A DNA stretch of 64,000 nt, taken from NCBI GenBank assembly GCA_020060565.1, contig JAGVAE010000002.1, positions 179,255 to 243,254 on the forward strand, read 5' to 3'. The notes beneath the pieces were generated by a model, which saw nothing but the letters and a program-made list of their open reading frames with translations, had not been told where the DNA came from and searched no databases. The DNA is from Candidatus Woesebacteria bacterium (lineage in GTDB: Bacteria; Patescibacteriota; Microgenomatia; UBA8517). Below, piece by piece: positions 1 to 64,000 of the stretch; positions within the stretch are counted from its first letter, which is position 1, and each line of letters begins with the position of its first letter. The translations under genes and the position numbers were made by a program.

Positions 1-1
1 A

Positions 2-1009
2 CTTGAAAAAGAACAGATTTTTTTTGAAGGACGTGGGGGGGATGTTCCTTTTATTTCAGTTTCTGCTAGGAATAATACGGGACTAACCGAACTCATTGAA
101 ATGTTAATTCTCATGGCTGAGGTTATAGACCTTAAAGGAGATCCAGAGGCTAACTTAGAGGCAGTTGTTATTGAATCAAATAAAGAAAAGATGGGAACTG
201 TGGCTACTATAGTTGTAAGAAATGGAAGTATAAAAGTTGGAGAGACTATTTTTGCAGAAGAGGTTGAATGTAAAGTGCGTGGAATTTTCAATGATAAAGG
301 TGTTGGGGTAAAAGAAGTTTTGCCGGGTTTCCCTGCCCGCATTATTGGTTTTAGTGAGACTCCTCCAGTTGGAGCTTTAGTTCTAAAGGAGCCCCATAAA
401 GCTGAGGTGGAAGTTGTTAAGCCTAAAAACATTTTTGATTTAAGAAGACTTTCCGACGATGAGATTCCAGTAATTATTAAAGCCAGTAATGCGGGAGCAC
501 TTGAGGCTATTATTGCCGCTCTTCCAGCAAAAGTAGTTGTAGTTGATAGCGGAGTTGGGGAAATTACAAGTAGTGACATCATAAGTGCCAAAACAGGTAA
601 CGCCTACATTTTTGCATTTGGAACAAAAATCCCAAATGATATAGCCCACCTTGCAGAAGCAGAAAAAATTAAAATTGCTAGGTTCGACATTATATATGAA
701 CTTCTGCAACATGTTGAAGAAATAATCAAAAAAGGAAAAGTGGAAGAATTGGGACGAGCGGAAGTAATAGCGATTTTCCCCTTTAATGACAAAAAAGTTG
801 CAGGGAGCAAAGTTGTAAGTGGAAAAATTTCAAAAGGAGATCGTTTAGTACTTATGCGAGGAGAAAAAGAAGTAGGGAAAGCTAAAGCAATTTCCATCAG
901 AAAAGTAAAAGCTGAAGTTACCTCAGTTGGTCAATCTGAGGAGTTTGGAGTGATCGTTGAACCCCAGCTTGATTTTGCAGTCGGAGACGTGATAGTATCC
1001 ACTCGCTAG
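2..1009 (+). CDS. infB: Translation initiation factor IF-2, C-terminal part (5' end lies outside the window)
   Basis: The reading frame is open from base 2. The translation (…FISVSARNNTGLTELIEMLILMAEVIDLKGDPEANLEAVVIESNKEKMGTVATIVVRNGSIKVGE…) matches the IF-2 G-domain end and the domain II/C-terminal beta-barrels. Confidence 0.85.
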   Translation, partial: LEKEQIFFEGRGGDVPFISVSARNNTGLTELIEMLILMAEVIDLKGDPEANLEAVVIESNKEKMGTVATIVVRNGSIKVGETIFAEEVECKVRGIFNDKGVGVKEVLPGFPARIIGFSETPPVGALVLKEPHKAEVEVVKPKNIFDLRRLSDDEIPVIIKASNAGALEAIIAALPAKVVVVDSGVGEITSSDIISAKTGNAYIFAFGTKIPNDIAHLAEAEKIKIARFDIIYELLQHVEEIIKKGKVEELGRAEVIAIFPFNDKKVAGSKVVSGKISKGDRLVLMRGEKEVGKAKAISIRKVKAEVTSVGQSEEFGVIVEPQLDFAVGDVIVSTR

Positions 1010-1014
1010 TAAAA

Positions 1015-1959
1015 ATGGATAACAGTTTTGCTTCACTTATTAACTCTGCCACCTCTATTCTTGTCTTGCTGCCGACAAAACCAACTTTTGATGCTGTTGC
1101 AGCAGGGCTTTCACTTTATTTTTCTATTAAAGACAAGAAGGAAGCAAATATAAGTTGTCCCACCCCAATGATGGTTGGTTTTAATAGAATTATTGGAGTA
1201 GATAAAATTAGTTCCGAACTGGGGAATAAAAACTTAACAATAAAATTTAAAGGCTATGATGCTGCAAACATTGAAAAAGTTAGTTACGACATTATAAATG
1301 GTGAATTTAATTTAACAGTGGTTCCTAAAGCAGGGTTTACTTCTCCCCAGAAAGAACAAATGGATATAAGTTTTAGTGGTGTTTCCTCTGATCTTGTGAT
1401 TTTGATTGGAGGAGCAAATGACTCAGATTTCCCAATTCTTATGTCCAGTGAGCTTACGTCTGCCAAAGTGATACATATTGGAAACCGTGTACTTTCTTCA
1501 GACAGAGAGATAATGTCATTGGCTACCTCAGGGGCCACAACCAGTGAAATAATTGCAGGACTTATTAAGGTAAATGAAATGAGCATGGATCCTGATATTG
1601 CCACAAACTTAATAATGGGAATTGAGGAAGGAAGTAGTAACTTTACAAGTAGTGATGTTACTCCCGACACCTTTGAAACTTTTGCATACTTATTAAGAAG
1701 CGGAGGAAGAAGACAACCCAAAGTGAAATTGAGTCCCATGGGTTTTCCTCCAGGAGCTATTCCAACACAACCATTTAATAGACCAGTTCAGAAACAACAG
1801 GTTCAGCAAGTTGAACAAGTATTGGAAAAATTGGAACAAATTGAAAACAAAGAAGAAGTGGTTGAAAACCCTCCAGAAGATTGGCTTCAACCCAAGGTTT
1901 ACAAAGGGTCTAATCCTCCATCTGGGCAATCTGATACATTTAGTGAAAACAAAGGTTGA
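1015..1959 (+). CDS. Hypothetical protein; weak DHH/DHHA1 phosphoesterase (NrnA-like) resemblance with degenerate motifs and a Q/E-rich C-terminal tail
   Basis: 314-aa ORF immediately after infB. The pattern LLPTKPTFDAVAAGLSLY…VILIGGANDSD…LLRSGGRR sits where the DHH and GGGH motifs normally occur, but the catalytic residues are not conserved. The C-terminus is low-complexity (QKQQVQQVEQVLEKLEQIENKEE). Confidence 0.35.
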   Translation: MDNSFASLINSATSILVLLPTKPTFDAVAAGLSLYFSIKDKKEANISCPTPMMVGFNRIIGVDKISSELGNKNLTIKFKGYDAANIEKVSYDIINGEFNLTVVPKAGFTSPQKEQMDISFSGVSSDLVILIGGANDSDFPILMSSELTSAKVIHIGNRVLSSDREIMSLATSGATTSEIIAGLIKVNEMSMDPDIATNLIMGIEEGSSNFTSSDVTPDTFETFAYLLRSGGRRQPKVKLSPMGFPPGAIPTQPFNRPVQKQQVQQVEQVLEKLEQIENKEEVVENPPEDWLQPKVYKGSNPPSGQSDTFSENKG

Positions 1960-2034
1960 TACTGGAAAAAGGAGCTATTGTTTTTTTGAGAGAGAAGTAT
2001 AAAATCTGTCCATTCGAAAGCGAGGTGATTAGAA

Positions 2035-2319
2035 ATGACTGAAAAATACAGAATATATAAAACAGAGCCACAAGAAGTGTTAAACAGCCAGGAAAAGGTT
2101 GAAACGGCTATTTCTCAGGGAATAGATTGGGAAGCCTTCACGAGGCTAGATATGATTGAAGAGAATAAAATAACAGAATTTTGTCAGGGCTGTGACCATT
2201 TTGATGGTCAAGAAGTTCCTTGTAAAGTTGTCGGTTCTAATGACCAAGCGAGATATGCTAATAGAAAGTGGTGTGGCTACTCTCGTGTAAATGGAGTAAG
2301 GGTTGACAAGCAAGCTTGA
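2035..2319 (+). CDS. Small hypothetical protein with a CxxC…C…C cysteine cluster
   Basis: 94-aa ORF containing CQGCDH…C…C. No recognisable family. Confidence 0.45.
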   Translation: MTEKYRIYKTEPQEVLNSQEKVETAISQGIDWEAFTRLDMIEENKITEFCQGCDHFDGQEVPCKVVGSNDQARYANRKWCGYSRVNGVRVDKQA

Positions 2320-2328
2320 GTTTACTCT

Positions 2329-2357
2329 TTGAACTTATCCACAAAGTGTGGTATTAT
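2329..2357 (+). promoter_or_regulatory. Sigma70-like promoter upstream of rpsO (TTGAAC - 17 nt - TGgTATTAT, extended -10)
   Basis: TTGAAC at 2329-2334, a 17-nt spacer, then TG at 2349-2350 followed by TATTAT at 2352-2357. Confidence 0.45.
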
Positions 2358-2416
2358 ATTCAAGATGTTAACAAGGTTTGCTCTGAAATGAGCCTACTTT
2401 GTTCCACATGACTAAT

Positions 2417-2686
2417 ATGGCATTAGCCAAAGATTTAAAAGAAGACATAATAAAGAAGTTTGCAAGAGAAAAAGGCGACACAGGTTCTCCTGAGGTTCAG
2501 ATTGCTCTCCTTTCAAACAAAATTGAAAAGTTGGTTGGACACCTTAAGGAACATAAAAAAGATGTTCACAGTCGTCGCGGACTTCTTTCGATGGTAGCCA
2601 AAAGAAGAAGACTTCTTTCCTACCTTCATAGACGTGATGAAGAGCGCTACAAAAAGCTCCTCACTGAGCTAAAATTAGACAAATAA
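2417..2686 (+). CDS. rpsO: 30S ribosomal protein S15
   Basis: [32 protein letters not shown]…[25 protein letters not shown] is the canonical S15 sequence (89 aa from this ATG). The ORF track starts earlier, at a TTG at 2399. Confidence 0.9.
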
Positions 2687-2699
2687 CAAAAAGAAATAA

Positions 2700-5024
2700 A
2701 TGAAAAAGATTGAAAAGTCCATCGATTTAGGTGGACGAACATTGACCTTAACCACTGGGGAACTCGCAGAACAAGCAGCAGGATCTGTTATGGTGCGACA
2801 TGGAGATACTGTAGTTTTAGCCACTGTCACATCCGCCCCTCTTAAAATGGAGATGGATTATTTTCCATTAACCGTTGAGTATCAAGAAAAACTTTATGCA
2901 GGGGGTCGTATTAAAGGTAGCCGCTGGGTTAAACGTGAAGGTAGGCCAACCGATGAGGAAATTCTTTCGGCCCGTCTTATTGACCGTTCAATCCGCCCAC
3001 TTTTTCCTAAAACTTACAAAATGGAAGTTCAGGTTGTTGTCACAGTTCTTTCGGTGGATCTTGTAAATGACCCCTCAATTTTAGGTGCAATTGCAGCTTC
3101 TGCTGCAATCCATGTAAGTTCTCTTCCTTGGAAAGGTCCAGTTGCTCCCCTTACAGTAGGTTTGGTTGATGGCAAATACATGGTTAACCCTGTTTCAAAA
3201 GACCTTGAGGCCAGTCAAATGGATTTAACAGTATCTGCAACCAAAGAAGCGGTTTTAATGGTTGAGGCGGGAGCGAAGGAAGTCACAGAAGAACAGATAA
3301 TTGAAGGAATTGAGCTTGCCCAAAAAGAATCAAAAGCAGTTCTTAAGTTGATTGAGGATATGGCTACTGAAGTTGGAGTTAAAAGAGAAGTATACAAAGA
3401 AGAAAAACCTTCAGCTGAACTTGAAAGCCAAGTTAGGAAATTGGTTGGAGATAAGATAGCAGGGGTTGTTGAAAGCTTGGTTCATGTTGAAAATGGAAGA
3501 TCAACCCAACTACAAGATTTAGTAGACGCAGTTACAGATCAAGTTATGGAAGCTGATGCAAAGTGGGTTTTTGAAATTATTGATCACCTTAAGAAAGATT
3601 TTATTCGTGAACAGATTCTTAAAAAAGGAATAAGACTCGATGGCAGAAAATTAACTGAAATTCGTGATCTTTCTGCAGTTGTTGGCTACTTACCCAGAGT
3701 TCACGGATCAGTATTTTTTAAACGCGGTCAAACACATGTTCTTTCTGTTGCTACATTGGGAGCAGGAAAGATGGGGCAACTTTTGGAGTCTGCAGAAGGA
3801 GAAGTTGAAAAGCACTACATGCACCAATACAACATGCCTCCTTATGCTAGTGGAGAAACAGGTAGATTTGGTAATCCTGGAAGACGTGAGATAGGTCACG
3901 GCGCACTAGCAGAACGTTCCTTAATTCCAGTTATCCCTTCTCAGGAAGATTTTCCATATGCAATCCGAGTTGTTTCAGAAGTTATGAGCTCTAACGGTTC
4001 AACCTCAATGGCTTCCGTCTGTGGATCAACACTTTCCCTGATGGATGCGGGAGTTCCCATAAAAGCTCCTGTTGCTGGAATTGCAATGGGACTAATTATT
4101 GAAGACGAAAAGAATTTTGCGGTCTTAAGTGACATTATGGGTATTGAAGACTTCAATGGAGATATGGATTTTAAAGTTGCAGGCACCGATCGCGGAATAA
4201 CTGCACTTCAACTTGATGTTAAAACCCTTAACTTAACAAGTGAAATATTGAAAAAAGCTCTTGAACAATCAAAGGAAGCACGTGCCACTGTTATGAAGGT
4301 AATTACAGATACTCTTAAAAAACCAAGAGAGGTTGTTTCACAATTTGCGCCAAAGATAAAGCTTGTAAAAATTCCAGTCGACAAAATTGGTGAGTTTATT
4401 GGTCCAGGGGGAAAGAATGTCAAAAAACTCTCAGCTGACACTGGTTGTGAATTTGACACTGCCGATGACGGATCAGTTGCAATCAGTGGAATTGATCCAG
4501 AACAAATGGCAAAAGCAGTAAGTTACGTTGAAGGATTTGCAAAAGAAGTAGTAGCGGGTGAAATCTATGATGGAGAAGTAGTACGCATTATGCCTTTTGG
4601 AGCCTTTGTAAATATTTTGCCTGGTAAAGATGGAATGGTACATGTTAGTGATATGGGTAAAGAAGAGTTTGTTGCCGACGCTAATGACGTTGTTAAAATC
4701 GGAGACAAAATAAAAGTCAGAGTAGTAAGAATTGATGACATGGGTAGAATCAATCTTTCCATGAATATGGATCCTTCAAAAGATAAACCAAAAGAAGACA
4801 GACCACCAAGAAGTGGTGGTGGGTATAGAGGTGGAGACCGTGGAGGATTTTCGTCCCAAGGACGATCGTCTTTTGGTAGGAGTGGAGGAAGAAGTTTTGA
4901 TCGGGGAAGATCTTCATTTGGGGGTGGAAGAAGTAATTTTAACAGAGATGACAGGGGAGGAAGTGGTGGCCCACACTTCCCAACTTCAAGATTGGTTAGT
5001 GAAAAGAAAGACTTTGGAAGGTAA
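2700..5024 (+). CDS. pnp: Polynucleotide phosphorylase (PNPase) with an RGG/RS-rich C-terminal tail
   Basis: 774 aa. Two RNase PH domains are present (…FFKRGQTHVLSVATLG…, …GSTSMASVCGSTLSLMDAGVPI…), then KH and S1 domains, then about 80 aa of RGG-rich low complexity. Confidence 0.95.
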   Translation: MKKIEKSIDLGGRTLTLTTGELAEQAAGSVMVRHGDTVVLATVTSAPLKMEMDYFPLTVEYQEKLYAGGRIKGSRWVKREGRPTDEEILSARLIDRSIRPLFPKTYKMEVQVVVTVLSVDLVNDPSILGAIAASAAIHVSSLPWKGPVAPLTVGLVDGKYMVNPVSKDLEASQMDLTVSATKEAVLMVEAGAKEVTEEQIIEGIELAQKESKAVLKLIEDMATEVGVKREVYKEEKPSAELESQVRKLVGDKIAGVVESLVHVENGRSTQLQDLVDAVTDQVMEADAKWVFEIIDHLKKDFIREQILKKGIRLDGRKLTEIRDLSAVVGYLPRVHGSVFFKRGQTHVLSVATLGAGKMGQLLESAEGEVEKHYMHQYNMPPYASGETGRFGNPGRREIGHGALAERSLIPVIPSQEDFPYAIRVVSEVMSSNGSTSMASVCGSTLSLMDAGVPIKAPVAGIAMGLIIEDEKNFAVLSDIMGIEDFNGDMDFKVAGTDRGITALQLDVKTLNLTSEILKKALEQSKEARATVMKVITDTLKKPREVVSQFAPKIKLVKIPVDKIGEFIGPGGKNVKKLSADTGCEFDTADDGSVAISGIDPEQMAKAVSYVEGFAKEVVAGEIYDGEVVRIMPFGAFVNILPGKDGMVHVSDMGKEEFVADANDVVKIGDKIKVRVVRIDDMGRINLSMNMDPSKDKPKEDRPPRSGGGYRGGDRGGFSSQGRSSFGRSGGRSFDRGRSSFGGGRSNFNRDDRGGSGGPHFPTSRLVSEKKDFGR

Positions 5025-5064
5025 TCTCTTCATAAGAAACTCAAGTTCGTGGTAATATTAAGTT

Positions 5065-6111
5065 ATGGAATCTGCTGCCCAAGAAATTAAAACACTGATT
5101 GAAAGAATTACCAAGGCTGATCTTCCTGATAGACTTCGAGAGTTGGTTTTGATTCGTCTTAATCAGTTAACAAAATTAACCAACTCCCCATCTTTCTTAC
5201 CTGAATTTGACAGTATTGTTCGCTATATCGATTGGATAACAATACTCCCGTGGAGTAAAAGAACCCAGGATCAGCTCGATTTGGAGAATGCAAAGAAAAT
5301 TTTGGAACAACACCACTACGGACTTGAAGATATTAAGACCCGTGTCTTGGAGTATATGAGTGTGATGAAACTTAAATTGGAAAAAGGTGAGAGTAAAGAT
5401 ATATATCGTGCTCCCATTCTTTGTTTTGTTGGTTTAGTGGGAACTGGTAAAACCACAATTGCCTATTCAATTGCAGAAGCTTTGGGGCGTCCCATTGCAC
5501 GTATTCCATTTGGGGGTATGGGAGATCCATTGGATCTTAGGGGTCAGAGTAGAATGCACCCTGAGGCAGAACCTGGAAAAGTTATTAAAGCCTTAAGAGA
5601 TACCCAAAGCAAAAATCCTGTAATACTTCTTGATGAAATTGATAGGGTAACCGAGCAAGGAAGAAGTTCCATTATGGGAGTTTTGGTTGAACTACTTGAT
5701 CCTAAACAGAACTATGCCTATGTTGATCATTACATAGATTTTCCATTTGATTTATCAGAAACTCTTTTTATAGCAACCGCGAATAATACAACTAGCATTG
5801 CAACGGCAGTTATGGACAGATTGGAACCAATTTCCATGCCCAGCTACACCGATCAGGAAAAAATTGTAATAGGTCAGAAGTACATCTTACCAGCAACTAT
5901 GAAAGCTTCGGGATTACCCGAAGGGGCACTTAAGATTAGTGATGATGTTTGGGCAAATATAGTCAGACCCTTAGGGTATGATGGAGGTATTCGTACACTT
6001 GAGCGCAATATTGATGGAGTTGTTAGAAAAGTTGCAAGAATGTTGGTTGAAGGTAAAGCTAAGGAAGTCAGTGTAACCCCCGAAAACGTCAAAACATTCT
6101 TGCCACAGTAA
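5065..6111 (+). CDS. Lon-derived AAA+ ATPase core (no LON N-domain, no S16 protease domain)
   Basis: 348 aa. It aligns colinearly with the E. coli Lon linker and AAA+ module: IVRYIDWITILPWSKRT…HHYGLEDIKTRVLEYMSVMKL; a Walker A-like GLVGTGKTT; a Walker B ILLDEID; LVELLDPKQNYAYVDHYIDFPFDLSETLFIATAN; and GGIRTLERNI (sensor-2). It ends exactly where the Lon protease domain would begin. Confidence 0.8.
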   Translation: MESAAQEIKTLIERITKADLPDRLRELVLIRLNQLTKLTNSPSFLPEFDSIVRYIDWITILPWSKRTQDQLDLENAKKILEQHHYGLEDIKTRVLEYMSVMKLKLEKGESKDIYRAPILCFVGLVGTGKTTIAYSIAEALGRPIARIPFGGMGDPLDLRGQSRMHPEAEPGKVIKALRDTQSKNPVILLDEIDRVTEQGRSSIMGVLVELLDPKQNYAYVDHYIDFPFDLSETLFIATANNTTSIATAVMDRLEPISMPSYTDQEKIVIGQKYILPATMKASGLPEGALKISDDVWANIVRPLGYDGGIRTLERNIDGVVRKVARMLVEGKAKEVSVTPENVKTFLPQ

Positions 6112-6140
6112 AAATTAGACTTATTTGGTAAAATCATGGT

Positions 6141-6674
6141 ATGAAATGGGTAGGAATAAGTGGTGGATGGAGAAAAATTAATACAGAAATTGAGAATGCT
6201 GTACGATCTGCAGTTTCTTCAATAATGATGCGAGGAGATGGGATAGTTTCGGGTGGTGCTCTTAATGTTGATTATATTTCGTTAGATGAGGCTTTAAAAT
6301 TTGATTCTAAAGCAAAAAGAATAAAAATTTTTCTTCCAACCACACTTGAAAAATATGTAAAACATTTTCGAAAACATGCAAGACTGGGGGATATTTCTCT
6401 AAAACAAGCAGAGGATTTAATTGAACAACTTACCGATTTGAAAGCAACCAACCCGGAAGCCTTAATAGAAAACCAGGACACAGACTTCACTGAGGAAAAC
6501 AAAAAAGAAAAATATTATGAACGAAATTCAAAAGTGGTAGGTGTATCTGATGAGCTTGTTTCATTTCGTATTCATACAAATGTAAGCGAGGGTTTGGGAA
6601 CCGCGGATACAGTAGAAAAAGCAAAGAAAAAGGGAATTCCAGTATATGAAAACGATTATATTTTGAAAGATTGA
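6141..6674 (+). CDS. Minimal DprA/Smf-like SLOG-superfamily Rossmann protein
   Basis: 177 aa. GISGGWR…DGIVSGGALNVDYISLDEAL resembles the DprA GSR…VSGLARGID…AL motif. RIKIFLPT and YYERNSKVVGVSDELVSFRIHTNVSEGLGTADTVEKAKKKGIPVY resemble the DprA C-terminal half of the Rossmann fold. The SAM and DML1 domains are absent. Confidence 0.5.
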   Translation: MKWVGISGGWRKINTEIENAVRSAVSSIMMRGDGIVSGGALNVDYISLDEALKFDSKAKRIKIFLPTTLEKYVKHFRKHARLGDISLKQAEDLIEQLTDLKATNPEALIENQDTDFTEENKKEKYYERNSKVVGVSDELVSFRIHTNVSEGLGTADTVEKAKKKGIPVYENDYILKD

Positions 6675-6688
6675 TTTATCCTTAAAAA

Positions 6689-7156
6689 GTGAAAATATTA
6701 ATAATTTCAGATTCCCACGGACATATAGCCAATCTCAAGCAGGTCTTGGAGATTGGAAAAAAAGCCGGAGTCAAAGCCATTATTCACTGTGGAGATTGGG
6801 ATAATCTTGAATCATTCCGTGCTGCACAAACTTTTGAACTTCCTATTTATTCTGTTTTGGGAAATGCGGACATAGACTCCAATTTGGAAGAAGCCTTACG
6901 GTTTGAGTGCAAAAAATACGATTCATATTTACTTGAACTTGAATTTGAAGGCAAAAAAATAGCGGTAGTTCATCGTGCAGATTTGAAAAATGAAAAACTG
7001 TACGGCTATAAAATCGTTTTTAGTGGGCACTATCATCCTAAAGAAGAAAAAATTGTTAACTGGACTAAATTTGTCCGCCCTGGGGCTCTAATTAATGGGA
7101 TTAACTTTGCAGTATATGAAACCGTGTCTGGTACAATTGAGTTTGTAAACGAATGA
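6689..7156 (+). CDS. YfcE/MJ0936-type metallophosphoesterase
   Basis: MKILIISDSHGH…HCGDWDN…GNADID…GHYH are the calcineurin-like phosphoesterase motifs in a 155-aa protein. Confidence 0.8.
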   Translation: MKILIISDSHGHIANLKQVLEIGKKAGVKAIIHCGDWDNLESFRAAQTFELPIYSVLGNADIDSNLEEALRFECKKYDSYLLELEFEGKKIAVVHRADLKNEKLYGYKIVFSGHYHPKEEKIVNWTKFVRPGALINGINFAVYETVSGTIEFVNE

Positions 7157-7770
7157 GTAAATACGAGGAGCTTCACAAGTTAAAAGAAGAGATGGAAAAA
7201 GACGAGAGCCTTCCTCTTAAAAAAGGTGCTACAAAATTAGTTTTTGGGGTGGGCAATACCGAAGCTAAAATTGTTTGTGTGGGAGAGGGGCCTGGGAGGA
7301 CGGAAGACCAACGGGGAATACCATTTGTTGGTCAGGCGGGAAAGCTTCTCGATAAATTATTTCCTCTGGCAGGTTTAGAACGGAAAGAAGTATTCATAAC
7401 CAATATTGTTCACCACAGACCTCCGGAAAACAGGGACCCTCTTCCTGAAGAAATCTTAGCTTATGGAAAATATCTCGACAAAATTATAGAAATAATAAAA
7501 CCCAAAGTGATTTTAACTTTAGGTAGGTTTTCCATGGCAAAGTTTTTACCAAATGTTTTTATCTCGTCCGTTCACGGCAAGAGATACGAAGTATTAGTGG
7601 GAGGTCGCAGTACTACAATTATTCCCATGTATCACCCTGCAGCTTCACTTAGAAACGGAAATGTTTTAGCTCAGGAAAAATTGGATTTTAAAAACCTAAA
7701 AAATATATTGGCCGAGCTTTCAAAACCAAAAGAGAATATAATTGAGGCAGAACAAACAAGTTTAATTTAA
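7153..7770 (+). CDS. Uracil-DNA glycosylase, family 4-like
   Basis: Motif A is GEGPGRTEDQRGIPFVGQAGKLL and motif B is HPAASLRN. The genes overlap by 4 nt (ATGA). Confidence 0.8.
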   Translation: MSKYEELHKLKEEMEKDESLPLKKGATKLVFGVGNTEAKIVCVGEGPGRTEDQRGIPFVGQAGKLLDKLFPLAGLERKEVFITNIVHHRPPENRDPLPEEILAYGKYLDKIIEIIKPKVILTLGRFSMAKFLPNVFISSVHGKRYEVLVGGRSTTIIPMYHPAASLRNGNVLAQEKLDFKNLKNILAELSKPKENIIEAEQTSLI

Positions 7771-9431
7771 TGAAAAATTCAAATGGTTTAAAGTTTATAG
7801 CACTTTCAGGAACGATTGATGTTACTGAAAATCTTTATGTCTACGAATATGGAAATGACATGATGATTGTTGATTGTGGTGTTGGGTTTCCCGATCTAGA
7901 AATGCCAGGAGTTGAATTGGTTCTACCGGACTTTTCCTACATTGTAAAAAATAAAAATAAATTAAGGGGAATTGTAGTTTCTCAGGGACACGATGATCAT
8001 GTTGGAGCCCTCCCTTTTCTTTTAAAAGAACTAAATGCTCCTATTTGGTGTACTCCTCTTGTTACAGAGTTTTTAAAAGTTAAATTTAAAGATTATAAAG
8101 TCACAAACTATAAACTAAACACATTTAATCCAGACCGTGATGTTTTTAGTGTTGGACCCTTTAATATTATTTCATTCCGTGTGACCCATTCAGTTCCTGA
8201 TACTGTGGGTTTTGCTATTGATACTCCTGAGGGAAGAGTTTTCCATGTAGCAGAACACAAGATGGACCAGACATCCGCTGATAATATGAATTTTGACATT
8301 GTCAAAGCCAAGAAATTAGCCGATGAAAAACCAGTTTTATGTCTAATGTCCGACTGCTTAGGATCAAACTCTCCAGGATTTACTCCAAGTGGACAATCAA
8401 TCGAAAACAATCTTTTTAATATTGCCAAAGATGCCTCTCAGGCAATTTATATGACTGCAATCTCCTCAAGTATCGGCAGATTTCAGCAAATGATTCGTGT
8501 AGCACAAAAGATAAATAGGAAAGTTGTACTTGTGGGGCGTTCTGTTCAAAGTAAAATTGAAATTGCCCATGACTTGGGTTATTTAAACTATCCCAATGAT
8601 CTAATAATAGATCTAAAAGAGTCACTTAATTATAATCCCAGAAAACTTGTTTATATTATTGCTGGTTGTTATGGCCAGATCGGAAGCTCTGTTTATAGAC
8701 TCGCTCTTGAGGAGCACGAGAGAGTTAAAATAAACAAAGGTGATACTTTCATATTCTCTGCAGATCCCGGCCCCGCCTACTCAAAAGAGAGTGAAGATTT
8801 TATAGTTGATAAACTGGTCGATCTTGGTGTGGATGTTCACTATTACGATTTAGGGGAAGGACTTCATGTTTCAGGACATGGTGGTCAGGAAGATATTAAG
8901 GAACTGTTTAAGATTGTAAAACCAAAATATTACATTCCTACAGGGGGAACTATTAGATATATGAAGTCGTATGAGAAATTAGCAGTTTCGGTTGGAGCAA
9001 AAGAGGAAGATGTATTTAGACTTAAACCTGGGGAAAGTGTGATTTTTGAGGATGGACAAGCAAGGCGTGGAGAAACTATTAAGACAAAAGAGGTATTGGT
9101 TCATGGATTGGGAATTGGTGATATTGGTAAGGTTGTTCTAACGGATAGAACTGCATTGGGCAAGGAAGGAGTTGTTGTTGCTGTAGTTAAAACAAACAAA
9201 CAGGGAAAAATTGTGGCAAGGCCAGAATTAACTAGTCGTGGATTTGTTTTTGAACCAGGGTATGGTGGAGTGCTTGATGAAGCCGCAATTGGTTTAGATA
9301 AAACTCTCCAAAGTAAAAAATTACAAAATAATTCTTCTATAAAAAATCTTACAAATCAATTTTTGGAAAAGTATTTCTATGACAAAACTCGCCGCCACCC
9401 CATGATTCTCCCAGTGGTTGTTGAGGTTTAA
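7770..9431 (+). CDS. rnj: Ribonuclease J (metallo-beta-lactamase/beta-CASP)
   Basis: The N-terminus is LKFIALSGTIDVTENLYVYEYGNDMMIVDCGVGFPD, followed by GHDDHVGALP (a variant HxHxDH), a beta-CASP region and a C-terminal domain; 553 aa in total. Confidence 0.85.
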   Translation: MKNSNGLKFIALSGTIDVTENLYVYEYGNDMMIVDCGVGFPDLEMPGVELVLPDFSYIVKNKNKLRGIVVSQGHDDHVGALPFLLKELNAPIWCTPLVTEFLKVKFKDYKVTNYKLNTFNPDRDVFSVGPFNIISFRVTHSVPDTVGFAIDTPEGRVFHVAEHKMDQTSADNMNFDIVKAKKLADEKPVLCLMSDCLGSNSPGFTPSGQSIENNLFNIAKDASQAIYMTAISSSIGRFQQMIRVAQKINRKVVLVGRSVQSKIEIAHDLGYLNYPNDLIIDLKESLNYNPRKLVYIIAGCYGQIGSSVYRLALEEHERVKINKGDTFIFSADPGPAYSKESEDFIVDKLVDLGVDVHYYDLGEGLHVSGHGGQEDIKELFKIVKPKYYIPTGGTIRYMKSYEKLAVSVGAKEEDVFRLKPGESVIFEDGQARRGETIKTKEVLVHGLGIGDIGKVVLTDRTALGKEGVVVAVVKTNKQGKIVARPELTSRGFVFEPGYGGVLDEAAIGLDKTLQSKKLQNNSSIKNLTNQFLEKYFYDKTRRHPMILPVVVEV

Positions 9432-9946
9432 CCTCTATTTACTGTTCTTCCTGGATAATCTATTAGAGATTTGTAAACAATTAGTGCTGTTTTTCCAACC
9501 TTATTAGCTTCTTCTAGACTAACAGATTCCCTCATTCTCGCTGTCACATATGTTGCCAATTCGGGATGTTTGTCCATATCACTTTGTATTTCTTGATATA
9601 TTTTGTTTGGGTCCTTTTGGCTAGAATGGTATTCATCTTCTGTTATATCGATCCAGGTTGATAAATTTACATCTTCATCGAATTCCTCAGTACTATCATT
9701 ATCAACGGGAAGAGAACTTACTATTTTGTAGACCACTAAAGAAGTCTCTCCAATTAGTGCCCTTTCTGAAGTGGTAAGGGCGGAATTCATTTTATCTGTG
9801 ACGTATAGTCCTAATTCAGGATGATCACACATACCATCTATCACTATTTGATTAATGTTGTTGGCAAAACCCGATTCTATGTTTTTAATCAAACCACTGA
9901 ATTGAAAGACCTCCCCCTTTTCTTGAGTGTCCATATTTATAAACAA
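9428..9946 (-). CDS. Hypothetical acidic protein with an internal two-fold repeat
   Basis: 172 aa. The two halves share DHPELGLYVTDKMNSALTTSERALIGETSLVVYKIV and KHPELATYVTARMRESVSLEEANKVGKTALIVYKSL. It is convergent with rnj. Confidence 0.55.
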   Translation of the reverse strand: MFINMDTQEKGEVFQFSGLIKNIESGFANNINQIVIDGMCDHPELGLYVTDKMNSALTTSERALIGETSLVVYKIVSSLPVDNDSTEEFDEDVNLSTWIDITEDEYHSSQKDPNKIYQEIQSDMDKHPELATYVTARMRESVSLEEANKVGKTALIVYKSLIDYPGRTVNRG

Positions 9947-10016
9947 TTATACTCCAAAGTTATTCTTAAGAAAAAGGCTGTTCACTATTAACTAAGTTCT
10001 ATATAATGTATTTGTC

Positions 10017-12131
10017 ATGGGGAAAATAAAGAAACGTCAAAGATTTACCAAGCGTGGGTTTAGGCTCAAACTCAAAAAAGAGACAACTTTTTCAATCGCG
10101 CAAGTTTTATTCTTTGCTGTTGCTGGACTTATTTTAATATCATTCTCCCGTCAGGGAGCAATCCTTCTTAAGTTTAATGATCTTTTAGTTACTTATTTTT
10201 CTTGGTCTTCCATCTTTTTACCATTCATCTTTTTATCTTTTGCATTTTTAATGACTAAAGTTAAGTTTCCCTTGGGACAGCCCAATGTAATTGTTGGAGG
10301 ACTTCTTTTCTTTGTTTCTATAATGACTTTAGGGAAGGCTGGAGTGATAGGAATTAGCGCTTGGGAAGGAATGGCGGCACTTGTAACTAAAGTCGGGGCA
10401 GCAATAATTTTAGTTGGAACAAGTTTTGTGGGGCTTATAGTCCTATTTAATACCTCAATCGACGCAGTTATTAAGATTGCTAAAAACTGGTGGGGAATAA
10501 TCAGTGGCTATATTTTCGGAACAGGAACTCCTTCCAAAGGACAGTTTAAACTTTCTGGACAAAGTACTATAAAAACCGCATTGAATGTTAATGCTCCAAG
10601 ACCCATTGGTTCTACTACTCAACCTGTTGCAAAAGAGCCACTTGAACAAAAACTAGTGAGCAATATCCCAGGTCAGGATTTGATTTGGAAATATCCAAGT
10701 CTTGATCTTTTAGGGGAGGCTGAAATGGGCAAGGCTGAGCGGGGAGATATTAGAGGTAATGCTGCAACTATTGAAAAAACTCTTGAATCTTTTGGAATTG
10801 ATGCCAAGGTGGTTGAGGTTAATTTGGGCCCTGCCGTTACCCAATATGCACTGGAAGTTGCATTGGGAACAAAACTAAGTAAAATCACAAGTTTGGAACG
10901 GGACTTAGCACTAGCTCTTGCTGCCCCCAATGGAACCATTAGAATTGAGGCCCCAATCCCTGGTAGAAGTTTAGTTGGAATAGAGCTTCCCAATCGTGCT
11001 GCTGAATTTGTTTCTCTTAGGAAAATGCTTGAGTCTGATGAAATGGCTTCACATAAATCAAAACTAGCGGTTTCTTTGGGACTTGATGTTTCAGGTAAGC
11101 CCATTATTGCTGATATTGCCAGAATGCCCCACGTACTTATTGCAGGACAAACTGGAAGTGGAAAATCAGTTTGTATAAATGCATTCTTAGCATCACTTCT
11201 TTTTAGAGCTGCACCTACCGAAGTTAAACTCATTTTAGTCGATCCCAAGAGGGTTGAGCTAACTGGATATAATGGAATTCCACATTTACTTTCCCCTGTT
11301 ATAGTTGAACCAGATAAAGTTATTTCCGCTTTAAGATGGATTATGGCTGAGATGGATAGACGCTATAAATTGTTTGCAGAAGCTGGGGCAAGAAACATTG
11401 ATGGATATAACGAAATGAGTGGATTTCAAGCCCTTCCTTATATAGTTCTTTTCATTGATGAACTTGCAGATATTATGCTTTTCTCTCCTGTTGAAGTTGA
11501 AGATGCAATCACTCGTATTGCACAAATGAGTAGAGCCACTGGAATTCATATGGTTCTTGCCACTCAGCGTCCTTCAGTTGATGTTATCACAGGGTTAATC
11601 AAGGCCAACGTTCCATCACGTATTGCTTTTGCTGTTGCCTCTCAAGTTGATTCCCGTGTTATTCTCGATACCCAAGGGGCAGAAAAATTATTAGGTAAAG
11701 GAGACATGTTATATCTTCCCCCAGAACAGGCTAAACCTATGAGAATTCAGGGAGCTTTTGTAAACGATAAAGAAATAAACACTTTAGTTTCATTTATCAA
11801 AAATCAGGGCATTCCAACACAATATACAGACGAAGTTACAACCATGTCCAAAGCTGGGACAGTAACAATTGCTGGAGTAAGTGGAGAAATTGACGATTTA
11901 TTTAAAGAAGCTATAAAGGTTGTTTGCCAATATGACAAAGCATCTTCATCTCTTCTTCAAAGGAGGCTTTCAATAGGTTATGCCAGAGCGGCTAGAATTA
12001 TGGATCAACTAGAAGCTTCAGGAGTAGTTTCTCCAAGTGAAGGTGGAAGTAAAGCTCGTGAGGTCTTGGTACAAAATGCAGAAGAGTTTTTAGCTTCTTT
12101 CGGAAATGAAAACAATAGGCCAAATTCTTAA
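10017..12131 (+). CDS. ftsK: DNA translocase FtsK/SpoIIIE
   Basis: The N-terminus is polytopic. The motor domain has Walker A GQTGSGKS; LILVDPKRVEL is also present. The C-terminal gamma/wHTH is LLQRRLSIGYARAARIMDQLEASGVV. Confidence 0.9.
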   Translation: MGKIKKRQRFTKRGFRLKLKKETTFSIAQVLFFAVAGLILISFSRQGAILLKFNDLLVTYFSWSSIFLPFIFLSFAFLMTKVKFPLGQPNVIVGGLLFFVSIMTLGKAGVIGISAWEGMAALVTKVGAAIILVGTSFVGLIVLFNTSIDAVIKIAKNWWGIISGYIFGTGTPSKGQFKLSGQSTIKTALNVNAPRPIGSTTQPVAKEPLEQKLVSNIPGQDLIWKYPSLDLLGEAEMGKAERGDIRGNAATIEKTLESFGIDAKVVEVNLGPAVTQYALEVALGTKLSKITSLERDLALALAAPNGTIRIEAPIPGRSLVGIELPNRAAEFVSLRKMLESDEMASHKSKLAVSLGLDVSGKPIIADIARMPHVLIAGQTGSGKSVCINAFLASLLFRAAPTEVKLILVDPKRVELTGYNGIPHLLSPVIVEPDKVISALRWIMAEMDRRYKLFAEAGARNIDGYNEMSGFQALPYIVLFIDELADIMLFSPVEVEDAITRIAQMSRATGIHMVLATQRPSVDVITGLIKANVPSRIAFAVASQVDSRVILDTQGAEKLLGKGDMLYLPPEQAKPMRIQGAFVNDKEINTLVSFIKNQGIPTQYTDEVTTMSKAGTVTIAGVSGEIDDLFKEAIKVVCQYDKASSSLLQRRLSIGYARAARIMDQLEASGVVSPSEGGSKAREVLVQNAEEFLASFGNENNRPNS

Positions 12132-12729
12132 AGACTCCCGCATTGCAAAAAGTTATTCCTTAAAACACCTAGAAGGAGTGACAAAAATAAAATCCGGGTT
12201 TATTGATGCTATTGAAAAAGAAAATTGGGAAGATCTTCCTCCATTTCCCACAGTTTTGGGGTTTGTAAAAAGTTTGGCGGGTTCAATGGGTGTTGACACA
12301 AAAATGGCTGTGGCAGTTCTTAAACGTGATTATCCACCCCAAAAACTTAGAATTATTCCCAAACCAGATGTAATTAAAAAAATTGTTTGGAGCCCTAAAC
12401 TTACTTTTACTTTAGGAGTTTCTGCAATTTTGATTATTCTTTTTGGCTATCTAATCACCCAATATGTTCATTTTATTTCTCCGCCAGTCCTTAATGTTGC
12501 TAGTCCCAAGGAAAACCAAATTGTAAAAGGTAATAGTGTTGTTGTTTTTGGTTCAACTGAAACCGATGCTAAACTTACTGTTAATAATCAACCTGTTATG
12601 GTTGCACCTGATGGAAAATTCTCAATAAGTTTAGATATTGCAAAAGATACTAAAGAAATAATAATTGCATCATCATCACGCTCTGGTAAAACTACCACTG
12701 TATCGCGTAGAATACAATTGGAACAATAA
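12106..12729 (+). CDS. RodZ-like HTH membrane protein
   Basis: An N-terminal XRE-type HTH (IGQILKDSRIAKSYSLKHLEGVTKIKSGFIDAIEKENWEDLP…VLGFVKSLAGSMGVD), one TM segment and an extracytoplasmic beta-rich C-terminus. It overlaps the ftsK 3' end by 26 nt. Confidence 0.6.
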   Translation: MKTIGQILKDSRIAKSYSLKHLEGVTKIKSGFIDAIEKENWEDLPPFPTVLGFVKSLAGSMGVDTKMAVAVLKRDYPPQKLRIIPKPDVIKKIVWSPKLTFTLGVSAILIILFGYLITQYVHFISPPVLNVASPKENQIVKGNSVVVFGSTETDAKLTVNNQPVMVAPDGKFSISLDIAKDTKEIIIASSSRSGKTTTVSRRIQLEQ

Positions 12730-12962
12730 TGGACAACATACAAACACTTTTGGTGATAGTTGTAATAAGTTTAACAATTCTTCTTGTAATTGTTGGCTTT
12801 CAGGTAATGCTAATTATTATTGATTTGAGGCGTGCAATAAAAAGATTAAATTCGATACTGGAAGATTCAATATTGGGTGGAGGATTAATTCGTCCAGAGA
12901 AATTAACTTCAGTTATGGAAATTTTGGGAAAGAATAAAAAACTAGAAACCCACGGTGGCTAG
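12729..12962 (+). CDS. Small membrane protein (hypothetical)
   Basis: 77 aa with one hydrophobic helix (LLVIVVISLTILLVIVGFQVMLIIIDL); start/stop overlap ATGA with the upstream gene. Confidence 0.4.
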   Translation: MDNIQTLLVIVVISLTILLVIVGFQVMLIIIDLRRAIKRLNSILEDSILGGGLIRPEKLTSVMEILGKNKKLETHGG

Positions 12963-12980
12963 ACATGCTATACTTTAGCC

Positions 12981-14783
12981 ATGACTACAAAGGAGATTAG
13001 GGAAAAATATATTGAATTCTTCGTTAGTAGAGGACACAAGGAAATAACACCTTCCCCTTTGGTTTTGGAAAATGATCCTACAACACTTTTTACCTCTTCT
13101 GGAATGCAACAAATGGTCCCTTATTTTAAAGGTGAAAAACACCCAATGGGAGAAAAACTTGTTGACTCTCAACTTTCAGTAAGAATGCAAGATCTTGATG
13201 AAGTTGCTGATAATAGACATTTAAGTTCTTTTGAGATGCTTGGTAATTGGGGTTTGGGAAGTTATTTTAAAAAAGATCAACTAAACTGGATTTGGGAATT
13301 TTTTATTGAAGAAATTGGTTTTGATTCAGAGAGACTGCATGTATCACTTTTTGAAGGTAACAAAGATGTTCCCAAGGATACTGAATCTTATAAAATTTGG
13401 AGAAAAATAGGTCTTCCTGAAAATCATATACATTTTTATGATGTTAACAAAAATTGGTGGGCAAGAAACGGTGCAGTTCCATCTAATATGCCGACTGGGG
13501 AAATTGGTGGACCAGATAGCGAAATTTTTTATGAATTTGATTTTATCGAACATCGCCCCGAATTTGGTTCTTTTTGCCACCCAAACTGCGATTGCGGCAA
13601 ATTTTTGGAAATTGGAAACAGTGTTTTTATGGAATATGTAAAAAACGAAGACGGATCTTTAAGTGAATTGCCACAAAAGAACGTAGATTTTGGGGGAGGT
13701 CTAGAGAGAATTGCTGCTGCTAAAAATGACAACCCTGATGTTTTTAAAATTGATATGTTTTCTGGGATTATTAAAAGAATTGAAGAGGAAATTGGTATTA
13801 ATTACAATTCAGATCCCAAAAAAGATAGAGATTTTCGAATTATTACTGACCATCTTAGAACGTCATGTAACCTTCTTGCGGAAGGGGTAATCCCAGGAAA
13901 TAAACTTCACGGATATGCATTAAGGCGTTTAATAAGACGTGCAATGTTTCACTGTCATCTGTTGGGTTCTGGTATATCTGGTTCAGGGATATCTCACATA
14001 GCCGAAGATTTGCGTAATCACTATCCCAATGTTGATAAAAACTGGGATTTTGTTGAAGAAAATTTAAATACAGAAGCCGTAAGATTCGAATCCGCTCTAA
14101 AACGCGGTTTGGCTAATTTGACGAAAGCTGTTTCGGATGGAGTAGAAATTGACGGAAAGTTTGCGTTTGATCTTTATCAAAATGACGGATTTCCACTTGA
14201 GTTAACTCTTGAAATTCTATCCCAAAACGGTATGAATTTTACGCAAGACGAAAAGAATGCTTTTGAAGCGGAGTTTGAAAAACATAGAGAAAATTCCAGA
14301 GTTACATCAGCTGGAATTTTTAAAGGAGGTTTGGAGAATAAATCAGATGAAACTATTACAAAACTTCATACGACTACCCACCTACTTCACGCTGCACTTC
14401 GTCAGATTTTGGGAGAACATATTTCTCAAAAGGGAAGCCATATTACAGCAGAAAGACTAAGATTTGATTTTGGACATCCAGGAAAACTAACAGATGAAGA
14501 AATCAAAAATGTTGAGGATCTGATGAACTTACAAATAGAAAAGAAACTGCCTGTCACTTTCAAAACCGAAAGTTTAGACGCAGCCATTGCCAAAGGGGCC
14601 CTCCACTTCTTCGCAGACAAATATGGAAACGAAGTAAAAGTGTACAGTATTGGCAATTTTTCAAAAGAAGTTTGTGGAGGACCACACGTTGAAAACACTA
14701 AGGAGATTGAGCATGTTAGAATAATTAAGCAGGAAAAAATTGGATCCGGAGTTATCCGAATCTATGCTGGTATTGAAAAATGA
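12981..14783 (+). CDS. alaS: Alanine--tRNA ligase, short form (catalytic, tRNA-recognition and editing domains; no C-Ala domain)
   Basis: IREKYIEFFVSRGHKEITPSPLVLENDPTTLFTSSGMQQMVPYF; GGPDSEIFYEF…CHPNCDCGKFLEIGNSVFMEY; and the editing-domain HTTTHLLHAALRQILGEHISQKGSHITAERLRFDF. Only 600 aa. Confidence 0.9.
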   Translation: MTTKEIREKYIEFFVSRGHKEITPSPLVLENDPTTLFTSSGMQQMVPYFKGEKHPMGEKLVDSQLSVRMQDLDEVADNRHLSSFEMLGNWGLGSYFKKDQLNWIWEFFIEEIGFDSERLHVSLFEGNKDVPKDTESYKIWRKIGLPENHIHFYDVNKNWWARNGAVPSNMPTGEIGGPDSEIFYEFDFIEHRPEFGSFCHPNCDCGKFLEIGNSVFMEYVKNEDGSLSELPQKNVDFGGGLERIAAAKNDNPDVFKIDMFSGIIKRIEEEIGINYNSDPKKDRDFRIITDHLRTSCNLLAEGVIPGNKLHGYALRRLIRRAMFHCHLLGSGISGSGISHIAEDLRNHYPNVDKNWDFVEENLNTEAVRFESALKRGLANLTKAVSDGVEIDGKFAFDLYQNDGFPLELTLEILSQNGMNFTQDEKNAFEAEFEKHRENSRVTSAGIFKGGLENKSDETITKLHTTTHLLHAALRQILGEHISQKGSHITAERLRFDFGHPGKLTDEEIKNVEDLMNLQIEKKLPVTFKTESLDAAIAKGALHFFADKYGNEVKVYSIGNFSKEVCGGPHVENTKEIEHVRIIKQEKIGSGVIRIYAGIEK

Positions 14784-16984
14784 ACCTCAAAGATTTTTTG
14801 ACAAGTCGCGAGTCGCCACCAGAACTTTACTGGTCACTTGTTGTTGAAAAAGGTTGGGTACAGGCGGGTATTTGGTATATAAATGAGTCTTCTGCGGAAG
14901 TAATTAACATTAGCCCCAGCGCTGCTTGGGAAGTTGAGGGAGAGTTAATTGGAGCCTGTGATGCGGTACTTTCTTCTTGTGTAAGTAAACTTCCAGAAAA
15001 CTATACTGAGCCAAGTAAAACTGTTTTTGGAGTTAGTTCTTCTTGGGTGAAAGAAGGAGAAATAACCGATGAATATTTGGCAATGATTAAGACGGTCTGT
15101 ACTGATTTATCTCTAACTCCTGTAGGTTTTGTAGTTTTACCAGAGGCAATTGCTCATTTATATAAGTCGGAAGAAGGGTCTCCCTTGAGTGCGGTTGTTA
15201 TTGGATTGAGTCCTGAAGAACTGGAAATATCGGTTTTTAATTTGGGTAATCTTATTGGTACCACATCTGTTGCCAGAAGTGTTTCGATTATTGAAGATGT
15301 TACAGAAGGGTTATCTCGTTTTGAAGGAGCCTCTCCGCTTCCCTCTCGAATGATTGTTTTTGATGGTAAGGAAGGAGAGTTGGAGGAAGCGAAAGAAGAA
15401 TTAATGAAAGCCACGTGGGAAGGAAATGAAAAAATGAAATTTTTACATACCCCTAAAGCCGAGACACTTGAAAGCAGTAAAAAAGTTTTGGCTACTTGTT
15501 TAGCTGGGGCAGCTGAGATTGGAAATGTAACAGAGGTCTTTTCTAAAGAAGAACCAATAGGGGAAGAAACATATCCACCTGAGGCTGAAATTAAAAACGT
15601 GGTAGAACCCGATGAAGAAACAAGTGCAGAGAAGCTTGGATTTTCAATTAATGAAGATGTCACAAGTAATCAAAGTCCAGTTTCTGGGCATATATCATTA
15701 AACTCACCCATCACACCACCAGTTTTACCGATAGCCCAACCCCAGCAAAAAGTAAACCCCCAACATCAAAAATTTGGTGTGGGGGTAAAAAATTTATTCC
15801 ATACTTTTTCGTCGAAGTTCAAAATTGGCGGTCCAAAAATTTCTTCGCAGGGAAATAAAAAATCTTTGAAGTTAATTTTAATAATTGCAGTTGTTTTAAT
15901 TGTTGGGATTGGAGCTTATTCGTGGTTTGTTCCTAAAGCAACAATAACAATCTTTGTTGCACCGAAGCCATTTCAACAGCAGGTTAGTATTTCCTTTAAT
16001 ACGCAAGGCGTGTTTGATGAATCAAAAGCCATTCTCCCCGCACAAATTATTACTTCACAAGCATCGGGGGACAAGACAAAATCCACGACTGGTGCTAAGT
16101 TAGTTGGAGATAAAGCCACAGGAAGTGTTCAAATTGCCAATGGAAATACAAGCTCAATAAAATTAGCAACAGGAACAGTTTTAACATCAACTTCAGGACT
16201 TAAATTTATAACAAATTCTGAAGCTTCCATTTCTGGACAGTTATTACCTGGTTCCCCGGGAACTGCAACATTAGAAGTAACTGCAGGGGATATTGGTGCC
16301 CAGTACAATTTAGCAAAAGGAGAAGTGTTTAAAGTTGGAGTATTTGAAAAATCATTGGTTGCAGCAACTTCACAAACAGATTTTTCAGGAGGAAGTAGTC
16401 AACAAATTGCAGCCGTTTCTGAAGAAGATCAGGAAAATTTAGAGACTGATCTAAAATCTGAACTTTCCAGCAAGGTTATAAATGATTTGGAAAGTAAGGC
16501 AAGTGAAGATCAACTTTTTGTCGATGATTTAGCTGAATTTGAAACTACGTCGAAGAATTTTGACCACAAGGTCGGTGAAGTAGCCGAAACCCTAAAACTT
16601 ACATCGGAGATTAATGCTACTACAGTATTGGTTGATAGGGAAAAACTTCAAAACTATGTTGCAAACATTCTTAAAGATAAAATTCCACAAGGTCACGCAT
16701 TGCGCAATAACCAAATTAAATTCAAATTTACATTTATTAGTAAAGAAGGAGAAAATTATATTTACACAATCAATATAAGTGCTAATTTTTTACCCATGAC
16801 AAATTCTGAAGAGATTATTAGTAAAATATCGGGTAAAAGTGTTTCATCTGCTACTGAATTTTTATCTTCCGTACCTGGATATACTCGTGCTGAAATAGCA
16901 CTAAAGAATAAACTTCTTGGTCCATTCAAGACTCTGCCACACGTAAAAGATAATATTACAATAGAAATTGCGGCAGATCAGTGA
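14780..16984 (+). CDS. Membrane protein: a degenerate actin-like (FtsA/PilM-like) cytoplasmic domain, an acidic linker, one TM segment and a large beta-rich extracytoplasmic domain
   Basis: 734 aa. The N-terminal ~210 aa follow an ASKHA-fold pattern (…FGVSSSWV…LSLTPVGFVVLPEAIAHLY…AVVIGLSPEELEISVFNLGNLIGTTSV…). The TM segment is LKLILIIAVVLIVGIGAYSWFV. The ~350-aa ectodomain is rich in T/S/G beta-strand repeats. Confidence 0.55.
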   Translation: MNLKDFLTSRESPPELYWSLVVEKGWVQAGIWYINESSAEVINISPSAAWEVEGELIGACDAVLSSCVSKLPENYTEPSKTVFGVSSSWVKEGEITDEYLAMIKTVCTDLSLTPVGFVVLPEAIAHLYKSEEGSPLSAVVIGLSPEELEISVFNLGNLIGTTSVARSVSIIEDVTEGLSRFEGASPLPSRMIVFDGKEGELEEAKEELMKATWEGNEKMKFLHTPKAETLESSKKVLATCLAGAAEIGNVTEVFSKEEPIGEETYPPEAEIKNVVEPDEETSAEKLGFSINEDVTSNQSPVSGHISLNSPITPPVLPIAQPQQKVNPQHQKFGVGVKNLFHTFSSKFKIGGPKISSQGNKKSLKLILIIAVVLIVGIGAYSWFVPKATITIFVAPKPFQQQVSISFNTQGVFDESKAILPAQIITSQASGDKTKSTTGAKLVGDKATGSVQIANGNTSSIKLATGTVLTSTSGLKFITNSEASISGQLLPGSPGTATLEVTAGDIGAQYNLAKGEVFKVGVFEKSLVAATSQTDFSGGSSQQIAAVSEEDQENLETDLKSELSSKVINDLESKASEDQLFVDDLAEFETTSKNFDHKVGEVAETLKLTSEINATTVLVDREKLQNYVANILKDKIPQGHALRNNQIKFKFTFISKEGENYIYTINISANFLPMTNSEEIISKISGKSVSSATEFLSSVPGYTRAEIALKNKLLGPFKTLPHVKDNITIEIAADQ

Positions 16985-17655
16985 ATTTCACAATGAATCA
17001 AAAAAATATTTTACGTGTAGCAGCTTTAATTTCGGCAATTTCGGGAATTGTAATTTTGATCGGAGTAATCTATCCAATTGTTTCATACGATGAGACTTAT
17101 GGGAAAAATTTTTCAGAACTTGTTTCCCCCCTAAGTGAAAATCCAATAAATCAATCCGAAAATGACTTTACTAGAGCTAGTAATTGGTTTGTAGGCGGAG
17201 CAAAGTCGTCTGATTTTAATGCTGCAAAAGTTGAGCACTTTACAATCAGTATTCCTGCTTTAAAAATAGATCATGCAACAGTAACAATAGGAGGAGAAGA
17301 CTTAAATGAAAGCATTATTCAATATCCAGGAACAGCTCTTCCTGGTAGGCCAGGTAATACGGCAATTTTTGGACATTCAATTTTACCAATCTTCTATAAT
17401 CCCAAAAACTATATTTCCATTTTTTCACTTTTACCTACTCTTAAAAAAGATGATGAGGTTTTTATAGATTACGATGGTGTATCGTATAAATATAAAGTCG
17501 AAACCATGTTTGAAGTAATGCCAACAGATATACAAGTACTTGATCAGGATTATTCTGATTCTTTTGTGACTCTTGTAACTTGCGTACCACCAGGCCATCC
17601 CAACGATCCTAAACGTCTAATAGTTCGTGCTAGGATTGTTCCACCTACAAACTAA
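16981..17655 (+). CDS. Sortase family transpeptidase
   Basis: An N-terminal TM anchor; IFGHS (the catalytic His region); TLVTCVPPG (the TLxTC catalytic Cys motif); a conserved Arg in LIVRARI. Confidence 0.75.
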   Translation: MNFTMNQKNILRVAALISAISGIVILIGVIYPIVSYDETYGKNFSELVSPLSENPINQSENDFTRASNWFVGGAKSSDFNAAKVEHFTISIPALKIDHATVTIGGEDLNESIIQYPGTALPGRPGNTAIFGHSILPIFYNPKNYISIFSLLPTLKKDDEVFIDYDGVSYKYKVETMFEVMPTDIQVLDQDYSDSFVTLVTCVPPGHPNDPKRLIVRARIVPPTN

Positions 17656-18027
17656 ATGAAAATTTTAGGCATTGATTATGGAAGAAGCAAAATTGGATTA
17701 GCTATTGGAATTGGTTTATTTGCAGAGCCTTTTAAAGTAATCCGCGTGGATGGTTTTGAGGATGCAATTAAAAAAGTATTACAGGTATTACAAGTAGAAC
17801 AAGTAGATAAAGTGATTGTTGGAGTTTCTGAGGGCGAGATGGGGGCGGAATCAAAAAAGTTTGCGAAAGAAATTGGGGCAATAACTTTTGATGAAACCTT
17901 GACTTCCAAAGATGCTCAAAAGCTAAGTATTGAAGCTGGTATTTCGAGAAAGAAGCGTCACCAAATGGAGGATGCCTTTGCAGCCTCAATAACACTTCAG
18001 AATTATTTGGATTCTTTAGAGCCTTGA
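17656..18027 (+). CDS. ruvX: Putative pre-16S rRNA nuclease / Holliday-junction resolvase-like YqgF (RuvX)
   Basis: MKILGIDYGRSKIGLAIG … VIVGVSEGEMG … a C-terminal acidic motif; 123 aa. Confidence 0.85.
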   Translation: MKILGIDYGRSKIGLAIGIGLFAEPFKVIRVDGFEDAIKKVLQVLQVEQVDKVIVGVSEGEMGAESKKFAKEIGAITFDETLTSKDAQKLSIEAGISRKKRHQMEDAFAASITLQNYLDSLEP

Positions 18028-18058
18028 CGTGGGTTATTCTATGCTATACTTTAAATAG

Positions 18059-18259
18059 ATGTTTAAGAATGTAATTTCACCAATTCAGGCATGGCTACTT
18101 TCACAGGGACGATGTGTTGGTTGTGGAAAAGATTTGTCTATCGGTAAGAGTTCTAATCATAAATTTGGTAGCAAAAAAGTTGTTTGTCAATGTGGTCGTA
18201 TTTTCATTTATGACCCTAAGACAAAAAAGTATAGACGCGCGCTTCTTGAAGAAGTGTAA
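18059..18259 (+). CDS. Small zinc-ribbon protein (hypothetical)
   Basis: 66 aa with CVGCGK…CQCGR (C4). Confidence 0.45.
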   Translation: MFKNVISPIQAWLLSQGRCVGCGKDLSIGKSSNHKFGSKKVVCQCGRIFIYDPKTKKYRRALLEEV

Positions 18260-18267
18260 AAACCTCA

Positions 18268-19125
18268 ATGAAAAAGCTAGTATTACTACCCTTTTTATTT
18301 ATTATTGTTGGAGTCATTGTGTTTATTTGGTTTCTGAAAAACGTCGAACCAGTTTCTACTCAAATAAACTATGTTAATTTCAGAGTTATTTCTGGATCAA
18401 GTGCTACACAGATAGGTTCAAATTTATATAAAGAGGGCTTAATCAGAAATCCACTTGCTTTTAAAATCTATGTACAGTTTTCTGGAATTTCTGATAATAT
18501 ACAGGCTGGGGACTATAGACTCTCTTCAAGCTTTAATCTTTTTCAAATAGTTTCTCAATTATCCAAAAACCCTCTAGAAGTAAAAGTTACAATTCCAGAA
18601 GGTTTTAATAGAATAGAGATTGCAACCAAATTTGCAAAAAGTCTAGATCAGGGCCAATCGTTTATTGATATATTTTTAAACGAATCGGTGGGGGACGAAG
18701 GATATCTTTTTCCTGATACTTATCTTGTGTCCAATAATGCAACCCCAGGAGCTATTATTGCCAAGATGAAATCCAATTTTGACACTCGAACAGTGGGTAT
18801 GGAATTAACTCGTGATCAGGTTATATTAGCCTCAATTATTGAAAAAGAAACAAAAAGTGTAGAAGAAAGACCTATTGTTGCAGGCATACTCACCAATAGA
18901 TTAAAAGTGGGAATGGCCCTTCAGGTCGATGTTGCGCCAATTACATACAAAGAGAGGGGGTATCCGAAAGATCCTATTGCAAATCCAGGGTTGGTTTCAC
19001 TTAAAGCTGCAATAAGTCCTACCAAGACTGATTATTGGTATTATCTTCATGATCCATCTGGATTGATTCACTATGCTAAAACATTAGATGAGCAAAACAT
19101 AAACATTCAAAAATATTTACGATAA
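18268..19125 (+). CDS. mltG: Endolytic murein transglycosylase MltG (YceG family)
   Basis: An N-terminal TM segment, then VTIPEGFNRIEIA, LASIIEKETK and a YceG-like C-terminus. Confidence 0.85.
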   Translation: MKKLVLLPFLFIIVGVIVFIWFLKNVEPVSTQINYVNFRVISGSSATQIGSNLYKEGLIRNPLAFKIYVQFSGISDNIQAGDYRLSSSFNLFQIVSQLSKNPLEVKVTIPEGFNRIEIATKFAKSLDQGQSFIDIFLNESVGDEGYLFPDTYLVSNNATPGAIIAKMKSNFDTRTVGMELTRDQVILASIIEKETKSVEERPIVAGILTNRLKVGMALQVDVAPITYKERGYPKDPIANPGLVSLKAAISPTKTDYWYYLHDPSGLIHYAKTLDEQNINIQKYLR

Positions 19126-19132
19126 GTGATGC

Positions 19133-19160
19133 TTGACTTCCTGTCATTAAAATATATAAT
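19133..19160 (+). promoter_or_regulatory. Sigma70-like promoter for rpoBC (TTGACT - 16 nt - TATAAT)
   Basis: TTGACT at 19133-19138 and TATAAT at 19155-19160. Confidence 0.45.
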
Positions 19161-19170
19161 TCCCAGTTAG

Positions 19171-19221
19171 GCGTACAGATATAGGTACGCTCGTCCCGCT
19201 TCTATCTATGCGGGTTTTATT
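19171..19221 (+). terminator. rpoB leader hairpins; the second is a Rho-independent terminator-like attenuator
   Basis: First hairpin: GCGTAC(19171-19176)…GTACGC(19185-19190). Second hairpin: CCCGC(19195-19199)…GCGGG(19210-19214), followed by TTTTATT. They lie between the promoter and the rpoB ATG at 19238. Confidence 0.5.
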
Positions 19222-19237
19222 AGTGTTTTAAGCAAAA

Positions 19238-22200
19238 ATGACGCCAAAAACTAATCGTAAAAATTTTGGAAAGGATGAAAAAAATCTTCCTAAGATTGAT
19301 TTATCTGAAGTTCAAAGAGAAAGTTGGCAATGGTTTTTGAATCAAGGGATAGCGGAGGAATTAGTAGCAATTTCTCCTATCGACGATTTTACGGGTAAGA
19401 ATTGGCAACTTTGTCTTGGTGAACATTCTTTAGGACTTCCAACAATTACCCCCAGACAAGCTCAAATTAAAGGAATTACATACTCCCAACCGGTAAAAAT
19501 AAGAGCAACTCTTATAAACAAAAGAACAGGAAAAGAAGTGACACAAGACGTCTTTTTAGGAGATATTCCACAGATGACTTTTCGAGGTACCTTCATAGTT
19601 AATGGTATAGAACGGGCAGTCATTAATCAGATAGTACGCTCTCCTGGTGCTTATTTTTCAGGAGAACTTGATGCAGCTAGCGGCCGCGTCCTTTATGCAG
19701 CAGAAATCAGACCTCTTCATGGGAGCTGGTTGGAATTTGAAGTAACTAGAGGGGATCTTATTTATGCCAGAATTGACAGGAGAAGAAAAGTTTTAGCGAC
19801 GACTCTACTACGTGCACTAGGAGTTGAAACAGATCAAGATATTCAAAATGCTTTTGCGGAATTTGACAAAAATCCAGATCATAAATACATTGCAACCACT
19901 TTATCCAAAGATACAACTAAAAACAGAGAAGAAGCTGTAATTGAAATTTACAAAAAGATGAGACCAGGAGAACCTGCGGTTCTTGATAATGCAGAAACTC
20001 TGTTTGCAAGCCTGTTTACTGATGGGAGACGATATGATTTAGGTAAGGTTGGGAGGTTTAAAATAAACAAGAGACTTGGTCTTACTCTTGCTAATGAAAA
20101 AAGTAATTGGGTTTTAACCAAACAGGACGTTGTTGCTACTTTAGTTTATCTTATTGGTTTACAAAACGGTGTGGGTAAACTTGACGACATTGACCATTTA
20201 GCAAATAGGCGTTTGAGAAGAGTGGGGGAATTGGTTGCCGTAAATGCATTTAGGGTTGGACTTCTTAGGCTTGAGAGAAGTGTTAAAGAAAAAATGAGTC
20301 TAATATCACCTGACGACAAACCTCTTCCAGCTAATTTAATTAATGCGAGACCTTTAATAGCTTCTTTGAATGAATTTTTCCGTTCCAATCAACTTTCAAC
20401 AATTCTTGATGATACAAATCCTCTTTCTGAAGTTGACAATTTAAGACGTGTTTCTGTCCTTGGAACAGGTGGTATCAATAGAGAAAGAGCTTCATTCTCT
20501 ATTCGTGATGTTAATGCTTCTCAGTATTCCAGACTTGATCCAGTTAGAAGTCCTGAAGGACCAAATATTGGACTTGTCACCTATCTTGCTTTGTATGCAA
20601 AAGTAGACGAGTTTGGTTTTATACAAGCTCCTTACAGAAAAGTAGAAAAAGTTGGGAAGAAAGTCCGCATTACTGATGAGATTGTTTATTTAACAGCTGA
20701 CGACGAAGAAGATAGATATATTACTCATTCTGGAGTAAATATAGATAAAGATGGATATATAACTGATAAGCGTGTTCCTCTCAGACATATGGGTAAGTTT
20801 ATTGAAGGTTCAGCTAATTTAGTTGAATATATTGACGTTACTCCTCGCCAAGTGATAGGAGCTTCTGCCTCTCTAATTCCTTTCTTGGGAAATGATGAAG
20901 GAAATAGAGCCCTAATGGGAAGCAACATGCAATGTCAAGCTGTGCCTTTAGTTAATCCAGAATCTCCAGTTGTTGGAACAGGAATGGAAAGTATTATTTC
21001 TGAAGGAATGAAGCGTGTAATAAGAGCACGCAATGCGGGAGTAGTGGAGTTTGTTGATAGTAATATGATTATAGTTAAATTAGACAAAAGAACTGAAATA
21101 GACTCTGAAATAATAGAAGACGTTGAAATTATTGATGGTGGTAAGAAAGAGGTATATCTCTTAAGTAAATTTAAAAGAACGGCCCATTCAACCTGTTACA
21201 ATCAAATAGCTAGGGTGGTTCCTGGACAAAGAGTTGATGTTGGAGACCTTTTAATTGACGGTCCTGCTAGTCAAGGTGGAGAACTTGGTTTAGGACGTAA
21301 TATGGTTGTTGCCTATGCAAACTATGGAGGCTATGGTTTTGAAGATGCAATCTTAATATCTGATAAACTTGTAAGAGAAGATCTTTTGACCTCAATTCAT
21401 ATAGAAGAATATGACGCTGAGGTGGTAGATACCAAGCTTGGACCGGAAGAAATTACAAATGACATACCAAATGTTTCTGAAACAGAGCTCGCAAATTTAG
21501 ACAGTGATGGAATAGTCATGATTGGAGCTGAAGTTGGACCAAATGATATTTTGGTTGGTAAAATTGCTCCAAAAGGTGAAACTGAACTTACTTCAGAAGA
21601 AAGGTTACTACGTGCCATTTTTGGGGAAAAAGCCAGGGAAGTACGCGATACTTCCCTCCGTGTTCCACATGGAGAGCGCGGAATAGTAGTTGATGTTCAG
21701 ATTCTTGATCGTGACCGTGGAGATGAGCTTGGACCAGGAGTGATAAAGAAAGTTATAGTTCGTGTTGCTCAAATTAGAAAAATTACGGTTGGGGATAAAA
21801 TTGCAGGACGCCATGGAAACAAAGGAGTCGTTGCAAAAATTATGTCAGCATCCGACTTACCCTTTATGAGTGACGGAACTCCTGTTGATGTTGTTATTTC
21901 TCCACTTTCAGTTATCTCTCGTATGAATCTGGGCCAACTTATGGAAACCCACTTAGGTTGGGCACTAAGCACTAAAGGTGAAAAGGGAACACTTCCAGTA
22001 TTTGATCGAATCGATGCTGATGTTATTGCCGATGAACTTAAAAGTGCGAACTTGCCAGTAAATGGAAAAACAAGACTATATGATGGTAAGACTGGAGAAG
22101 CTTTTAAGGAGGATACTGTTGTTGGAGTTAGCTATATCTTGAAGCTAACCCACATGGTTGAGGATAAAACCCATGCTCGTTCAACGGGACCATATTCACT

Positions 22201-22603
22201 TGTTACACAGCAACCTTTAGGAGGAAAAGCCCAAATGGGAGGCCAAAGATTAGGAGAGATGGAGGTTTGGGCACTTGAGGCACATAGAGCATCCCATACC
22301 TTGCAAGAAATGCTTACAATCAAATCCGATGATGTTTTGGGACGCGCTAAAGCATTTGAAGCTATTGTTAAAGGTGTTGAGATTCCGGAATCTACAATTC
22401 CAGAATCATTCAAGGTATTAGTTCGTGAACTTAATTCGTTAGGACTATCAATAGAACCCAGAGGTGTAAGATTAGTTAAAGCAGATGAAACCGTTGAGGA
22501 TGGAGGATTAGAACTTGCAACAGCAATGGGAGCTGAAGTTGTTGCAACAAAAGAATTAATCGAAGATGAAAGCCCAATGGAAATTGAGGAGGTTGTAGCT
22601 TAG
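19238..22603 (+). CDS. rpoB: DNA-directed RNA polymerase subunit beta
   Basis: 1121 aa with canonical beta-subunit motifs (…GNRALMGSNMQRQAVPL…, …NLGQLMETHLGWA…). Confidence 0.97.
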   Translation: MTPKTNRKNFGKDEKNLPKIDLSEVQRESWQWFLNQGIAEELVAISPIDDFTGKNWQLCLGEHSLGLPTITPRQAQIKGITYSQPVKIRATLINKRTGKEVTQDVFLGDIPQMTFRGTFIVNGIERAVINQIVRSPGAYFSGELDAASGRVLYAAEIRPLHGSWLEFEVTRGDLIYARIDRRRKVLATTLLRALGVETDQDIQNAFAEFDKNPDHKYIATTLSKDTTKNREEAVIEIYKKMRPGEPAVLDNAETLFASLFTDGRRYDLGKVGRFKINKRLGLTLANEKSNWVLTKQDVVATLVYLIGLQNGVGKLDDIDHLANRRLRRVGELVAVNAFRVGLLRLERSVKEKMSLISPDDKPLPANLINARPLIASLNEFFRSNQLSTILDDTNPLSEVDNLRRVSVLGTGGINRERASFSIRDVNASQYSRLDPVRSPEGPNIGLVTYLALYAKVDEFGFIQAPYRKVEKVGKKVRITDEIVYLTADDEEDRYITHSGVNIDKDGYITDKRVPLRHMGKFIEGSANLVEYIDVTPRQVIGASASLIPFLGNDEGNRALMGSNMQCQAVPLVNPESPVVGTGMESIISEGMKRVIRARNAGVVEFVDSNMIIVKLDKRTEIDSEIIEDVEIIDGGKKEVYLLSKFKRTAHSTCYNQIARVVPGQRVDVGDLLIDGPASQGGELGLGRNMVVAYANYGGYGFEDAILISDKLVREDLLTSIHIEEYDAEVVDTKLGPEEITNDIPNVSETELANLDSDGIVMIGAEVGPNDILVGKIAPKGETELTSEERLLRAIFGEKAREVRDTSLRVPHGERGIVVDVQILDRDRGDELGPGVIKKVIVRVAQIRKITVGDKIAGRHGNKGVVAKIMSASDLPFMSDGTPVDVVISPLSVISRMNLGQLMETHLGWALSTKGEKGTLPVFDRIDADVIADELKSANLPVNGKTRLYDGKTGEAFKEDTVVGVSYILKLTHMVEDKTHARSTGPYSLVTQQPLGGKAQMGGQRLGEMEVWALEAHRASHTLQEMLTIKSDDVLGRAKAFEAIVKGVEIPESTIPESFKVLVRELNSLGLSIEPRGVRLVKADETVEDGGLELATAMGAEVVATKELIEDESPMEIEEVVA

Positions 22604-22614
22604 AATTCAATCCA

Positions 22615-25600
22615 ATGGATACACTTATATCAAACGATCTTAAAAACTTAGTTGATTTTACATCATTACTGGTCAAATTAGCTTCACCTGACGAAATCAG
22701 ATCTTGGAGTCGGGGTGAAGTAATTAAACCTGAAACTATAAATTATAGAACCCTTAAGCCCGAAAAAGACGGGCTTTTTGATGAAAGAATTTTTGGGCCC
22801 ACTAAAGACTGGGAATGTTACTGTGGAAAATATAAGAGAATTAGATATAAAGGAGTTGTTTGTGATAAATGCGGAGTTGAGGTTTGTCAATCAAGAGTTA
22901 GAAGAGAAAGAATGGGACATATTACACTTGCTTCTCCAACTGCACATGTTTGGTTTTTCAAAGGAGCTCCAAGTAGAATCTCACTTCTTTTGGGGGTTGC
23001 TCCTAGGGGGATTGAGCAGGTGGTTTATTTTGCCAGATACTTAGTGACAGATGTTGACGAAAATAAGAGAAAAGATTCAGTGGTGAATATTGAAAAAGCT
23101 AAAAATACTAGAATCGCAGAGATCACAGAAGATTTTAAATCACGCCGCGATGCACTCAAGATTGAAGAAAAAGAAGCTAAAGGAAAAATAGCCAACAAAA
23201 TTAAAGACAAAGAACAAGCCTCATTGGCCATATCTGAAATTGAATTGAATTTAAGGAAGAAAGAAGCTGCTATTAATGAAGAGGAAAAAGAAACAAATCT
23301 TAAAACAGAACAACTGTTTGAAAATCTAAAATCAGTGGTCAAAAGTCTTAAACCATTTAGCATTTTAAGTGAGGAAGAATTTGATGAGATCAACGAACAT
23401 GAGGCTACAGAATTTTTTACAGCTAAGATGGGAGCAGACGCAATCTTAACAGCAATTGAAAAGATAAATCTAGACGAGTTATCAAGGTCGGTTCGTGAAG
23501 AAATAGTTGGAATTAAAGGGGGAAGTTCAAAATATGTCAAACTGGTTAAAAGGTTGAAATTTATTGATGGATTAAAACGTGCCAAAATTAATCCTTCATG
23601 GATGGTTCTTAAGGTATTGCCAGTTCTTCCTCCAGATCTTCGTCCTATGGTACAACTTTCTGGTGGACGTTTTGCAACTAGCGATTTGAACGATTTATAT
23701 AGACGTGTAATAAATAGGAATAATCGTCTAAAACATTTAATTGGACTTGGGGCACCAGAAATAATTTTACGTAATGAAAAGAGAATGCTTCAAGAAGCGG
23801 TGGATTCATTAATCGATGCATCTCAACGTAAGGCAACAAGAAAAAGTAGGGGTAGACAACCTCTAAGATCTTTAAGTGATATGCTTCGTGGAAAACAAGG
23901 AAGATTTAGACAAAATCTTTTAGGTAAACGTGTTGATTATTCGGGGCGCTCTGTTATTATTGTCGGTCCTGAGCTAAAACTCTCTCAGTGTGGACTTCCA
24001 AAAGACATGGCTCTTGAAATGTTTAAACCGTTTGTTCTTCGTGAGATGATTACTCGTGGAATTGCTCCTAATGTCAAAAGTGCTAAAAATATGCTAGACA
24101 GAAGACCTCCTGAAGTTTTTGATATTTTGGAAGAAATTACAAAAGATCACCCGGTTCTACTTAATCGTGCTCCAACTTTGCATAAACTCTCAATTCAAGC
24201 ATTTTATCCAATTTTAATTGAAGGAAGCGCTATAAGGATTCATCCAGCAGTCTGCTCTGGATTCAATGCTGATTTTGATGGGGATCAAATGGCAGTACAT
24301 GTTCCACTTTCAGCCAAAGCTATCGAGGAGGCAAAGACTTTGATGCTTCCAGAAAATAATTTACTAAAACCAGCAGATGGTTCTCCTGTTGCAACTCCAT
24401 CAAGTAAAGAAATTGCACTTGGAGTCTACTATTTAACTAGTGAAGACATGAGACTTTCTATTTACGATACAATTTTTGCAGATAAAGAAGAAGCTATTTT
24501 TGCTAACCAGGCAGGAAAAATTGAGATTAGACAAAAAATTAAAGTAAGGATTAGTGGAGAAATCATTGATACTACAGTAGGGCGAATACTTTTGAATGAA
24601 GTTCTTCCTGAGAATTTTGACTTTGTAAATGAAGCGTTTACATCATCTGTTATAAAAAACCTTTTTGTTAAAGCATATTCGACAGTTTCCAAAGAGAGAG
24701 TTGTTCAGATGGTTGATGATATTAAAGACTTAGGATTTTATGGAGGCTCGATTTCTGGGATCTCCTTTGGAATATTTGATGCTAAAGTTTATCCGGGAAA
24801 AGCAAAAGTTTTAGCAGATGCGGATACAAAAGTTGCAGAAATTGAAGATAATTTTAATCAAGGGCTTATAACAGTTGAAGAGAAGAGACGTCTTACACAA
24901 GAGGTTTGGATTGAAGTCTCAGAAGATTTAGCTGATAAAACCTGGGATCTTCTTGAACCAACCAATCCTATTCGTGTGGTTATTGATGCCAAAGTTGGTA
25001 GAGCCTCTCGCGATCAAGTTAAACAACTTGCTGCTATCCGTGGACTAGTCGTTGACCCGCTTGGTAAGATTGTTGACCTTCCAATCAAAAGTAACTTTAG
25101 AGAAGGACTTTCAGTTTTTGAATATGTTACATCATCTCGTGGATCCAGAAAGGGCCTAACTGATACTGCTATTAAAACAGCTGATGCGGGTTACTTAACC
25201 CGTCGCTTGGTAGATGTTGCCCACGATGTTTTGATTCGTGAGGAAGATTGTGGAGCAAAAGAAGGCTATACTGTAAAGAAAGAAGTTCGGCCAAATACTT
25301 TTGCTGCAAGAATTTTTGGTAGATTTGCAGCTAAGGATATTGTCAGCAAAGATGGTAAAACCACGTATGTTCCCGCAGGAGAAATAATTGATGAGGTCAC
25401 CGCAAAGAAAATAGATGAAGCAGGGATAGTAGAAGTGGTAATAAGATCTCCTCTTACTTGTGAAGCTAGATATGGAATGTGTATGAAGTGTTATGGTTGG
25501 GATTTGGGAACCAAGAAAATGGTTGAAATTGGAATGCCTGTTGGAGTTGTTGCGGCCCAGTCAGTTGGAGAGCCGGGAACCCAGCTTACCTTAAAAACCA

Positions 25601-26343
25601 AACACGCGGCGGGAGCAGTTGGGGTGGTCGATGTCACCCAAGGATTACCTCGTGTTGAAGAATTAGTTGAGGCCAGAATTCCCAAAGTTGTTTCTGCATT
25701 AAGTGAGATTGCAGGAAAGGTTAAAGTGGTTGAAAGTGAACAGGGTTGGGTGGTCACAGTCACAACTAAAGGAACTCCTAAAGAAGAAAAAGAATATATT
25801 TTACCCAAAACTCTTGAGCTTTCAGTAGAGAATGGTCAACTTATTGATGCAGGAACTCCTCTCGCTAAAGGCCCATTAGACATAAAGGATATACTTTCTA
25901 TTAAAGGTCTTCGCGCAGCTCAGGAATATCTTGTTCACGAAATCCAAAAGGTTTATGAATCTCAGGGAATTCCAATAAATGATAAACACTTTGAGGTTAT
26001 AGTTAGAAAGATGAGTGATGAGGTCAGAATTGTTACCACTGGAGATACACCATTTCTCCCAGGAGAGTTAACCAGTAAAGCTATTTTTGAAGAAGAAAAT
26101 GAGAAAGTAATGGCAGCTGGGGGAGAACCTGCAAGTGCTCAACAGGTACTATTGGGTATTACAAGACGCGCCCTTTACACCGACAGTTGGTTATCAGCAG
26201 CCTCATTTGAACAGACTACCGACGTCTTAACGGAAGCATCTCTTTTGGGACGTGAGGATAAATTGGTAGGACTTAAAGAAAATGTTATTATTGGTCGTCT
26301 TATTCCGGTTTCGCCTGAGCGTGCAATGCTCCCCAATAATTAA
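22615..26343 (+). CDS. rpoC: DNA-directed RNA polymerase subunit beta'
   Basis: 1242 aa: a zinc-binding [37 protein letters not shown] and a trigger loop. Confidence 0.97.
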
Positions 26344-26344
26344 T

Positions 26345-26773
26345 ATGCCAACAATTAATCAATTAGTAAGAATTGGTAGAAAAAAAGTAGTTAAGAAAGA
26401 AAAGACAACTTCTCTTAAAAAGTGGTTTAACGCAATGGATCGTAAATTTAAAGTAACACCATCTTCTTTTAAGCGTGGGGTGGTATTGGCGGTTAAAACA
26501 ATGACTCCAAGAAAACCAAATTCAGCTCTTCGCAAGGTTGCTAGAGTACGCCTTTCAAATAAACAAGAGGTTACGGCTTACATTCCAGGAGAAGGGCATG
26601 AATTAGCAGAACATTCAATTGTTTTAGTAAGAGGGGGACGTGTCAAGGATTTGGGAGGAGTAAAATATCATATAGTTAGAGGTAAATTTGATACAACTGG
26701 GGTTTCAGGGCGCCAAAACAGTAGAAGTAAATATGGAGCAAAGAAACAGGCAATGACTAAAAAATCAACCTAA
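26345..26773 (+). CDS. rpsL: 30S ribosomal protein S12 (with a ~20-aa N-terminal insertion)
   Basis: [15 protein letters not shown]…[56 protein letters not shown]. The start ATG is at 26345; the ORF track's upstream extension overlaps rpoC. Confidence 0.9.
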
Positions 26774-26805
26774 TCGCTAATATCTAATTATTAATTACTA
26801 AATTT

Positions 26806-27285
26806 ATGGCAAGAAGAGGACAAGTTAAACCAAGAAAAATAGAAATAGATCCGATTTACAAAAGTGCACTCCTTACGAAGTTAATCAATAGGAGTATGAA
26901 GGATGGCAAAAAATCAGTAATTAGAAAAGAAATATATAGGGCACTTGAGATTATTAAAGAAAAAACCAATGAAGACCCAATTGCTGTTTTTGATAGGGCA
27001 ATGGAGAATATCAAACCCAACATGGAAGTTCGCCCCAGAAGAGTAGGGGGAGCAGCCTATCAAGTTCCTCAACAGGTAAGAGGAGAAAGGCGTGAATCAT
27101 TAGGAATTAGATGGTTGGTTGCTGCAGCTAACTCCAAATCAAATACAGAATTTCACACTTTTGCAGAGAAAATGGCAGCTGAAATTATGGATGCAGCCAA
27201 AGGTGAGGGAGTGTCAGTAAAGAAACGACAGGAAGTAGAAAAAATCGCAGAATCAAATAAAGCTTTTTCTCATTTTCGCTGGTAA
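26806..27285 (+). CDS. rpsG: 30S ribosomal protein S7
   Basis: MARRGQVKPRKIEIDPIYKS…GGAAYQVPQQV…. Confidence 0.95.
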   Translation: MARRGQVKPRKIEIDPIYKSALLTKLINRSMKDGKKSVIRKEIYRALEIIKEKTNEDPIAVFDRAMENIKPNMEVRPRRVGGAAYQVPQQVRGERRESLGIRWLVAAANSKSNTEFHTFAEKMAAEIMDAAKGEGVSVKKRQEVEKIAESNKAFSHFRW

Positions 27286-27325
27286 TTTCGGCATTTTTCA
27301 ACAGTCCATTTTTTAATTTTTCTCC

Positions 27326-27574
27326 ATGAATAAAGAAATTACTCCAGATATGAAATGGGCAACTCGTAAGTTGATAAAGAATGATTACCCTGAAAGATAT
27401 TGGGACTATTATTTAAAAGTAGCAGCGAAAGATTTATCTGGTATGCATGAGCAGATTGCGCTAGTGCTGATAGCTAAAGGTATATATCCCAGGCCAGTAG
27501 GTAAAGTTATTAAAAAACTTCAAAAAGAGGGTTTGGCTGACGGAGCAGGTATTGACTCGGCTAGGAACAGATAG
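27326..27574 (+). CDS. Hypothetical small protein inserted between rpsG and fusA
   Basis: 82-aa ORF with no recognisable family. It sits inside the otherwise universal str operon. Confidence 0.45.
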   Translation: MNKEITPDMKWATRKLIKNDYPERYWDYYLKVAAKDLSGMHEQIALVLIAKGIYPRPVGKVIKKLQKEGLADGAGIDSARNR

Positions 27575-27648
27575 AATTGTCCAATTGAATAACAGTCTCT
27601 ATCCTGTTAAAATCACTCTTGCTTCCTGAAAAAGGGAGTTTTTCTTGT

Positions 27649-27682
27649 CCTTTAGGATTTAGGAATTAGGGTTTAGAATTTA
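27649..27682 (+). repeat. Degenerate heptamer (TTTAGGR, telomere-like) tandem repeats
   Basis: CCTTTAGGATTTAGGAATTAGGGTTTAGAATTT lies just upstream of the fusA ATG. It is related to the repeat inside miaA at 60654-60716. Confidence 0.6.
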
Positions 27683-27689
27683 TTTATAT

Positions 27690-29858
<2,169 letters not shown>

Positions 29859-29875
29859 TAATTGACTATTAACTC

Positions 29876-29905
29876 TTGACAGGCTTATTTAGGCTCGAAT
29901 ATAAT
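29876..29905 (+). promoter_or_regulatory. Sigma70 consensus promoter upstream of tuf (TTGACA - 18 nt - TATAAT)
   Basis: TTGACA at 29876-29881 and TATAAT at 29900-29905. A second, extended -10 (TGgTATAAT) lies at 29954-29962. Confidence 0.45.
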
Positions 29906-29914
29906 ACACCTATT

Positions 29915-29941
29915 GAGGCAGAATTAAGCCTCTTGTTTTTT
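29915..29941 (+). terminator. Leader hairpin with U-tract (attenuator-like) between the tuf promoters
   Basis: GAGGC(29915-29919), loop AGAATTAA, GCCTC(29928-29932), then TTGTTTTTT. Confidence 0.4.
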
Positions 29942-29982
29942 GAAGGGCATATTTGGTATAATTACCTTTCAGGCAAAATAAA

Positions 29983-31173
29983 ATGGCAGACGCAAAACAA
30001 CATTTTGATAGAAGTAAGCCCCATGTAAATATTGGTACTGTTGGTCACGTTGACCACGGTAAAACCACTTTAACCTCAGCTATCACTATGGTTTTAGCTA
30101 AACAGGGACTTGCAACAGCTAAAAATTATGCAGATATTGATAGTGCTCCCGAGGAAAAAGAGCGTGGAGTTACAATCAATCTTTCTCATCAAGAATACGA
30201 AACAGCCAAACGTCATTATGCTCACATTGATGCTCCAGGTCATGCTGATTACATTAAAAACATGATTACTGGTGCAGCTCAAATGGATGGAGCAATTTTG
30301 GTTGTTTCTGCCGCAGACGGTCCCATGCCTCAAACTAGAGAGCACGTAATTCTCGCCCGTCAAGTTAATGTTCCCGCAATTGTAGTTTTCCTTAACAAAT
30401 GTGACATGGTTGATGATCCCGAACTTATTGATTTAGTTGAAGCAGACGTTCGTGAGCTTCTTAAGAAATATAAATATCCTGGAGATGAAGTCCCTGTAAT
30501 TAGGGGTTCAGCTCTTAAAGCAACTGAGGGTGATGCAGAAGCTGAAAAACAGATTCAGGCTTTAATGGATGCGGTGGATAGTTACATTCCTGATCCAGTT
30601 CGCGAGACCGACAAGCCATTCTTTATGGCAGTTGAAGATGTATTTACAATTCAAGGAAGAGGAACAGTTGTTACGGGAAGAGTCGATCGTGGAGTTATCA
30701 AAGTTAACGAAGAAATTGAGATAGTAGGAATTAAAGACACTCAAAAAACAGTTGTAACAGGACTTGAGATGTTCAGAAAGACTCTTGATGAAGCTCAAGC
30801 AGGAGACAATGTTGGAGTACTATTGCGCGGAATTGAAAAAGACCAGGTTGAACGTGGACAAGTTCTTGCTAAGTCAGGCTCAATTACTCCCCATACAGAG
30901 TTTGAAGCGGAAGTATATATTCTTTCAAAAGAAGAGGGTGGAAGACATACACCATTTTTTACAGGTTACAAGCCTCAGTTTTATATAAAAACAGCGGATA
31001 TTACGGGGGAGGCAACCCTTCCAGAGGGGATTGAAATGGTCATGCCTGGAGATAATGCAAAAATGAAAGTTAAGCTAATTCAACCCGTAGCACTTGAAGA
31101 TGGTATGAGATTTGCAGTCAGAGAAGGTGGCCACACAGTTGGAGCTGGAGTTGTCACCAAAGTAATAGCTTAA
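29983..31173 (+). CDS. tuf: Elongation factor Tu
   Basis: [23 protein letters not shown]; 396 aa. Confidence 0.97.
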
Positions 31174-31196
31174 ATTATTATAGATAGCACATTCAT

Positions 31197-31505
31197 ATGG
31201 CAACTGGACGACTTAGAGTAAAACTCAAGAGTTATGACCATAGAGTCCTCGATGAAGCATCAGCTAAAATCATCGACACGGCTCTTGCTACAGGTGCCAA
31301 AATCATAGGTCCCATTCCTCTCCCCACATCCCGTTCCATGATGGCAGTTAAAGAATCTCCTTTTACGGACAAAGATGCCCAAGAACATTATGAAGTTTTA
31401 GTTCACAAGAGATTAATTGATATTCTAGATCCATCCCCACGTACAGTTGATTCCCTTGGGAACCTTGATCTTCCAGCTGGGGTAAGTATTGAGATCAAGA
31501 TGTAA
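31197..31505 (+). CDS. rpsJ: 30S ribosomal protein S10
   Basis: RLRVKLKSYDHRVLDEASAKII…GPIPLPT…HYEVLVHKRLIDI. Confidence 0.95.
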   Translation: MATGRLRVKLKSYDHRVLDEASAKIIDTALATGAKIIGPIPLPTSRSMMAVKESPFTDKDAQEHYEVLVHKRLIDILDPSPRTVDSLGNLDLPAGVSIEIKM

Positions 31506-31528
31506 GTTTCTCCTGCCCTTCTTAAGAC

Positions 31529-32359
31529 ATGTCATTAGAAAACGATCAAGAACGGGTACAAAAAGCAATGGAAAAATACTCCAATTGGGAGGAACGACGA
31601 ACTGAAGTTCTTGAAGAATTAAAAGAATTTCGAAATATTAGAAGATTTTATCATTCGCAAAATAACCCAGGTGCTTATGTGACATTAAACATTTTTTTGA
31701 AAGATTCAGAAGTGCTTAAAACAGTTAGAGCTGCAGAATTGTTTCCTGATGAACCCAATCCAAGGTTTTTTGTGGCTTGGAGTGTGAGTGATGATCATAC
31801 GGATGTAAGAAAACTTGAGACAACCATTGACCCCAGTTTGGATAGGAAGGTGAGAATCTCTGGAGAAGTTATAGTTTTGAAAGATGAAACCAAATTTTTT
31901 CTCTGCGATCCGATTCAACTAAAAACTGGTGCTACGGAACTATCTACAGGGAAAAATTATCTAGAAGTATCTAATATTTTATTAGATAGGGGTTATATTC
32001 CCGTAGATGCTGAGTTTAGAATTCTTCCAATTGATAATACAAAAGATGACTTAGTAAGCCTTGGTGGGCTTGAAAAGGAATTTATTGATTTATATGGCAA
32101 TTTGAGTCTAACTGAAAGTATTATTATGTCCAAGGTAAATAGGACAAAGCTTGAAAATATAGTCCATTCACTTGTTAGAATTATTCAAAATAGTAAGAAT
32201 AGTGACGAAGTTGAGAGGGGAATTATATTTTTGGGTGACGTTTTGGCAGTTTTTCCAGGATTAAGGAAGTATTTTACGGGTCAAGAGAAAGAAAAAATGG
32301 TTCAAATAGTTAGCTCAAAAGATTTGATGGACGAGTCGGGATTGGGTGAGATAAACTAA
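31529..32359 (+). CDS. Hypothetical protein inserted after rpsJ
   Basis: 276 aa, no recognisable motifs. It is the first gene of an insertion that breaks the S10 operon. Confidence 0.5.
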   Translation: MSLENDQERVQKAMEKYSNWEERRTEVLEELKEFRNIRRFYHSQNNPGAYVTLNIFLKDSEVLKTVRAAELFPDEPNPRFFVAWSVSDDHTDVRKLETTIDPSLDRKVRISGEVIVLKDETKFFLCDPIQLKTGATELSTGKNYLEVSNILLDRGYIPVDAEFRILPIDNTKDDLVSLGGLEKEFIDLYGNLSLTESIIMSKVNRTKLENIVHSLVRIIQNSKNSDEVERGIIFLGDVLAVFPGLRKYFTGQEKEKMVQIVSSKDLMDESGLGEIN

Positions 32360-32363
32360 AGTT

Positions 32364-32909
32364 ATGTCTGTTGAAATTACATATTTCGTTCATGGAACCA
32401 CATTTGATAATGAGCAGGAAATTTCTTCTGGTTGGAAAGATGTAGACATTTCTCCAAAAGGAATAGAACAATCAATCGCCCTTAAGGATCAAGTTAAGGA
32501 TAAGAAATTTGATGTTGTATTCTGCTCTGACCTAAAACGTGCCGTACATTCGGCAAAATTGTCCTTTGAGGGAACTTATACAATTGTTCCCGATGCAAGA
32601 CTTAGGGAATGTAGTTATGGTGATTTTAATGGAAAGCCGTCAGAAGTTGTTGAATCTATGCAGGAGAGTCACGTAACTGAAAAATTTCCTAATGGCGAAA
32701 GTTATGAAGTTGTAAAGAGTAGGATAGCGGATTTTCTGGAAGATTTGAAGAAAAATTATGACGGTAAACATGTTGCAATAGTTGCCCACAAAGCTCCTCA
32801 ACTTTCGCTAGATGTGTTATTAAGAGGTAAAACATGGGAACAAGCCTTTGCAGAAGATTGGCGCAAAACCCATTCTTGGCAACCAGGATGGGAATATATT
32901 TTAAATTGA
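32364..32909 (+). CDS. Histidine phosphatase superfamily protein (phosphoglycerate-mutase-like); the first RHG motif is degenerate (VHG)
   Basis: FVHGTTFDNE where the RHGxxxxN motif is expected; SDLKRAVHSA; VAHKAPQ (the catalytic His region); 181 aa. Confidence 0.6.
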   Translation: MSVEITYFVHGTTFDNEQEISSGWKDVDISPKGIEQSIALKDQVKDKKFDVVFCSDLKRAVHSAKLSFEGTYTIVPDARLRECSYGDFNGKPSEVVESMQESHVTEKFPNGESYEVVKSRIADFLEDLKKNYDGKHVAIVAHKAPQLSLDVLLRGKTWEQAFAEDWRKTHSWQPGWEYILN

Positions 32910-33785
32910 ACTGAATTTTCTTCCTTTGACGTTTACTTTGCACCAGAGGGGGCTACTAACCACAATTGAGGCTCGCCAGAAATAGTTATAAATTGAAGCT
33001 GGTAAAATTGATTCAAAATACTTCAGGTAAGGACTTAAGGATATAGCTATGTTCCAAATAAAACTGGGAACCTTTATTTGTTTATATTTTTTTCCTTGAG
33101 CTTCAGTAAGGATCTTAAAAATCTCAGCTAAAGTCAGATTTTGGACTGCTAATGGGATAATCTGGTAAGTTTTGGGTGGTTTTTGAGAAACATTAACCAG
33201 ATATTTGGAGATATCATCGACATTGATAAGCCCTGTCTTTCCAGTCCAATTTAACCTCGAAAAGATAGAATTTGTTTTGACTAAACCTTTTAGAAAATTT
33301 AAAAAACTGTTTTTTCTGGGATTATCTCCCCAAACTGTGGGAAGCCTTAAAATTGTTAACTTAAATTTTCTATCTTTTGCAGCCTTAATTAGTATTTTTT
33401 CTGCTATTAATTTTGTATATCCATAGCCGTTATTTGGTGAGGGTTTGGTCTTTCCGTCAATAGCTTTTTTGCAGTTTTTCCTCCCCGCGTAAATTGCCAG
33501 GGAGCTGGTAAAAACAAAATGACTATTTTTATCTAATTTAAGATGTTCCAGTAGATTCTTTGTTCCAATATCATTACATCTTTGGTCAGCTTTTGAAGTA
33601 TCAGTTGCGGCTGCCAAGTGGATTACTAACCTTGGGTTTTTGGGGACTTTGGAAAGACCCTTTTTCGTAACTAAATTGTGTTTCCCCTCATTTAAAAGAA
33701 AAACTTTCTCTTTTTTATATTTATTTTTGATTAAGGGTGTAAGCTGACTTCCTATAAAACCCGTACCTCCCGTTATTAAAATCAT
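32901..33785 (-). CDS. NAD-dependent epimerase/dehydratase (extended SDR)
   Basis: MILITGGTGFIGS (a Rossmann GxxGxxG) and YGYTK (the catalytic YxxxK). It is antisense to the surrounding r-protein genes and convergent with the upstream gene, overlapping it by 9 nt. Confidence 0.8.
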   Translation of the reverse strand: MILITGGTGFIGSQLTPLIKNKYKKEKVFLLNEGKHNLVTKKGLSKVPKNPRLVIHLAAATDTSKADQRCNDIGTKNLLEHLKLDKNSHFVFTSSLAIYAGRKNCKKAIDGKTKPSPNNGYGYTKLIAEKILIKAAKDRKFKLTILRLPTVWGDNPRKNSFLNFLKGLVKTNSIFSRLNWTGKTGLINVDDISKYLVNVSQKPPKTYQIIPLAVQNLTLAEIFKILTEAQGKKYKQIKVPSFIWNIAISLSPYLKYFESILPASIYNYFWRASIVVSSPLWCKVNVKGRKFSSI

Positions 33786-33805
33786 AAGGGTATAATAGCG
33801 CTTGT

Positions 33806-34789
33806 ATGTGGAAACATAAATGGTTAATTATATCTCTAGTTTTGGCCGTATTTTTGATCATTTTTAGGTTTAATCACGGAGTTATCCAACAGGATAATTA
33901 TGTGGGATATGCCAGAACTTTTCCCTTTTCTGTAGGTAGTATAGATTTTTTTGAATCCCGACTTCTTCCAGGGCTTCCTATTTTAATTTATTTATTTAGC
34001 TGGTTGACCCAAAATCTTTATGTCTCAGGGTATTTAATTACTCTTCTTTCTTTTGTTGGTTCCTATTTCTTACTTTATAAAATCACTGGCTCACGTTTTA
34101 GTGTTTTGCCTTTGGTTTTTCCTCCAATTCTTCTTTCCCTATCAACTCTAATTGATACCGAATTTCCCTTCATTTTTTTGGCTCTTCTTGGCTACTACCT
34201 GATAAGGAAGGAGAAAATGGCTTTGGCATTTCTTGTAATAGGGCTATCTGTTTGGTTTAGGTTGGCAGGCTTAGCTTTGATTTTTGCTGTTTTTATATAC
34301 TTTTTGGTTCAAAAGAAGTTTACCAAGTTTTTTATTTACCTGCCTTATTTTACCCTTCCGATGGTTTTCCTTATGGCTTATAACGCCTACTTTTTTGGGT
34401 CTAGCGATCTTTTTTATCAGCTTACTACTTATGAGGCACTTCACCCTGGAAGGATTAATATTGGAGTAGTCCAATTGGGGTTGGATTTAGTTAGGGCAAT
34501 AAGGTGGCATTGGTACAGGATCTTTGTGTCAGGTCTTTTCTATGTGATCTTTTTTGTGGTTCTTTGGGTAAAATCCATTAAGCCCAAGGCTCTTGAGTTT
34601 TGGCTGATAACAGGCATTTATCTTTTTACACTAACAGTTAATTTAGTGCCATTTTTGGAGAATTTGGGCAGGTACTTGGCTCCAACTATTCCATTTTTCT
34701 GGATAATGTACTACGGTAAGTTTAAAAAGAGGGGGTTAGTATTTTTGCCTTTTACCCTTCTTGTATCATCCTTGGTAGTTCTAATTTGA
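33806..34789 (+). CDS. Polytopic membrane protein; candidate GT-C-type glycosyltransferase or polymerase
   Basis: 327 aa with about 9-10 hydrophobic helices and aromatic/Pro-rich loops. No soluble domain is present. Confidence 0.5.
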   Translation: MWKHKWLIISLVLAVFLIIFRFNHGVIQQDNYVGYARTFPFSVGSIDFFESRLLPGLPILIYLFSWLTQNLYVSGYLITLLSFVGSYFLLYKITGSRFSVLPLVFPPILLSLSTLIDTEFPFIFLALLGYYLIRKEKMALAFLVIGLSVWFRLAGLALIFAVFIYFLVQKKFTKFFIYLPYFTLPMVFLMAYNAYFFGSSDLFYQLTTYEALHPGRINIGVVQLGLDLVRAIRWHWYRIFVSGLFYVIFFVVLWVKSIKPKALEFWLITGIYLFTLTVNLVPFLENLGRYLAPTIPFFWIMYYGKFKKRGLVFLPFTLLVSSLVVLI

Positions 34790-34973
34790 GCAGGCTTGCC
34801 AAGAGATTAGCCTTCTGGTATAATGTCCCCATTACAATATGGTGGTCATGAATAACATCAGCCACGGTAAGTTAGCTTCTTAAGGGGCTCCAAAAGCGCC
34901 TTTTAGGGGGCGCTTAAGTTGTTTAATGGCGGGTGAAGAACAGGTGGTTCTATCACTTCGCTCCAAAACAAAA

Positions 34974-35738
34974 ATGATAAATACAATTTTAGGTTCAAAA
35001 GGAAGTGTTTCCCAGACCTTCGTGCAAGGCTTTAAAGTGCCTGTCACTAAGGTTACCGCTGGGCCCTGTGTCGTGACTGCCATTAAGAATGAAACCCGTG
35101 ATGGTTATTGGGCAATTCAAATTGGTTATTCAGTTAAAAAACTCAAAAATACCTCAAAACCTCTTCAAGGACACCTCAAAGCTACTATAAAAGAAGACAA
35201 AGCCCCAAGATTTTTAAGAGAGATTAAAGTTAAAAAAGAGCCAGAAGTTAAAGTCGGAGACACAATATCAACCTCCGACATTTTTCATGCTGGAGATATA
35301 GTTTCAGTAACTGGAGTTTCAAAGGGTAAAGGTTTTGCTGGAGGAGTTAAAAGATGGGGATTTCATGGAGGACCTCGTACTCATGGTCAGAGTGATCGTG
35401 AGCGTGCTCCAGGATCAATTGGACAAACAACAACTCCAGGTAGAGTCTATAAAGGCAAAAAGATGGCGGGAAGAATGGGAGGGGAACAAGTTACTATTAA
35501 GAATCTTCACGTAATTTCAATCAACCCTGAGACAAATGAAATGGAAATATCAGGACAGATTCCAGGAACCCCAGGGGGTCTTATCACAATCAAGAAAATT
35601 AAATCAGGCAGTTTGAAAGAATTGGAACATGAAGTGGTAGCTCAAGTTGTTGAGGGAGAAGCTCCAACTGGGGAAGCAGAAGGAGAAAAGAAGGAAGAGA
35701 CAGCTCAAGTACCAGAAGGAGGAACACCAAATGCTTAA
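34974..35738 (+). CDS. rplC: 50S ribosomal protein L3 with an acidic C-terminal tail
   Basis: GSKGSVSQTF…GVSKGKGFAGGVKRWGFHGGPRTHGQSDRERAPGSIGQ…. The start ATG at 34974 is more likely than the track start at 34926. The C-terminus is EAEGEKKEETAQVPEGG. Confidence 0.9.
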   Translation: MINTILGSKGSVSQTFVQGFKVPVTKVTAGPCVVTAIKNETRDGYWAIQIGYSVKKLKNTSKPLQGHLKATIKEDKAPRFLREIKVKKEPEVKVGDTISTSDIFHAGDIVSVTGVSKGKGFAGGVKRWGFHGGPRTHGQSDRERAPGSIGQTTTPGRVYKGKKMAGRMGGEQVTIKNLHVISINPETNEMEISGQIPGTPGGLITIKKIKSGSLKELEHEVVAQVVEGEAPTGEAEGEKKEETAQVPEGGTPNA

Positions 35739-36363
35739 AGTACAAGTTTATACAATTAAAGGATCAAAAGTTGGGGAGATGGTTCTTCCAAAGGATACAT
35801 TTGAAGCTAAGATTAGTATGGATTTACTATCTCAGGCCAATCATGTGTATGAAGAAAGAAGTCATATTGGTTTAAGAAATACTAAAACAAGATCTGAAGT
35901 AAATAGAACAACCAAGAAGATTTACAAACAAAAAGGAACGGGAGGAGCAAGACATGGTTCAAGACGTGCCAATTTGTATGTAGGTGGAGGAATCGTTTTT
36001 GGACCACGTCCTTTAAGAAGAGAACTTTCCTTACCCCTTTCTCAAAAGAAAGCTGCAGTTATTTCTGCCTATTCGGCCAAAGCCAAGGCTCATGAAATAA
36101 TTGCCATTCGTGGTATTTCGGGACTGACCAAAACCAACGAGGCTGCCAGTTTTCTTAAGAAAATTGCTGAGGATGTTAAATCGAAGAGTTTTACATTTAT
36201 TCTTTCTGAAAAATCTCTACCTATTTTTAGATTTTTGAGGAACTTGGGTAATGTAAAGTCAGTTTTATATAAAAATGCCAATGCATTTGACATCATCGGG
36301 GCTGGGCAGATTGTATTAGACGAGGATATTTTTGAGAAAAAAGTAGTTAAAAAAGCTAAATAA
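35731..36363 (+). CDS. rplD: 50S ribosomal protein L4
   Basis: MLKVQVYTIKGSKVGEMVLPKDTF…KGTGGARHGSRRANLYVGGG; an AGGAGG Shine-Dalgarno sits at 35717-35722. The start overlaps the rplC 3' end. Confidence 0.9.
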   Translation: MLKVQVYTIKGSKVGEMVLPKDTFEAKISMDLLSQANHVYEERSHIGLRNTKTRSEVNRTTKKIYKQKGTGGARHGSRRANLYVGGGIVFGPRPLRRELSLPLSQKKAAVISAYSAKAKAHEIIAIRGISGLTKTNEAASFLKKIAEDVKSKSFTFILSEKSLPIFRFLRNLGNVKSVLYKNANAFDIIGAGQIVLDEDIFEKKVVKKAK

Positions 36364-36364
36364 T

Positions 36365-36643
36365 ATGTTAAAACCAATTTTTACAGAAAAAAGTACAAAG
36401 ATGGCCAAAATGGGTAAATACTCATTTTGGGTAGAACCAGGGTCTACAAAAACAGGACTTAAATCCCTTATTGGAAAGATTTTTGGTGTTCATGTCACAA
36501 GCATCAAAACAATAAAAAAGGGTGGGGAAAAGGGAAGAAACGCTCGTGGTAAGAGATTTAATAGGCTAGCAAGTAAAAAAGCTGTTGTTACTATCAAAGC
36601 TGGAGAAAAAATCAGTGTTTTTGAAGAAACAAAGAAAAAATAA
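36365..36643 (+). CDS. rplW: 50S ribosomal protein L23
   Basis: MLKPIFTEKSTKMAK…YSFWVEPGSTKTGLKSLIGKIFGVHVTSIKTI. Confidence 0.9.
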   Translation: MLKPIFTEKSTKMAKMGKYSFWVEPGSTKTGLKSLIGKIFGVHVTSIKTIKKGGEKGRNARGKRFNRLASKKAVVTIKAGEKISVFEETKKK

Positions 36644-36645
36644 TC

Positions 36646-37398
36646 ATGATTAAACTTAAATCAACATTACGAAGAAAATCGGGTAGAGCTCATGGATCAG
36701 TTGTGGTCAGGCACCAGGGTGGAGGAGAAAAGAGATTTCTTAGGGAAGTCGACTTTAAGCGCGGCAAGATTGATGTTTGGGGAAAAGTTCTTGCAATTGA
36801 ATATGATCCCAATAGAAAAGCTAGGTTGGCATTAGTACTTTATGAAGATGGAGAAAGACGATATATTCTCTCCCCAGACAAACTTGAAGTTGGGATGCGA
36901 GTAATTGCATCAGAAGCTGCACCTATTGAGGTGGGAAATTCACTTCCCTTAAAAGCTATTCCAGTTGGAGTACAAGTTCATAATATTGAGATAACCAAAG
37001 GTAAAGGTGGACAGGTTGTTAAAAGTGCAGGAAGTGCAGCAGTTATTTTTGGCAGGGAAGAGAATTGGATTTTGGTAAAATTACCATCGGGGGAGATTAG
37101 AAGATTCTATCCCGATGCTTGGGCAACAGTTGGACAGGTTGGGAATGTTGATGCTAAGAACGAAAAAATTGGAAAAGCAGGAAGAAAACGTCATATGGGT
37201 ATTAGACCGTCAGTACGCGGAGTTGCTATGAACCCACATTCCCATCCACATGGAGGAGGAGAAGGAAGAAGTGGTATTGGTATGAAACACCCAAAGACTG
37301 TTTATGGTAGAAGTGCGGTAGGTAAAACTAGGAATAAAACCAAATATTCAAACTATTTGATAGTTCAAAGAAGAGGAGGAAAAGCCATACTTGGCTAG
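36646..37398 (+). CDS. rplB: 50S ribosomal protein L2
   Basis: …HQGGGEKRFLREVDF…GMKHPKTVYGRSAVGKTRNKTKYSNYLIV. Confidence 0.95.
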   Translation: MIKLKSTLRRKSGRAHGSVVVRHQGGGEKRFLREVDFKRGKIDVWGKVLAIEYDPNRKARLALVLYEDGERRYILSPDKLEVGMRVIASEAAPIEVGNSLPLKAIPVGVQVHNIEITKGKGGQVVKSAGSAAVIFGREENWILVKLPSGEIRRFYPDAWATVGQVGNVDAKNEKIGKAGRKRHMGIRPSVRGVAMNPHSHPHGGGEGRSGIGMKHPKTVYGRSAVGKTRNKTKYSNYLIVQRRGGKAILG

Positions 37399-37407
37399 AA
37401 TAAAATT

Positions 37408-37689
37408 ATGAGCAGAAGTAATAAAAAAGGACCGTTTGTAGATCCTAACTTAATTAAAAAAATTGAAAATGGATTAGGCTTGAAAGAAAGCCCAATCAAG
37501 ACGTGGTCAAGAGCTTGTCAAATTGCCCCTACTTTTGTGGGTAAGTATTTCCAAGTACATAATGGGCATGTTTTTATCAATATTTTTGTAACTGAAGACA
37601 TGGTGGGACATCGCTTGGGTGAGTTTTCACCAACCAGAACATTTAGAGGACATGGTGAGGTTGTTAAAAGAACGATGGATAAGACCTAG
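37408..37689 (+). CDS. rpsS: 30S ribosomal protein S19
   Basis: [18 protein letters not shown]…[34 protein letters not shown]. Confidence 0.95.
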
Positions 37690-37699
37690 TGTAATCAAT

Positions 37700-38146
37700 A
37701 TGGAAAAAACATTTAAATCAACACAAAAATATTTAATAGAAAGCCCAAGAAAGTTAAGACTTGTTGTCGGTTTGATTAAAAAGATGAGCCCACTTGAGGC
37801 AATTGAGAAGTTGCCATTTGCTAGTCGTCGTGCAGCTCATGATTTAATCAAGGTAATCAAATCAGCCATGGCCAATGCCAAAAACCAGGGAGTAAGTGAC
37901 ACAGATTTAATATTTAAAGAGATTCAGATTGGTGAAGGCCCACGCTTAAAAAGAGGAAGAGCCGCAAGTCGTGGCCGTTGGCATCCGTTCAAGAAAAGAA
38001 TGAGTCATATTAGGGTTGTACTAACAACTAAACCCGTTAAGTCCGTTAAGAAAGAAGAAGTTAATGAAGTAGTTGAGCAAGAAAAGAAAACAAAAGAAGT
38101 TAAAGTCAAAGAAGTGAAAAAAGTTAAGAAAGGAACTGATAAATAA
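37700..38146 (+). CDS. rplV: 50S ribosomal protein L22 with a Lys-rich C-terminal extension
   Basis: MEKTFKSTQKYLIESPRKLRLVVGLIKKMSPLEAIEKL…; the tail is KKEEVNEVVEQEKKTKEVKVKEVKKVKK. The track start at 37619 overlaps rpsS. Confidence 0.9.
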   Translation: MEKTFKSTQKYLIESPRKLRLVVGLIKKMSPLEAIEKLPFASRRAAHDLIKVIKSAMANAKNQGVSDTDLIFKEIQIGEGPRLKRGRAASRGRWHPFKKRMSHIRVVLTTKPVKSVKKEEVNEVVEQEKKTKEVKVKEVKKVKKGTDK

Positions 38147-38147
38147 C

Positions 38148-38801
38148 ATGGGACAAAAAGTTAATCCAATCGGCATAAGAACTGGTTTTTATCTCCCCTG
38201 GAAATCCAGGTGGTTTGGAGATAGCAGGTCGTTCAAGGAATTCTTAGTGGAGGATATTAAGATAAGAACTGGCTTAATGGATAAGCTTAAACTTGCAGGA
38301 ATTACTACTGTTGAGATTGAGCGAATGGCCAAAAGTATGGTTGTAATTATCACAGTAAGTAGGCCAGGAGTAGTAATAGGTCGTGGGGGAACAGGGATCG
38401 AAGATGTCAAAAAATTTATTTTATCTGTAATGAGAGAGACCAGGGGAAAGGTGGTAAAAGATGTTAAAATAGATATTCGAATTAACGAAGTAAAAAATCC
38501 CGAATTATCCGCACATTTGGTTGCAGGAAGAATTGCACAAGAGTTGGAACGTAGAATTCCCCACAGGCGTGCAGTTCAGAAAGCAATAGAGCGCGTCATG
38601 GCCTCAGGAGCCTTGGGAGTAAAAGTAGTTCTTGGGGGACGTATAAATGGAGCAGAAATAAGTCGTGTTGAGAAATTCCATCAGGGTTCGGTTCCATCAC
38701 AAACTTTAAGGGAAAACATTGATTATTCTCAGGTTCCCGCACTTTTGAAACGTGGTTATGTGGGAGTAAAAGTCTGGATACATAGAAAAATAGAAGATTA
38801 A
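38148..38801 (+). CDS. rpsC: 30S ribosomal protein S3
   Basis: MGQKVNPIGIRTG… with a KH domain; 217 aa. Confidence 0.95.
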   Translation: MGQKVNPIGIRTGFYLPWKSRWFGDSRSFKEFLVEDIKIRTGLMDKLKLAGITTVEIERMAKSMVVIITVSRPGVVIGRGGTGIEDVKKFILSVMRETRGKVVKDVKIDIRINEVKNPELSAHLVAGRIAQELERRIPHRRAVQKAIERVMASGALGVKVVLGGRINGAEISRVEKFHQGSVPSQTLRENIDYSQVPALLKRGYVGVKVWIHRKIED

Positions 38802-38806
38802 ATAAT

Positions 38807-39217
38807 ATGTTACAACCAAAAAGAAGAAAATTTATTAAAGAGTTTAGGGGTAGAAGACGTGGTAATGCAACCCGTGGAGCTGATATTTCATTTGGAGATT
38901 TTGCCATGAAGGCACAAGAAGTTGCTTGGATAACATCAGCCCAAATTGAATCAGCAAGGCGTACAATTACTCATTCCCTTAAAAAGGGGGGTAGGGTTTG
39001 GATCAGGATTTTCCCAGACAAACCAATAACTGGTCGACCCGCTGGAAAGCGTATGGGTGGTGGAAAAGGAGATATTTCAACTTACGTTGCAGTGGTTAAA
39101 CCTGGAATGATACTTTTTGAGGTTGCAGGAGCAGCTGAAGAGATTGTTCGTGAGGCATTTAGAAAAGCTGCTTGTAAATTACCAATTGATATCAAAATGG
39201 TATCTCGTGAGAATTAA
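38807..39217 (+). CDS. rplP: 50S ribosomal protein L16
   Basis: MLQPKRRKFIKEFRGRRRGNATRG…RMGGGKGDISTYVAVVKPGMILFEV. Confidence 0.95.
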   Translation: MLQPKRRKFIKEFRGRRRGNATRGADISFGDFAMKAQEVAWITSAQIESARRTITHSLKKGGRVWIRIFPDKPITGRPAGKRMGGGKGDISTYVAVVKPGMILFEVAGAAEEIVREAFRKAACKLPIDIKMVSREN

Positions 39218-39223
39218 TGAAAT

Positions 39224-39246
39224 AAGCGAAAGCTTGTTAGAATATC
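39224..39246 (+). repeat. Recurrent intergenic hairpin motif, copy 1 (AAGCGAAAGCTTGTTAGAATATC)
   Basis: An AAGC-GAAA-GCTT stem-loop plus TTAGAATATC, ending immediately before the rpmC ATG. Near-identical copies occur at 40072-40093 and 41172-41193. Confidence 0.6.
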
Positions 39247-39462
39247 ATGAAAAAGAAAGACTTTATCGATTTAAGAGCAAAAGACCTTAAGGCTTTAAAA
39301 TCAATGGCTATGGCTAAAAAACTTGAAGCTGATAAGATGCGAATGGAGATAGTTGGTGGAAAAGAAAAGAATCTTAAAGCAACCAACAATCTAAGGCACG
39401 ATATTGCTCAGATTTTAACATTAGTTAGGGAGAAAGAAATTTTAGAAAAATTAAATAAATGA
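39247..39462 (+). CDS. rpmC: 50S ribosomal protein L29
   Basis: 71 aa; LRAKDLKALKSMAMAKKLE…. Confidence 0.85.
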   Translation: MKKKDFIDLRAKDLKALKSMAMAKKLEADKMRMEIVGGKEKNLKATNNLRHDIAQILTLVREKEILEKLNK

Positions 39463-39707
39463 AAATATTTGTTGGACATGTAACTGGCACAAAAATGGCA
39501 AAAACAGCAGAGGTTACCGTGGAAAGAGTTGTCATCCATCCTCTATACAAAAAGAGATTTAAAAGAGACAAAAAATATCAAGTTCATGATGAAATTGGTA
39601 CTAAAATTAACGATGTGGTTAAATTTGCAGCCAGCAAACCATATTCGAAAACCAAAAAATGGAAAATATTAGAGGTTGTCACAGCAAAGAAAGGAAAAGC
39701 AAAATAA
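39459..39707 (+). CDS. rpsQ: 30S ribosomal protein S17
   Basis: GHVTGTKMAKTAEVTVERVVIHPLYKKRFKRDKKYQVHDE. Confidence 0.9.
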   Translation: MKIFVGHVTGTKMAKTAEVTVERVVIHPLYKKRFKRDKKYQVHDEIGTKINDVVKFAASKPYSKTKKWKILEVVTAKKGKAK

Positions 39708-40073
39708 ATGGTACAACTTAGAAGTATACTAGTACCTGCCGATAACAGTGGGGCAAAACGCCTAATGATTATTGGAGTTCCTGGGCGTGTCGGAAAAGTT
39801 GCAACTCTTGGAGATGTTGTTCTCTGTGTAGTACAGGGGGCTAATGTGGCAGGAGCAGTAGTTGATCATGAGAAAGTAAAAGTTTTAATTGTCAGGACTC
39901 GAAAAGAAGTGGGAAGAAGTGATGGAAGTTATATAAGATTTGACGACAATGCGGGAGTGGTAATTGATAAACAGGGGCTGCCTCGCGGGACTAGAATTTT
40001 GGGTCCCATAGCCCGTGAGGTTAAAGAAGTTGGATATCATAAAATAGCATCACTAGCTAGGGAGGTTATATAA
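39708..40073 (+). CDS. rplN: 50S ribosomal protein L14
   Basis: MVQLRSILVPADNSGAKRLMIIGV…. Confidence 0.95.
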   Translation: MVQLRSILVPADNSGAKRLMIIGVPGRVGKVATLGDVVLCVVQGANVAGAVVDHEKVKVLIVRTRKEVGRSDGSYIRFDDNAGVVIDKQGLPRGTRILGPIAREVKEVGYHKIASLAREVI

Positions 40074-40093
40074 GCAAAGCTTGTTAGAATATC
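40072..40093 (+). repeat. Recurrent intergenic hairpin motif, copy 2 (AAGCAAAGCTTGTTAGAATATC)
   Basis: Overlaps the rplN stop codon; it differs from copy 1 by a single-base deletion. Confidence 0.6.
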
Positions 40094-40101
40094 TTAAAAA
40101 A

Positions 40102-40416
40102 ATGATGAAACTAAAGATAAACGATACAGTCAAAATAACAATAGGTAAGGACAAAGGTAGAGAGGGTAAAATTGAAAAAATTATGCCCAAAGAAGCCAAA
40201 ATCATTGTACCTGGGGTAAATATGTATAAAAAACATGTTAAAGGAATAGGAGAAACAAAGGCTGGTATATATGATATACCTCGTCCACTTTCTCTGGGAA
40301 AAGTTGCATTGATTTGTCCTAAATGTAAAAAAATAACTAGGGTTGGGTTTAAATTTGCAGGAAGCCAAAAAGTTAGAGTTTGCAAGAAATGTGGAAAAGA
40401 GATAGACACTAAATGA
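40102..40416 (+). CDS. rplX: 50S ribosomal protein L24 with a C-terminal C4 zinc-ribbon extension
   Basis: A KOW motif (KINDTVKITIGKDKGREGKI) and the C-terminal CPKCKK…CKKCGKEID. The ATG at 40102 is preferred over the track's TTG at 40081. Confidence 0.85.
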   Translation: MMKLKINDTVKITIGKDKGREGKIEKIMPKEAKIIVPGVNMYKKHVKGIGETKAGIYDIPRPLSLGKVALICPKCKKITRVGFKFAGSQKVRVCKKCGKEIDTK

Positions 40417-40417
40417 T

Positions 40418-40975
40418 ATGAATAGACTTAAAGAAAAATACAACAAAGAAATTAAGGAAGTTTTGATTAAAGAATTGGGAGTAAAAAATACAATGTCACT
40501 TCCAAAACTAGTAAAGGTTGTTGTTAATATGGGAATTGGAGAGGCTGCCAAGAGTAAACAAGCAATGGAAGCTTTGCAAAAAGACATGGCGGCGGTTACT
40601 GGACAGTTCCCATCAACAAGAAACGCTAAAGTTTCAATTGCAAGTTTCTCTCTTAGGGCTGGAATGCCAGTTGGCCTTTCCGTTACTTTGAGAGGGGAAA
40701 AGATGTATTCATTCTTGGATAGACTATTCTCAATAGTTTTGCCTCGTTTGAGAGATTTTAGGGGAGTGTCTGATAAATCTTTTGACAAACAAGGAAACTA
40801 TACACTTGGACTAGTGGAGCATACAGTTTTTCCCGAGATTGATTCAACTAAATCAGCTGCCCCTCATGGAATGGAAATTACGATCGTAACAACGGGGGGG
40901 ACCATGTTAAAATCCAAAAAGCTTTTGGAACTACTTGGAATGCCATTCACTAAAGAATTAAAAATTGAAAATTAA
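40418..40975 (+). CDS. rplE: 50S ribosomal protein L5
   Basis: MNRLKEKYNKEIKEVLIKELG…; 185 aa. Confidence 0.95.
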   Translation: MNRLKEKYNKEIKEVLIKELGVKNTMSLPKLVKVVVNMGIGEAAKSKQAMEALQKDMAAVTGQFPSTRNAKVSIASFSLRAGMPVGLSVTLRGEKMYSFLDRLFSIVLPRLRDFRGVSDKSFDKQGNYTLGLVEHTVFPEIDSTKSAAPHGMEITIVTTGGTMLKSKKLLELLGMPFTKELKIEN

Positions 40976-40987
40976 AAATTAAAAATT

Positions 40988-41173
40988 ATGTCAACAACAG
41001 CAAAAGAAGTTAGAGAAACAAAAAAGTTAAAGTACAAAGTTAGATATCATAACCGCTGCAAGATCTGTGGAAGGTCCAGGGGCTATATGAGAAAATTTGG
41101 CCTTTGTAGACTCTGTTTTAGAGAACATGCCCTTAGGGGCGAGATTCCTGGAGTTAGAAAGGCTAGTTGGTAA
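40988..41173 (+). CDS. rpsZ: 30S ribosomal protein S14, zinc-binding type Z
   Basis: 61 aa; [23 protein letters not shown]. Confidence 0.9.
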
Positions 41174-41193
41174 GCGAAAGCTTGTCTTAGATA
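41172..41193 (+). repeat. Recurrent intergenic hairpin motif, copy 3 (AAGCGAAAGCTTGTCTTAGATA)
   Basis: Overlaps the rpsZ stop codon and precedes the rpsH ATG (41204). Confidence 0.55.
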
Positions 41194-41203
41194 AATAATA
41201 AAT

Positions 41204-41605
41204 ATGTCAAAAACAAGAAAACAATCAGTTAGCAATTATCCAGTGGGAGATTTCTTGATTCAACTTAAGAATGCTTCTAGGGCTGGAAATAAAGTGGTAA
41301 AAGTAATGACAAGTAATAAAATCTTGGCAATTGCCGAGACTCTTAAAAAGCTTGGATTTTTGGATAGTGTTAAAAAAGAAAAAGAAGAAATTGTTGTAGG
41401 ACTTACTTTTAAAAATAAAAAACCGCTATTAATGGATGTTAAGCTGGTAAGTAAGCCTGGTCTTAGGATTTATATGGGAGCTGACGAAATTGCAAAGAAA
41501 AAAGGACCATCAATTTTCTTAGTTACAACTACAAAGGGAGTAATCTCTTCTGTACAAGCAGTAAAAGATAGACAAGGTGGAGAAGTGATAGCCGAAATAT
41601 TGTAA
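41204..41605 (+). CDS. rpsH: 30S ribosomal protein S8
   Basis: 133 aa; …GGEVIAEIL at the C-terminus. Confidence 0.95.
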   Translation: MSKTRKQSVSNYPVGDFLIQLKNASRAGNKVVKVMTSNKILAIAETLKKLGFLDSVKKEKEEIVVGLTFKNKKPLLMDVKLVSKPGLRIYMGADEIAKKKGPSIFLVTTTKGVISSVQAVKDRQGGEVIAEIL

Positions 41606-41606
41606 T

Positions 41607-42158
41607 ATGTCAAAAATTGGAAAATTACCAATATCAATTCCTGCAGGAGCAACAGTGAATGTTGAGGGGCGTCACGTGACCGCGGTCGGACCTAAAGGAA
41701 CTTTGACCCAGAAATTACCCAGAGGTATTGAGGTTGAGGTTAAAGATGGAATAGTTAATGTTACGACCAAAGGAAAAAATAAGACCAATATGAGTAATCA
41801 TGGGACAATTAGGGCTCTTATCAACAACAACATAATTGGAGTTACGACTGGCTGGAGTAAACAATTGGAGTTGGTTGGAACTGGATTTAGAGCAGAGGTT
41901 GTGGGAAGTACGCTAACTTTAACAGTTGGATTTTCCCATACTGTTAAGATTGAAGCACCCGAAGGAATTAGCTTTAAAGTTGAAAAAACATTTGTTACAG
42001 TCGAAGGTGCTAGTCGTGAGGTGGTGGGGCAAATAGCATCTGAAATTCGTGCAGTTAGACCTCCCGAGCCATATAAAGGTAAAGGAATTAAGTATGTTGA
42101 CGAAGTAATTAGAAGGAAAGCTGGTAAAGCAGCTGCAAAAACAACGGGAGCGGCCTAA
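41607..42158 (+). CDS. rplF: 50S ribosomal protein L6
   Basis: [33 protein letters not shown]. Confidence 0.95.
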
Positions 42159-42162
42159 TCAT

Positions 42163-42504
42163 ATGGAAATTAAAGCAAAAAGATACAAACAAAGAAAAGC
42201 TAGGGTAAGATCCCGTGTCGAAGGAACGATGGAACGACCTAGATTTACAGTCTATAAATCGAAAATTTATATTTATGGACAGCTTATAGATGACACAAAA
42301 GGCAAAACCCTGGCCTCAGCCAGTGACCTTAAAGTCAAAACTGGAAAAAAGGTTGAAAGAGCAGGGGTAGTGGGGGAAGAGTTGGCTAAAAAAGCTCTAG
42401 CTAAAAAGATTAAAAAAGTAATATTTGACAGAAATGGATACAAATATCATGGAAGAGTTAAGGCTTTGGCCGAAGGAGCAAGAAAAGGGGGATTAGAATT
42501 TTAA
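42163..42504 (+). CDS. rplR: 50S ribosomal protein L18
   Basis: …[20 protein letters not shown]…[26 protein letters not shown]. Confidence 0.9.
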
Positions 42505-42505
42505 A

Positions 42506-43015
42506 ATGGCAGGTTTTAATAGAAATCAACAAAGCTACGGTGGAGTTCCAAAAGAGTTTGAGGAAACTGTGGTTCAAATAAATAGAATCAGCAAGAAAAC
42601 CAAAGGTGGAAACACCATCAGGTTTTCTGCATTGGTAGTTGTGGGAGACAAAAAGGGAAAAGTGGGAGTTGGAATTGCTAAAGCTCATGACGTTAGAAAT
42701 GCAATCAGAAAATCTATAGAGGCTGCAAAAAGGAAGATGGTTTTGGTTCCCTTAGTAGGTACCACAATCCCCTACTCTGTTAATGAAAAATTCTCAGCAG
42801 CTAAAATACTTCTAAAGCCGGCCCCTCCTGGGTCAGGTATTATTGCAGGGGGACCAATGAGGGTGGTTTTGGAAGCTGCAGGAATACGCGATGCAGTTGG
42901 TAAAATCTTGGGAACAAAGAATAAAATTAGTAATGTTTATGCCACACTTAAAGCATTGGATACAATATCAAACTTGGTATATATGAAGAAGAAAGGAGAT
43001 AGTAAGGGATTATAA
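42506..43015 (+). CDS. rpsE: 30S ribosomal protein S5
   Basis: …VVQINRISKKTKGGNTIRFSALVVVGDKKGKVGVGIAKA…. Confidence 0.95.
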   Translation: MAGFNRNQQSYGGVPKEFEETVVQINRISKKTKGGNTIRFSALVVVGDKKGKVGVGIAKAHDVRNAIRKSIEAAKRKMVLVPLVGTTIPYSVNEKFSAAKILLKPAPPGSGIIAGGPMRVVLEAAGIRDAVGKILGTKNKISNVYATLKALDTISNLVYMKKKGDSKGL

Positions 43016-43034
43016 TCCTGAGCAAAGTCGAAGG

Positions 43035-43448
43035 ATGATCAAATTAAACAAAGTTGTTACTAAGTCAAAGAAAAGAGTAGGACGAGGAATGGGAAGTGGA
43101 AAAGGATCCCATACGGTAGGACGTGGCCAAAAAGGACAAAAATCAAATACTGACATCCACATTCTTTTTGAAGGACTTAAGATGAAGAAATCTTTCCTCA
43201 AAAGGCTTCCCTTAATGAGGGGGAAAGGAAAGTTTCATGGTAAGGGTAAACCAGTAACACTTAATTTGAGTGATTTGGAAAGCTTACCAACAGGATCAGT
43301 TATTACAGTAGAATTATTAGTTAAATCAAAGTTGGTTGATGCCAAGGAGGCAAAAACATTTGGAGTTAAGATTTTGAGTAATGGCAAAACTACTAAAAAA
43401 TTCACCTTCGAAGTCCCTACCTCAAAATCTGTTCAATCTTCAAAATAA
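43035..43448 (+). CDS. rplO: 50S ribosomal protein L15 (no L30 gene precedes it)
   Basis: MIKLNKVVTKSKKRVGRGMGSGKGSHTVGRGQKGQKS. Confidence 0.9.
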   Translation: MIKLNKVVTKSKKRVGRGMGSGKGSHTVGRGQKGQKSNTDIHILFEGLKMKKSFLKRLPLMRGKGKFHGKGKPVTLNLSDLESLPTGSVITVELLVKSKLVDAKEAKTFGVKILSNGKTTKKFTFEVPTSKSVQSSK

Positions 43449-43503
43449 AAACTTGCATCCTACAGTTTAATATTTTTATATTGGTGGTATATTTTCTTAG
43501 TTT

Positions 43504-44169
43504 TTGGATTGTGATACAGTAAAGTATATGGCTTCTTATGAGGGAGTTATTAAGGCTAGGATTGTTGAGGTTAGATTTGCTACAGCAGGAAAGATTGTGA
43601 CAGTTAAAAAAGGGGTTGGAGACAAAGTTGCCAAATGGGAATTAATTGCCTCACTTGATCGAAAAATGCTTCAGACAGAACTTGATAGTCAACTTGCAGA
43701 TTTTGAAAAAGTCAGGGCTGAGTTTGAAATTTTTAATCAAAAAAATCCTGATCCCCAAAGTGCAATTGATAAATATTTAATAACTGAAAAACAAGCGGCT
43801 TTGAATATTTCTGTTAAGGATGTGGAAATTGCAAAAGCCAGACTTGATCAGTGTGATTTATTTTCCCCAGTTACAGGCCTCATTCTTGATGACAGTGGAA
43901 TTGTGGTGGGAATAAATGTGACTCCAGCTGGGTCTGCAATTAAAATAGTGGATACCTCTTCATATTACTTTGAGTTTGAGATTGAACAAAAAGATATTCC
44001 ATTTTTTAGTGAAGTTAAAGAAGGAAAAGTAGAGTTTCCTGGAATTGGGATGGAGACGGTGGGAAAGTCTAGCGGGATTATTGCGAATGGCAAGAACTTT
44101 TATGTCAGGGTTTGTATTCCTGATAATCGTGGGATTCTTCTTGGCTTAAATGGCAAAGCAAACTTCTAA
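43504..44169 (+). CDS. HlyD/membrane-fusion-protein-like fragment (biotin-lipoyl plus beta-barrel; no TM or coiled coil)
   Basis: GVIKARIVEVRFATAGKIVTVKKGVGDKVAKWELIASLD…VKDVEIAKARLDQCDLFSPVTGLI follows the periplasmic-adaptor hairpin-closing motif. An alternative start is the ATG at 43528. Confidence 0.5.
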   Translation: MDCDTVKYMASYEGVIKARIVEVRFATAGKIVTVKKGVGDKVAKWELIASLDRKMLQTELDSQLADFEKVRAEFEIFNQKNPDPQSAIDKYLITEKQAALNISVKDVEIAKARLDQCDLFSPVTGLILDDSGIVVGINVTPAGSAIKIVDTSSYYFEFEIEQKDIPFFSEVKEGKVEFPGIGMETVGKSSGIIANGKNFYVRVCIPDNRGILLGLNGKANF

Positions 44170-44827
44170 AAAATTTAGTTGGAAAAAAGCTGCACTTTCC
44201 CTGGCAGCTGTAGGAATAGTTGCTGGAAGTGCTACCGTTATCAAACGTGAGGTAGATCCTGAAGAGAAAGTTATTGAGGTTATTGATGGGGATACTTTCA
44301 GGATTTCAAATAGACAGACTATTAGGTTCTATTCTGTGGATGCTCCTGAACTAGGGAATTGTTATGGGCAGGAAGCAAAGGAAGCATTAACTAAAAAAAT
44401 TCTAGGGAAAAAGGTAACAATAAAAAGTCCAAGAACGGATTATTACAAAAGGGTGCAAGCTTATGTATATTTGGATGGAGAATTTATATATGAGTATATG
44501 GTTAAAAATGGATTTGCGTCTGAACACGGTGAAGGAACTCCTGAAACAGATATTGTTAGAGTCGCGAATATTTTTGCTAAAGAAAACAAACTTGGTATAT
44601 ATTCTGAAGAATGCTCTCCATCTATTCCTAAAAATAAAGTCTGCAATATTAAGGGAAACGTTACCTATGATGATGGTAAAAAGGAATATACGATTCCTGG
44701 TTGCCGTAATTATCCTCAAACTATCGTTGAGAGATTTAGGGGAGAAGATTGGTTTTGTAGTGAAAGTGAAGCCAAAGCGGCAGGTTTTGTCAAATCCTCA
44801 AACTGCCCAGGGGTTTCTTCTTTCTAA
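44150..44827 (+). CDS. Membrane-anchored thermonuclease (SNase/micrococcal-nuclease homolog) with a Cys-containing C-terminal module
   Basis: An N-terminal signal anchor (AALSLAAVGIVAGSA); VIDGDTFRI…IRFYSVDAPE (the SNase Ca-site/active-site motifs); and a C-terminal CNIKGN…YTIPGCRNY…FCSESEAKAAGF. Confidence 0.75.
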   Translation: MAKQTSKKFSWKKAALSLAAVGIVAGSATVIKREVDPEEKVIEVIDGDTFRISNRQTIRFYSVDAPELGNCYGQEAKEALTKKILGKKVTIKSPRTDYYKRVQAYVYLDGEFIYEYMVKNGFASEHGEGTPETDIVRVANIFAKENKLGIYSEECSPSIPKNKVCNIKGNVTYDDGKKEYTIPGCRNYPQTIVERFRGEDWFCSESEAKAAGFVKSSNCPGVSSF

Positions 44828-45214
44828 ACGTTTTCTTTCTATCACACTTTCAATTACCCCAAGAGCATGGAGGTATGACTTGTCTTCTAATTTTTTTAAT
44901 TCATCTCTAGTACTATTGATTTCACCTGCTTCAATATTTGGTGCCATATCACATAGCCTACAAACCATGGCATCAAAATTATCTTTGATTGCAGCTTGAA
45001 CAATATTTACCCTATCTCGAAGAGGCACTAATTGAAAAGCATGTGTGAGTAGTTTTTCTCTTTTCCCGTCGCCATAAATGACAGAAGTCATGTAATTATT
45101 TATAAACTTCAATGGATTCTCCGTTTCGATCTGTGCTATTTTGACCATAATTGTCTCAAGAATTGGATGATCGGCAAAGTCCTTTTGTGTCAGTTGTCTA
45201 TCTTTCATATTCAA
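44798..45214 (-). CDS. Hypothetical protein (antisense to its neighbours; convergent overlap with the nuclease gene)
   Basis: 138-aa ORF with no recognisable motifs. Confidence 0.4.
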   Translation of the reverse strand: MNMKDRQLTQKDFADHPILETIMVKIAQIETENPLKFINNYMTSVIYGDGKREKLLTHAFQLVPLRDRVNIVQAAIKDNFDAMVCRLCDMAPNIEAGEINSTRDELKKLEDKSYLHALGVIESVIERKRLERRNPWAV

Positions 45215-45262
45215 TTTTGCTGGATTATATCACATAGACCCTCTAATTTTTCTGAATTTTGT

Positions 45263-45727
45263 ATGGTTTTTGATATACTTCTTTTGATGTCAGATGAAAA
45301 ATTTACACTAAGAGCTGCTGTTTATTTAATTTTAATCAAAGATGGTAAAACACTTTTTTCAAGAAGATTTAATACTGGTTGGATGGATGGAAAATACAGT
45401 CTTATAGCTGGACACTTAGATGGAAACGAAAAAGTTTCTGATGCAATGATCCGAGAAGCGATGGAGGAAGCGGGAATTAAAGTTGAAAAAGAAGATTTGA
45501 AACCCGTAAAAGTACTTCACAGGAATTCTAAAGAACGGGAATATATAGATTTCTTTTTTACTACAGAAAAATGGGAAGGGGAACCATTCATTAGAGAGCC
45601 AAATAAATGTGATGACATGAGATGGTTTCCTCTTACCTCTCTCCCTGAAAATACTTTACCGCATGTTAAAAATGTTATTGAGAATTATGATGATGGCGTT
45701 CCATTTATTGAGTCTGGTTGGGAATAG
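45263..45727 (+). CDS. NUDIX hydrolase
   Basis: The Nudix box is GHLDGNEKVSDAMIREAMEEAGI. An alternative start is the ATG at 45287; the track start at 45167 is probably too far upstream. Confidence 0.75.
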   Translation: MVFDILLLMSDEKFTLRAAVYLILIKDGKTLFSRRFNTGWMDGKYSLIAGHLDGNEKVSDAMIREAMEEAGIKVEKEDLKPVKVLHRNSKEREYIDFFFTTEKWEGEPFIREPNKCDDMRWFPLTSLPENTLPHVKNVIENYDDGVPFIESGWE

Positions 45728-45794
45728 TCGAAAGCTGAACTTCATTAACCAACTCTGTCTTTAGGATCAGAATTGGGATATAATTCAAACTTGA

Positions 45795-47078
45795 ATGCTT
45801 AGTAAAATATGGCAGTTTTTAGTTAAATCAGTTAAGACTCCTTCTATCAGGAAGAAGCTTATTATTACTGGGATTATCCTTATTGTTTTTAGACTTGCTG
45901 CTCACATTCCTGCAGCTGGTATTGATAGAACCACTCTAGCTGCTCTTTTTGCAGGAAGTCCACTTCTGTCACTACTTGATGTATTTTCTGGTGGAACTCT
46001 GGCCAACTTTTCCATTCTTGCTTTGGGACTTAACCCTTATATTAATGCCTCTATTGCCTTTCAGCTTTTGGGACATGTAGTGCCAAGTTTGGAAGCTTTG
46101 CAAAAAGAAGGAGAATATGGGCAAGAAAAAATTAACCAATATACACGCCTTTTGACAGTCCCTCTGGCTGCAATGCAGGCTTTTGGTATGTATGCTCTTT
46201 TAAAGGGTCAAAATATTATTTCCAATTTAGGACCAATTGAGCTTCTTTCTCTTGTTATTACCATGACTGCAGGAACTGTATTTGCTGTTTGGTTGGGGGA
46301 ACTAATTAGTGAATACGGATTCAAAAATGGAGTTTCACTACTTATTTTTACTGGAATTGTTGCACGTCTTCCTATTGTTTTTGGACAGTCAGCGACAACA
46401 TTGGGTTCCCAAGATGTTTTGAAAGTGGTAATTTTCCTTGGGGTCGCAATTTTAATTGTAGGAGCAGTTATCTTCATTAGTGAAGCTGCGAGACATATTC
46501 CTATTCATTATGCAAAAAGAAGAACTGAAAGTGGATTGGGGGCAACTTCATATCTTCCCTTGCGCTTAAATCAGGCGGGAGTTATTCCTATTATTTTTGC
46601 AGTTTCCTTGGTTCTTATGCCTTCTCTTTTGGGGCAGTTTTTGGCAAATGTTCCCAATGCTCAAATTGCTGGTTTTGCCAGAGGAATAAGTACTGCGTTT
46701 GATCCTCAGGGCTTGGTATATAACATAGTTTATTTCTTCTTGGTATTTGGTTTTACCTATTTTTATACAGCTGTGGTATTTAATCCCGAAAAAATTGCAG
46801 AGAACCTGCAAAAAGGTGGAGGGTTTGTGCCAGGAATAAGACCTGGAAAAGAAACCGAAAAACACCTTTCCCATGTTCTTTCGCGCTTAACAATGGTTGG
46901 TGGAGTTTTCTTGGGACTCGTTGCTGTTCTTCCCTCGTTTTTTAGTAGTGCTATTGGAGCATCCAACTTAGCAATTGGAGGAACTAGTATTTTGATTGTT
47001 GTTTCAGTTGCTCTTGAGATGATTAGGGAGATGGAGGGGGAACTGGTAATGGGAAGATATGACAGGTTGATTAGATAA
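45795..47078 (+). CDS. secY: Preprotein translocase subunit SecY
   Basis: 427 aa with 10 TM segments; …KKLIITGIILIVFRLAAHIPAAGID…. Confidence 0.95.
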   Translation: MLSKIWQFLVKSVKTPSIRKKLIITGIILIVFRLAAHIPAAGIDRTTLAALFAGSPLLSLLDVFSGGTLANFSILALGLNPYINASIAFQLLGHVVPSLEALQKEGEYGQEKINQYTRLLTVPLAAMQAFGMYALLKGQNIISNLGPIELLSLVITMTAGTVFAVWLGELISEYGFKNGVSLLIFTGIVARLPIVFGQSATTLGSQDVLKVVIFLGVAILIVGAVIFISEAARHIPIHYAKRRTESGLGATSYLPLRLNQAGVIPIIFAVSLVLMPSLLGQFLANVPNAQIAGFARGISTAFDPQGLVYNIVYFFLVFGFTYFYTAVVFNPEKIAENLQKGGGFVPGIRPGKETEKHLSHVLSRLTMVGGVFLGLVAVLPSFFSSAIGASNLAIGGTSILIVVSVALEMIREMEGELVMGRYDRLIR

Positions 47079-47126
47079 CTTCGTAGGGTCGATACTTATT
47101 GACTTTTATTTTCACTACATATAAAG

Positions 47127-47672
47127 TTGGCGCAAATGTCAAAAGATCGGCCACAACCACTTTCAACAGAACAAAGAATTGAGAATGCCAGGTTAGAAGC
47201 ACTTAATTTAACTCTATGTCTTTCCCATATGGTTGGTCAGTATTGTGAAAGATCAAAGGAAAATGGTTGGATACCTCCTAGATCAATTAAGTGGGACGGA
47301 AATTCGAGCTATGGAAAGAAAATGGTTTTTCTTGTAGATGGACAAGAAATACACGGTCATTTTGAGTCCGAGGAGGAATTCGGAAAGATAGTTAAAAATC
47401 ATAAAGAGACCGTTTATAGGCCATATAACCCAAAAGCCGACGCTGATTGGTTTGATTTAATTCCAACAGATTATTCAAGTGTTTGGGTATCAAAGCAATG
47501 TCAACAAATGGATAATGGACGTTTTGCTTTGGCGGGAAGGACTGAAGGGGAAGAATTTGTAGTAGATATATTTCCAGATAAGAAAATGCAAATATCGATT
47601 ATATTACTTGGCTTAAATGAAATACAATCGGATATTGTGGCCTCTATAAAGGCTTCTAATATGATAAGTTGA
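47127..47672 (+). CDS. Hypothetical protein inserted between secY and adk
   Basis: 181 aa with no recognisable family. TTGACT…TATAAA promoter-like elements lie at 47098-47124. Confidence 0.45.
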   Translation: MAQMSKDRPQPLSTEQRIENARLEALNLTLCLSHMVGQYCERSKENGWIPPRSIKWDGNSSYGKKMVFLVDGQEIHGHFESEEEFGKIVKNHKETVYRPYNPKADADWFDLIPTDYSSVWVSKQCQQMDNGRFALAGRTEGEEFVVDIFPDKKMQISIILLGLNEIQSDIVASIKASNMIS

Positions 47673-47787
47673 CTGAAAAATTAAATGAACAAAACAGAAT
47701 TAGTTATGCATTGGTAGGGATAAAATTGCCCGACACCAAATAACACTCTCTATTTTTTAGCTTCGATTTGGAGTAAAATACTCATAC

Positions 47788-48420
47788 ATGAATATATTAT
47801 TATTAGGTCCTCAGGGATCAGGAAAAGGAACACAAGCAAGACTTTTAATTGAAGAGTTTGGTTTTTTTTACTTTGAGTCGGGAGCTTACTTAAGAAAAAT
47901 AGCATCAGAATATCCCGAGATTAAAAAAACGATGGATGAGGGAAAGTTGGTTCCTGATGAGGAATTTACATCTTATCTAACCGCCTTTTTGGATTCAAAA
48001 CACATGTATGATGATGTAATTTTTGACGGATTTCCAAGAACGGTCAATCAATACCGTTTCTTAAAAAACTGGCTTATTCAAAAAAAGGTAAATCTTGATT
48101 TAGCCTTTGTTTTAAATATAAGCGAGGAAGAAACCGTCAGGCGTTTAAGCGCTAGAAGATTGGATCCCAAGTCGGGTAAAATCTATAATTTGGTAACTGA
48201 GGAGATTCCAGATGGAGTTGACAAAACTAAACTTATTCAAAGAGATGACGATAAGCCCGAAGCTATTAAAAAGCGATTAGATATCTATAGAACCCAAACT
48301 ACAGCCTTGATAGATGAACTAAAAAAGGATTCTGAGGTAATAGAAGTTGACGGAAAGCGTCCAGTTAAAGATATCTTCACAGATATAGCTAGAATAATAA
48401 GATCAAAAAATGGGAATTAA
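47788..48420 (+). CDS. adk: Adenylate kinase (short LID, no zinc knuckle)
   Basis: MNILLLGPQGSGKGTQA…. Confidence 0.9.
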   Translation: MNILLLGPQGSGKGTQARLLIEEFGFFYFESGAYLRKIASEYPEIKKTMDEGKLVPDEEFTSYLTAFLDSKHMYDDVIFDGFPRTVNQYRFLKNWLIQKKVNLDLAFVLNISEEETVRRLSARRLDPKSGKIYNLVTEEIPDGVDKTKLIQRDDDKPEAIKKRLDIYRTQTTALIDELKKDSEVIEVDGKRPVKDIFTDIARIIRSKNGN

Positions 48421-49183
48421 GATTAAAACTCCAGAGGAGATTCAAATCATGGTTGAGGGGGGTAAAAAACTTGCTCGAGTAAAAAAAGCCCTCGCTGAAG
48501 CTGTTAGTGTGGGAGTTAGCTCCTTGGACATTGAGAACCTGGCAGTCAAGCTTATTAAAGAAGAAGGAGCCGAAGGCTCTTTTAACAAGGTTCCTGGATA
48601 CTCCTGGGTAACCTGCATTAGTGTTAATGAGGGTTTGGTTCATGGAATTCCTTCCAAAGATGTAGTTTTTAAGGATGGGGACATTGTTAGTATTGACGTT
48701 GGACTTTATTTTGGCGGCTTTCATACAGACACCTCAATTACTGTGGGAATTAACCCCAGTTCTGAGAACAAGAAGTTTTTGAATGTGGGGATAATGGCCC
48801 TTCAGAAGGCTATTTCAAAGGCTATGGTGGGTAATTACGTTTTCGACATCTCTGAGGCCATAGAATCGACTGTAGAGGCTCACGGCTACGCCACAATAAA
48901 AGCCTTAGTAGGGCATGGGGTAGGAAAGGACCTTCATGAAGATCCTCAAATTCCCTGTTTTGTCCCCGCCTTGGCGCGAGGTAGGACAGGCAGGATTACA
49001 GACAGTCCCAAGATTGCAGAAGGTATGGTTCTGGCAATTGAGGTAATGTATGCAGCGGGAAGTGATAAGGTACAGGTTTTGGAAGACGGGTGGACAATAG
49101 CCATGCGAGATGGTAAAATGTCAGGACTTTTTGAAGAGAGTGTTGCGGTTACTAAAGATGGCCCAATAGTCTTGACGCGCTAA
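48410..49183 (+). CDS. map: Methionine aminopeptidase type I
   Basis: The pita-bread fold with metal ligands (D…D…H…E…E) in the expected context; 257 aa. Confidence 0.9.
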   Translation: MGIKIKTPEEIQIMVEGGKKLARVKKALAEAVSVGVSSLDIENLAVKLIKEEGAEGSFNKVPGYSWVTCISVNEGLVHGIPSKDVVFKDGDIVSIDVGLYFGGFHTDTSITVGINPSSENKKFLNVGIMALQKAISKAMVGNYVFDISEAIESTVEAHGYATIKALVGHGVGKDLHEDPQIPCFVPALARGRTGRITDSPKIAEGMVLAIEVMYAAGSDKVQVLEDGWTIAMRDGKMSGLFEESVAVTKDGPIVLTR

Positions 49184-49192
49184 CGCGTCAAT

Positions 49193-49426
49193 TTGTTTCC
49201 AAAAGGATTAATGAAAACAACAGGAACAATCGAGGTTGAAGGGAAAGTATTACAGGCTTTGCCCAATACAATGTTTAGGGTGGAACTAACAGATGGTAGG
49301 CTTATTTTGGCCACACTTAAGGGAAAAATGAGAAGAGCGTATGTTAGAATTTTTCCTGGGGATAGAATAAAAATAGAGATGACACCATATGATGAGAATA
49401 GAGGTAGGATAGTTTTTAAATTCTAA
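49193..49426 (+). CDS. infA: Translation initiation factor IF-1
   Basis: GTIEVEGKVLQALPNTMFRVELTDGRLILATLKGKMRRAYVRIFPGDRIKIEMTPYD. Confidence 0.9.
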   Translation: MFPKGLMKTTGTIEVEGKVLQALPNTMFRVELTDGRLILATLKGKMRRAYVRIFPGDRIKIEMTPYDENRGRIVFKF

Positions 49427-49459
49427 GTACTGTGTACTAAGTACTTAGTACTAAATATC

Positions 49460-49573
49460 ATGAAAGTAATTAGTTCAATTAAACCAAGATGTAAAGATTG
49501 CAAATATGTTAAGCGCCGAGGCGTTTTATATATTATTTGTAAAAATCCCAGGCACAAACAGAGACAGGGGTAA
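49460..49573 (+). CDS. rpmJ: 50S ribosomal protein L36 (not in the ORF track)
   Basis: ATG at 49460. It translates to [37 protein letters not shown] (37 aa, a C-C-C-H zinc ribbon), with a TAA stop at 49571-49573. Confidence 0.85.
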
Positions 49574-49579
49574 CTAAAT

Positions 49580-49999
49580 ATGGCCAGAATTGCAGGAATA
49601 GACTTACAAGACAACTGGAAAGTAAATTATGCCTTAACCAATATTAAAGGTTTAGGTTGGACGTTGTCTGGAAAAATAATGGAGGCAGCTAAGATTGATA
49701 TTGCCAAAAGAGTATCTGATCTAACTGCTGATGAGGTGGCTAAAATTGGAGTTGAGCTTGAAAAATATTCAATTGAAGGTGATTTAGTTAGAGATGTAAG
49801 AGGGAATGTACAACGTTTACAAGTAATAGGTTCATATCGTGGAATGAGACATTCCAAGAATCTTCCTTCCCGTGGACAACGAACAAGAACAAATGGTCGT
49901 ACAAAACGTGGTAAAAGAAAGACCGTAGGAGCGTTTAAGAAAGAAATGTTATCAAAGATGACACAAGCTAAAACAGAAGATGCAAGGAAACAAAAGTAA
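49580..49999 (+). CDS. rpsM: 30S ribosomal protein S13
   Basis: MARIAGIDLQDNWKVNYALTNIKGLG. Confidence 0.95.
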   Translation: MARIAGIDLQDNWKVNYALTNIKGLGWTLSGKIMEAAKIDIAKRVSDLTADEVAKIGVELEKYSIEGDLVRDVRGNVQRLQVIGSYRGMRHSKNLPSRGQRTRTNGRTKRGKRKTVGAFKKEMLSKMTQAKTEDARKQK

Positions 50000-50001
50000 A
50001 T

Positions 50002-50397
50002 ATGGCTAAGATTAAGACAAAACAAAAAAGAAAGAATACAAGAAAAGAGGCAAAGCTTGGCAAGGTGTTTGTTTCTGCTTCTTTTAATAACACTTTGATT
50101 ACAGTTACTAATGCAGAGGGTGAAACAATAGCTTGGGGATCCTCGGGTGCCTCGGGTTTTAAAGGAACAAGAAGAGCTACACCGTATGCAGCTACCAGTG
50201 CGACTGAAAAAGTACTAGCAAAAGCTAAAAGTGATTTTGGATTAGAGGAAGTTGAGGTGTATGTAAAAGGGCCTGGAGCGGGACGAGACGCAGCTTTAAG
50301 AGCGATTAGGGCTACGGGAATTAAAATTGGTTTAATTGCAGATGTCACACCTGTGCCCCATAATGGGCCCAGGCCTAAGAAAAAGAGGAGAGTTTAA
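50002..50397 (+). CDS. rpsK: 30S ribosomal protein S11
   Basis: …GKVFVSASFNNTLITVTNAEGETIAWGSSGASGFKGTRRATPYAA…. Confidence 0.95.
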   Translation: MAKIKTKQKRKNTRKEAKLGKVFVSASFNNTLITVTNAEGETIAWGSSGASGFKGTRRATPYAATSATEKVLAKAKSDFGLEEVEVYVKGPGAGRDAALRAIRATGIKIGLIADVTPVPHNGPRPKKKRRV

Positions 50398-50401
50398 TCA
50401 T

Positions 50402-50998
50402 ATGAGATATACAGGACCAAAAGACAAATTATCTAGACGCGAAAATTTCGACCTTTTTGGTGCAGGGGTAAAATTAACAAGACTTCAGGTTCCACCTGGG
50501 GTACATGGACCAAAGGGGGCACGTGGATCTTCCCAGTTTGGTAAACAATTAAGGGAAAAACAAAAAGTCAAACGTATGTATGGAGTTATGGAAAAAACAT
50601 TTGAAACGTACATGAATGAAGCTTTTAAATCCAAAGGAAACACAGGTGAAGCTCTTTTGGTTAGACTTGAAAGAAGATTAGATAATATCGTTTATAGGTT
50701 AGGCTTTGCTCCTAGTAGGCCTGCAGCTCGTCAACTTGTTTCTCATAGACATGTTTTAATAAATGCCAAGAAAGTTAATATTCCTTCTCTTCAGGTTTCA
50801 GTTGGAGACACAATCAGTTTGGATGGCAAGGCACTCAATATCCCTGAAGTTAAAAAAACACTAGATCTTAAAGATTTTACAGTAGTATCTTGGTTAATCA
50901 GAAAGGCTGCAGTGGGTAAAGTTGAAAGACTACCAAAAAGAGAAGATATTCCAGAAGCAATTAGTGAGCAGGATATTGTAGAATTTTATAGCCGCTAA
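50402..50998 (+). CDS. rpsD: 30S ribosomal protein S4
   Basis: MRYTGPKDKLSRRENFDLFG…; the start ATG is at 50402. Confidence 0.95.
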   Translation: MRYTGPKDKLSRRENFDLFGAGVKLTRLQVPPGVHGPKGARGSSQFGKQLREKQKVKRMYGVMEKTFETYMNEAFKSKGNTGEALLVRLERRLDNIVYRLGFAPSRPAARQLVSHRHVLINAKKVNIPSLQVSVGDTISLDGKALNIPEVKKTLDLKDFTVVSWLIRKAAVGKVERLPKREDIPEAISEQDIVEFYSR

Positions 50999-51094
50999 GC
51001 GGCTGATAGCACAGCCGTTAGAGGGATGCTTTTTCTCTATTGAAAAAGAGCCTTACTTACGGTAAAATACCAAAGTCGCAAACCAAAATTTTAT

Positions 51095-52012
51095 ATGAAT
51101 GAACCAATGTTTGAGATCAAAGAAGAAAGTAAAGGAGCCGATTATGGCAAGTTTATAATCACCCCACTTGAACAGGGGTATGGACTTACCATAGGCAACT
51201 CCTTAAGGCGTGTTCTTTTGACCTCCCTTACAGGTAGTGCTGTTACTTCAGTTAAGATTGAAGGTGTAAAACATCAATTTTCATCCCTTACAGGCATGAA
51301 AGAAGATATTGTTGAGTTTATATTAAATCTCAAGAAAGTTAGATTTTCAGGAACTGTTGAAAAAGCCACAAAAGCTACACTGGAAGTAGGTAAAACTGGA
51401 GAATTTGCTGCAGCCGAAATTAAGGTTGCAGGAGGGCTTAAAGTTGCTAACCCTGAGCTTGTATTAGGAACCCTTAATAAAGGATCAAAGCTTTCAGCAG
51501 AAATTACGGTTGAAAGTGGAGTTGGTTATTCCCCAGCAGAAGAGCATGAAAGTGGATCAATTGGACTTATTCCGGTGGATGCATCATTCTCTCCCGTTAA
51601 GCGCGTAAGTTACAAAGTTGAGGAAACTCGTGTAGGAAGATTGACAAATTATGACAAACTTACCCTAGAAGTTTGGACAGATGGAACTCTCACCCCTAAA
51701 GATGCAGTTGCCGAATCTGGAAAAATTCTTCTTGCCTACTTTGGACAGGTAGTTAATCCAAAAAAAGTTGAGAAAAAAGAAGAAGTAATAGTTGATGACT
51801 TAGGAATTACAGGTAAGCTTTCAGTTGAAGAAATCGGTCTTCCAACAAGAGTAGCAAACGCTCTTCAAAAGGCTGGCTTTGAAACAGTTGAACAGTTGGC
51901 ATATGCCAAGAAAGAAGATTTGGTTAAAGTCAGGAACTTGGGTGAGAAATCCCTCAAAATAATTGCCGCCGCACTCGGAACAAAAGGTGTTGAGTTCCTC
52001 GCTATTAAATAA
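51095..52012 (+). CDS. rpoA: DNA-directed RNA polymerase subunit alpha
   Basis: …PLEQGYGLTIGNSLRRVLL… and an alpha-CTD. Confidence 0.95.
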   Translation: MNEPMFEIKEESKGADYGKFIITPLEQGYGLTIGNSLRRVLLTSLTGSAVTSVKIEGVKHQFSSLTGMKEDIVEFILNLKKVRFSGTVEKATKATLEVGKTGEFAAAEIKVAGGLKVANPELVLGTLNKGSKLSAEITVESGVGYSPAEEHESGSIGLIPVDASFSPVKRVSYKVEETRVGRLTNYDKLTLEVWTDGTLTPKDAVAESGKILLAYFGQVVNPKKVEKKEEVIVDDLGITGKLSVEEIGLPTRVANALQKAGFETVEQLAYAKKEDLVKVRNLGEKSLKIIAAALGTKGVEFLAIK

Positions 52013-52019
52013 TTAAGAC

Positions 52020-52466
52020 ATGAATAAGAAAGTTTTTGGGAGAAAACTAAGTAGATCCCGTCCAGCTAGAGAAGCTTTATTTGCAACGCTTATAAGAAGC
52101 ATGATTCTTAATGGAAAAATTAAGACCACGATGGCAAAAGCAAAGGCAATTCAGGGCGATCTTGAACACATGATTACACTAGCTAAAAAGGCTGATTTAT
52201 CTTCAAGACGTAAAGCCCTTGCATATTTGGACAATCAAAGAAAAATTTCTGACCTTCTATTTCAGCAGGTTGGAGAGTTTTTCAAAGCACGTACATCAGG
52301 TTTTACAAGAATTACATCTCTTCCTGCAAGACGTGGAGATATGGCTCGCATGGCCAGTATTGAATGGACAGAGAAGGTAGCACTTAAGGCAAAAGAGCCA
52401 AAAGTTAAAGTTAAGAAAGAACAAAAAGTAAAAAAAGATGTTAAAAACATATCAACCAAAAGCTAA
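52020..52466 (+). CDS. rplQ: 50S ribosomal protein L17
   Basis: …FGRKLSRSRPAREALFATLIRSMILNGKIKTT…. Confidence 0.9.
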   Translation: MNKKVFGRKLSRSRPAREALFATLIRSMILNGKIKTTMAKAKAIQGDLEHMITLAKKADLSSRRKALAYLDNQRKISDLLFQQVGEFFKARTSGFTRITSLPARRGDMARMASIEWTEKVALKAKEPKVKVKKEQKVKKDVKNISTKS

Positions 52467-52857
52467 AGAAGTAGAAAGAAAATGGCACCTGTTGGATGCT
52501 AAGGGTGAGGTTTTGGGTAGACTTGCTACTAAAATTGCAATTTACTTAACAGGGAAGGACAAAACCACTTATTCAACTCACATGGATATGGGAGACTTTG
52601 TAGTTGTAATTAACGCCGAAAAAGTTGAAGTAACAGGTAAAAAAGATCAGCAAAAAGTCTATAGGACACATTCTGGTTATCCAGGTGGACTTAAAGAAAG
52701 AAGCTATAGGCAAGTAATGGAAGCTCATCCTGAGCGTATCATTGAACACGCAGTTTTGGGAATGCTTCCAAACAACAGGCTAAGGGATCCTAGAATGTTA
52801 AGATTAAAGGTGGTAGTTGGGGACAAAAACCCATATGAGAAACAACTAGCAAACTAA
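52438..52857 (+). CDS. rplM: 50S ribosomal protein L13
   Basis: MLKTYQPKAKEVERKWHLLDAKGEVLGRLATKIAIYLTGK. Confidence 0.9.
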   Translation: MLKTYQPKAKEVERKWHLLDAKGEVLGRLATKIAIYLTGKDKTTYSTHMDMGDFVVVINAEKVEVTGKKDQQKVYRTHSGYPGGLKERSYRQVMEAHPERIIEHAVLGMLPNNRLRDPRMLRLKVVVGDKNPYEKQLAN

Positions 52858-52858
52858 T

Positions 52859-53269
52859 ATGACAAAAGTAAAGAAAATTGATTATATGTATGGAGTAGGT
52901 AGACGCAAAACATCCTCATGCAGGGTTCGTTTGTACCGTGGCAAAGGGGAAAATACAGTTAATGGAATGGCTGCAACTAAATACTTTGAAGGAGAACTTG
53001 CAAAGCGTGCAATGGAAAAACCTTTTGGTGCAACAGAAACTTCAGATAAATATTATTTTTCAGCGAAAGTAGTAGGTGGAGGAAAGGGAGCACAACTTAC
53101 TTCCTTGGTTCTTGCTATCTCTCGCGCATTGGTTAAAGCTTCAGTTGAAAAGAATAGAGTTCCACTTAAAAAACTAGGACTTTTGACAAGAGATTCAAGA
53201 CAAAGACAGAGAAGAATGGTTGGGATGGGTGGAAAAGCCCGCCGCAAGAAACAGTCTCCAAAACGTTAA
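52859..53269 (+). CDS. rpsI: 30S ribosomal protein S9
   Basis: …GRRKTSSCRVRLYRGKGENTVNG…SRQRQRRMVGMGGKARRKKQSPKR. Confidence 0.9.
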   Translation: MTKVKKIDYMYGVGRRKTSSCRVRLYRGKGENTVNGMAATKYFEGELAKRAMEKPFGATETSDKYYFSAKVVGGGKGAQLTSLVLAISRALVKASVEKNRVPLKKLGLLTRDSRQRQRRMVGMGGKARRKKQSPKR

Positions 53270-53419
53270 ACCTCAATGTATTTCTGGTTTTTATCCTTTA
53301 TTCTAGGTGAAAACTTTCCTATCGTGATTGGTCCAACAAAGAAATTATTTACAACATTGTGTGAATTGTTATGACTTTTACCACTAAACTGGATTTTGAG
53401 ATTTTTCAACCCTAGAGTA

Positions 53420-53842
53420 TCAAGAAATTTTTTCATTTTTGGATAATTCAACGATAAACACATCTCCCACTCCTGGAATATTCTCTTTTGTCCATTCATA
53501 TCTCCCAGATATCTTGTCAAGATCTAAATTGTTTGCTTTGAAAAACGATTTACTTGAAAGAGCTGCGGCCTCTCCATCTGTAGTAACGGTAACTATACCA
53601 TCCTCTTTTTTATTTGTGAATTTTAAAGCAAGTGCGTTATTAATTTTGTCAAAATATTGAAGACAATAAGTATATTTTTTAACCCCAGTTTTTTTACAGA
53701 ACATAACTCCCAATCTTATCAATCCAGATCTGTTGATACCTATTTTTGTATCTCCCCGTGGAATTCTGCCACTAAACTTTTCAAAAGACCATTGTTTCAT
53801 TCTATTAACAACAAGTCTAAACCTTTCTACAAACCGTGTCAA
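53420..53842 (-). CDS. Hypothetical protein (may be frameshifted relative to the ORF at 53266-53520)
   Basis: 140-aa ORF. An 84-aa ORF on the same strand overlaps its 3' 100 nt in another frame. Confidence 0.4.
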   Translation of the reverse strand: MTRFVERFRLVVNRMKQWSFEKFSGRIPRGDTKIGINRSGLIRLGVMFCKKTGVKKYTYCLQYFDKINNALALKFTNKKEDGIVTVTTDGEAAALSSKSFFKANNLDLDKISGRYEWTKENIPGVGDVFIVELSKNEKIS

Positions 53843-53962
53843 GAATCATTATATAATTCTGGCAGTACAAAGTTAATATATCTGCTGGATCAAGCTAGTC
53901 AATGAAATGTATTTAGAGTATTTGCCAACAGTTGAATGAGTGTTAAAATACGCTCAGACAAC

Positions 53963-54031
53963 GGGGCATAGTATAACGGCAGTATGCGTGCATGGGGTGT
54001 ACGTGATCTCAGTCCAATTCTGAGTGCCCCG
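53963..54031 (+). tRNA. tRNA-like element; possible tRNA-Pro(GGG) with non-canonical dimensions
   Basis: GGGGCAU…GUGCCCC forms an acceptor helix of 6-7 bp with a G discriminator. A D-arm contains GG. The anticodon stem is CGUGC/GUACG with loop AUGGGGU (U33, anticodon GGG, G37). The T-arm is CUCAG-UCCAAUU-CUGAG. It is 69 nt, 2 nt shorter than the canonical minimum, has A8 instead of U8, and competes with an alternative GCAUA/UAUGC hairpin. Confidence 0.3.
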
Positions 54032-54078
54032 AAAGAGATTCTTCTTGACTTCGGGTTTTATTTGCGTAAGAATGGGGT

Positions 54079-54459
54079 ATGACGGAAATTAAAAAAGTTT
54101 TTTACAACAAACTTGTTAGAGACAATATTCCTGATGTTATTGAGGCTGCAGGAGGGGAAGCAGAGATTAGAGTATTATCTTCTGATGAATTTGAAACTGA
54201 ACTTCTTAAAAAAGTTGGTGAAGAAGCAAGCGGTTTAACTTCTACTGAAAACAGAGAAGATCTTATCAAAGAATTGGCTGATCTGGAGGCTGTTATTGAT
54301 GAAATAAGGGAATTAAAAGGAATTACAGATGGAGAAATTGAGGCCGCCAAAAAATCAAATTTTGAGAAAAAGGGTGGATTTAAAAAGAAATTGTTTTTGG
54401 TTTGGTCTGAAGATACAGGATATAGAACGAATGAGAAAAGATATTCTAAAAAGAAATAA
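54079..54459 (+). CDS. MazG-like all-alpha NTP pyrophosphohydrolase
   Basis: The N-terminus is YNKLVRDNIPDVIEAAGGEAEIRVLSSDEF…LLKKVGEEASGL…LADLEAVIDEI, the PRA-PH/MazG-like pattern. It ends with a Lys-rich tail. Confidence 0.55.
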   Translation: MTEIKKVFYNKLVRDNIPDVIEAAGGEAEIRVLSSDEFETELLKKVGEEASGLTSTENREDLIKELADLEAVIDEIRELKGITDGEIEAAKKSNFEKKGGFKKKLFLVWSEDTGYRTNEKRYSKKK

Positions 54460-54504
54460 TTATCCCATTGATATTTATTTTGGGGCAGTGTAAATATAGA
54501 CAAC

Positions 54505-55593
54505 ATGGCAAAGACTAAAAAACCAGAAACAGAAGCTCCAGTAAAGCAAGAAGGTGGTGCACAAAAACTTGCAGCAATTAGGCTTGCAATGGATCAGATT
54601 GAAAAACAATATGGCAAGGGGTCTATTATGAGACTTGGAGGAGACAGTGGAGAAAAATACAAAATTGATGTTATTCCAACTGGTTCTATTGCGGTGGATC
54701 TGGCTCTTGGAGTCGGGGGTTTTCCCAGGGGACGTATTATTGAGATTTATGGTCCTGAAGCTTCAGGAAAGACTTCCTTAGCACTTACCGTTATAGCAGA
54801 AGCACAAAAACTTGGTGGACAGTGTGCATTTGTTGATGCTGAACATGCACTCGACCCTGTTCGCGCTGAAATACTTGGGGTGGACCTTGATAACTTACTT
54901 ATGTCCCAACCTGATACTGGGGAGCAGGCTTTGGAGATTACTGAAACTTTAATTAGATCTGGGGCAATTGATGTGGTTGTTGTTGATTCCGTTGCAGCAC
55001 TTGTGCCGAGAGCTGAACTTGAAGGAGAAATGGGAGATGCTGTTATGGGAATGCAAGCAAGACTTATGAGCCAAGCCTTAAGAAAGCTCACAGGAGCAAT
55101 TAGCAAGAGTAAAACCGTTCTTATTTTCACTAATCAGTTAAGACAAAAAATTGGAGTAATGTTTGGTAATCCCGAGACAACTCCAGGGGGACTTGCACTT
55201 AAGTTTTACTCATCTATAAGAATAGATTTGAGAAGAATTGAAGTCCTTAAAGATGGGGAAAAGGTAATTGGTTCCAGGCATAGAGCAAGAATTGTTAAGA
55301 ATAAAGTTGCTCCCCCATTAAGAGTTGCTGAGTTTGACATAATGGAGTCTGAGGGAATAAGTAAAAGTGGAGGACTTCTTGATGTAGGAACTGAATTAGG
55401 GATAATTGGTAAAAGTGGATCATTCTTTAACTATGAAGGCAAACCCATAGCTCAAGGGAAAGAAGCCGCAAAGATGTATCTAAATGACAACCCTAAAGTT
55501 GCAGCTGAAATAGATAAAAAAATTCGTGACATGGTTGCCTCAGGCAAAAAACTTCCAAAAGAAATTGGAGAAGAGGAAAAGGAAGAAGAATAA
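54505..55593 (+). CDS. recA: Recombinase RecA
   Basis: [39 protein letters not shown]…; 362 aa, with an acidic C-terminus. Confidence 0.97.
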
Positions 55594-55656
55594 ATGGTTG
55601 GATGGTAAAATGGTCAAATGGTTAGAAACCATATAGCTATGTAACCATATAACCAT
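55594..55656 (+). promoter_or_regulatory. ATGGT(x4)/ACCAT(x3) inverted repeat array between recA and recX; the last ACCAT fuses to the recX ATG
   Basis: AAATGGTTGGATGGTAAAATGGTCAAATGGTTAGAAACCATATAGCTATGTAACCATATAACCATG. ATGGTT-AGA-AACCAT forms a 6-bp hairpin, and the other copies allow alternative pairings. Confidence 0.55.
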
Positions 55657-56293
55657 GCCGCGAATCACTTCAATCAAACAGCAAAAGAATAAAAATAGAG
55701 TTAATGTCTATCTGGATGATGAATTTTCATCCAAAGGACGACCAGCCTCTGGCTGGGGTTTTGGGATAGATCTTGATAATTTTGTTTTACTTAATCTGAA
55801 AGTGGATATGGAGCTGACAGAGAAAGAAATAGAAGATATTGTCAAAAAAGCGGAGTATCAAAAAACTCTGGATAAACTTCTGAAGTTTGCCATGGTTCGA
55901 CCCCGATCTGAAAAAGAGATAAGAGACTACTTTAGACGGAAAAAAGTACACGAAAGCATGCACTCAGAATTAACTAAAAAACTCAAGCACTTAGAACTTA
56001 TCAACGATGAAAAGTTTGCCAAATGGTGGATTGAGCAACGACAAAATTTTCGACCAAAACCAAAGAGAATATTAAGTATTGAACTACGGATTAAAGGGAT
56101 TAAAAAGGAAGTAATTGATGAGGTGTTGGGGGAGGAAATAGTTGATGAAGAAAAAATGGCAAGGGAGTTACTAGAAAAAAAGGTCTATAGATGGAAAAAC
56201 TTAGGACCTAAACTCGCCAAGCAAAAAATGTCACAGTATTTGGCGGGAAAAGGCTTCTCCTGGGATGTCATTGAAAAAGTGACCCAAAAATAG
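55655..56293 (+). CDS. recX: Regulatory protein RecX
   Basis: Tandem three-helix repeats: …AMVRPRSEKEIRDYFRRKKV…DEKFAKWWIEQRQNFRPKPKRILSIELRIKGIKKEVIDEVL…. Confidence 0.8.
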   Translation: MPRITSIKQQKNKNRVNVYLDDEFSSKGRPASGWGFGIDLDNFVLLNLKVDMELTEKEIEDIVKKAEYQKTLDKLLKFAMVRPRSEKEIRDYFRRKKVHESMHSELTKKLKHLELINDEKFAKWWIEQRQNFRPKPKRILSIELRIKGIKKEVIDEVLGEEIVDEEKMARELLEKKVYRWKNLGPKLAKQKMSQYLAGKGFSWDVIEKVTQK

Positions 56294-56401
56294 TACAATT
56301 TACTCTAGAGTCAAAGAAAAATGGTTAAAAGAGCCTTAAAATTAGCTTCTTCTGCCATCGGGATTAATTAGTCCCCTTTCTTCTTTGGCAAAAACAAAAT
56401 T

Positions 56402-57559
56402 ATGACAAACGACGATATTAAAAAGTTGGAGAAGATATCCAATATGACAAAAGATGAGGCTAAACGTGTACTTCTTGATGAAGTTCAAAAAGAGCTAACA
56501 GGTGAGATTGCTAAAAAAATTAGACAAGCTGAGGAAAAGGTTAAAGAGGAGGCTGGTCAGCGTGCCCAGGAAATTCTTCTTGATGCCATGAAACACGGTG
56601 CAACTGGTTATGTTGCAGAATACACAGTTTCTTCGGTTACAGTTCCCAATGAGGACGCCAAAGGAAGAATTATTGGGGCTGGAGGCAGGAATATCCGTAC
56701 TTTTGAAAAAGAAGCTGGTGTTGAGATTGAGATTGATGAAACAAACGAAATTCGTCTTTCTTCTTTTGATGCAGTTAGACGTGAGATTGCAAAACGTGCT
56801 CTTGAGATTCTTATTAAAGATGCAAGAATTCAGCCATCTAGGATTGAGGAAGTAATTAGACAAGTTAAAGCTAATATGGAAGATGTTCTTCTTGAGGAAG
56901 GCAAAAAGATCACCCATGAATGTGGGGTATTTAATTTACCAGTTGAGCTTATGAGGCTTATTGGACGCTTCAGATTTAGAACTTCTTACGGACAAAATCT
57001 TGGAATTCATACAATTGAAGAAACAAAGATGGGAGTAGCCATTGCCCAAGAAATCGGAGCAAATGCTGACATAGTCAGACTTGGTTGTTTACTTCATGAT
57101 GTGGGTAAGATTGTGACGGATGAGGAAGGAAACCATGTTGAGCTTGGAGTTAATCTTCTTAAGAAATATGGGCTTCCGAAAGAAGTTATTGCTTGTGTTG
57201 CAGAACACCATGAGGACAAGCCCTTTTCTTCAAATGAAAGCGTAATAGTTTGGATGGGGGACGCAATAAGTGGAAGTAGACCAGGAGCTAGGTATGAACC
57301 ACACGAGGATTATGTTAAAAGAATGGGGAACATTGAGGAAATTGCAAAAGGATTTACGGGAGTTGATGCTGTTTATGCATTTCAGGCTGGGAGAGATGTT
57401 CGTGTAATAGTTAATCCTGATGAAGTTGATGATGACAAGTTAACAGTAATAGCACATGATATAGCAAGAAAACTTGAAAATGAAGCTTCATATGCAGGAC
57501 AAATCAAAGTCAGTGTTATCAGGGAAGTCAGAGCAACCGAAACCACCTCAGCCAAATAA
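56402..57559 (+). CDS. rny: Ribonuclease Y (KH plus HD domains; no N-terminal membrane anchor)
   Basis: The KH domain is GRIIGAGGRNIRTFEKEAGVEIEID. The HD domain is …LGCLLHDVGKIV…AEHHED…. Confidence 0.85.
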   Translation: MTNDDIKKLEKISNMTKDEAKRVLLDEVQKELTGEIAKKIRQAEEKVKEEAGQRAQEILLDAMKHGATGYVAEYTVSSVTVPNEDAKGRIIGAGGRNIRTFEKEAGVEIEIDETNEIRLSSFDAVRREIAKRALEILIKDARIQPSRIEEVIRQVKANMEDVLLEEGKKITHECGVFNLPVELMRLIGRFRFRTSYGQNLGIHTIEETKMGVAIAQEIGANADIVRLGCLLHDVGKIVTDEEGNHVELGVNLLKKYGLPKEVIACVAEHHEDKPFSSNESVIVWMGDAISGSRPGARYEPHEDYVKRMGNIEEIAKGFTGVDAVYAFQAGRDVRVIVNPDEVDDDKLTVIAHDIARKLENEASYAGQIKVSVIREVRATETTSAK

Positions 57560-57567
57560 TTTTTTTC

Positions 57568-57596
57568 TTGACATTTAACAAGTATTGCCGTATTCT
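57568..57596 (+). promoter_or_regulatory. Promoter for hup (TTGACA - 17 nt - TATTCT)
   Basis: A perfect -35 TTGACA at 57568-57573, with the -10 TATTCT at 57591-57596. The hup ATG is at 57607. Confidence 0.4.
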
Positions 57597-57606
57597 TGTG
57601 ACGAAT

Positions 57607-57882
57607 ATGACAAAACCAGAATTAGTTGATCAAGTCGCAAGAAAGGCGCATCTTACAAAAAAAGCTGCAGAAGAAGCAATTGAAGTATTTTTAGATGAAG
57701 TTGGAAGAGTGTTATCAAAAGGAGAGAAAGTTGTTCTTTCAGGATTTGGAACGTTTAGAGTAATATCAATGAAAGGTAAAACAGTAAAAATTCCAAAGAC
57801 AGATAAAATGGTTACAATTAAAAATCACAGAGCCCCCAAATTTACTCCAGGAAAGAAACTCAAAAGACAAGTCGCCAGGTAA
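57607..57882 (+). CDS. hup: DNA-binding protein HU
   Basis: MTKPELVDQVARKAHLTKKAAEEAIEVFLDEV…VLSGFGTFRV…. Confidence 0.9.
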   Translation: MTKPELVDQVARKAHLTKKAAEEAIEVFLDEVGRVLSKGEKVVLSGFGTFRVISMKGKTVKIPKTDKMVTIKNHRAPKFTPGKKLKRQVAR

Positions 57883-57884
57883 GT

Positions 57885-58889
57885 TTGTTGTATACTTACA
57901 GTGTGGACAAGGCTATTATCGTTGACCGTTTAGTTAAAAATTTTGAAGTAGTTGAAAAAGAACCTGGGCTTTCTGGTGCCATAAAATCTCTTATTTCTCC
58001 AAAGAAAAAAACTGTACGTGCATTGAAAAGTATTTCTTTTACAATTCAGCCTGGCGAACTTGTTGGCTTTATTGGACCAAATGGAGCAGGAAAAACCACG
58101 ACCTTAAAAACTCTTTCGGGCTTGCTTTATCCAACTAGTGGTTTTGTTGAGGTATTGGAATATGATCCATGGAGTCGTAATCCTTCTTATCTTAAACAAA
58201 TTGCTCTTGTAATGGGGCAGAAGAATCAGCTTTGGTGGGATTTGCCTGCTATTGAGACATTTGAACTTAACAGAGCTATTTATGAGATTCCTACAAGAAC
58301 ATATCAGGACAACCTTAAGGAGCTTACTGATTTGCTTGAGATTAACAAGTTTATTAATACTCCTGTTAGGAAACTTTCATTGGGGCAGAGAATGAGAATG
58401 GAATTAACTGCTGCCCTACTACACAAACCCAAAGTTCTATTTCTTGATGAGCCAACTATTGGACTCGACCTTGTTGCACAACAGAAAATGCGGGACTTTA
58501 TCTATGAATACAACAATAAATATAACGCCACAATAATTTTAACTTCTCATAACATGGATGATCTAACTGATTTGGCAAGACGTGTGATAGTTATTGATGA
58601 AGGACAATTGCTTTTTGATGGAGCCTTTGAAGAACTGGTTAGTAAGTTTGCCAAGGAAAAAATAATTAGAGCAACTTTGGGGAGTGATGACAATATTAAA
58701 AATCTTGAGAAAATTGGTAGAGTTAAAAAACTCGATTTTCCAGAGGTTGTTATTGCGGTTCCAAGGGAGGCAACTGCTGTTGCCGCGGCGGAACTTCTAC
58801 AAAACTTTCCAGTTGAGGATTTAACAATAGATGAAATCCCAATTGAAGATGTTATACGCAAAGTTTTTAAGGGAGAGTATAAGAAATGA
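57885..58889 (+). CDS. ABC transporter ATP-binding protein
   Basis: Walker A is GPNGAGKTT, the signature motif is LSLGQRMR and Walker B is LFLDEPTIGLD; a C-terminal extension follows. Confidence 0.9.
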   Translation: MLYTYSVDKAIIVDRLVKNFEVVEKEPGLSGAIKSLISPKKKTVRALKSISFTIQPGELVGFIGPNGAGKTTTLKTLSGLLYPTSGFVEVLEYDPWSRNPSYLKQIALVMGQKNQLWWDLPAIETFELNRAIYEIPTRTYQDNLKELTDLLEINKFINTPVRKLSLGQRMRMELTAALLHKPKVLFLDEPTIGLDLVAQQKMRDFIYEYNNKYNATIILTSHNMDDLTDLARRVIVIDEGQLLFDGAFEELVSKFAKEKIIRATLGSDDNIKNLEKIGRVKKLDFPEVVIAVPREATAVAAAELLQNFPVEDLTIDEIPIEDVIRKVFKGEYKK

Positions 58890-59689
58890 ATAAGTACCTA
58901 TCCATTTTCAAAATTTCTTTTCAAGAAGAGTTTGTATATAAATTAAACTTTGTAATGTGGAGAGTACGCAATATCTTCCAGATACTTTTGATTTTTTTTC
59001 TTTGGAGCGCGGTTTTTACAGATTCTCAAACTGTTATTTTTGGTTATGATAAAGCTAAAATACTGACATATGTTTTTGGAATAATGATAGTTAGGGCGTT
59101 GGTTATGTCTGCAAGAACATCTGATATGGCAAGCGATATTGCCCGTGGGAATCTCTCAAATTATCTTGTTAAGCCCTTTAGTTATTTTAAATTCTGGTTT
59201 AGTAGGGATATTTCAAGTAAAGCTCTGAATTTAATTTTTGCAGCGGGGGAGTTTGCTATCCTTTATTTAATCCTTGTTCCTCCTTTTTATTTTCAAACAA
59301 ACCCATTAACTCTTTTATGGTTTTTAGTTGGAATAGTCTTAGCAATTTTTATTTATTTTTTTATTCTAATTCTTGTTAGTTCCATTACCTTTTGGTTACC
59401 AGAACTTTCTTGGGGTGGACATTTTTTAATAACAATGGTCATTGTTGAGGCTCTTTCAGGGGCACTTTTTCCTATTAATATTTTGCCTTTAACTCTTCAG
59501 TCTATTGTTATGGCAACACCTTTTCCTTATTTGATTTATTTCCCTGTCCAAATTTATTTAGGAAACATATCAGGACAAGCACTTTTGGGAGGAATGATTA
59601 TGGCTTTTGCTTGGGCTGGAATTCTTTGGTTAATTGCAAACATAGTTTGGCAGAAGGGGCTTAGATCGTACGAATCAATAGGAAGATGA
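58886..59689 (+). CDS. ABC-2 family transporter permease
   Basis: 267 aa with 6 hydrophobic helices; the start ATGA overlaps the ATPase gene. Confidence 0.7.
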   Translation: MNKYLSIFKISFQEEFVYKLNFVMWRVRNIFQILLIFFLWSAVFTDSQTVIFGYDKAKILTYVFGIMIVRALVMSARTSDMASDIARGNLSNYLVKPFSYFKFWFSRDISSKALNLIFAAGEFAILYLILVPPFYFQTNPLTLLWFLVGIVLAIFIYFFILILVSSITFWLPELSWGGHFLITMVIVEALSGALFPINILPLTLQSIVMATPFPYLIYFPVQIYLGNISGQALLGGMIMAFAWAGILWLIANIVWQKGLRSYESIGR

Positions 59690-60471
59690 TGTTTAAAAAA
59701 TATTTAAAAATTTGGTGGATAATGAGCAGGAATTCTTTTGTGATGGTCATGACACAAAGAGTTTCCTTTTTTACCTTTTTACTTGGGAAAATTATTAGAT
59801 TTTCGTTTTTCTTTATTTTCCTTTTCTTTATTCTTCAGGGAGCCAAGACTTTGGCTGGGTATGGAGCCAATGAAATAATATTTTTCTTTTTAACATTTAA
59901 TTTCATTGATATAGTTTCGCAGTTTTTATTTAGGGAAGTTTATCGTTTTCAGCCAATGGTAGTTTCGGGAGACTTTGATTTTGTAATGGCTAAGCCAATC
60001 AGTCCACTCTTTAGAGTTCTTATGGGAGGGGCTGATGTTGTTGATTTGATTACTATTCCACCACTATTGGTTGCATTGGTTTATTTTGGAAGTTTACTAC
60101 ATCCAAGTGTAATAGAAAGCGTACTGTATGTTGCACTTGTTCTCAATGGTTTATTAATAGCAACAGCGTTTCATATCATTATTTTGTCTCTTGCAATAAT
60201 CTCTACAGAGATTGATCACATGGTTATTATTTATAGAGATATAACAAGTTTGGGTAGATTTCCAGTTGATATTTACAAACAACCCCTTCAGGCATTTCTG
60301 ACATATATTATTCCAATTGGTGTAATGGTGACGGTTCCCGCAAAAATCATGATGGGGGTAGTTGGTTTGTGGGGAGTGGTTAGTGCGTTTATAGTAGGAA
60401 TTGTGTCAATTTTTGTAGCCTTAAAATTTTGGAATTTTGCATTAACGAAGTACACCAGTGCATCTAGTTAA
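59686..60471 (+). CDS. ABC-2 family transporter permease (second subunit)
   Basis: 261 aa, polytopic; ATGA overlap with the preceding permease. Confidence 0.7.
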   Translation: MMFKKYLKIWWIMSRNSFVMVMTQRVSFFTFLLGKIIRFSFFFIFLFFILQGAKTLAGYGANEIIFFFLTFNFIDIVSQFLFREVYRFQPMVVSGDFDFVMAKPISPLFRVLMGGADVVDLITIPPLLVALVYFGSLLHPSVIESVLYVALVLNGLLIATAFHIIILSLAIISTEIDHMVIIYRDITSLGRFPVDIYKQPLQAFLTYIIPIGVMVTVPAKIMMGVVGLWGVVSAFIVGIVSIFVALKFWNFALTKYTSASS

Positions 60472-60497
60472 CTATCTAACTATCTAATTATTTAACA

Positions 60498-61493
60498 ATG
60501 AACAAATTATTAATAATTTGTGGTCCAACCGCAACAGGTAAAACTAGACTTGGAATCTCCTTGGCCAAAAAATTTAATGGGGAAATTGTTTCAGCTGATT
60601 CTCGTCAAGTTTTTGTTGGTATGGATATAGGAACGGGCAAGGATCTGCCCGCAAACTCTAAACTCCAAACCCTAAACTCTAAATTAGGATTTAGAAATTC
60701 GGATTTAGGATTTTACCTGATTCAAGGAATCAGGTTGTGGGGTTATGATTTAGTTTCCCCTAAAGATGAATTCAGTGTTTCCAAATATTTAAGGTGTGTT
60801 CAGAAAGTAATTGGGGATATTGAAAAGAGGGGCAAGCTTCCTATCTTGGTTGGCGGAACGGGATTATATATAAAAGGTGTGGTTGATGGAATACCAACGG
60901 TGGATATTCCACGTAATAAAAAATTAAGGGAAAACCTGGAAAAACTAACGGCTGATGAAATGTATGAACACCTTTCCCAAATTGACTCTTTTCGTGCCGG
61001 AGCAATGAATTCATCTGACAAGAAAAATCCCAGGCGTCTTATACGTGCAATTGAGGTGGCTATGTGGATGATTGATAACTCACAAAGGAACTTTCCACAA
61101 AATAAGAAAGCATTTAATACTTTGTTTATAGGGCTTTCTGCTCCGAGTGGATATTTGGAGAAAAAAATAAACAAAAGAGTAGAGGCGAGAATTGATATGG
61201 GGTTTGAGAAAGAAGTTGAAAACCTAATTAAATTTGGGGTTGATTGGAATGACCAATCTATGATGTCACTTGGATATAGGCAGTGGAGGGACTTTGCTGA
61301 AGGGGCTGTGGAGAAGGAGCGTGCGGTGTCTGAATGGAAAAAGGAGGAGAGAAAATATGCCAAACGCCAGATTACCTGGTGGAAACGTGATGGGAGGATA
61401 AACTGGTTTGACATTAGAGAGGCCGATTATCCAAAAAAGGTGGAAAATCTGGTCAAAAAGTGGTATAAAGTAAATAATGTTGCGAAAGATTGA
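60498..61493 (+). CDS. miaA: tRNA dimethylallyltransferase with an in-frame low-complexity insertion
   Basis: The P-loop is LIICGPTATGKT; SADSRQVFVGMDIGTGK follows. A ~25-aa insertion (LPANSKLQTLNSKLGFRNSDLGF) is encoded by heptamer repeats. Confidence 0.9.
   Translation: MNKLLIICGPTATGKTRLGISLAKKFNGEIVSADSRQVFVGMDIGTGKDLPANSKLQTLNSKLGFRNSDLGFYLIQGIRLWGYDLVSPKDEFSVSKYLRCVQKVIGDIEKRGKLPILVGGTGLYIKGVVDGIPTVDIPRNKKLRENLEKLTADEMYEHLSQIDSFRAGAMNSSDKKNPRRLIRAIEVAMWMIDNSQRNFPQNKKAFNTLFIGLSAPSGYLEKKINKRVEARIDMGFEKEVENLIKFGVDWNDQSMMSLGYRQWRDFAEGAVEKERAVSEWKKEERKYAKRQITWWKRDGRINWFDIREADYPKKVENLVKKWYKVNNVAKD
60654..60716 (+). repeat. Heptamer tandem repeats in inverted arrangement (AAACYCY x4, then ATTTAGR x4) inside miaA
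   Basis: AAACTCTAAACTCCAAACCCTAAACTCTAAATTAGGATTTAGAAATTCGGATTTAGGATTTTA. The second half is related to the intergenic repeat at 27649-27682. Confidence 0.6.
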
Positions 61494-62451
61494 GATTTCT
61501 CACAAAACCATTATTTTTGCCGTTCTTTTCCTAATTTCTTTAGGATTTCTTTACTTTATTAGAGATATCATCCTTGAGCTTTTTGTGGCGCTTCTATTAA
61601 TGACAATTTTGGAGCCTTTGGTTGGTAAGCTAACTAAAATTAAGGTTCCCAGAGCAATTTCCGTGCTTTTATCATACCTTGTGTTTTTTGGAATTTTTGG
61701 GGGAGTAATTGCTCTTATCGCTCCCCCTTTGATTGAACAGACAACCAGTTTTGCTAATTATATACCTACTTACATCTCTAATATGGGAATAGATCCCGCA
61801 ATTGGGGATCAGGTAATGAAAGAGGCAATAGCTGCGATTGGAAATATTCCATCTCAACTTATTAAGTTTAGTGTTTCACTTTTTTCAAATGTTTTGGCCG
61901 TTCTTACTGTTTTGGCTTTCACTTTTTATTTACTAATGTCCAGAGGAAAACTTAATGAACAACTGAGTTCTTTTTTCGGTACAGCCCAAAAAGAAAAGCT
62001 AATAAATGTTATATATGCTCTTGAGAAAAAACTTGGTGGTTGGGCACGGGGACAGTTAATTCTTATGGTTTTGGTGGGAGTTCTCAATTTCATAGCACTT
62101 ACAATTTTAGGGGTTCCTTTTGCTCTACCTTTGGCTGTTCTATCAGGACTACTTGAAATAATTCCTTATTTAGGACCAATTCTGGGAGCAATTCCTGGAG
62201 TTTTGATTGGTTTTGGCATCTCTCCTCTTACGGGTTTTGGAGTAGCTATTGCAGCCTTTCTTATTCAACAACTTGAGAACTATGTTTTTGTCCCAAAGGT
62301 GATGGAGAAATCAGTAGGTGTGTCTCCAATTATTACAATTTTAGCTTTGGCAATTGGAGGAAGGATTGCTGGTATTGTGGGAATAATCATCTCAGTTCCT
62401 GTGGTTATTACTCTTAACGTTATACTTAAAGAATACTTTGCCAAGGATTAA
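61477..62451 (+). CDS. AI-2E family transporter (PerM/YdiK-like)
   Basis: 324 aa with about 8 TM segments; …LFVALLLMTILEPLVGKLTKIKVPRAISVLLSYLVFFG… is the typical AI-2E architecture. Confidence 0.7.
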   Translation: MLRKIEISHKTIIFAVLFLISLGFLYFIRDIILELFVALLLMTILEPLVGKLTKIKVPRAISVLLSYLVFFGIFGGVIALIAPPLIEQTTSFANYIPTYISNMGIDPAIGDQVMKEAIAAIGNIPSQLIKFSVSLFSNVLAVLTVLAFTFYLLMSRGKLNEQLSSFFGTAQKEKLINVIYALEKKLGGWARGQLILMVLVGVLNFIALTILGVPFALPLAVLSGLLEIIPYLGPILGAIPGVLIGFGISPLTGFGVAIAAFLIQQLENYVFVPKVMEKSVGVSPIITILALAIGGRIAGIVGIIISVPVVITLNVILKEYFAKD

Positions 62452-62460
62452 TTACTCCAC

Positions 62461-62485
62461 AAAAAATCCCGCATGAAAGCGGGAT
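62461..62485. terminator. Bidirectional Rho-independent terminator hairpin
   Basis: AAAAAA-ATCCCGC-ATGAAA-GCGGGAT-CCTTTGT. This gives a U-run on the minus strand (ending the rnpB-side transcript) and a T-rich tail on the plus strand (after the AI-2E gene). Confidence 0.55.
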
Positions 62486-62533
62486 CCTTTGTACTTTAGA
62501 GGTTAGTAAGCAAAGCTTGCTAACTGTTATTTC

Positions 62534-62560
62534 CAAAAAAATACCCACTTGCGTGAGTAT
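62534..62560 (-). terminator. Rho-independent terminator immediately 3' of rnpB
   Basis: Minus strand: AAAUACUCAC-GCAA-GUGGGUAU followed by UUUUUUU. Confidence 0.55.
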
Positions 62561-62564
62561 TTCT

Positions 62565-62912
62565 TTACTTTAGAGGTTAGTAAGCCAGGTTCTGTTTCTC
62601 GATGATCATCCATCTAACGCCCTCGAACTTCGTCCCGCCTCTTGGTTTTACCCAAGATTTTTTAAAAACATTTTTCGCCCGGTAAGGGGCGGGACTTTCG
62701 GAGGTTGCACCGGCGAGGATTGCCTCTTTTCACTCGTTTTCTCCTACCTTTAGGGTAGAAGGCACGACATAGTTTCTGTGGCTCTAGCTGGCGCTTATGC
62801 GCTCAGGCTTACGCCTGACAGCCTGTTTTCTGGTGCCTGGACTTTCCTCCCCGTTAGATAGCGAGCTCTTGCGAGCTCTATCTCACAGGGCGATCATCCT
62901 TCCTCTAAAGTA
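62565..62912 (-). ncRNA. rnpB: RNase P RNA (bacterial type, compact)
   Basis: Minus-strand read: P1 is ACUUUAGAGG…CCUCUAAAGU. P2 is GAUGAUC/GAUCAUC. P3 is a GCAA-tetraloop hairpin. The universal P4 5' strand is GGGGAGGAAAGUCCAGGC, and the 3' strand is GAAACAGAACCUGGCUUAC (consensus ACAGAAcCCGGCUUA). The region is GC-enriched and has several internal helices (GUCCCGCC/GGCGGGAC, CUUGG-GUAAAA-CCAAG). Confidence 0.8.
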
Positions 62913-62917
62913 GAAGC

Positions 62918-62926
62918 ATTATACCA
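62918..62926 (-). promoter_or_regulatory. Extended -10 promoter for rnpB (TGgTATAAT on the minus strand)
   Basis: Minus strand: …AAAAGTGGTATAATGCTTCT|ACUUUAGAGG. The TATAAT ends 6 nt before the P1 5' nucleotide. Confidence 0.45.
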
Positions 62927-62949
62927 CTTTTGGAGTAAAATCTCAGGTT

Positions 62950-63714
62950 TTATGAGACCAAGGTTCCAATTTTTTCACCTCTTAATATTTTTTCCAATTC
63001 TCGAAGTTTTTTAATATTGAAAACAATAATTGGCATTTTGTGTTTTTGACAAAGGGCAAAGGCGGTTGCATCCATTACTTCAAGATGTTTTTCTAATGCT
63101 TCTTGGTAACAGACGTTTTCATACAATTTAGCTTTATTATTCTTTGTTGGATTTTCTGAATAAATTCCATCTACTGAAGAGGCTTTTAAGATAACGTCGC
63201 AATGAAGCTCAATTGCCCTCAGAGCCGCTCCCGAATCGGTTGTAAAAAATGGATGCCCTGTTCCTGCAGTGAGGATTACAATTCTACCCTTTTCCAGATG
63301 TCTTATTGCCCGTCTTCTAATGTAGGGTTCTGCCACCGATTTAATATCAAAAGCTGTCATCATGCGGGTGGGGGCACCAAGACGTTCAAAAGCTTCTTGA
63401 AGAGCCATACCATTCATCACTGTTGCCAACATTCCCATGTAATCAGCCGTTGCCTGATCAACCTTTATGGCCTTTTCTCTTCCTCTAAAGATATTTCCTC
63501 CCCCTATAACAATTGATAGATCGATTTTTGTTTTCTTCCAGATCTTTATAATTTGAGCGGCAATATTCTCGTATGCAGCAAAATTGATACCTTTATCGTC
63601 TTTTTCTGAAAACAATTCCCCCGTAAGTTTTAGAAGTACTTGTTTGTATTTGAGCTTATCGGTTTGCACTGGAGGTATTATACCACCCGATTGGGTATTT
63701 TTCTTATTATTCAT
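62950..63714 (-). CDS. pyrH: UMP kinase
   Basis: …YKQVLLKLTGELF…IVIGGGNIFRG…; 254 aa. Confidence 0.95.
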   Translation of the reverse strand: MNNKKNTQSGGIIPPVQTDKLKYKQVLLKLTGELFSEKDDKGINFAAYENIAAQIIKIWKKTKIDLSIVIGGGNIFRGREKAIKVDQATADYMGMLATVMNGMALQEAFERLGAPTRMMTAFDIKSVAEPYIRRRAIRHLEKGRIVILTAGTGHPFFTTDSGAALRAIELHCDVILKASSVDGIYSENPTKNNKAKLYENVCYQEALEKHLEVMDATAFALCQKHKMPIIVFNIKKLRELEKILRGEKIGTLVS

Positions 63715-63724
63715 GGGTTAGAAT

Positions 63725-64000
63725 ATGACTATGAGAGTTGTTGTTCAAAGAGTGAATAAGGCAAAAGTTACCCTTCGACAAGCTCAGGGCAAGCCAGAGA
63801 AAGTTGTGGGGGAGATTAAAAAGGGGTTTTTAGTTTTGGTGGGATTTAGGAGAGGAGACACTGAAGAACAGGTAAATATCCTAGCAGACAAACTCACAAA
63901 ATTAAGAGTAATGGCTGATTCAGAGGACAAAATGAATTTATCACTAAATGAGGCTGGAGGAAGTGTTTTGGTAGTTTCCCAATTTACCCTTTATGCAGAT
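63725..64000 (+). CDS. dtd: D-aminoacyl-tRNA deacylase (5' part; runs off the window end)
   Basis: MTMRVVVQRVNKAKVTLRQAQ…GFLVLVGFRRGDTEEQVNILADKLTKLRVMADSEDKMNLSLNEAGGSVLVVSQFTLYAD is the DTD signature (SQFTL). The frame is open through position 64000. Confidence 0.8.
   Translation, partial: MTMRVVVQRVNKAKVTLRQAQGKPEKVVGEIKKGFLVLVGFRRGDTEEQVNILADKLTKLRVMADSEDKMNLSLNEAGGSVLVVSQFTLYAD

Follow-up and report, generated by a model that had tools for sequence, protein, structure and literature searches.

Gene Organization and Conservation of the Locus

In the window, that is, the whole 64-kb stretch of DNA that was analyzed, a gene for a protein of 734 aa (14780..16984 including the stop codon, + strand; ATG start, from the ORF list) lies between alaS (600 aa; 12981..14783, +) and a sortase gene. 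A sequence-only reading of this DNA had placed an ORF at 14780 with a sortase after it, and both genes stand as described (Pfam Sortase, 1.9e-23), while the 4-nt overlap it gave the pair probably does not. The start of the 734-aa target is itself overlapped by 4 nt by the stop of alaS, and ruvX begins 1 nt past the sortase stop, so that tight packing is no peculiarity of the target and sortase. The surrounding block is one of housekeeping genes (ftsK, rodZ-like, alaS, ruvX, mltG and rpoBC), and also carries genes for YtxH-like small membrane proteins. The alaS-ruvX-mltG neighborhood is conserved in Firmicutes too, and the region can thus be regarded as a general locus for housekeeping and envelope functions. 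Promoter and terminator scans between 9.4 and 19.4 kb did no better than chance and defined no operon boundaries.

The target has 842 homologues at E ≤ 1e-3, with at least 120 full length (all 120 of those listed), and the family includes 5419 cluster representatives at E ≤ 1e-3 and 1157 at E ≤ 1e-30. Every named source belongs to the Microgenomates, a large uncultured class of CPR bacteria with tiny genomes. Gene context was compared at 37 related loci, of which 36 have sequence downstream of the target, and the order alaS-target-sortase was found in all 36, down to about 25–30% identity. The block is rearranged in some genomes, with ftsK/rodZ and ruvX displaced, and the sortase stays beside the target every time, so the pairing, whose absence would have told against the sequence-only reading, is conserved even in lineages of 25–30% identity with altered surroundings. 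The other invariant neighbor is alaS, which is as constant as the sortase and packed equally tightly. One copy of the target gene is present per locus examined, and none of its neighbors there is fibre-like or variable. At one related locus (L002), the identities are 57% for the target, 62% for the sortase, 60% for RuvX and 46% for MltG. As judged from sequence comparison, purifying selection on the target is comparable to that on the adjacent core genes. The gene is genuine and strongly conserved in Microgenomates (CPR), and the presence of the 734-aa protein in every sampled lineage, fixed among core genes, makes it likely to be important for envelope biology in this class.

The N-Terminal Actin-Like Domain

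Residues 1–255 (14780..15544, +) are predicted to form a minimal, cytoplasmic actin-like (ASKHA) domain made up of lobes IA and IIA only. In the model, two RNase-H-like lobes, each with the order beta-beta-beta-alpha-beta-alpha-beta-alpha, are arranged around a cleft. The ASKHA fold proposed from the sequence is therefore upheld, but not its restriction to the 'second half', as both lobes are present; the peptide originally quoted (aa 138–165) corresponds to strands 1–3 of lobe II. Structure prediction, which had been suggested as a check for an FtsA/PilM/MreB fold, gave an actin fold with high confidence, nearest to FtsA and PilM. The top structural match is FtsA, with 212 of its approximately 370 residues aligned. 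Among sequence searches, Pfam with 59 N-domains gave no significant family and only faint matches to actin-clan DUFs, phmmer with the single target sequence against PDB sequences gave zero matches, and an NCBIfam search with the target protein returned only noise. The domain is an actin fold that lies outside all Pfam models. Mean identity among close homologues is 75%, and the N-domain and the ectodomain barrel (see below) are the best-conserved parts of the protein in this set.

The phosphate-binding motifs had been described as lacking, and canonical nucleotide motifs are indeed absent or not conserved. At the positions of the FtsA DIGSS and DIGED motifs, the window protein has V21/E23 and G142/S144. 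In an alignment of 59 diverse members, the phosphate-1 DxG, phosphate-2 DxG(G) and adenosine GG motifs are not conserved: the phosphate-1 Asp column holds E14/V12/L10/I9 and the next Gly column R/E/S/K, while the phosphate-2 Asp column holds E19/G16/D5 and its Gly column G(26)/S/E/D. Some family members retain E/D and G at the phosphate-2 positions, which counts against the pseudo-ATPase part of the interpretation. The connect motifs (PEA, EGxP, LPSR, W213 and FLHxP) are 90–100% conserved. By its predicted structure, the N-domain is a minimal actin fold closest to FtsA/PilM that has lost the Asp/Gly phosphate-binding loops.

In spite of this similarity, the target belongs to none of the FtsA, PilM/PilN and GspL families. 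Identity to FtsA (PDB 3wqt, 7q6d, 1e4f) is just 9–13%. FtsA possesses subdomains 1C (SHS2) and 2B, whereas the secondary-structure map of the 255-aa target domain has no insertions, and the DxG phosphate loops of FtsA are missing from the target. FtsA is tethered by a C-terminal amphipathic helix, while the target has a true TM helix that leads into a 350-aa ectodomain, and the ftsQ-ftsA-ftsZ (dcw) context of the FtsA gene differs from a position between alaS and a sortase gene.

Linker and Transmembrane Helix

A variable, Pro-rich and partly acidic linker follows (aa 256–359; 15545..15856, +), recognized by its composition and by a mean identity of 39% among close homologues. It had been called acidic, which is true of its first part only; overall, the D+E fraction is 0.12 against 0.09 for K+R, and the segment is rich in proline. 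Within this otherwise variable region there is a conserved short linear motif, (F/L)-G-F-x-x-x-x-D-(I/V), represented in the window protein by L-G-F-S-I-N-E-D-V (aa 286–294; 15635..15661, +). G287, F288 and D293 are invariant across the close homologue set, and among 120 distant homologues G is kept in 116, F in all 120 and D in 99.

The single TM helix that had been noted is borne out by both hydropathy and modelling (aa 360–384; 15857..15931, +). Kyte-Doolittle windows of 19 residues reach 2.61, and AF2 places a helix at residues 3–26 of the ectodomain model that corresponds to the TM segment. The flanks carry six Lys on the N-side and two on the C-side, indicating an N-in/C-out orientation, and the linker, being on the N-terminal side, is cytoplasmic.

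The Extracytoplasmic Domain and Its Relation to Baseplate Proteins

The remainder of the protein (aa 385–734; 15932..16981, +) makes up the extracytoplasmic domain, a homologue of the baseplate J/gp47 wedge proteins. Its beta-barrel core (aa 441–540; 16100..16399, +) carries the Baseplate_J signature VGDKAxGxV ... DIGAQYNL ... FSGGSS, and has a mean identity of 69% among close relatives. Pfam PF04865 matches at aa 443–539 (E 1.9e-4), but marginally, its 21.3 bits being barely above the gathering cut-off of 21.1. A profile of the target family matches diffocin TRI-2/CD1371 with an E-value of 3.2e-7, and three distant members match PHROG_6 (baseplate wedge) at about 1e-7; a PHROGs search with the window protein itself gave no match. 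The PDB matches of the ectodomain are baseplate wedge proteins, and the fold is that common to Baseplate J/gp47. The relatives include Mu gp47 (9ki1), diffocin CD1371 (8v3w), phi812 (9euf), Pvc11, Afp11, gp6 and TssF (PF04865). Foldseek TM-scores against wedge proteins are low (~0.21), reflecting a different inter-domain geometry, so the homology, evident at both sequence-profile and structure level, is firm for the barrel only. The sequence-only description of a T/S/G-rich beta ectodomain of 350 aa holds for its length and composition (27% S+T+G), but the fold is mixed alpha/beta. The baseplate J/gp47 homology did not figure in that description, and it alters the type of extracellular module that needs explanation.

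Homologues of the target carry the PGAP name 'baseplate J/gp47 family protein', and this, with the threshold Pfam match, would suit an ordinary baseplate gene left by a prophage, tailocin or contractile injection system. Such an origin is effectively refuted by the context. Wedge proteins are soluble parts of tails that are assembled in the cytoplasm, and are encoded alongside sheath, tube and spike genes, whereas the target module lies on the external side of the membrane and shares one polypeptide with a TM helix and an actin fold. No genes for sheath, tube, spike, gp25 or gpI-like proteins were found in the window or in the 37 related loci, the target keeps its place between alaS and the sortase gene throughout the class, and a tblastn search of 50,697 phage genomes with the ectodomain gave no match, in line with the empty PHROGs result for the window protein. 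We know of no other member of the baseplate-wedge family that works extracellularly and away from tail genes.

The ectodomain might instead be the working part of the protein, as a surface adhesin, a receptor or a device for host contact that descends from a phage baseplate protein and is used by presumably episymbiotic cells, with the actin-fold domain merely anchoring or regulating it. Wedge proteins are, from established phage biology, interaction hubs that bear fibres or receptor-binding proteins, and CPR-enriched protein families are biased towards membrane and cell-cell interaction functions (PMC6744442). Against this, the barrel is among the most conserved parts of the protein, whereas host-contact surfaces usually diversify, and the gene, one per locus examined, keeps a fixed housekeeping position apart from any fibre-like neighbor. 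We consider a contact device unlikely.

A further comparison is with PilM-PilN (PDB 5eou, 2ych, 3jc8) and GspL, which are built to the same plan: in the cytoplasm a degenerate actin-like domain, then a single TM helix, then a domain outside the membrane. A platform of this type for a type IV pilus or type II secretion-like machine would accord with the wide distribution of T4P components in CPR (PMC6744442), but we consider it very unlikely. The resemblance is one of architecture only: PilN and GspL have a ferredoxin-like periplasmic domain, which the baseplate-J-like ectodomain is not, and their genes lie in pil/gsp operons, while pilB, pilC, pilO or pilin genes adjoin the target in none of the 37 loci, nor do any gsp genes. 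Furthermore, Microgenomates have a separate PilM (PMC7143001).

The C-terminus (...TLPHVKDNITIEIAADQ) lies within the folded domain (block-mean pLDDT 88–97). It has no LPxTG, no hydrophobic stretch and no basic tail, and the earlier conclusion, that the protein is probably not a sortase substrate, holds. A conserved C-terminal 'LPGP...TLP' was considered as a cryptic sorting signal and rejected, as it belongs to a confidently folded strand region with no hydrophobic tail.

The Adjacent Sortase

The sortase gene (16993..17655, +) specifies about 220 aa from an ATG, while the longest ORF begins at GTG 16981. The protein has an N-terminal TM anchor, GHS at aa 131–133, TLVTC at aa 197–201 and an Arg-rich stretch after the Cys (R212/R216/R218), and its sortase domain scores 83 bits in Pfam. 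In the PDB, the sequences that match it best are those of class C pilus sortases (E 2e-8). Among the NCBIfam classes A–F, the best scores are 50.7 bits for class C and 45.4 bits for class E, both under the cut-off of 160, and the protein is therefore assigned to no curated class.

An overlap of 4 nt with the target holds only if GTG 16981 is the start. Almost every orthologous sortase, and each of the closer ones without exception, begins M-(S/T/N)-Q-K-T-(I/V)-L-R, which here corresponds to ATG 16993, and no protein with the GTG start was present in a collection of 15 billion proteins. By comparison with these orthologues, the sortase probably starts at ATG 16993, 8 nt after the target stop codon and clear of it. 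The gap between the two genes in the orthologous loci is mostly 4 to ~119 nt, with a 1-nt overlap at two loci.

The locus shares with Gram-positive loci for sortase-dependent surface proteins and pili a membrane-anchored sortase with the His, Cys (TLVTC) and Arg residues, but differs in having no adjacent LPxTG substrate or pilin gene, and in a sortase that scores below the class thresholds. No pilin or LPxTG gene was found in the 64-kb window, and a regex for C-terminal sorting signals gave only implausible matches there (a 427-aa ORF at 45795–47078, an AI-2E transporter and an antisense ORF). At one related locus (L033) a giant SpaA/SdrD protein is an obvious substrate, and its gene adjoins a second sortase, not the one following alaS and the target. 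To our knowledge, no sortase system has an actin-fold or baseplate-like partner.

Possible Role as a Membrane Scaffold

Our tentative preference is for a lineage-wide, housekeeping-type transmembrane scaffold of Microgenomates, perhaps one that positions the adjacent sortase. PilM, FtsA and GspL each clamp a short peptide from a partner protein, and by analogy the N-domain would provide a nucleotide-independent platform for docking or oligomerization; the peptide that it binds may be the linker motif of the same protein, in cis or in trans. On the outside of the membrane, ectodomains may associate side by side, like wedge proteins in a baseplate, and the resulting patch or ring would position envelope-assembly enzymes. 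The likeliest of these is the membrane-anchored sortase encoded directly downstream, by which surface proteins could be attached at defined sites. The catalytic domain of the sortase and the target ectodomain lie on the same side of the membrane, held by N-terminal or internal anchors. Sortases are near ubiquitous in Microgenomates and patchy in the rest of CPR (PMC6744442), and since all named sources of the target family belong to that lineage, this is counted in favor of the link.

A scaffold for a sortase-dependent surface structure had also been proposed in the sequence-only reading, and it accords with the predicted actin fold and the conserved pairing. The specific tie to the sortase is one that we infer, because alaS is equally invariant, the block is of housekeeping type, no substrate lies in the window and the sortase is unclassed. 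The adjacency of target and sortase may only mirror a conserved housekeeping operon, given the constancy of alaS and the tight spacing throughout the block. The probable 8-nt gap before the sortase gene, and the placing of the L033 substrate beside another sortase, also weigh against the link.

The protein could also be a scaffold for cell division or wall morphogenesis with no specific tie to the sortase, an alternative that we regard as only slightly less likely. The FtsA-like domain would then dock the FtsZ tail, MreB or a RodZ-like protein, and the ectodomain would organize peptidoglycan synthesis or remodelling, with the sortase as another envelope gene of the superoperon. FtsA as the best structural match, the class-wide, core-like conservation and the company of ftsK, rodZ-like and YtxH-like genes, ruvX and mltG beside rpoBC are all consistent with this, as is the general nature of the locus suggested by Firmicutes. 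In FtsA, 1C and 2B bind downstream divisome proteins and FtsZ, but both are missing from the target, which also lies outside any dcw cluster. Moreover, ftsK/rodZ and ruvX leave rearranged blocks while the sortase never does, and genes for MreBCD and RodA are already present in one complete Microgenomates genome (PMC7143001).

It is quite unlikely, in our estimation, that a phage wedge protein was exapted early in Microgenomates, its ectodomain oligomerizing into a baseplate-like ring on the external membrane surface. The hydrophobic N-terminal helix of the ectodomain would then be the counterpart of the 'core bundle' helix in wedge proteins. From such a ring, an extracellular appendage or surface layer built by the adjacent sortase would be nucleated or held in place, while the degenerate actin-fold domain, on the cytoplasmic side, would determine where rings form and how many.

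The Pam pilus system of CPR is unrelated to the target: the Pam locus adjoins ATP synthase and has no sortase role or actin-like component (bioRxiv 10.64898/2026.03.03.709456).

The combination of an actin fold devoid of ATP motifs, a TM helix and a baseplate-wedge-like domain, encoded between alaS and a sortase gene, is undescribed, and literature on baseplate J, sortase or FtsA together with CPR, Patescibacteria or Microgenomates contained no description of the family. The present account is the first concrete and testable structural description of the protein. Should the protein act together with the sortase, sortase-mediated surface assembly would gain its first dedicated scaffold; should it act in division or wall growth, bacterial morphogenesis would gain a new actin-fold player; and an exapted ring, if formed, would be a new type of platform for assembling surface structures. 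Under either a sortase-linked or a division role, the database name 'baseplate J/gp47 family protein' misleads as to the biology of the target.

Conservation and gene order

The window has a GC content of about 37% and nearly all of its genes lie on the + strand. Its gene content is that of core information processing (IF-2, S15, PNPase, RNase J, FtsK, AlaRS, RuvX, MltG, RpoB/C, RecA/RecX and RNase Y), and a 427-aa ORF (45795-47078) was taken as SecY. The ORF studied here (14780-16984, + strand) begins with ATG, codes for 734 aa and is followed by a sortase ORF. A word-indexed search returned 842 matches, the best 120 of which were all full length (707–758 aa, 53–100% identity), and exhaustive HMMER searching of 1.84 billion cluster representatives yielded 5419 matches (E ≤ 1e-3), 1157 of them at E ≤ 1e-30. 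When a 29%-identical homologue was used as the seed of a second search, near-full-length proteins (650–800 aa) were again retrieved. Homologues were found in MAGs of Microgenomates, Woesebacteria, Levybacteria and Shapirobacteria, which places the organism in the CPR class Microgenomatia; databases name them 'hypothetical' or 'baseplate J/gp47 family protein', and full-text searches turned up no account of the family or its architecture. Among close relatives, identity is 75% in the N-terminal domain, 35–39% in the linker and TM segment, and 69% and 50% in the first and second halves of the ectodomain. This is a real, conserved gene, kept as a core gene across the whole CPR class.

Across 30 species-representative genomes the conserved order is RNase J, FtsK, RodZ-like, 77-aa TM protein, AlaRS, the 734-aa protein, sortase, RuvX, 66-aa Zn-ribbon-like protein, MltG and RpoB, and the sortase gene adjoins in each of the 29 loci where downstream DNA is available. 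Seven lineages at greater distance (25–35% identity) have rearranged flanks, with rpoB or a methyltransferase gene upstream, ruvX missing or replaced by thymidine phosphorylase, and a RuBisCO-like gene inserted; the alaS-734-aa gene-sortase unit is intact in all seven. The pairing with the sortase that the sequence-only reading had relied on is therefore robust (36/36 loci, including 7/7 with rearranged flanks), but alaS is just as invariant a neighbour, and the two associations cannot be told apart. Genes are tightly packed across the block: alaS overlaps the studied gene by 4 nt (ATGA), and ruvX begins 1 nt beyond the stop codon of the sortase gene. The main alternative to a sortase-related role, to which we give only slightly less weight, is a general scaffold for division or wall growth, in which case the sortase adjacency would be just operon history.

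Cytoplasmic domain and membrane anchor

An AlphaFold2 model of the N-terminal domain (aa 1-255), made from an alignment of 59 sequences with less than 60% mutual identity, had a pLDDT of 94.2 and a pTM of 0.90. Its predicted secondary structure, beta-beta-beta-alpha-beta-alpha-beta-alpha, occurs in two copies, and so the domain represents a complete minimal ASKHA fold; the actin-like fold suggested earlier is retained, but not its restriction to a 'second half'. FtsA was the sole family detectable at the sequence level, weakly (profile E 0.016), and none of the 59 members was matched by any Pfam model, indicating an ASKHA family unmodelled so far. The phosphate-1 DxG of FtsA aligns to V21/E23 (E/V/L/I and R/E/S/K across the family) and the phosphate-2 DxG to G142/S144 (E/G/D and G/S/E/D), and the adenosine 'GG' columns contain D/N/G, then G/S. 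Neither DxG is conserved across the family, in agreement with the lack of obvious phosphate-binding motifs first noted. Residues conserved at 90–100% are instead L110-x-L-x-P-x-G-F117, E132-G-x-P135, G156, L187-P-S-R190, W213 and F221-L-H-x-P225. From these motifs we conclude that the domain is probably a nucleotide-independent actin-fold module.

The domain has no IB/IIB insertions and, unlike FtsA and PilM, no 1C/2B insertions. Membership in FtsA, PilM/PilN or GspL was rejected because their defining subdomains and contexts were not found. A T4P/T2SS platform is very improbable as a reading of the protein, and no pil or gsp gene lies near the locus. The CPR Pam pilus was also checked and is unrelated.

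The linker (aa 256-359) is variable, Pro-rich and acidic at its start, with a single motif that stands out for its conservation, (F/L)-G287-F288-x-x-x-x-D293-(I/V); among 120 distant homologues, 116 have the G, all have the F and 99 have the D. Just one helix is hydrophobic (aa 360-384); it follows a Lys-rich segment, and the flanking lysines (six on the N-side, two on the C-side) indicate an N-in/C-out orientation. Since the sortase anchor is N-terminal, its catalytic domain lies on the same side of the membrane as the ectodomain.

Ectodomain

The baseplate J nature of the ectodomain (aa 385-734; AlphaFold2 model from 141 sequences, pLDDT 96.5) was overlooked by the sequence-only reading. Pfam Baseplate_J matches aa 443-539, barely at threshold (21.3 bits, gathering threshold 21.1), and the family profile matches the diffocin baseplate protein CD1371 (E 3.2e-7), with the aligned signature VGDKAxGxV ... 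DIGAQYNL ... FSGGSS. Distant family members also match PHROG_6 'baseplate wedge subunit' (E ~1e-7). Foldseek aligned 330–370 columns with wedge proteins of ~350 aa (E 5e-7 to 4e-4), with a TM-score of just ~0.21. Homology to baseplate wedge proteins is therefore firm for the barrel. For the ectodomain as a whole, homology to an entire wedge protein is likely, with the domains arranged differently.

A tblastn search of 50,697 phage genomes with the ectodomain gave no match, and the relationship to phage wedge proteins is ancient. Only the ectodomain belongs to Baseplate_J by sequence and fold; the protein falls outside the contextual definition of that family, and no tail or contractile injection system gene is found nearby. 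A prophage remnant is hardly credible, and we regard a host-contact surface device as improbable.

The adjacent sortase

The longest sortase ORF starts at GTG 16981 (start ambiguous, 16981-16995), giving the 4-nt overlap described from the sequence. Nearly all orthologous sortases, all closer ones included, begin with M-(S/T/N)-Q-K-T-(I/V)-L-R, which corresponds to an ATG at 16993, 8 nt past the stop codon of the upstream gene, and the GTG-start protein is absent from a collection of 15 billion sequences. The overlap is probably an artefact of choosing the longest ORF. The sortase carries His, Cys and Arg, and falls below every curated class cut-off (class C 50.7 bits, class E 45.4 bits; cut-off 160). 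Among PDB sequences, class C pilus sortases match it best (E 2e-8). No credible LPxTG substrate is encoded near the gene pair. According to Méheust et al. 2019 (PMC6744442), almost all Microgenomates carry sortase, and its occurrence in other CPR is patchy. One distant relative's locus (L033, 10665-14373) has a second, shorter sortase (192 aa) downstream of mltG, adjoining a protein of >1600 aa with SpaA, SdrD_B and CLIPPER repeats; the two resemble a classical sortase-substrate pair, distinct from the sortase beside the 734-aa gene.

Possible function

The 734-aa protein is bitopic: inside the cell lies an FtsA/PilM-like domain whose nucleotide-binding motifs are not conserved, and outside a baseplate-wedge-like module. 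This structural assignment is solid. We rate it as akin to bitopic actin-fold scaffolds, with an exapted baseplate ectodomain that has no precedent. FtsA, PilM-PilN and GspL work by clamping short peptides of their partners, and baseplate wedge proteins self-assemble laterally. By analogy, we tentatively suggest a transmembrane scaffold that would assemble into oligomeric patches in the membrane and would position envelope enzymes, the adjacent sortase being the likeliest client.

Other genes of the block

The alaS gene (12981-14783) codes for an AlaRS of 600 aa (relatives, 583–634 aa), whereas the usual bacterial enzyme is far longer, at ~870 aa; on the equivalents, Pfam gives just tRNA-synt_2c and tRNA_SAD. 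Upstream of it, the 77-aa single-TM protein (12729-12962) shows 82–92% identity over most Woesebacteria-like loci, above its larger neighbours, and its equivalents in distant loci have a YtxH Pfam match. The preceding RodZ-like gene (12106-12729) overlaps the end of ftsK, specifies an HTH_25 domain, a single TM helix and an outside domain of Glucodextran_B/Big-like type, and stays with ftsK even in distant genomes where the block is inverted. In L033 (1-2715), FtsK contains an intein (Intein_splicing and LAGLIDADG_3). Two ORFs of 314 and 94 aa (1015-1959 and 2035-2319) between the genes for IF-2 and S15 had no Pfam match at E ≤ 1e-3, nor did the 172-aa gene at 9428-9946 match Pfam; the latter, alone in the block on the minus strand, has an internal repeat (...DHPELGLYVTDKMNSAL... 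/ ...KHPELATYVTARMRESV...). Between ruvX and mltG lies the gene for the 66-aa protein (18059-18259; CxxC...CxC, Zn-ribbon-like), kept in nearly all related loci at 61–83% identity. In four distant loci (L031, L032, L036 and L037) thymidine phosphorylase alone sits between ruvX and mltG, and in a fifth (L035, 8281-11687) it is inserted there together with a 713-aa fusion of an IF-2B-like domain (ribose-1,5-bisphosphate isomerase type) and RuBisCO large subunit.

Follow-up and report, generated by a model that had tools for sequence, protein, structure and literature searches.

Four genes lie between rpsJ and rplC in the window, the 64,000-nt stretch of Candidatus Woesebacteria DNA analyzed here: ORF276, a histidine phosphatase, a minus-strand member of the extended SDR family (hereafter the epimerase) and a polytopic membrane protein with a GT-C fold (Table 1). 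This islet fills exactly the interval from the rpsJ stop codon to the rplC promoter. Spacings along it are 23, 4, -9 and 20 nt, then 6 nt to the promoter; the -9 is a 9 bp overlap between the convergent phosphatase and epimerase genes. In composition the cargo does not stand out from the rest of this genome. On the left, rpsJ starts 23 nt past tuf with no terminator in the 23-nt gap; on the right, rplD, rplW, rplB and the remaining operon genes come after rplC. Our ORF list is identical to that of the preliminary description of this DNA. The motifs named there, VHG (residues 9-11), GGTGFIGS and YGYTK, are all present in the translations, and its calls of a VHG histidine phosphatase, a minus-strand NAD-dependent SDR and a GT-C-like polytopic membrane protein are right.

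Table 1. Features of the tuf-rplC region, in window coordinates
Feature	Position	Strand	Evidence
tuf promoter, sigma-70-type, TTGACA-18-TATAAT	29876..29905	+	12/12 hexamer matches; predicted
tuf (EF-Tu)	29983..31173	+	91-99% identity to tuf of related loci
rpsJ (S10), left border of islet	31197..31505	+	Ribosomal_S10 8.6e-29; PRK00596 1.7e-37
ORF276, 276 aa	31529..32359	+	ORF list
Histidine phosphatase, branch 1, 181 aa	32364..32909	+	Pfam His_Phos_1 1.1e-30
Extended-SDR epimerase/dehydratase/reductase, 294 aa	32901..33785	-	Pfam Epimerase 2.8e-21; RmlD_sub_bind 2.1e-14
Candidate -10 (TATAAT) of membrane gene	33791..33796	+	Invariant in 8/8 aligned relatives; predicted
Polytopic membrane protein, GT-C fold, 327 aa	33806..34789	+	AF2 model, Foldseek
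Promoter of rplC operon (TTGCCA-17-TATAAT, TG-extended), right border of islet	34796..34824	+	11/12 matches; predicted
rplC leader RNA	34825..34973	+	Conservation, MFE folds, covariation, covariance model
P1 hairpin of rplC leader	34838-34869	+	
Antiterminator 5' strand of rplC leader	34875-34888	+	Covariation
Terminator hairpin of rplC leader	34894-34915	+	
P3 hairpin of rplC leader	about 34928-34962	+	Covariation
rplC (L3), probable true start	34974..35738	+	L3_bact 2.6e-66; MINTILG start in relatives

The longest rplC ORF spans 34926-35738 (+), and the L3_bact model begins at its residue 21. Translation probably starts at the ATG at 34974 (MINTILGSKG), the same point as in the L3 model and in all relatives; the 16-codon 5' extension shows stops or loss of frame at three related loci (L011, L015, L098). 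Because the rplC start moves to this ATG, the rpsJ-rplC spacer is 3,468 bp. The gap of about 3.4 kb described before is indeed atypical, as the same scan gave 12-82 bp in non-CPR genomes. The sampled CPR genomes had gaps of 117 to 4,915 bp, Microgenomates alone of 117 to about 3,636 bp. Few bacterial gene orders are as conserved as rpsJ next to rplC, and the 16-ribosomal-protein marker block for placing uncultured lineages relies on it.

ORF276 had been presented as an unknown protein, and a Pfam and NCBIfam profile search indeed returned nothing for it. Its N-domain (about residues 10-170) falls in a small uncharacterised family of ~165-aa proteins; no relatives were found for its C-terminal helical extension (about 170-276). 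At the sequence-cluster level it is unique to this genome. The phosphatase scores 107.2 bits against PF00300 (cut-off 21.7) and misses every NCBIfam equivalog cut-off. Of its 5,630 homologues, the best 120 share 72-88% identity, and V9, H10, R59, E82 and H142 are invariant in the 15 that were aligned. When aligned to CobC in the PDB, V9 lies opposite the Arg of IRHGET, so that the Arg of RHG is missing. The protein shares the catalytic His, the second Arg, the Glu and the distal His with CobC, PhoE/GpmB and PspA of branch 1, whereas Val replaces the first RHG Arg across the sampled subfamily. The motif is thus not the degenerate one that it had been taken for: VHG is invariant in the 15 aligned subfamily members, and no other catalytic residue is lost. 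The phosphatase is a member of a very large, highly conserved CPR-wide subfamily with an invariant FVHGTT motif. In Parcubacteria the gene lies far from rpsJ, beside dCMP deaminase and NUDIX genes; by its distribution it is a housekeeping-like CPR-wide gene that also occupies other contexts.

The epimerase scores 76.5 bits against PF01370 and carries, as extended SDRs do, both an N-terminal GxxGxxG (TGGTGFIGS, residues 5-13) and a catalytic YxxxK (YGYTK). Its closest solved structures are RmlD-type reductases and GalE-type epimerases, with E-values of 7e-8 or worse. No specific enzyme (GalE, RmlD, heptose epimerase or others) was matched among the NCBIfam equivalogs, all of which scored far below cut-off (best 52.6 vs 274.6 bits). 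The gene is on the minus strand at every locus carrying it.

Pfam domains occur in none of the 84 homologues of the membrane protein, and no curated family (PMT, ArnT/PMT_2, GT87/DUF2029, EpsG or others) reached threshold. EpsG matches, present in 11 of the 43 members, all fell below gathering (best 1.5e-5), NCBIfam AZOBR_p60025 gave 32.9 bits against a cut-off of 150, and hhalign to the neighbouring GT87 gave 19% probability. The AF2 model is all helical (pLDDT 88.8, pTM 0.90). Its top 23 Foldseek matches in the PDB are all GT-C enzymes, among them ArnT, PimE, AglB/STT3, ALG3/6/9/12, PIG-M, EmbA/B/C and AftA; Foldseek probability is ~1 for the first 19 and 0.4-0.9 for the last four, with E-values of only 0.01-1.4. 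The model and the 23 of 23 matches bear out the GT-C call made earlier. D30, in a QQDNY loop right after TM1 (helix 2-23), is invariant in the 43 sequences aligned, and the positive-inside N-terminus would make this loop extracytoplasmic. The best structural matches, ArnT (GT83) and PimE (GT87) (5f15, E 0.011, TMq 0.57; 9dm5), share such an Asp in their first extracytoplasmic loop. Unlike these enzymes, the protein has only 327 aa and no soluble domain, and identity to them is 12-13%. In relatives the membrane gene neighbours a true PF09594 GT87 gene. The GT-C protein is predicted to take a sugar off a polyprenyl-phosphate donor and attach it to an acceptor on the cell surface, and the SDR would supply a modified sugar to this partner. 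Neither a donor-forming GT2 nor a flippase was found among the window ORFs scanned.

The right border of the islet is strongly conserved. TTGCnn-N17-TGnTATAAT precedes rplC in every Microgenomates relative examined, cargo-bearing or empty; TTGCnn-N17-TATAAT stands at the same site in all of the first 15 relatives and also in 77 distinct leaders. At L098, an empty site, the rpsJ stop is followed after 24 nt by the same rplC promoter that the window has. Since rplC owns a conserved promoter and leader 3' of the cargo, rpsJ likely acts as the tail of the tuf unit, which probably starts at the consensus promoter ahead of tuf (29876..29905). In archaea, too, the S10 gene adjoins the EF-1alpha gene. 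The classical S10 layout, with rpsJ directly before rplC and with promoter and leader both upstream of rpsJ, appears to be absent from the window. Our data suggest that the classical S10 operon is split in this Microgenomates (Woesebacteria-like CPR) clade: rpsJ would be the final ribosomal gene of the tuf unit, and the rplC-rplD-rplW-rplB operon would begin at its own strong promoter and structured leader. Because the rplC operon would start separately, the stretch from the rpsJ stop to the -35 element can be regarded as an inter-operon spacer.

The preliminary description held that S10-operon transcription must either terminate or read antisense through the epimerase. This dilemma largely falls away for the rplC operon, which has its own conserved promoter and leader even at empty sites; for the tuf-rpsJ-ORF276-phosphatase transcript, antisense overlap with the epimerase is still likely. 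A terminator search found no convincing terminator between this unit and the epimerase, and the unit therefore probably continues antisense into it. The 20-nt divergent spacer between the epimerase and membrane genes contains a TATAAT with no good -35 element. Promoters, transcript ends and the attenuator considered below are predictions from sequence.

The rplC leader is ~100-155 nt long across Microgenomates relatives, runs there too from P1 through the antiterminator/terminator pair to P3, and is closed by an A-rich initiation region 3' of P3. In statistics that are inflated by kinship among the sampled sequences, the antiterminator helix is 88.3% paired vs 81.7 +/- 1.3 in shuffles (0/500), with 23 double-sided changes vs 8.3 and slid controls that pair 39-63%; the base of P3 is 96.9% paired vs 67.8 (0/500; slid controls 23-65%), with covariation of 0.74 vs 0.18. 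The antiterminator pairing rests largely on a conserved core, and non-cognate pairings are only about 2 kcal/mol worse. A covariance model (R1) gave 44 matches in 1.8 Mb, all on the + strand, one per locus, and all upstream of rplC, with ends that fall on the rplC ATG or a few tens of nucleotides beyond it. Rfam 15 gave no credible match to the isolated leader, even at E up to 10. The leader is, as r-protein leaders are, a conserved and structured 5' UTR RNA backed by covariation.

In most relatives the terminator reads GGCGCC-loop-GGCGCC followed by U6. A broken U-tract (GCGCTTAAGTTGTTTAA) follows the hairpin in the window and in its nearest relatives, and intrinsic termination may therefore be weak in the window. 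The intrinsic-terminator hairpin would compete with the antiterminator strand upstream, and P3 would stand right before the A-rich, Shine-Dalgarno-less start region. The leader may thus represent an undescribed class of r-protein-responsive attenuator, the counterpart of the E. coli S10 leader moved to rplC. This putative class may be confined to Microgenomates, with possible CPR-wide analogues.

Cargo at the junction is a mosaic. Where S10 is at least 89% identical, four of ~25 loci are empty, and the others have varied mixes of the membrane gene, epimerase, GT87, phosphatase, orf74 and unrelated ORFs. Close relatives carry nothing, the membrane gene alone, epimerase and membrane gene with or without GT87, phosphatase combinations, or unrelated genes. 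On synteny, then, the insertion does not occur in one fixed form throughout the lineage: the locus closest by S10 and L3 is the empty L098. The layout rpsJ-phosphatase-epimerase(-)-membrane gene-rplC is present in at least 24 contigs from different samples and assemblers, and the rpsJ|phosphatase, phosphatase|epimerase, epimerase|membrane gene and membrane gene|rplC leader junctions each recur in independent assemblies. The most persistent occupant is the membrane protein (37-84% identity), and all four looked-up homologues (37-80% identity) sit at the rpsJ/rplC junction. In L093, S10 is 98% and L3 83% identical while the membrane protein is just 42% identical, a discordance that suggests exchange.

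The four genes had been read as a sugar-modification cassette. A recurring divergent pair of epimerase and membrane gene, sometimes with GT87, fits a surface-glycan module, but the region is not a four-gene unit, since the four genes differ in distribution. The nesting of arrangements in relatives suggests instead that the window cargo is composite and layered. The rplC-proximal and most persistent layer would be the divergent GT-C/SDR pair; the rpsJ-proximal layers would be the CPR-wide histidine phosphatase and then the genome-specific ORF276 adjoining rpsJ. On the sequence comparisons made here, the rpsJ/rplC junction in this lineage probably marks the border between two operons and is a hot spot of repeated insertion, in which the inter-operon spacer would have gained, lost and exchanged cargo. 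We give a probability of about 0.72 to this reading as a whole, with its split operon, attenuator-like leader and hot spot with layered composite cargo.

How cargo arrives is a separate question. One model is site-specific integration, with the rpsJ 3' end as attachment site and cassettes brought by a recombinase in trans. In at least eight related loci, the last 5-8 codons of rpsJ together with the stop are present as two or three direct copies. In L163 a 406-aa ORF lies between rpsJ 3'-end copies (20/21 nt identical), and L022 has an rpsJ 3'-end repeat with 17 nt identical. Such repeats, bracketing inserted DNA in several relatives, suggest att-like integration. The model is also consistent with a nested series that gains epimerase, phosphatase and ORF276 in turn, on the rpsJ side, onto the membrane gene, and with the position of the window's most lineage-specific gene nearest to rpsJ. 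However, the window has neither the recombinase nor the flanking direct repeats of an integrase-borne genomic island: it contains no second rpsJ 3' end (<=3 mismatches in 21 nt) and no repeats around the cargo, and no integrase is found among its four ORFs or in other junction cargoes with ORFs examined. In most loci the repeats bracket just a 41-126-nt structured segment, not cargo, and GT87 and orf74 lie toward rplC, so that not all additions are on the same side. We consider integration of this kind possible but doubtful. More generally, the rpsJ 3' end may be a site of successive insertion of small cassettes, in relatives often with a conserved structured element of about 90-125 nt. That a new attenuator class at rplC and a cassette attachment site at the rpsJ 3' end hold jointly is a tentative proposal.

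Alternatively, the GT-C gene could be kept behind tuf-rpsJ by selection for co-expression, with strong read-through coupling envelope glycosylation to growth rate. The membrane-protein family does hold the junction down to 37% identity, and in L093 its gene begins 35 nt past rpsJ. We nevertheless find this explanation unlikely, because the gene is absent from close relatives (L098, L108, L109, L143 and L095), even the simplest arrangements have a conserved TATAAT ahead of it, and the antisense epimerase, where present, separates it from rpsJ. Quite improbable is a four-gene cassette for modifying cell-envelope sugars inside one S10 transcription unit, such that r-protein transcripts would either end within the cassette or run through it. 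Epimerase and GT-C genes do occur together in at least 11 loci, sometimes with GT87, and the phosphatase joins them in L001 and L113; sugar-phosphate phosphatases are known in glycan pathways. Yet the four genes are distributed independently: the phosphatase occurs without glycan genes in L095, L115 and L177, and in Parcubacteria far from rpsJ, and glycan genes occur without the phosphatase in L091, L099, L103 and others, while the rplC promoter and leader are conserved whatever the cargo. An assembly chimera, a 3.4-kb block mis-joined into the ribosomal cluster, appears close to refuted: although both ORF276 junctions (31505/31529 and 32359/32364) are seen in this genome only, the same layout is found in the contigs counted above and subsets of it in many others, L177 has an ORF276 homologue adjoining a phosphatase between rpsJ and rplC, and the tight gene spacings fit a native arrangement.

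If the rpsJ/rplC junction does separate two operons, with a promoter and a regulatory leader as well as a variable islet at the border, models of r-protein regulation in these reduced genomes need to change. The rplC leader would be a new RNA element open to testing, and the junction could serve as a natural permissive insertion site once these organisms become tractable. The islet points to strain-level variation in surface glycosylation, likely relevant to host attachment and phage resistance. If true, the attachment-site model would make bacteria's most conserved gene junction a cassette-capture site in this lineage.

The hot spot has parallels elsewhere. O-antigen clusters occupy a fixed hot spot between galF and gnd, SCCmec inserts at the rlmH 3' end, and integron cassettes insert at attI. 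The islet shares with O-antigen clusters and SCCmec a variable glycan or other cargo between conserved flanks, with presence/absence and allelic replacement in close relatives; some relatives also have direct repeats of a gene 3' end on both sides of the inserts. It differs in its r-protein flanks, its tiny cargo (0-5 genes) and the lack of any recombinase found, and the window is without repeats.

The leader, in turn, invites comparison with the E. coli S10 operon leader, which exerts L4-mediated autogenous control through NusA-dependent attenuation and translational repression. Both have a structured 5' leader and terminator hairpin before the L3, L4, L23, L2 operon, and by analogy the window leader is a plausible feedback site for an operon-encoded r-protein. 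The E. coli leader precedes rpsJ, whereas the window leader precedes rplC and leaves rpsJ outside the unit. The two leaders resemble each other neither in sequence nor by Rfam, and here the antiterminator strand covaries with the terminator loop. The distribution of E. coli S10-type leader control has been covered previously (PMC3616713). A candidate L4 leader in Archaeoglobi lies upstream of rplC-rplD-rplW-rplB, in an operon that starts at rplC (Eckert and Weinberg, 2020; PMC7247131); the same study lists no such leader for Patescibacteria or Microgenomates. The Archaeoglobi candidate belongs to a different domain of life and is an unrelated RNA, but it shares with the window leader an operon that starts at rplC.

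The four genes that separate rpsJ from rplC are real and correctly called, as judged by the ORF map and profile searches (see the table). The preliminary description had read them as a cassette embedded in the S10 operon. The genes stand but the embedding probably does not, and they are better described as an islet of variable content that marks a probable boundary between operons, specific to this lineage. In the window, rplC has its own predicted promoter at 34796-34824 (TTGCCA-17-TGgTATAAT). The same promoter lies at equal distance in all 15 of the first relatives, in 77 distinct sequences overall, and occurs whatever the cargo. Together with a tuf-rpsJ spacer of 23 nt, it suggests that the cargo lies between two predicted transcription units, not inside one. 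On this model, rplC transcripts would begin ~7 nt downstream of 34824, 3' ends would fall at the leader terminator, and read-through from tuf-rpsJ would run antisense to the epimerase. Upstream, the fusA-tuf interval (29876-29942) contains a perfect TTGACA-18-TATAAT promoter, followed by a short GC hairpin (29915-29932) and a T-run, TTGTTTTTTG, ahead of the tuf start. This arrangement may give tuf an attenuator-like leader, or may place a fusA terminator 3' of the tuf promoter. At the other boundary, an N-terminal extension of L3 from the ATG at 34926 was considered and rejected. The true rplC start is most likely 34974, because the L3 profile match begins at residue 21 of the ORF, all relatives start with MINTILG, and the extension is broken or out of frame in the related loci L011, L015 and L098.

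Table. Features of the rpsJ-rplC junction in the window and in related loci (L-numbers)
Feature	Locus	Position	Strand	Basis
tuf	window	29983-31173	+	ORF map
rpsJ (S10)	window	31197-31505	+	ORF map; S10 confirmed by profile search
ORF276, 276 aa	window	31529-32359	+	ORF map; profile searches: no match
Phosphatase, 181 aa	window	32364-32909	+	His_Phos_1 1.1e-30 (profile search)
Epimerase, 294 aa	window	32901-33785	-	Epimerase 2.8e-21 / RmlD_sub_bind 2.1e-14 (profile search)
Membrane protein, 327 aa	window	33806-34789	+	profile searches: sub-threshold matches only
L3 ORF, then L4, L23, L2, S19 and rest	window	34926-35738	+	L3 by profile search
P1 hairpin	window	34838-34869	+	leader fold
Antiterminator segment	window	34875-34888	+	can pair with loop and 3' arm of hairpin 34894-34915
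GC-rich hairpin	window	34894-34915	+	leader fold
P3 hairpin	window	about 34928-34962	+	leader fold
GC-rich structured segment directly after rpsJ, 41-126 nt	L092	3925-4052		
same	L094	4818-4970		
same	L105	2624-2751		
same	L119	772-885		
same	L137	962-1115		
same	L163	3288-3372		
same	L175	3465-3532		
Junction empty	L098, L108, L109, L143			
Membrane gene only	L093; also L094 (S10 86% identical)			
Epimerase + membrane gene	L091, L099, L110/L112, L011			
Epimerase + membrane gene + GT87	L092, L103			
Epimerase + GT87	L104, L111			
Phosphatase + epimerase + membrane gene	L001/L116, L113			
Phosphatase + membrane gene	L130			
Phosphatase + orf74	L115			
orf196 + phosphatase	L095			
orf74 only	L120			
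Unrelated ORFs	L012, L100, L105			

An assembly chimera, the artefact considered in the preliminary description, is contradicted by the recurrence of the junction layout on at least 24 contigs from several studies. These contigs carry phosphatases of the window's 90%-identity cluster (~85% identical by tblastn), and all have the order rpsJ-phosphatase-epimerase(-)-membrane gene-orf74-rplC, without ORF276; exact look-ups of ORF276 recovered no contig. Loci L001-L010 came from the ANAN16 digester and from samples of the JGI 3300025000 type. Four relatives of the membrane protein (80, 62, 42 and 37% identical) were traced to their loci, and each sits between rpsJ and rplC. The base composition of the four islet genes falls inside the range of the window's other genes.

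In a scan of species-representative genomes, the closest named relatives by S10 are Woesebacteria and Microgenomates; a further 80 loci came from metagenomes scanned with L3. Thermotogota, Clostridia, Melainabacteria, Actinomycetota and similar groups have 12-82 bp between rpsJ and rplC; the gap is never below 117 bp in Microgenomates, and is often 0.6-4.9 kb in genomes of the candidate phyla radiation (CPR). The table lists junction contents for loci whose S10 matches that of the window at 89% identity or more, and these contents form a mosaic. The site is empty in L098, the closest relative as judged by S10 (98%) and L3 (88%), where the rpsJ stop is followed by 24 nt and the promoter. At L093, S10 and L3 are 98% and 83% identical to those of the window, and the membrane protein only 42%; such discordant identities suggest a cargo history of exchange, not vertical decay alone. 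Other Microgenomates junction cargo, recognised by motif only, includes a TlyA-like methyltransferase, a peptide deformylase, a Fic protein, a zeta-like P-loop protein, and a racemase with RidA. We found no account of insertions at the rpsJ-rplC junction in the literature, and the evidence that marks it as a cassette hot spot in Microgenomates is a by-product of our analysis. Cargo at three loci looks selfish, again by motif only: a P-loop protein of 415 aa that resembles zeta toxins (L105:3782-5029, minus strand) and is accompanied by two paralogous ORFs of ~113 aa, a Fic-domain protein with an HPFxDGNGR motif (L166:1314-2285), and a small antitoxin-like ORF (L158:2874-3146).

None of the 84 homologues of the membrane protein is annotated. 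All of the top 23 matches to its AF2 model (pLDDT 88.8) in a structure search of the PDB are GT-C enzymes, and D30 in the first loop is invariant among the aligned homologues. The predicted GT-C fold agrees with the earlier assignment; membership of PMT, ArnT, GT87 or EpsG is not supported, the matches to EpsG and AZOBR_p60025 being sub-threshold. The minus-strand NAD-dependent epimerase is borne out by extended-SDR motifs and by its profile match. Among solved structures, RmlD reductases and GalE/MoeE5 epimerases come closest to it, with E-values no better than 7e-8. Wherever the gene is present it lies on the minus strand, its start diverging from the membrane gene across a spacer that measures 20-33 nt and contains an invariant TATAAT; we found no convincing or conserved candidate for an epimerase promoter. 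Fold, family and neighbourhood suggest a glycan role for the epimerase/GT-C pair. Elsewhere in the window, a sortase gene (16981-17655) overlaps by 4 bp the end of a 734-aa ORF (14780-16984) whose sole match, Baseplate_J-like, is weak (E 1.9e-4); the two are possibly a sortase substrate or surface-protein pair.

The histidine phosphatase has 5,630 homologues. Among the best 120 of these, proteins P0125-P0243 are 72-88% identical across Microgenomates, Parcubacteria and Pacebacteria, groups between which S10 is less conserved (~55-60%). This pattern would imply that the gene is under very strong constraint or is often transferred within CPR. FVHGTT, R59, E82 and H142 are invariant in an alignment of 15 of the 5,630, and the VHG motif, previously described as degenerate, is a subfamily trait and not a sign of decay. 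In Parcubacteria the gene adjoins dCMP deaminase and NUDIX genes. A hairpin at 32869-32892 was rejected as the terminator of a tuf-rpsJ-ORF276-phosphatase unit: all phosphatase genes have the same hairpin potential, irrespective of gene neighbourhood, as a consequence of the inherent palindromy of the invariant SWQPGW codons. For ORF276, a word-based search matched only ORF276 itself, and an exhaustive HMMER search recovered 34 relatives, ~165 aa long, that span residues 10-170. The N-domain has a confident structure model, for which we found no solved structural relative. One homologue, P0093, occurs in the order rpsJ-orf184-phosphatase-P0093-rplC and was found beside a phosphatase again on a second contig, which may point to an association of ORF276-like proteins with the phosphatases.

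In the window, direct and inverted repeats flanking the islet do not exceed chance, the rpsJ 3' end has no second copy, and the composition is not anomalous. In some relatives (L022, L092, L094, L105, L119, L137/L138, L163, L175), the last 5-8 codons and stop of rpsJ are present two or three times in direct orientation. The orphan copies of L092, L094, L105, L119, L163 and L175 encode a peptide identical to the real rpsJ end, with 6-8 synonymous differences (most synonymous sites) and no non-synonymous ones; the L137/L138 copy has two conservative substitutions. Copies at L163 (3346-3372 and 4647-4667, 20/21 nt identical) flank a complete 406-aa ORF (3427-4647), and copies at L022 (8295-8311 and 8588-8604, 17/17 nt identical) flank inserted DNA; both look like cassette insertion at an att-like site. 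Six loci carry a conserved structured element of 87-126 nt between the real rpsJ end and the first orphan copy. The rpsJ-tail segment combines an outer GCCCC/GGGGC helix with a hairpin whose loop is GAAUA and whose stem covaries, and 3' of it lies an orphan copy of the last 8 rpsJ codons and stop. It has no match in Rfam and may represent a scar left by integration, a small mobile element or an intron-like RNA. The repeats resemble att-site duplication, as at rlmH for SCCmec, and suggest that the rpsJ 3' end may be a recombination target, a reading we keep hypothetical because no recombinase was identified and the window has no scars.

The rplC leader is 149 nt in the window, and its fold is listed in the table. 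Most relatives have U6 after the GC hairpin, which makes a canonical intrinsic terminator, and the U-tract is perfect in L011 and L012; in the window and its nearest relatives this U-tract is interrupted. In an alignment of 25 sequences, pairing in the alternative (antiterminator) helix reaches 88.3%, versus 81.7 +/- 1.3 in shuffles, with 23 double-sided changes versus 8.3, and each value was reached in 0 of 500 shuffles. Slid out of register, the helix pairs at 39-63%, and cognate pairing gains on average 2.2 kcal/mol in stability over non-cognate pairing. The P3 base is 96.9% paired (67.8 in shuffles), with compensatory changes in four of five pairs. A covariance model of the leader has 44 matches in 1.8 Mb, all on the coding strand, one per locus and directly upstream of rplC, with its end at the start codon or a few tens of bases beyond it; there is no second match in the 64-kb window. 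An A-rich stretch, without a Shine-Dalgarno sequence, precedes the rplC ATG; at 34964-34973 and its equivalents in relatives, a conserved CCAAAAC(A/C)AAA precedes the ATG instead. More distant relatives have GGAGGUG, the anti-SD complement, inside P1 near the leader 5' end.

Other CPR lineages have their own elements. Moraniibacteria-type loci on the Parcubacteria side (L056, L059, L068, L072, L077, L080) share a different conserved motif ~60-150 nt upstream of rplC, GTTYAAGTCC ... GGATACTNRGCGA ... CCAG and then a T-run, and the Saccharibacteria loci L055 and L073 share yet another. Leaders of rplC with terminator-like ends seem general in CPR and lineage-specific in form.

The conserved rplC promoter and attenuator-like leader are also a by-product of our analysis, and the leader has no match in Rfam 15. 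We found no account of a CPR rplC leader in the literature; in a survey of ribosomal leaders, Archaeoglobi are the one group listed with an L4 leader ahead of rplC (PMC7247131). The likeliest mechanism would be r-protein-dependent attenuation, for which control of the E. coli S10 leader by L4 provides the model.

Follow-up and report, generated by a model that had tools for sequence, protein, structure and literature searches.

A short hairpin cassette between stop and start codons in Woesebacteria and other Microgenomates

Three ribosomal protein (r-protein) spacers of a Candidatus Woesebacteria contig carry members of a family of short hairpin cassettes that is distributed among Woesebacteria and other members of the Microgenomates (CPR bacteria). 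Each unit is 21-24 nt long and has the consensus (A)T-AAGC, a loop of 3-4 nt ending in A, and GCTT-G/A, followed by an A/U-rich tail up to the ATG; in its RNA form, (A)U-AAGC-RRA-GCUU-G/A, it comprises a stem-loop of 5-7 bp and a tail of at least 11 nt ending at the AUG. The existence of the motif is confirmed, and it far exceeds chance expectation; it is not restricted to r-protein genes, nor is it conserved across orthologous spacers. The cassette occupies precisely the interval from a stop codon to the following start codon, where it often provides the AA of the UAA; in other copies it is placed between a -10 box of the leaderless type and the corresponding ATG. Gain and loss between close relatives are rapid and take the form of a discrete insertion immediately 5' of the ATG. 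From this positioning, the unit is tentatively interpreted as a leader or intercistronic cassette that acts at the RNA level and is mobile in evolution, consisting of a self-contained hairpin and an unstructured pre-AUG tail.

The window, meaning the whole 64 kb stretch of DNA that was analysed, contains three copies, flanked according to Pfam by L16 and L29, L14 and L24, and S14 and S8 (Table 1). Copy 1 (39224-39246, AAGCGAAAGCTTGTTAGAATATC) is a full type-A unit, AT-AAGC-GAAA-GCTT-GTTAGAATATC, whose tail GTTAGAATATC ends at 39246 and abuts the rpmC start codon (39247-39249). Its stem pairs 39221-39227 with 39232-39238 (AAUAAGC/GCUUGUU) around a GAAA loop at 39228-39231; the rplP stop codon lies 6 nt 5' of the copy, and the TAA at 39223 is out of frame. 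Copy 2 (40072-40093, AAGCAAAGCTTGTTAGAATATC) pairs 40070-40075 with 40079-40084 around an AAA loop (40076-40078), its type-A tail runs to 40093, and TTAAAAAA (40094-40101) separates it from the rplX ATG at 40102, which confirms the 8-nt interval given in the initial sequence-only reading. L108 and L147 also have this variant, ATATC-TTAAAAT-ATG. Copy 3 pairs 41169-41175 with 41180-41186 around a GAAA loop (41176-41179), and it reaches the rpsH ATG at 41204 through a diverged A/U-rich tail, GTCTTAGATAAATAATAAAT. The GTTAGAATATC-tail subtype is therefore represented twice in the window (copies 1 and 2) and the diverged type once (copy 3).

Table 1. Hairpin cassettes and related sites in the window.
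Feature	Position	Strand	Basis or description
Copy 1, rplP|rpmC spacer	39221..39249	+	Sequence, fold, Pfam L16 and L29, matching metagenome units
Copy 2, rplN|rplX spacer	40070..40104	+	Sequence, fold, Pfam; variant found in L108 and L147
Copy 3, rpsZ|rpsH spacer	41169..41206	+	Sequence, fold, Pfam, 15-mer identical to copy 1
rpsE|rplO spacer, second cassette family	43013..43037	+	TAA-TCCTGAGCAAAGTCGAAGG-ATG
infA|rpmJ spacer, related architecture	49424..49462	+	
Fourth AAGC-AAA-GCTT site, beside rnpB	62502..62524	.	Tip of 10-bp hairpin

Several details of the sequence-only reading required adjustment. The AAGC/GCTT stem with a GAAA or AAA loop was found in all three copies as described, and copies 2 and 3, said to begin at the upstream TAA, begin inside that codon (40071-40073 for rplN, 41171-41173 for rpsZ), which lies within the stem in both cases. 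The description of the copies as near-identical holds for copies 1 and 2, which share the 17-mer AAGCTTGTTAGAATATC exactly (0.45 matches expected even at ≤3 mismatches), but not for copy 3 after TAAGCGAAAGCTTGT, the 15-mer that it shares exactly with copy 1 (0.17 expected at ≤2 mismatches), since its tail then reads CTTAGATA... instead of TAGAATATC. Likewise, copy 1 does end immediately before its ATG, but the rpsH ATG begins 10 nt past 41193, the end originally assigned to copy 3. The pattern AAGC-N3-5-GCTT occurs only four times in the window, and a chance origin of the motif was excluded by the shuffles and by about 80 real copies outside the window.

An unbiased comparison set of 80 related r-protein loci from Microgenomates genomes contains the AAGC/GCTT hairpin at many differing junctions. 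At these junctions AAGC begins at the second base of a TAA stop codon in 13 of 21 copies, and the distance from hairpin to ATG is at least 11 nt in every copy. The pattern AAGC-N3-4-GCTT is found 28 times in 95 kb of non-coding sequence versus 30 times in 572 kb of coding sequence, and the corresponding counts for purine loops are 24 and 7; sense orientation prevails over antisense by 31 to 4. Thus, the motif is clearly not distributed at random but is enriched at gene junctions. Furthermore, hairpins anchored at a stop codon are present in 22 of 198 spacers versus 0.8 ± 0.9 in shuffles; as stems of another sequence account for six of the 22, the architecture is not tied to one sequence.

A metagenome scan aimed at the GTTAGAATATC-tail subtype, with the ATG left out of the search pattern, yielded 77 loci with 86 copies; about six appear chance-like, giving about 80 real copies at 71 real loci. 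The ATG follows the unit directly at 65 of these 71 loci, the base 5' of the unit is T at 61, and AT precedes AAGC at 53, with AT(G) after the unit; this could represent a target-site duplication, although the AT also extends the stem and belongs to the start codon. At all 71 loci the unit points toward the downstream gene, and these genes are varied (ndk, thyA, tsaD, infB, gyrB, RNase J, rpmJ and many encoding membrane proteins). Tandem head-to-tail arrays with periods of 24 and 21 nt are present in L120, L135, L146 and L105, and the unit is also joined head to tail with other units in mosaics. L087, L092, L100, L106, L120 and L146 have a TATAAT box 6-11 nt 5' of AAGC, and the same can be read from the flanks of L122 and L134; this spacing places the predicted transcript start at the first bases of the unit. 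The strict placement, with the ATG directly following, TAA often within the stem, and sense orientation, points to a translation-related role in mRNA, and the presence of copies inside essential r-protein operons implies that the unit is at least fully competent for initiation at the abutting AUG.

Folding predictions for the hairpin are modest. With flanking bases, the stems of the window copies comprise 6-7 bp and have predicted energies of -3.4 to -6.9 kcal/mol. Folded in isolation, copy 1 reached -6.9 kcal/mol (z = -4.5, with none of 200 shuffles as stable), copy 3 -5.5 kcal/mol (5 of 200) and copy 2 -3.4 kcal/mol (19 of 200), and in a 66-nt context the hairpins of copies 2 and 3 were not predicted to fold. 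The hairpins are therefore predicted to be weak, with a clear gain over shuffles in copy 1 only. The stem and the last loop base are kept in sequence, and loops and tails vary; other tail subtypes include GGACAAA and GATCTAAA. Covariation, proposed as a check on related spacers, was sought among the copies without finding a compensatory change in the core stem: all four core pairs are invariant, only GC is used out of four equally stable G/C options, and overall scores are no better than those of shuffles. What backs the hairpin is thus conservation of sequence. A fifth base pair, U.G in 14 copies and U-A in three, can form in the sense RNA only.

Comparison of related genomes revealed rapid turnover. 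Syntenic relatives (75-91% amino-acid identity) carry units at differing junctions, and the closest relatives, L001, L002 and L101, have none at any of the three window junctions. The window has TAATG and ATGA overlaps at junctions where L116, L117 and L142 carry units, and removing the unit or units plus one AT gives back ATGA in these relatives. Elsewhere, unit removal leaves the geometry of a leaderless promoter; at the w5065|w6141 junction, a leaderless promoter in the window corresponds to a unit in L143. For the earlier proposal of a conserved coupling or re-initiation element of r-protein spacers, the strict placement agrees, but the varied downstream genes and the empty orthologous spacers do not. 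An r-protein-specific regulatory leader was excluded because downstream genes are varied, orthologous junctions are not conserved and there is no Rfam match; with Rfam 15 covariance models, rnpB was the sole window match at the gathering score, and nothing relevant appeared at E ≤ 10 in 38700-43500. The alternative proposal of a miniature dispersed repeat was upheld by the near-identical copies before unrelated genes, the mosaics and tandem arrays, and the complete turnover of occupied junctions.

The main rival to a leader or linker role is that the unit is a mini-repeat without a function of its own, selfish or neutral in the manner of REP/BIME or organellar hairpin elements, that multiplies through template switching or insertions at ATG/AT sites and lies between stop and start codons only because compact genomes tolerate insertions nowhere else. 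We regard this as a substantial though somewhat unlikely explanation. It accounts for complete junction turnover between relatives at about 80-90% amino-acid identity, near-identical 22-nt copies in many genomes, the arrays and mosaics, AT at both ends in 53 of 71 loci and an invariant stem that does not covary. Decayed copies (e.g., L003, L006, L007, L008, L014, L024 and L027), the occupation of the same spacers by other repeat families and the patchy presence of the unit across relatives are also as expected of a neutral repeat. However, none of the 71 metagenome loci points away from the adjacent gene, 65 have the ATG directly after the unit, copies are tolerated within essential r-protein operons, and stop-anchored hairpins with unrelated stems are enriched as well (6 versus 0.8 expected). 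Moreover, the 22-nt unit lacks terminal inverted repeats and is not known to have a transposase partner or a mechanism, and no real copy was found among viral contigs. The sole viral-contig match, in L113, is a chance-like site, and a phage origin was rejected on this ground.

The clade in which the cassette resides appears to make almost no use of the Shine-Dalgarno (SD) sequence and to have many leaderless promoters. Extended -10 boxes in the clade peak 6 nt 5' of the ATG (24 cases), a leaderless geometry. A test for complementarity to the CCUCC anti-SD, 5-10 nt 5' of the AUG, found no GGAG, GAGG or AGGA in the three spacers, in line with the sequence-only reading, but this absence is not special to them, as SD scarcity is genome-wide: an SD-like 4-mer occurs at -20 to -4 in only 8 of 74 window genes. 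Loss of the anti-SD sequence itself is reported to be confined mainly to a subgroup of Parcubacteria (PMC9297842). A hairpin that bridges a distant SD to the AUG, as in phage T4 genes 25 and 38, was rejected because the GGAGG-like runs 5' of the hairpin lie in conserved coding sequence (e.g., Arg-Glu-Val codons at the L14 C-terminus), and these runs are still about 20 nt from the AUG after subtracting the hairpin. The 1.02 Mb of sequence covered contains no 3' end of 16S rRNA, and pairing of the tail UUAGAA with a putative UUCUAA end was judged implausible in its register.

Under the favored leader or linker interpretation, the cassette would act in mRNA as a portable, SD-independent leader or intercistronic linker. 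Once the terminating ribosome has passed, the hairpin would fold on itself 11 nt or more away, at or beyond the length of mRNA gripped by the 30S subunit on the 5' side of the P site, and would thereby keep the tail and AUG free of pairing with the upstream coding sequence. In promoter-proximal copies, the hairpin would be the 5'-terminal stem-loop of the transcript and could also slow end-dependent decay. The cassette may be a means by which these SD-poor bacteria initiate translation within operons. A stronger proposal, which we consider unlikely, is that of a novel type of signal for starting translation, a mobile "plug-in leader" inserting exactly before ATGs, in which the hairpin, located where an SD helix would lie (11 nt 5' of the AUG), and the A/U tail would replace the SD interaction and let leaderless-tuned ribosomes start internal CPR cistrons.

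The tail of type-A units suggests a different role, as TGTTAGAAT matches the extended -10 consensus (TGnTAnAAT) perfectly and might serve as an internal promoter driving the downstream gene. The same type of box precedes tRNA-Pro (53941-53949) and rnpB (62926-62918) in the window, in the 24-nt arrays the box of each unit would initiate transcripts at the opening bases of the unit that follows, and the window has its leaderless promoter at w5065|w6141 where L143 has a unit. Nevertheless, the box ends 3 nt from the ATG, a distance at which clade boxes are at background (3 cases), and transcription would therefore start inside the coding sequence. The GGACAAA, GATCTAAA and copy 3 tails lack such a box, several copies are closely preceded by a TATAAT box of their own, and a -35/-10 scan reported nothing at the copies. 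A promoter for the abutting ATG was ruled out by this geometry together with the scan, and the promoter reading as a whole is very improbable. A terminator was likewise rejected, as no terminator-like site (G+C-rich stem plus U run) was found in 38800-41400.

Conservation of the stem and last loop base amid variable loops and tails could also reflect a trans-acting factor that reads the invariant UAAGC...AGCUUG, either a regulon-defining RNA-binding regulator or an endoribonuclease. The latter would cleave polycistronic mRNA into pieces whose leaders are short or absent, much as in mitochondrial punctuation. The fixed distance to the AUG in the main subtype and the location of the hairpin exactly at cistron boundaries are consistent with this idea, and processing that leaves the AUG near the 5' end would suit a clade dependent on leaderless initiation. 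On the other hand, tails of other subtypes range from 11 to 23 nt and so offer no shared measure for cleavage, the turnover of copies is too rapid for a regulon to be stable, the downstream genes share no functional theme, and no candidate factor was identified. A site for such a factor thus seems quite improbable.

Among known elements, the cassette most resembles REP/BIME sequences of enterobacteria and pseudomonads in being short, hairpin-forming and extragenic, within operons just 3' of stop codons, dispersed, arranged in mosaics or arrays, patchy between relatives and proposed to affect mRNA stability or translation of its neighbors. Like REP/BIME, which are imperfect palindromes forming stem-loops outside genes and 3' of stop codons, the cassette has a 4-7 bp stem, is enriched in non-coding sequence and starts within a stop codon in 13 of 21 copies. 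However, it is shorter (21-24 nt, with that 4-7 bp stem), and whereas REP/BIME occur in both orientations, typically as inverted pairs, the cassette is direct and sense (31:4; 71 of 71), with head-to-tail arrays. REP elements have a GTAG-type 5' tetranucleotide and a RAYT (Y1) transposase; the cassette has no GTAG, and T or AT precedes its stem. Unlike REP, it is positioned to the exact base against the downstream start codon and in many copies contributes the stop codon. It also differs from MITEs, which have terminal inverted repeats, as its sole inverted repeat is the internal 5' AAGC/GCTT stem and its tail has no partner.

The ompA and aprE leaders are 5'-terminal stabilizer stem-loops, and puf and malEFG contain intercistronic hairpins. 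Like these, the cassette places a small stem-loop at a transcript 5' end or cistron boundary, followed by a single-stranded ribosome-binding stretch, but its 5'-terminal position, unlike that of the ompA/aprE-type leaders, is based on predicted transcript starts. Furthermore, those examples are single, locus-specific and conserved, with an SD downstream, whereas the cassette is multi-copy and mobile in an SD-poor clade. Leaderless mitochondrial mRNAs use hairpin or tRNA "punctuation". Organellar hairpin repeats share with the cassette a compact genome, invasion of intergenic slots, leaderless-type translation and structure-marked cistron boundaries; the cassette is much shorter, its host is a CPR bacterium, and processing is only a proposal for it. 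Repetitive hairpin-forming elements are reported from organelle genomes such as sponge mitochondria (PMC2800124). Another report (PMC13037366) describes GCGAAAGC and GCGAAGC as extraordinarily stable DNA mini-hairpins, exactly the sequences contained in cassette copies with GAAA or GAA loops. Because the commonest loop, AAA, gives GCAAAGC, which is not that motif, this property does not define the family.

Literature searches on CPR bacteria in connection with SD sequences, leaderless transcripts or REP elements, and on intergenic hairpins in Woesebacteria, returned no account of such an element, and the hairpin cassette appears to be undescribed. To our knowledge, translation initiation in CPR bacteria (Patescibacteria), which represent a large and mostly uncultured share of bacterial diversity, has not been studied. 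Near-absence of SD use, common leaderless promoters and closely overlapping genes appear to come together in this clade, and a short cassette that fits any stop/start gap, even in an r-protein operon, bears directly on the way internal cistrons begin translation. The cassette would extend the interspersed hairpin repeats by a member with a single orientation and start-codon precision. In addition, true start codons in these genomes can be recognized by the unit, an aid to annotation, and the unit is a candidate natural "insulator leader" for synthetic operons.

Other sites in the window have a related organization. The infA|rpmJ spacer consists of the stop TAA, two tandem AGTAC/GTACT hairpins, AAATATC and the ATG at 49460, and the same junction in the close relatives L114, L131 and L132 carries a type-A AAGC/GCTT unit. 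The TCCTGAGCAAAGTCGAAGG motif of the rpsE|rplO spacer abuts ATGs at other junctions in L006 (four copies) and L017, and in the relative L108 a family-1 unit takes its place at rpsE|rplO. The palindrome reported near the duplicated rnpB tail (AAGCAAAGCTT) does exist, at 62508-62518 rather than 62510-62520, as the tip of a hairpin, GTTAGTAAGC-AAA-GCTTGCTAAC, between the rnpB terminator and the duplicated copy of the rnpB 3' tail. Its flanks differ from those of copies 1-3 and no ATG follows it; its membership in the cassette family is tentative. The same arrangement is found beside rnpB in the relative L142.

Repeats in three ribosomal-protein spacers of the window exceed chance (Table). The 17-mer common to copies 1 and 2 has 0.45 chance matches expected even with 3 mismatches, the 15-mer common to copies 1 and 3 has 0.17 expected with 2, and AAGC-N3-5-GCTT occurs just four times in the 64-kb window. 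A sequence-only reading had described three near-identical copies; all three sites exist and copy 2 differs from copy 1 solely in a loop shorter by one base, but copy 3 departs from copy 1 after the shared core. Its placements of copy 1 against the rpmC ATG, and of copy 2 from the rplN stop to about 8 nt short of the rplX ATG, were recovered, while the end given for copy 3, thought to abut its gene, lies 10 nt before the rpsH ATG. Throughout the rplW-rplO stretch, all spacers of at least 19 nt are repeat units (three of this family, one of a second at rpsE-rplO); the other measured junctions overlap or have at most 12 nt, with the length of rpsS-rplV varying with the rplV start chosen. Overlap of rplV with rpsS, unusual at this junction, is also found by tblastn in most relatives.

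Table. Repeat copies and associated features of the window
Feature	Position	Sequence	Setting
Copy 1	39224-39246	AAGCGAAAGCTTGTTAGAATATC	rplP-rpmC (L16-L29 by Pfam); rpmC ATG (39247) directly after
Copy 2	40072-40093		rplN-rplX (L14-L24 by Pfam); begins within rplN TAA stop; rplX ATG 8 nt past its end
Copy 3	from 41172	TAAGCGAAAGCTTGT common to copies 1 and 3, differing beyond	rpsZ-rpsH (S14-S8 by Pfam)
Second-family cassette	43013-43037 (+)		rpsE-rplO, directly before ATG
L24	40102-40416
Region with predicted rplV ORF	37408-38146		start ATG 37652 or GTG 37619; overlaps rpsS end (37689) by 38-71 nt
TAATG overlap	7768-7772
ATGA overlap	58886
AT-rich heptad-like repeats	~27640-27689	GGATTTAGGAATTAGGGTTTAGAATTT; TTTCGAATTTCGATATTCGAATTTAGGATTT	upstream of ORF 27690-29858
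Bidirectional terminator-like hairpin	~62469-62484	CCCGCATGAAAGCGGG
Duplicated rnpB 3' tail	62492-62575	TACTTTAGAGGTTAGTAAGC on + strand	copies ~65 nt apart

A survey of 80 L24-centred loci, selected without bias with respect to the motif, revealed the AAGC/GCTT hairpin at many different ribosomal-protein junctions (e.g., L001, two copies; L008 and L019, three each; L012, eight; L011, L015, L030, L045, and L064). The consensus is T-AAGC-(AAA, GAA, GAAA, AGA, GGA ...)-GCTT-G/A, with A as the final loop base in nearly all copies, followed by tails of several subtypes (GTTAGAATATC, the (A/G)TTYRGGACAA type, ..GATCTAAA.., and others). Matches number 28 in 95 kb of non-coding versus 30 in 572 kb of coding sequence (24 versus 7 with purine loops), and sense copies outnumber antisense 31:4; the unit is restricted to the sense strand. 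Of 21 junction copies, 13 have AAGC starting with the second base of the upstream TAA stop codon and 17 have GCTT 11-23 nt from the next ATG, a distance that never falls under 11 nt. Among 198 spacers of 16-60 nt, 22 have a hairpin whose 5' arm starts in the stop codon, versus 0.8 +/- 0.9 after shuffling. Because 6 of these have stems unrelated to the 16 AAGC/GCTT cases (e.g., TAAGTC/GACTTA, TAACC/GGTTA, TAAGGTTA/TAACCTTA), the architecture is broader than the sequence family.

One metagenome scan with AAGC-N3-4-GCTTGTTAGAATATC (19 specified bases, ATG not included) extended the unit beyond ribosomal-protein operons, yielding 86 copies in 77 loci. Six loci are chance-like, having pyrimidine-rich loops and neither a preceding T nor a following ATG, several in high-GC contigs; no match in a viral contig was a real copy. 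In the 71 real loci the unit is followed directly by ATG in 65 and preceded by T in 61 (AT in 53). Downstream ORFs, judged by reading their N-termini, are diverse, including Ndk, ThyA, TsaD, Dtd, L36, IF-2, GyrB, RNase J, a response regulator, glycosyltransferases, and many membrane proteins. The upstream ORF is co-directional, its TAA stop overlapping the stem, in about 25 loci and divergent in about 10. A TATAAT box lies 6-11 nt upstream of AAGC in L087, L092, L100, L106, L120, and L146, and on reading the flanks in L122 and L134, so that transcription is predicted to start at the unit's first bases. The unit fills either a stop-to-start or a promoter-to-ATG slot.

Relatives of the window L24 are metagenome-assembled genomes of Woesebacteria and other Microgenomates (CPR), the best 85% identical. 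The window has no L30 gene between S5 and L15. An SD-like 4-mer occurs at -20 to -4 in just 8 of 74 window genes, with no positional peak, and G is depleted immediately upstream of starts. Among 1057 ORF starts of the window and of related loci, the spacing between extended -10 boxes (TGnTAnnnT) and the ATG has a sharp peak at 6 nt (24 cases versus 0-8 at adjacent distances), which is leaderless-mRNA geometry. Such boxes stand 6-9 nt before ATGs in the window (e.g., ORFs starting at 5065, 6141, 12981, 18059, 33806, and 47788), suggesting that leaderless or near-leaderless mRNAs are widespread there. The absence of SD sequences from the three spacers, correctly noted earlier, therefore characterizes the clade rather than the motif.

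Comparison of the window with 11 syntenic metagenome loci (75-91% amino-acid identity) indicates that units are gained and lost over a short evolutionary scale. L101 lacks a unit at all three window junctions (spacers of 7, 8, and about 14 nt) and carries one at rpsH-rplF, where the window gap is 1 nt. L108 has a unit of this family at rpsE-rplO, which in the window holds the second family; at infA-rpmJ, L114, L131, and L132 have type-A units, the main tail subtype, where the window has two AGTAC/GTACT hairpins and then AAATATC-ATG. The TAATG overlap of the window corresponds to ATA-TAAGCAAAGCTTGTTAGAATATC-ATG in L116 and L117, and its ATGA overlap to two units in L142. Removing AAGC...ATATCAT in silico from these three loci leaves an ATGA overlap, the upstream frame ending in TGA, while removing the 24-nt unit from L100 and L106 (and L122 and L134 on reading the flanks) leaves a -10 box, 6 nt, and ATG, the modal leaderless geometry. 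The unit thus behaves like a separate piece of sequence inserted directly 5' to a start codon. The second of the two Met codons that begin the window L24 could be a footprint of insertion. That protein also has a C-terminal CxxC...CxxC zinc-ribbon-like extension.

The unit is a genuine cassette, widespread and mobile in evolution; AT microhomology, template switching, or some enzyme are candidates for how it spreads. The main rival to a function is that it is a selfish repeat persisting nowhere but in these slots, a reading favored by its turnover between relatives, decayed copies, invariant stem, and arrays. Tandem arrays have a period of 24 nt (L120, L135, L146) or 21 nt (L105), and units also join head to tail in mosaics such as AAGC..GCTT-GCCACTTCGTGGT ahead of a type-A unit. 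Strict orientation and abutment on the ATG to the single base argue against pure neutrality. A processing site or protein-recognition site is another possible reading.

Other identities were considered. The unit matched no Rfam family and has no SD sequence, and scans of the window copies excluded a terminator and a -35/-10 promoter. The type-A tail holds a perfect extended -10 box (TGTTAGAAT), rejected as promoter of the abutting gene because it leaves 3 nt to the ATG, a spacing that departs from the clade geometry, and is missing from other subtypes. With flanking bases, the stems of copies 1-3 reach 6-7 bp (-3.4 to -6.9 kcal/mol); copy 1 alone is clearly more stable than its shuffles, and folding predicted no hairpin for copies 2 and 3 in a 66-nt context. 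Covariation, proposed earlier as a check, is absent from the core stem, whose four pairs are invariant and in which GC is the sole one used of four equally stable G/C choices. The case for an RNA hairpin thus rests on sequence, strand bias, a fifth pair that is U.G in 14 copies and U-A in 3, and the same architecture with other stems, and not on compensatory change.

We infer that the unit works at the mRNA level, as a portable leader or intercistronic linker that does not depend on SD sequences. A self-contained hairpin would be placed at least 11 nt upstream of the AUG, about the length of mRNA held from the P site to the 30S exit, leaving the A/U-rich tail and AUG single-stranded; in promoter-proximal copies the hairpin would be 5'-terminal and could additionally protect the mRNA end. 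Since copies lie between essential, stoichiometrically expressed ribosomal-protein genes, the unit presumably must at least permit efficient initiation. No description of it was found in the literature searched. REP/BIME elements, 5'-terminal or intercistronic stabilizer hairpins, and organellar hairpin repeats come closest, but the unit differs from them in size, single orientation, stop/start codon precision, and its SD-less, leaderless host.

Several further arrangements were observed. AAGC-AAA-GCTT followed by GGCCAGTCAGAGCCCTGGTAAG is apparently in frame within an L22 C-terminal extension (…KQSLASQSPGK…) at the rplV end of L011 (~1950), L017 (~1917), and L012 (~1858) and non-coding in L098, L112, L118, and L142, so repeat units may be recruited into coding sequence. 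In L039, L040, and L043 (Roizmanbacteria-like and related), a 270-415-nt S14-S8 'spacer' encodes an apparent S19 (starting ATGGCACGATCA...AAAAAAGGACC...), suggesting a relocated or extra rpsS. The second cassette, (T)CCTGAGCGAAGTCGAAGG(A), also precedes ATGs at four junctions of L006 and at rpsH-rplF of L017; its outer CCU/AGG stem, enclosing a conserved 12-nt loop (GAGCGAAGUCGA), extends or covaries among copies (CUU/AAG, CCCU/AGGG, GAUCCU/AGGAUC). Beside the duplicated rnpB tail, where a palindrome had been noticed, the second tail copy runs on to form a 10-bp hairpin with AAGC-AAA-GCTT at its tip, an arrangement matched adjoining rnpB in L142 (4543-4640) and therefore conserved. The AT-rich heptad-like repeats, found also in rplV-rpsC spacers of L009, L015, L017, L025, L029, and L033, are a third spacer repeat family.
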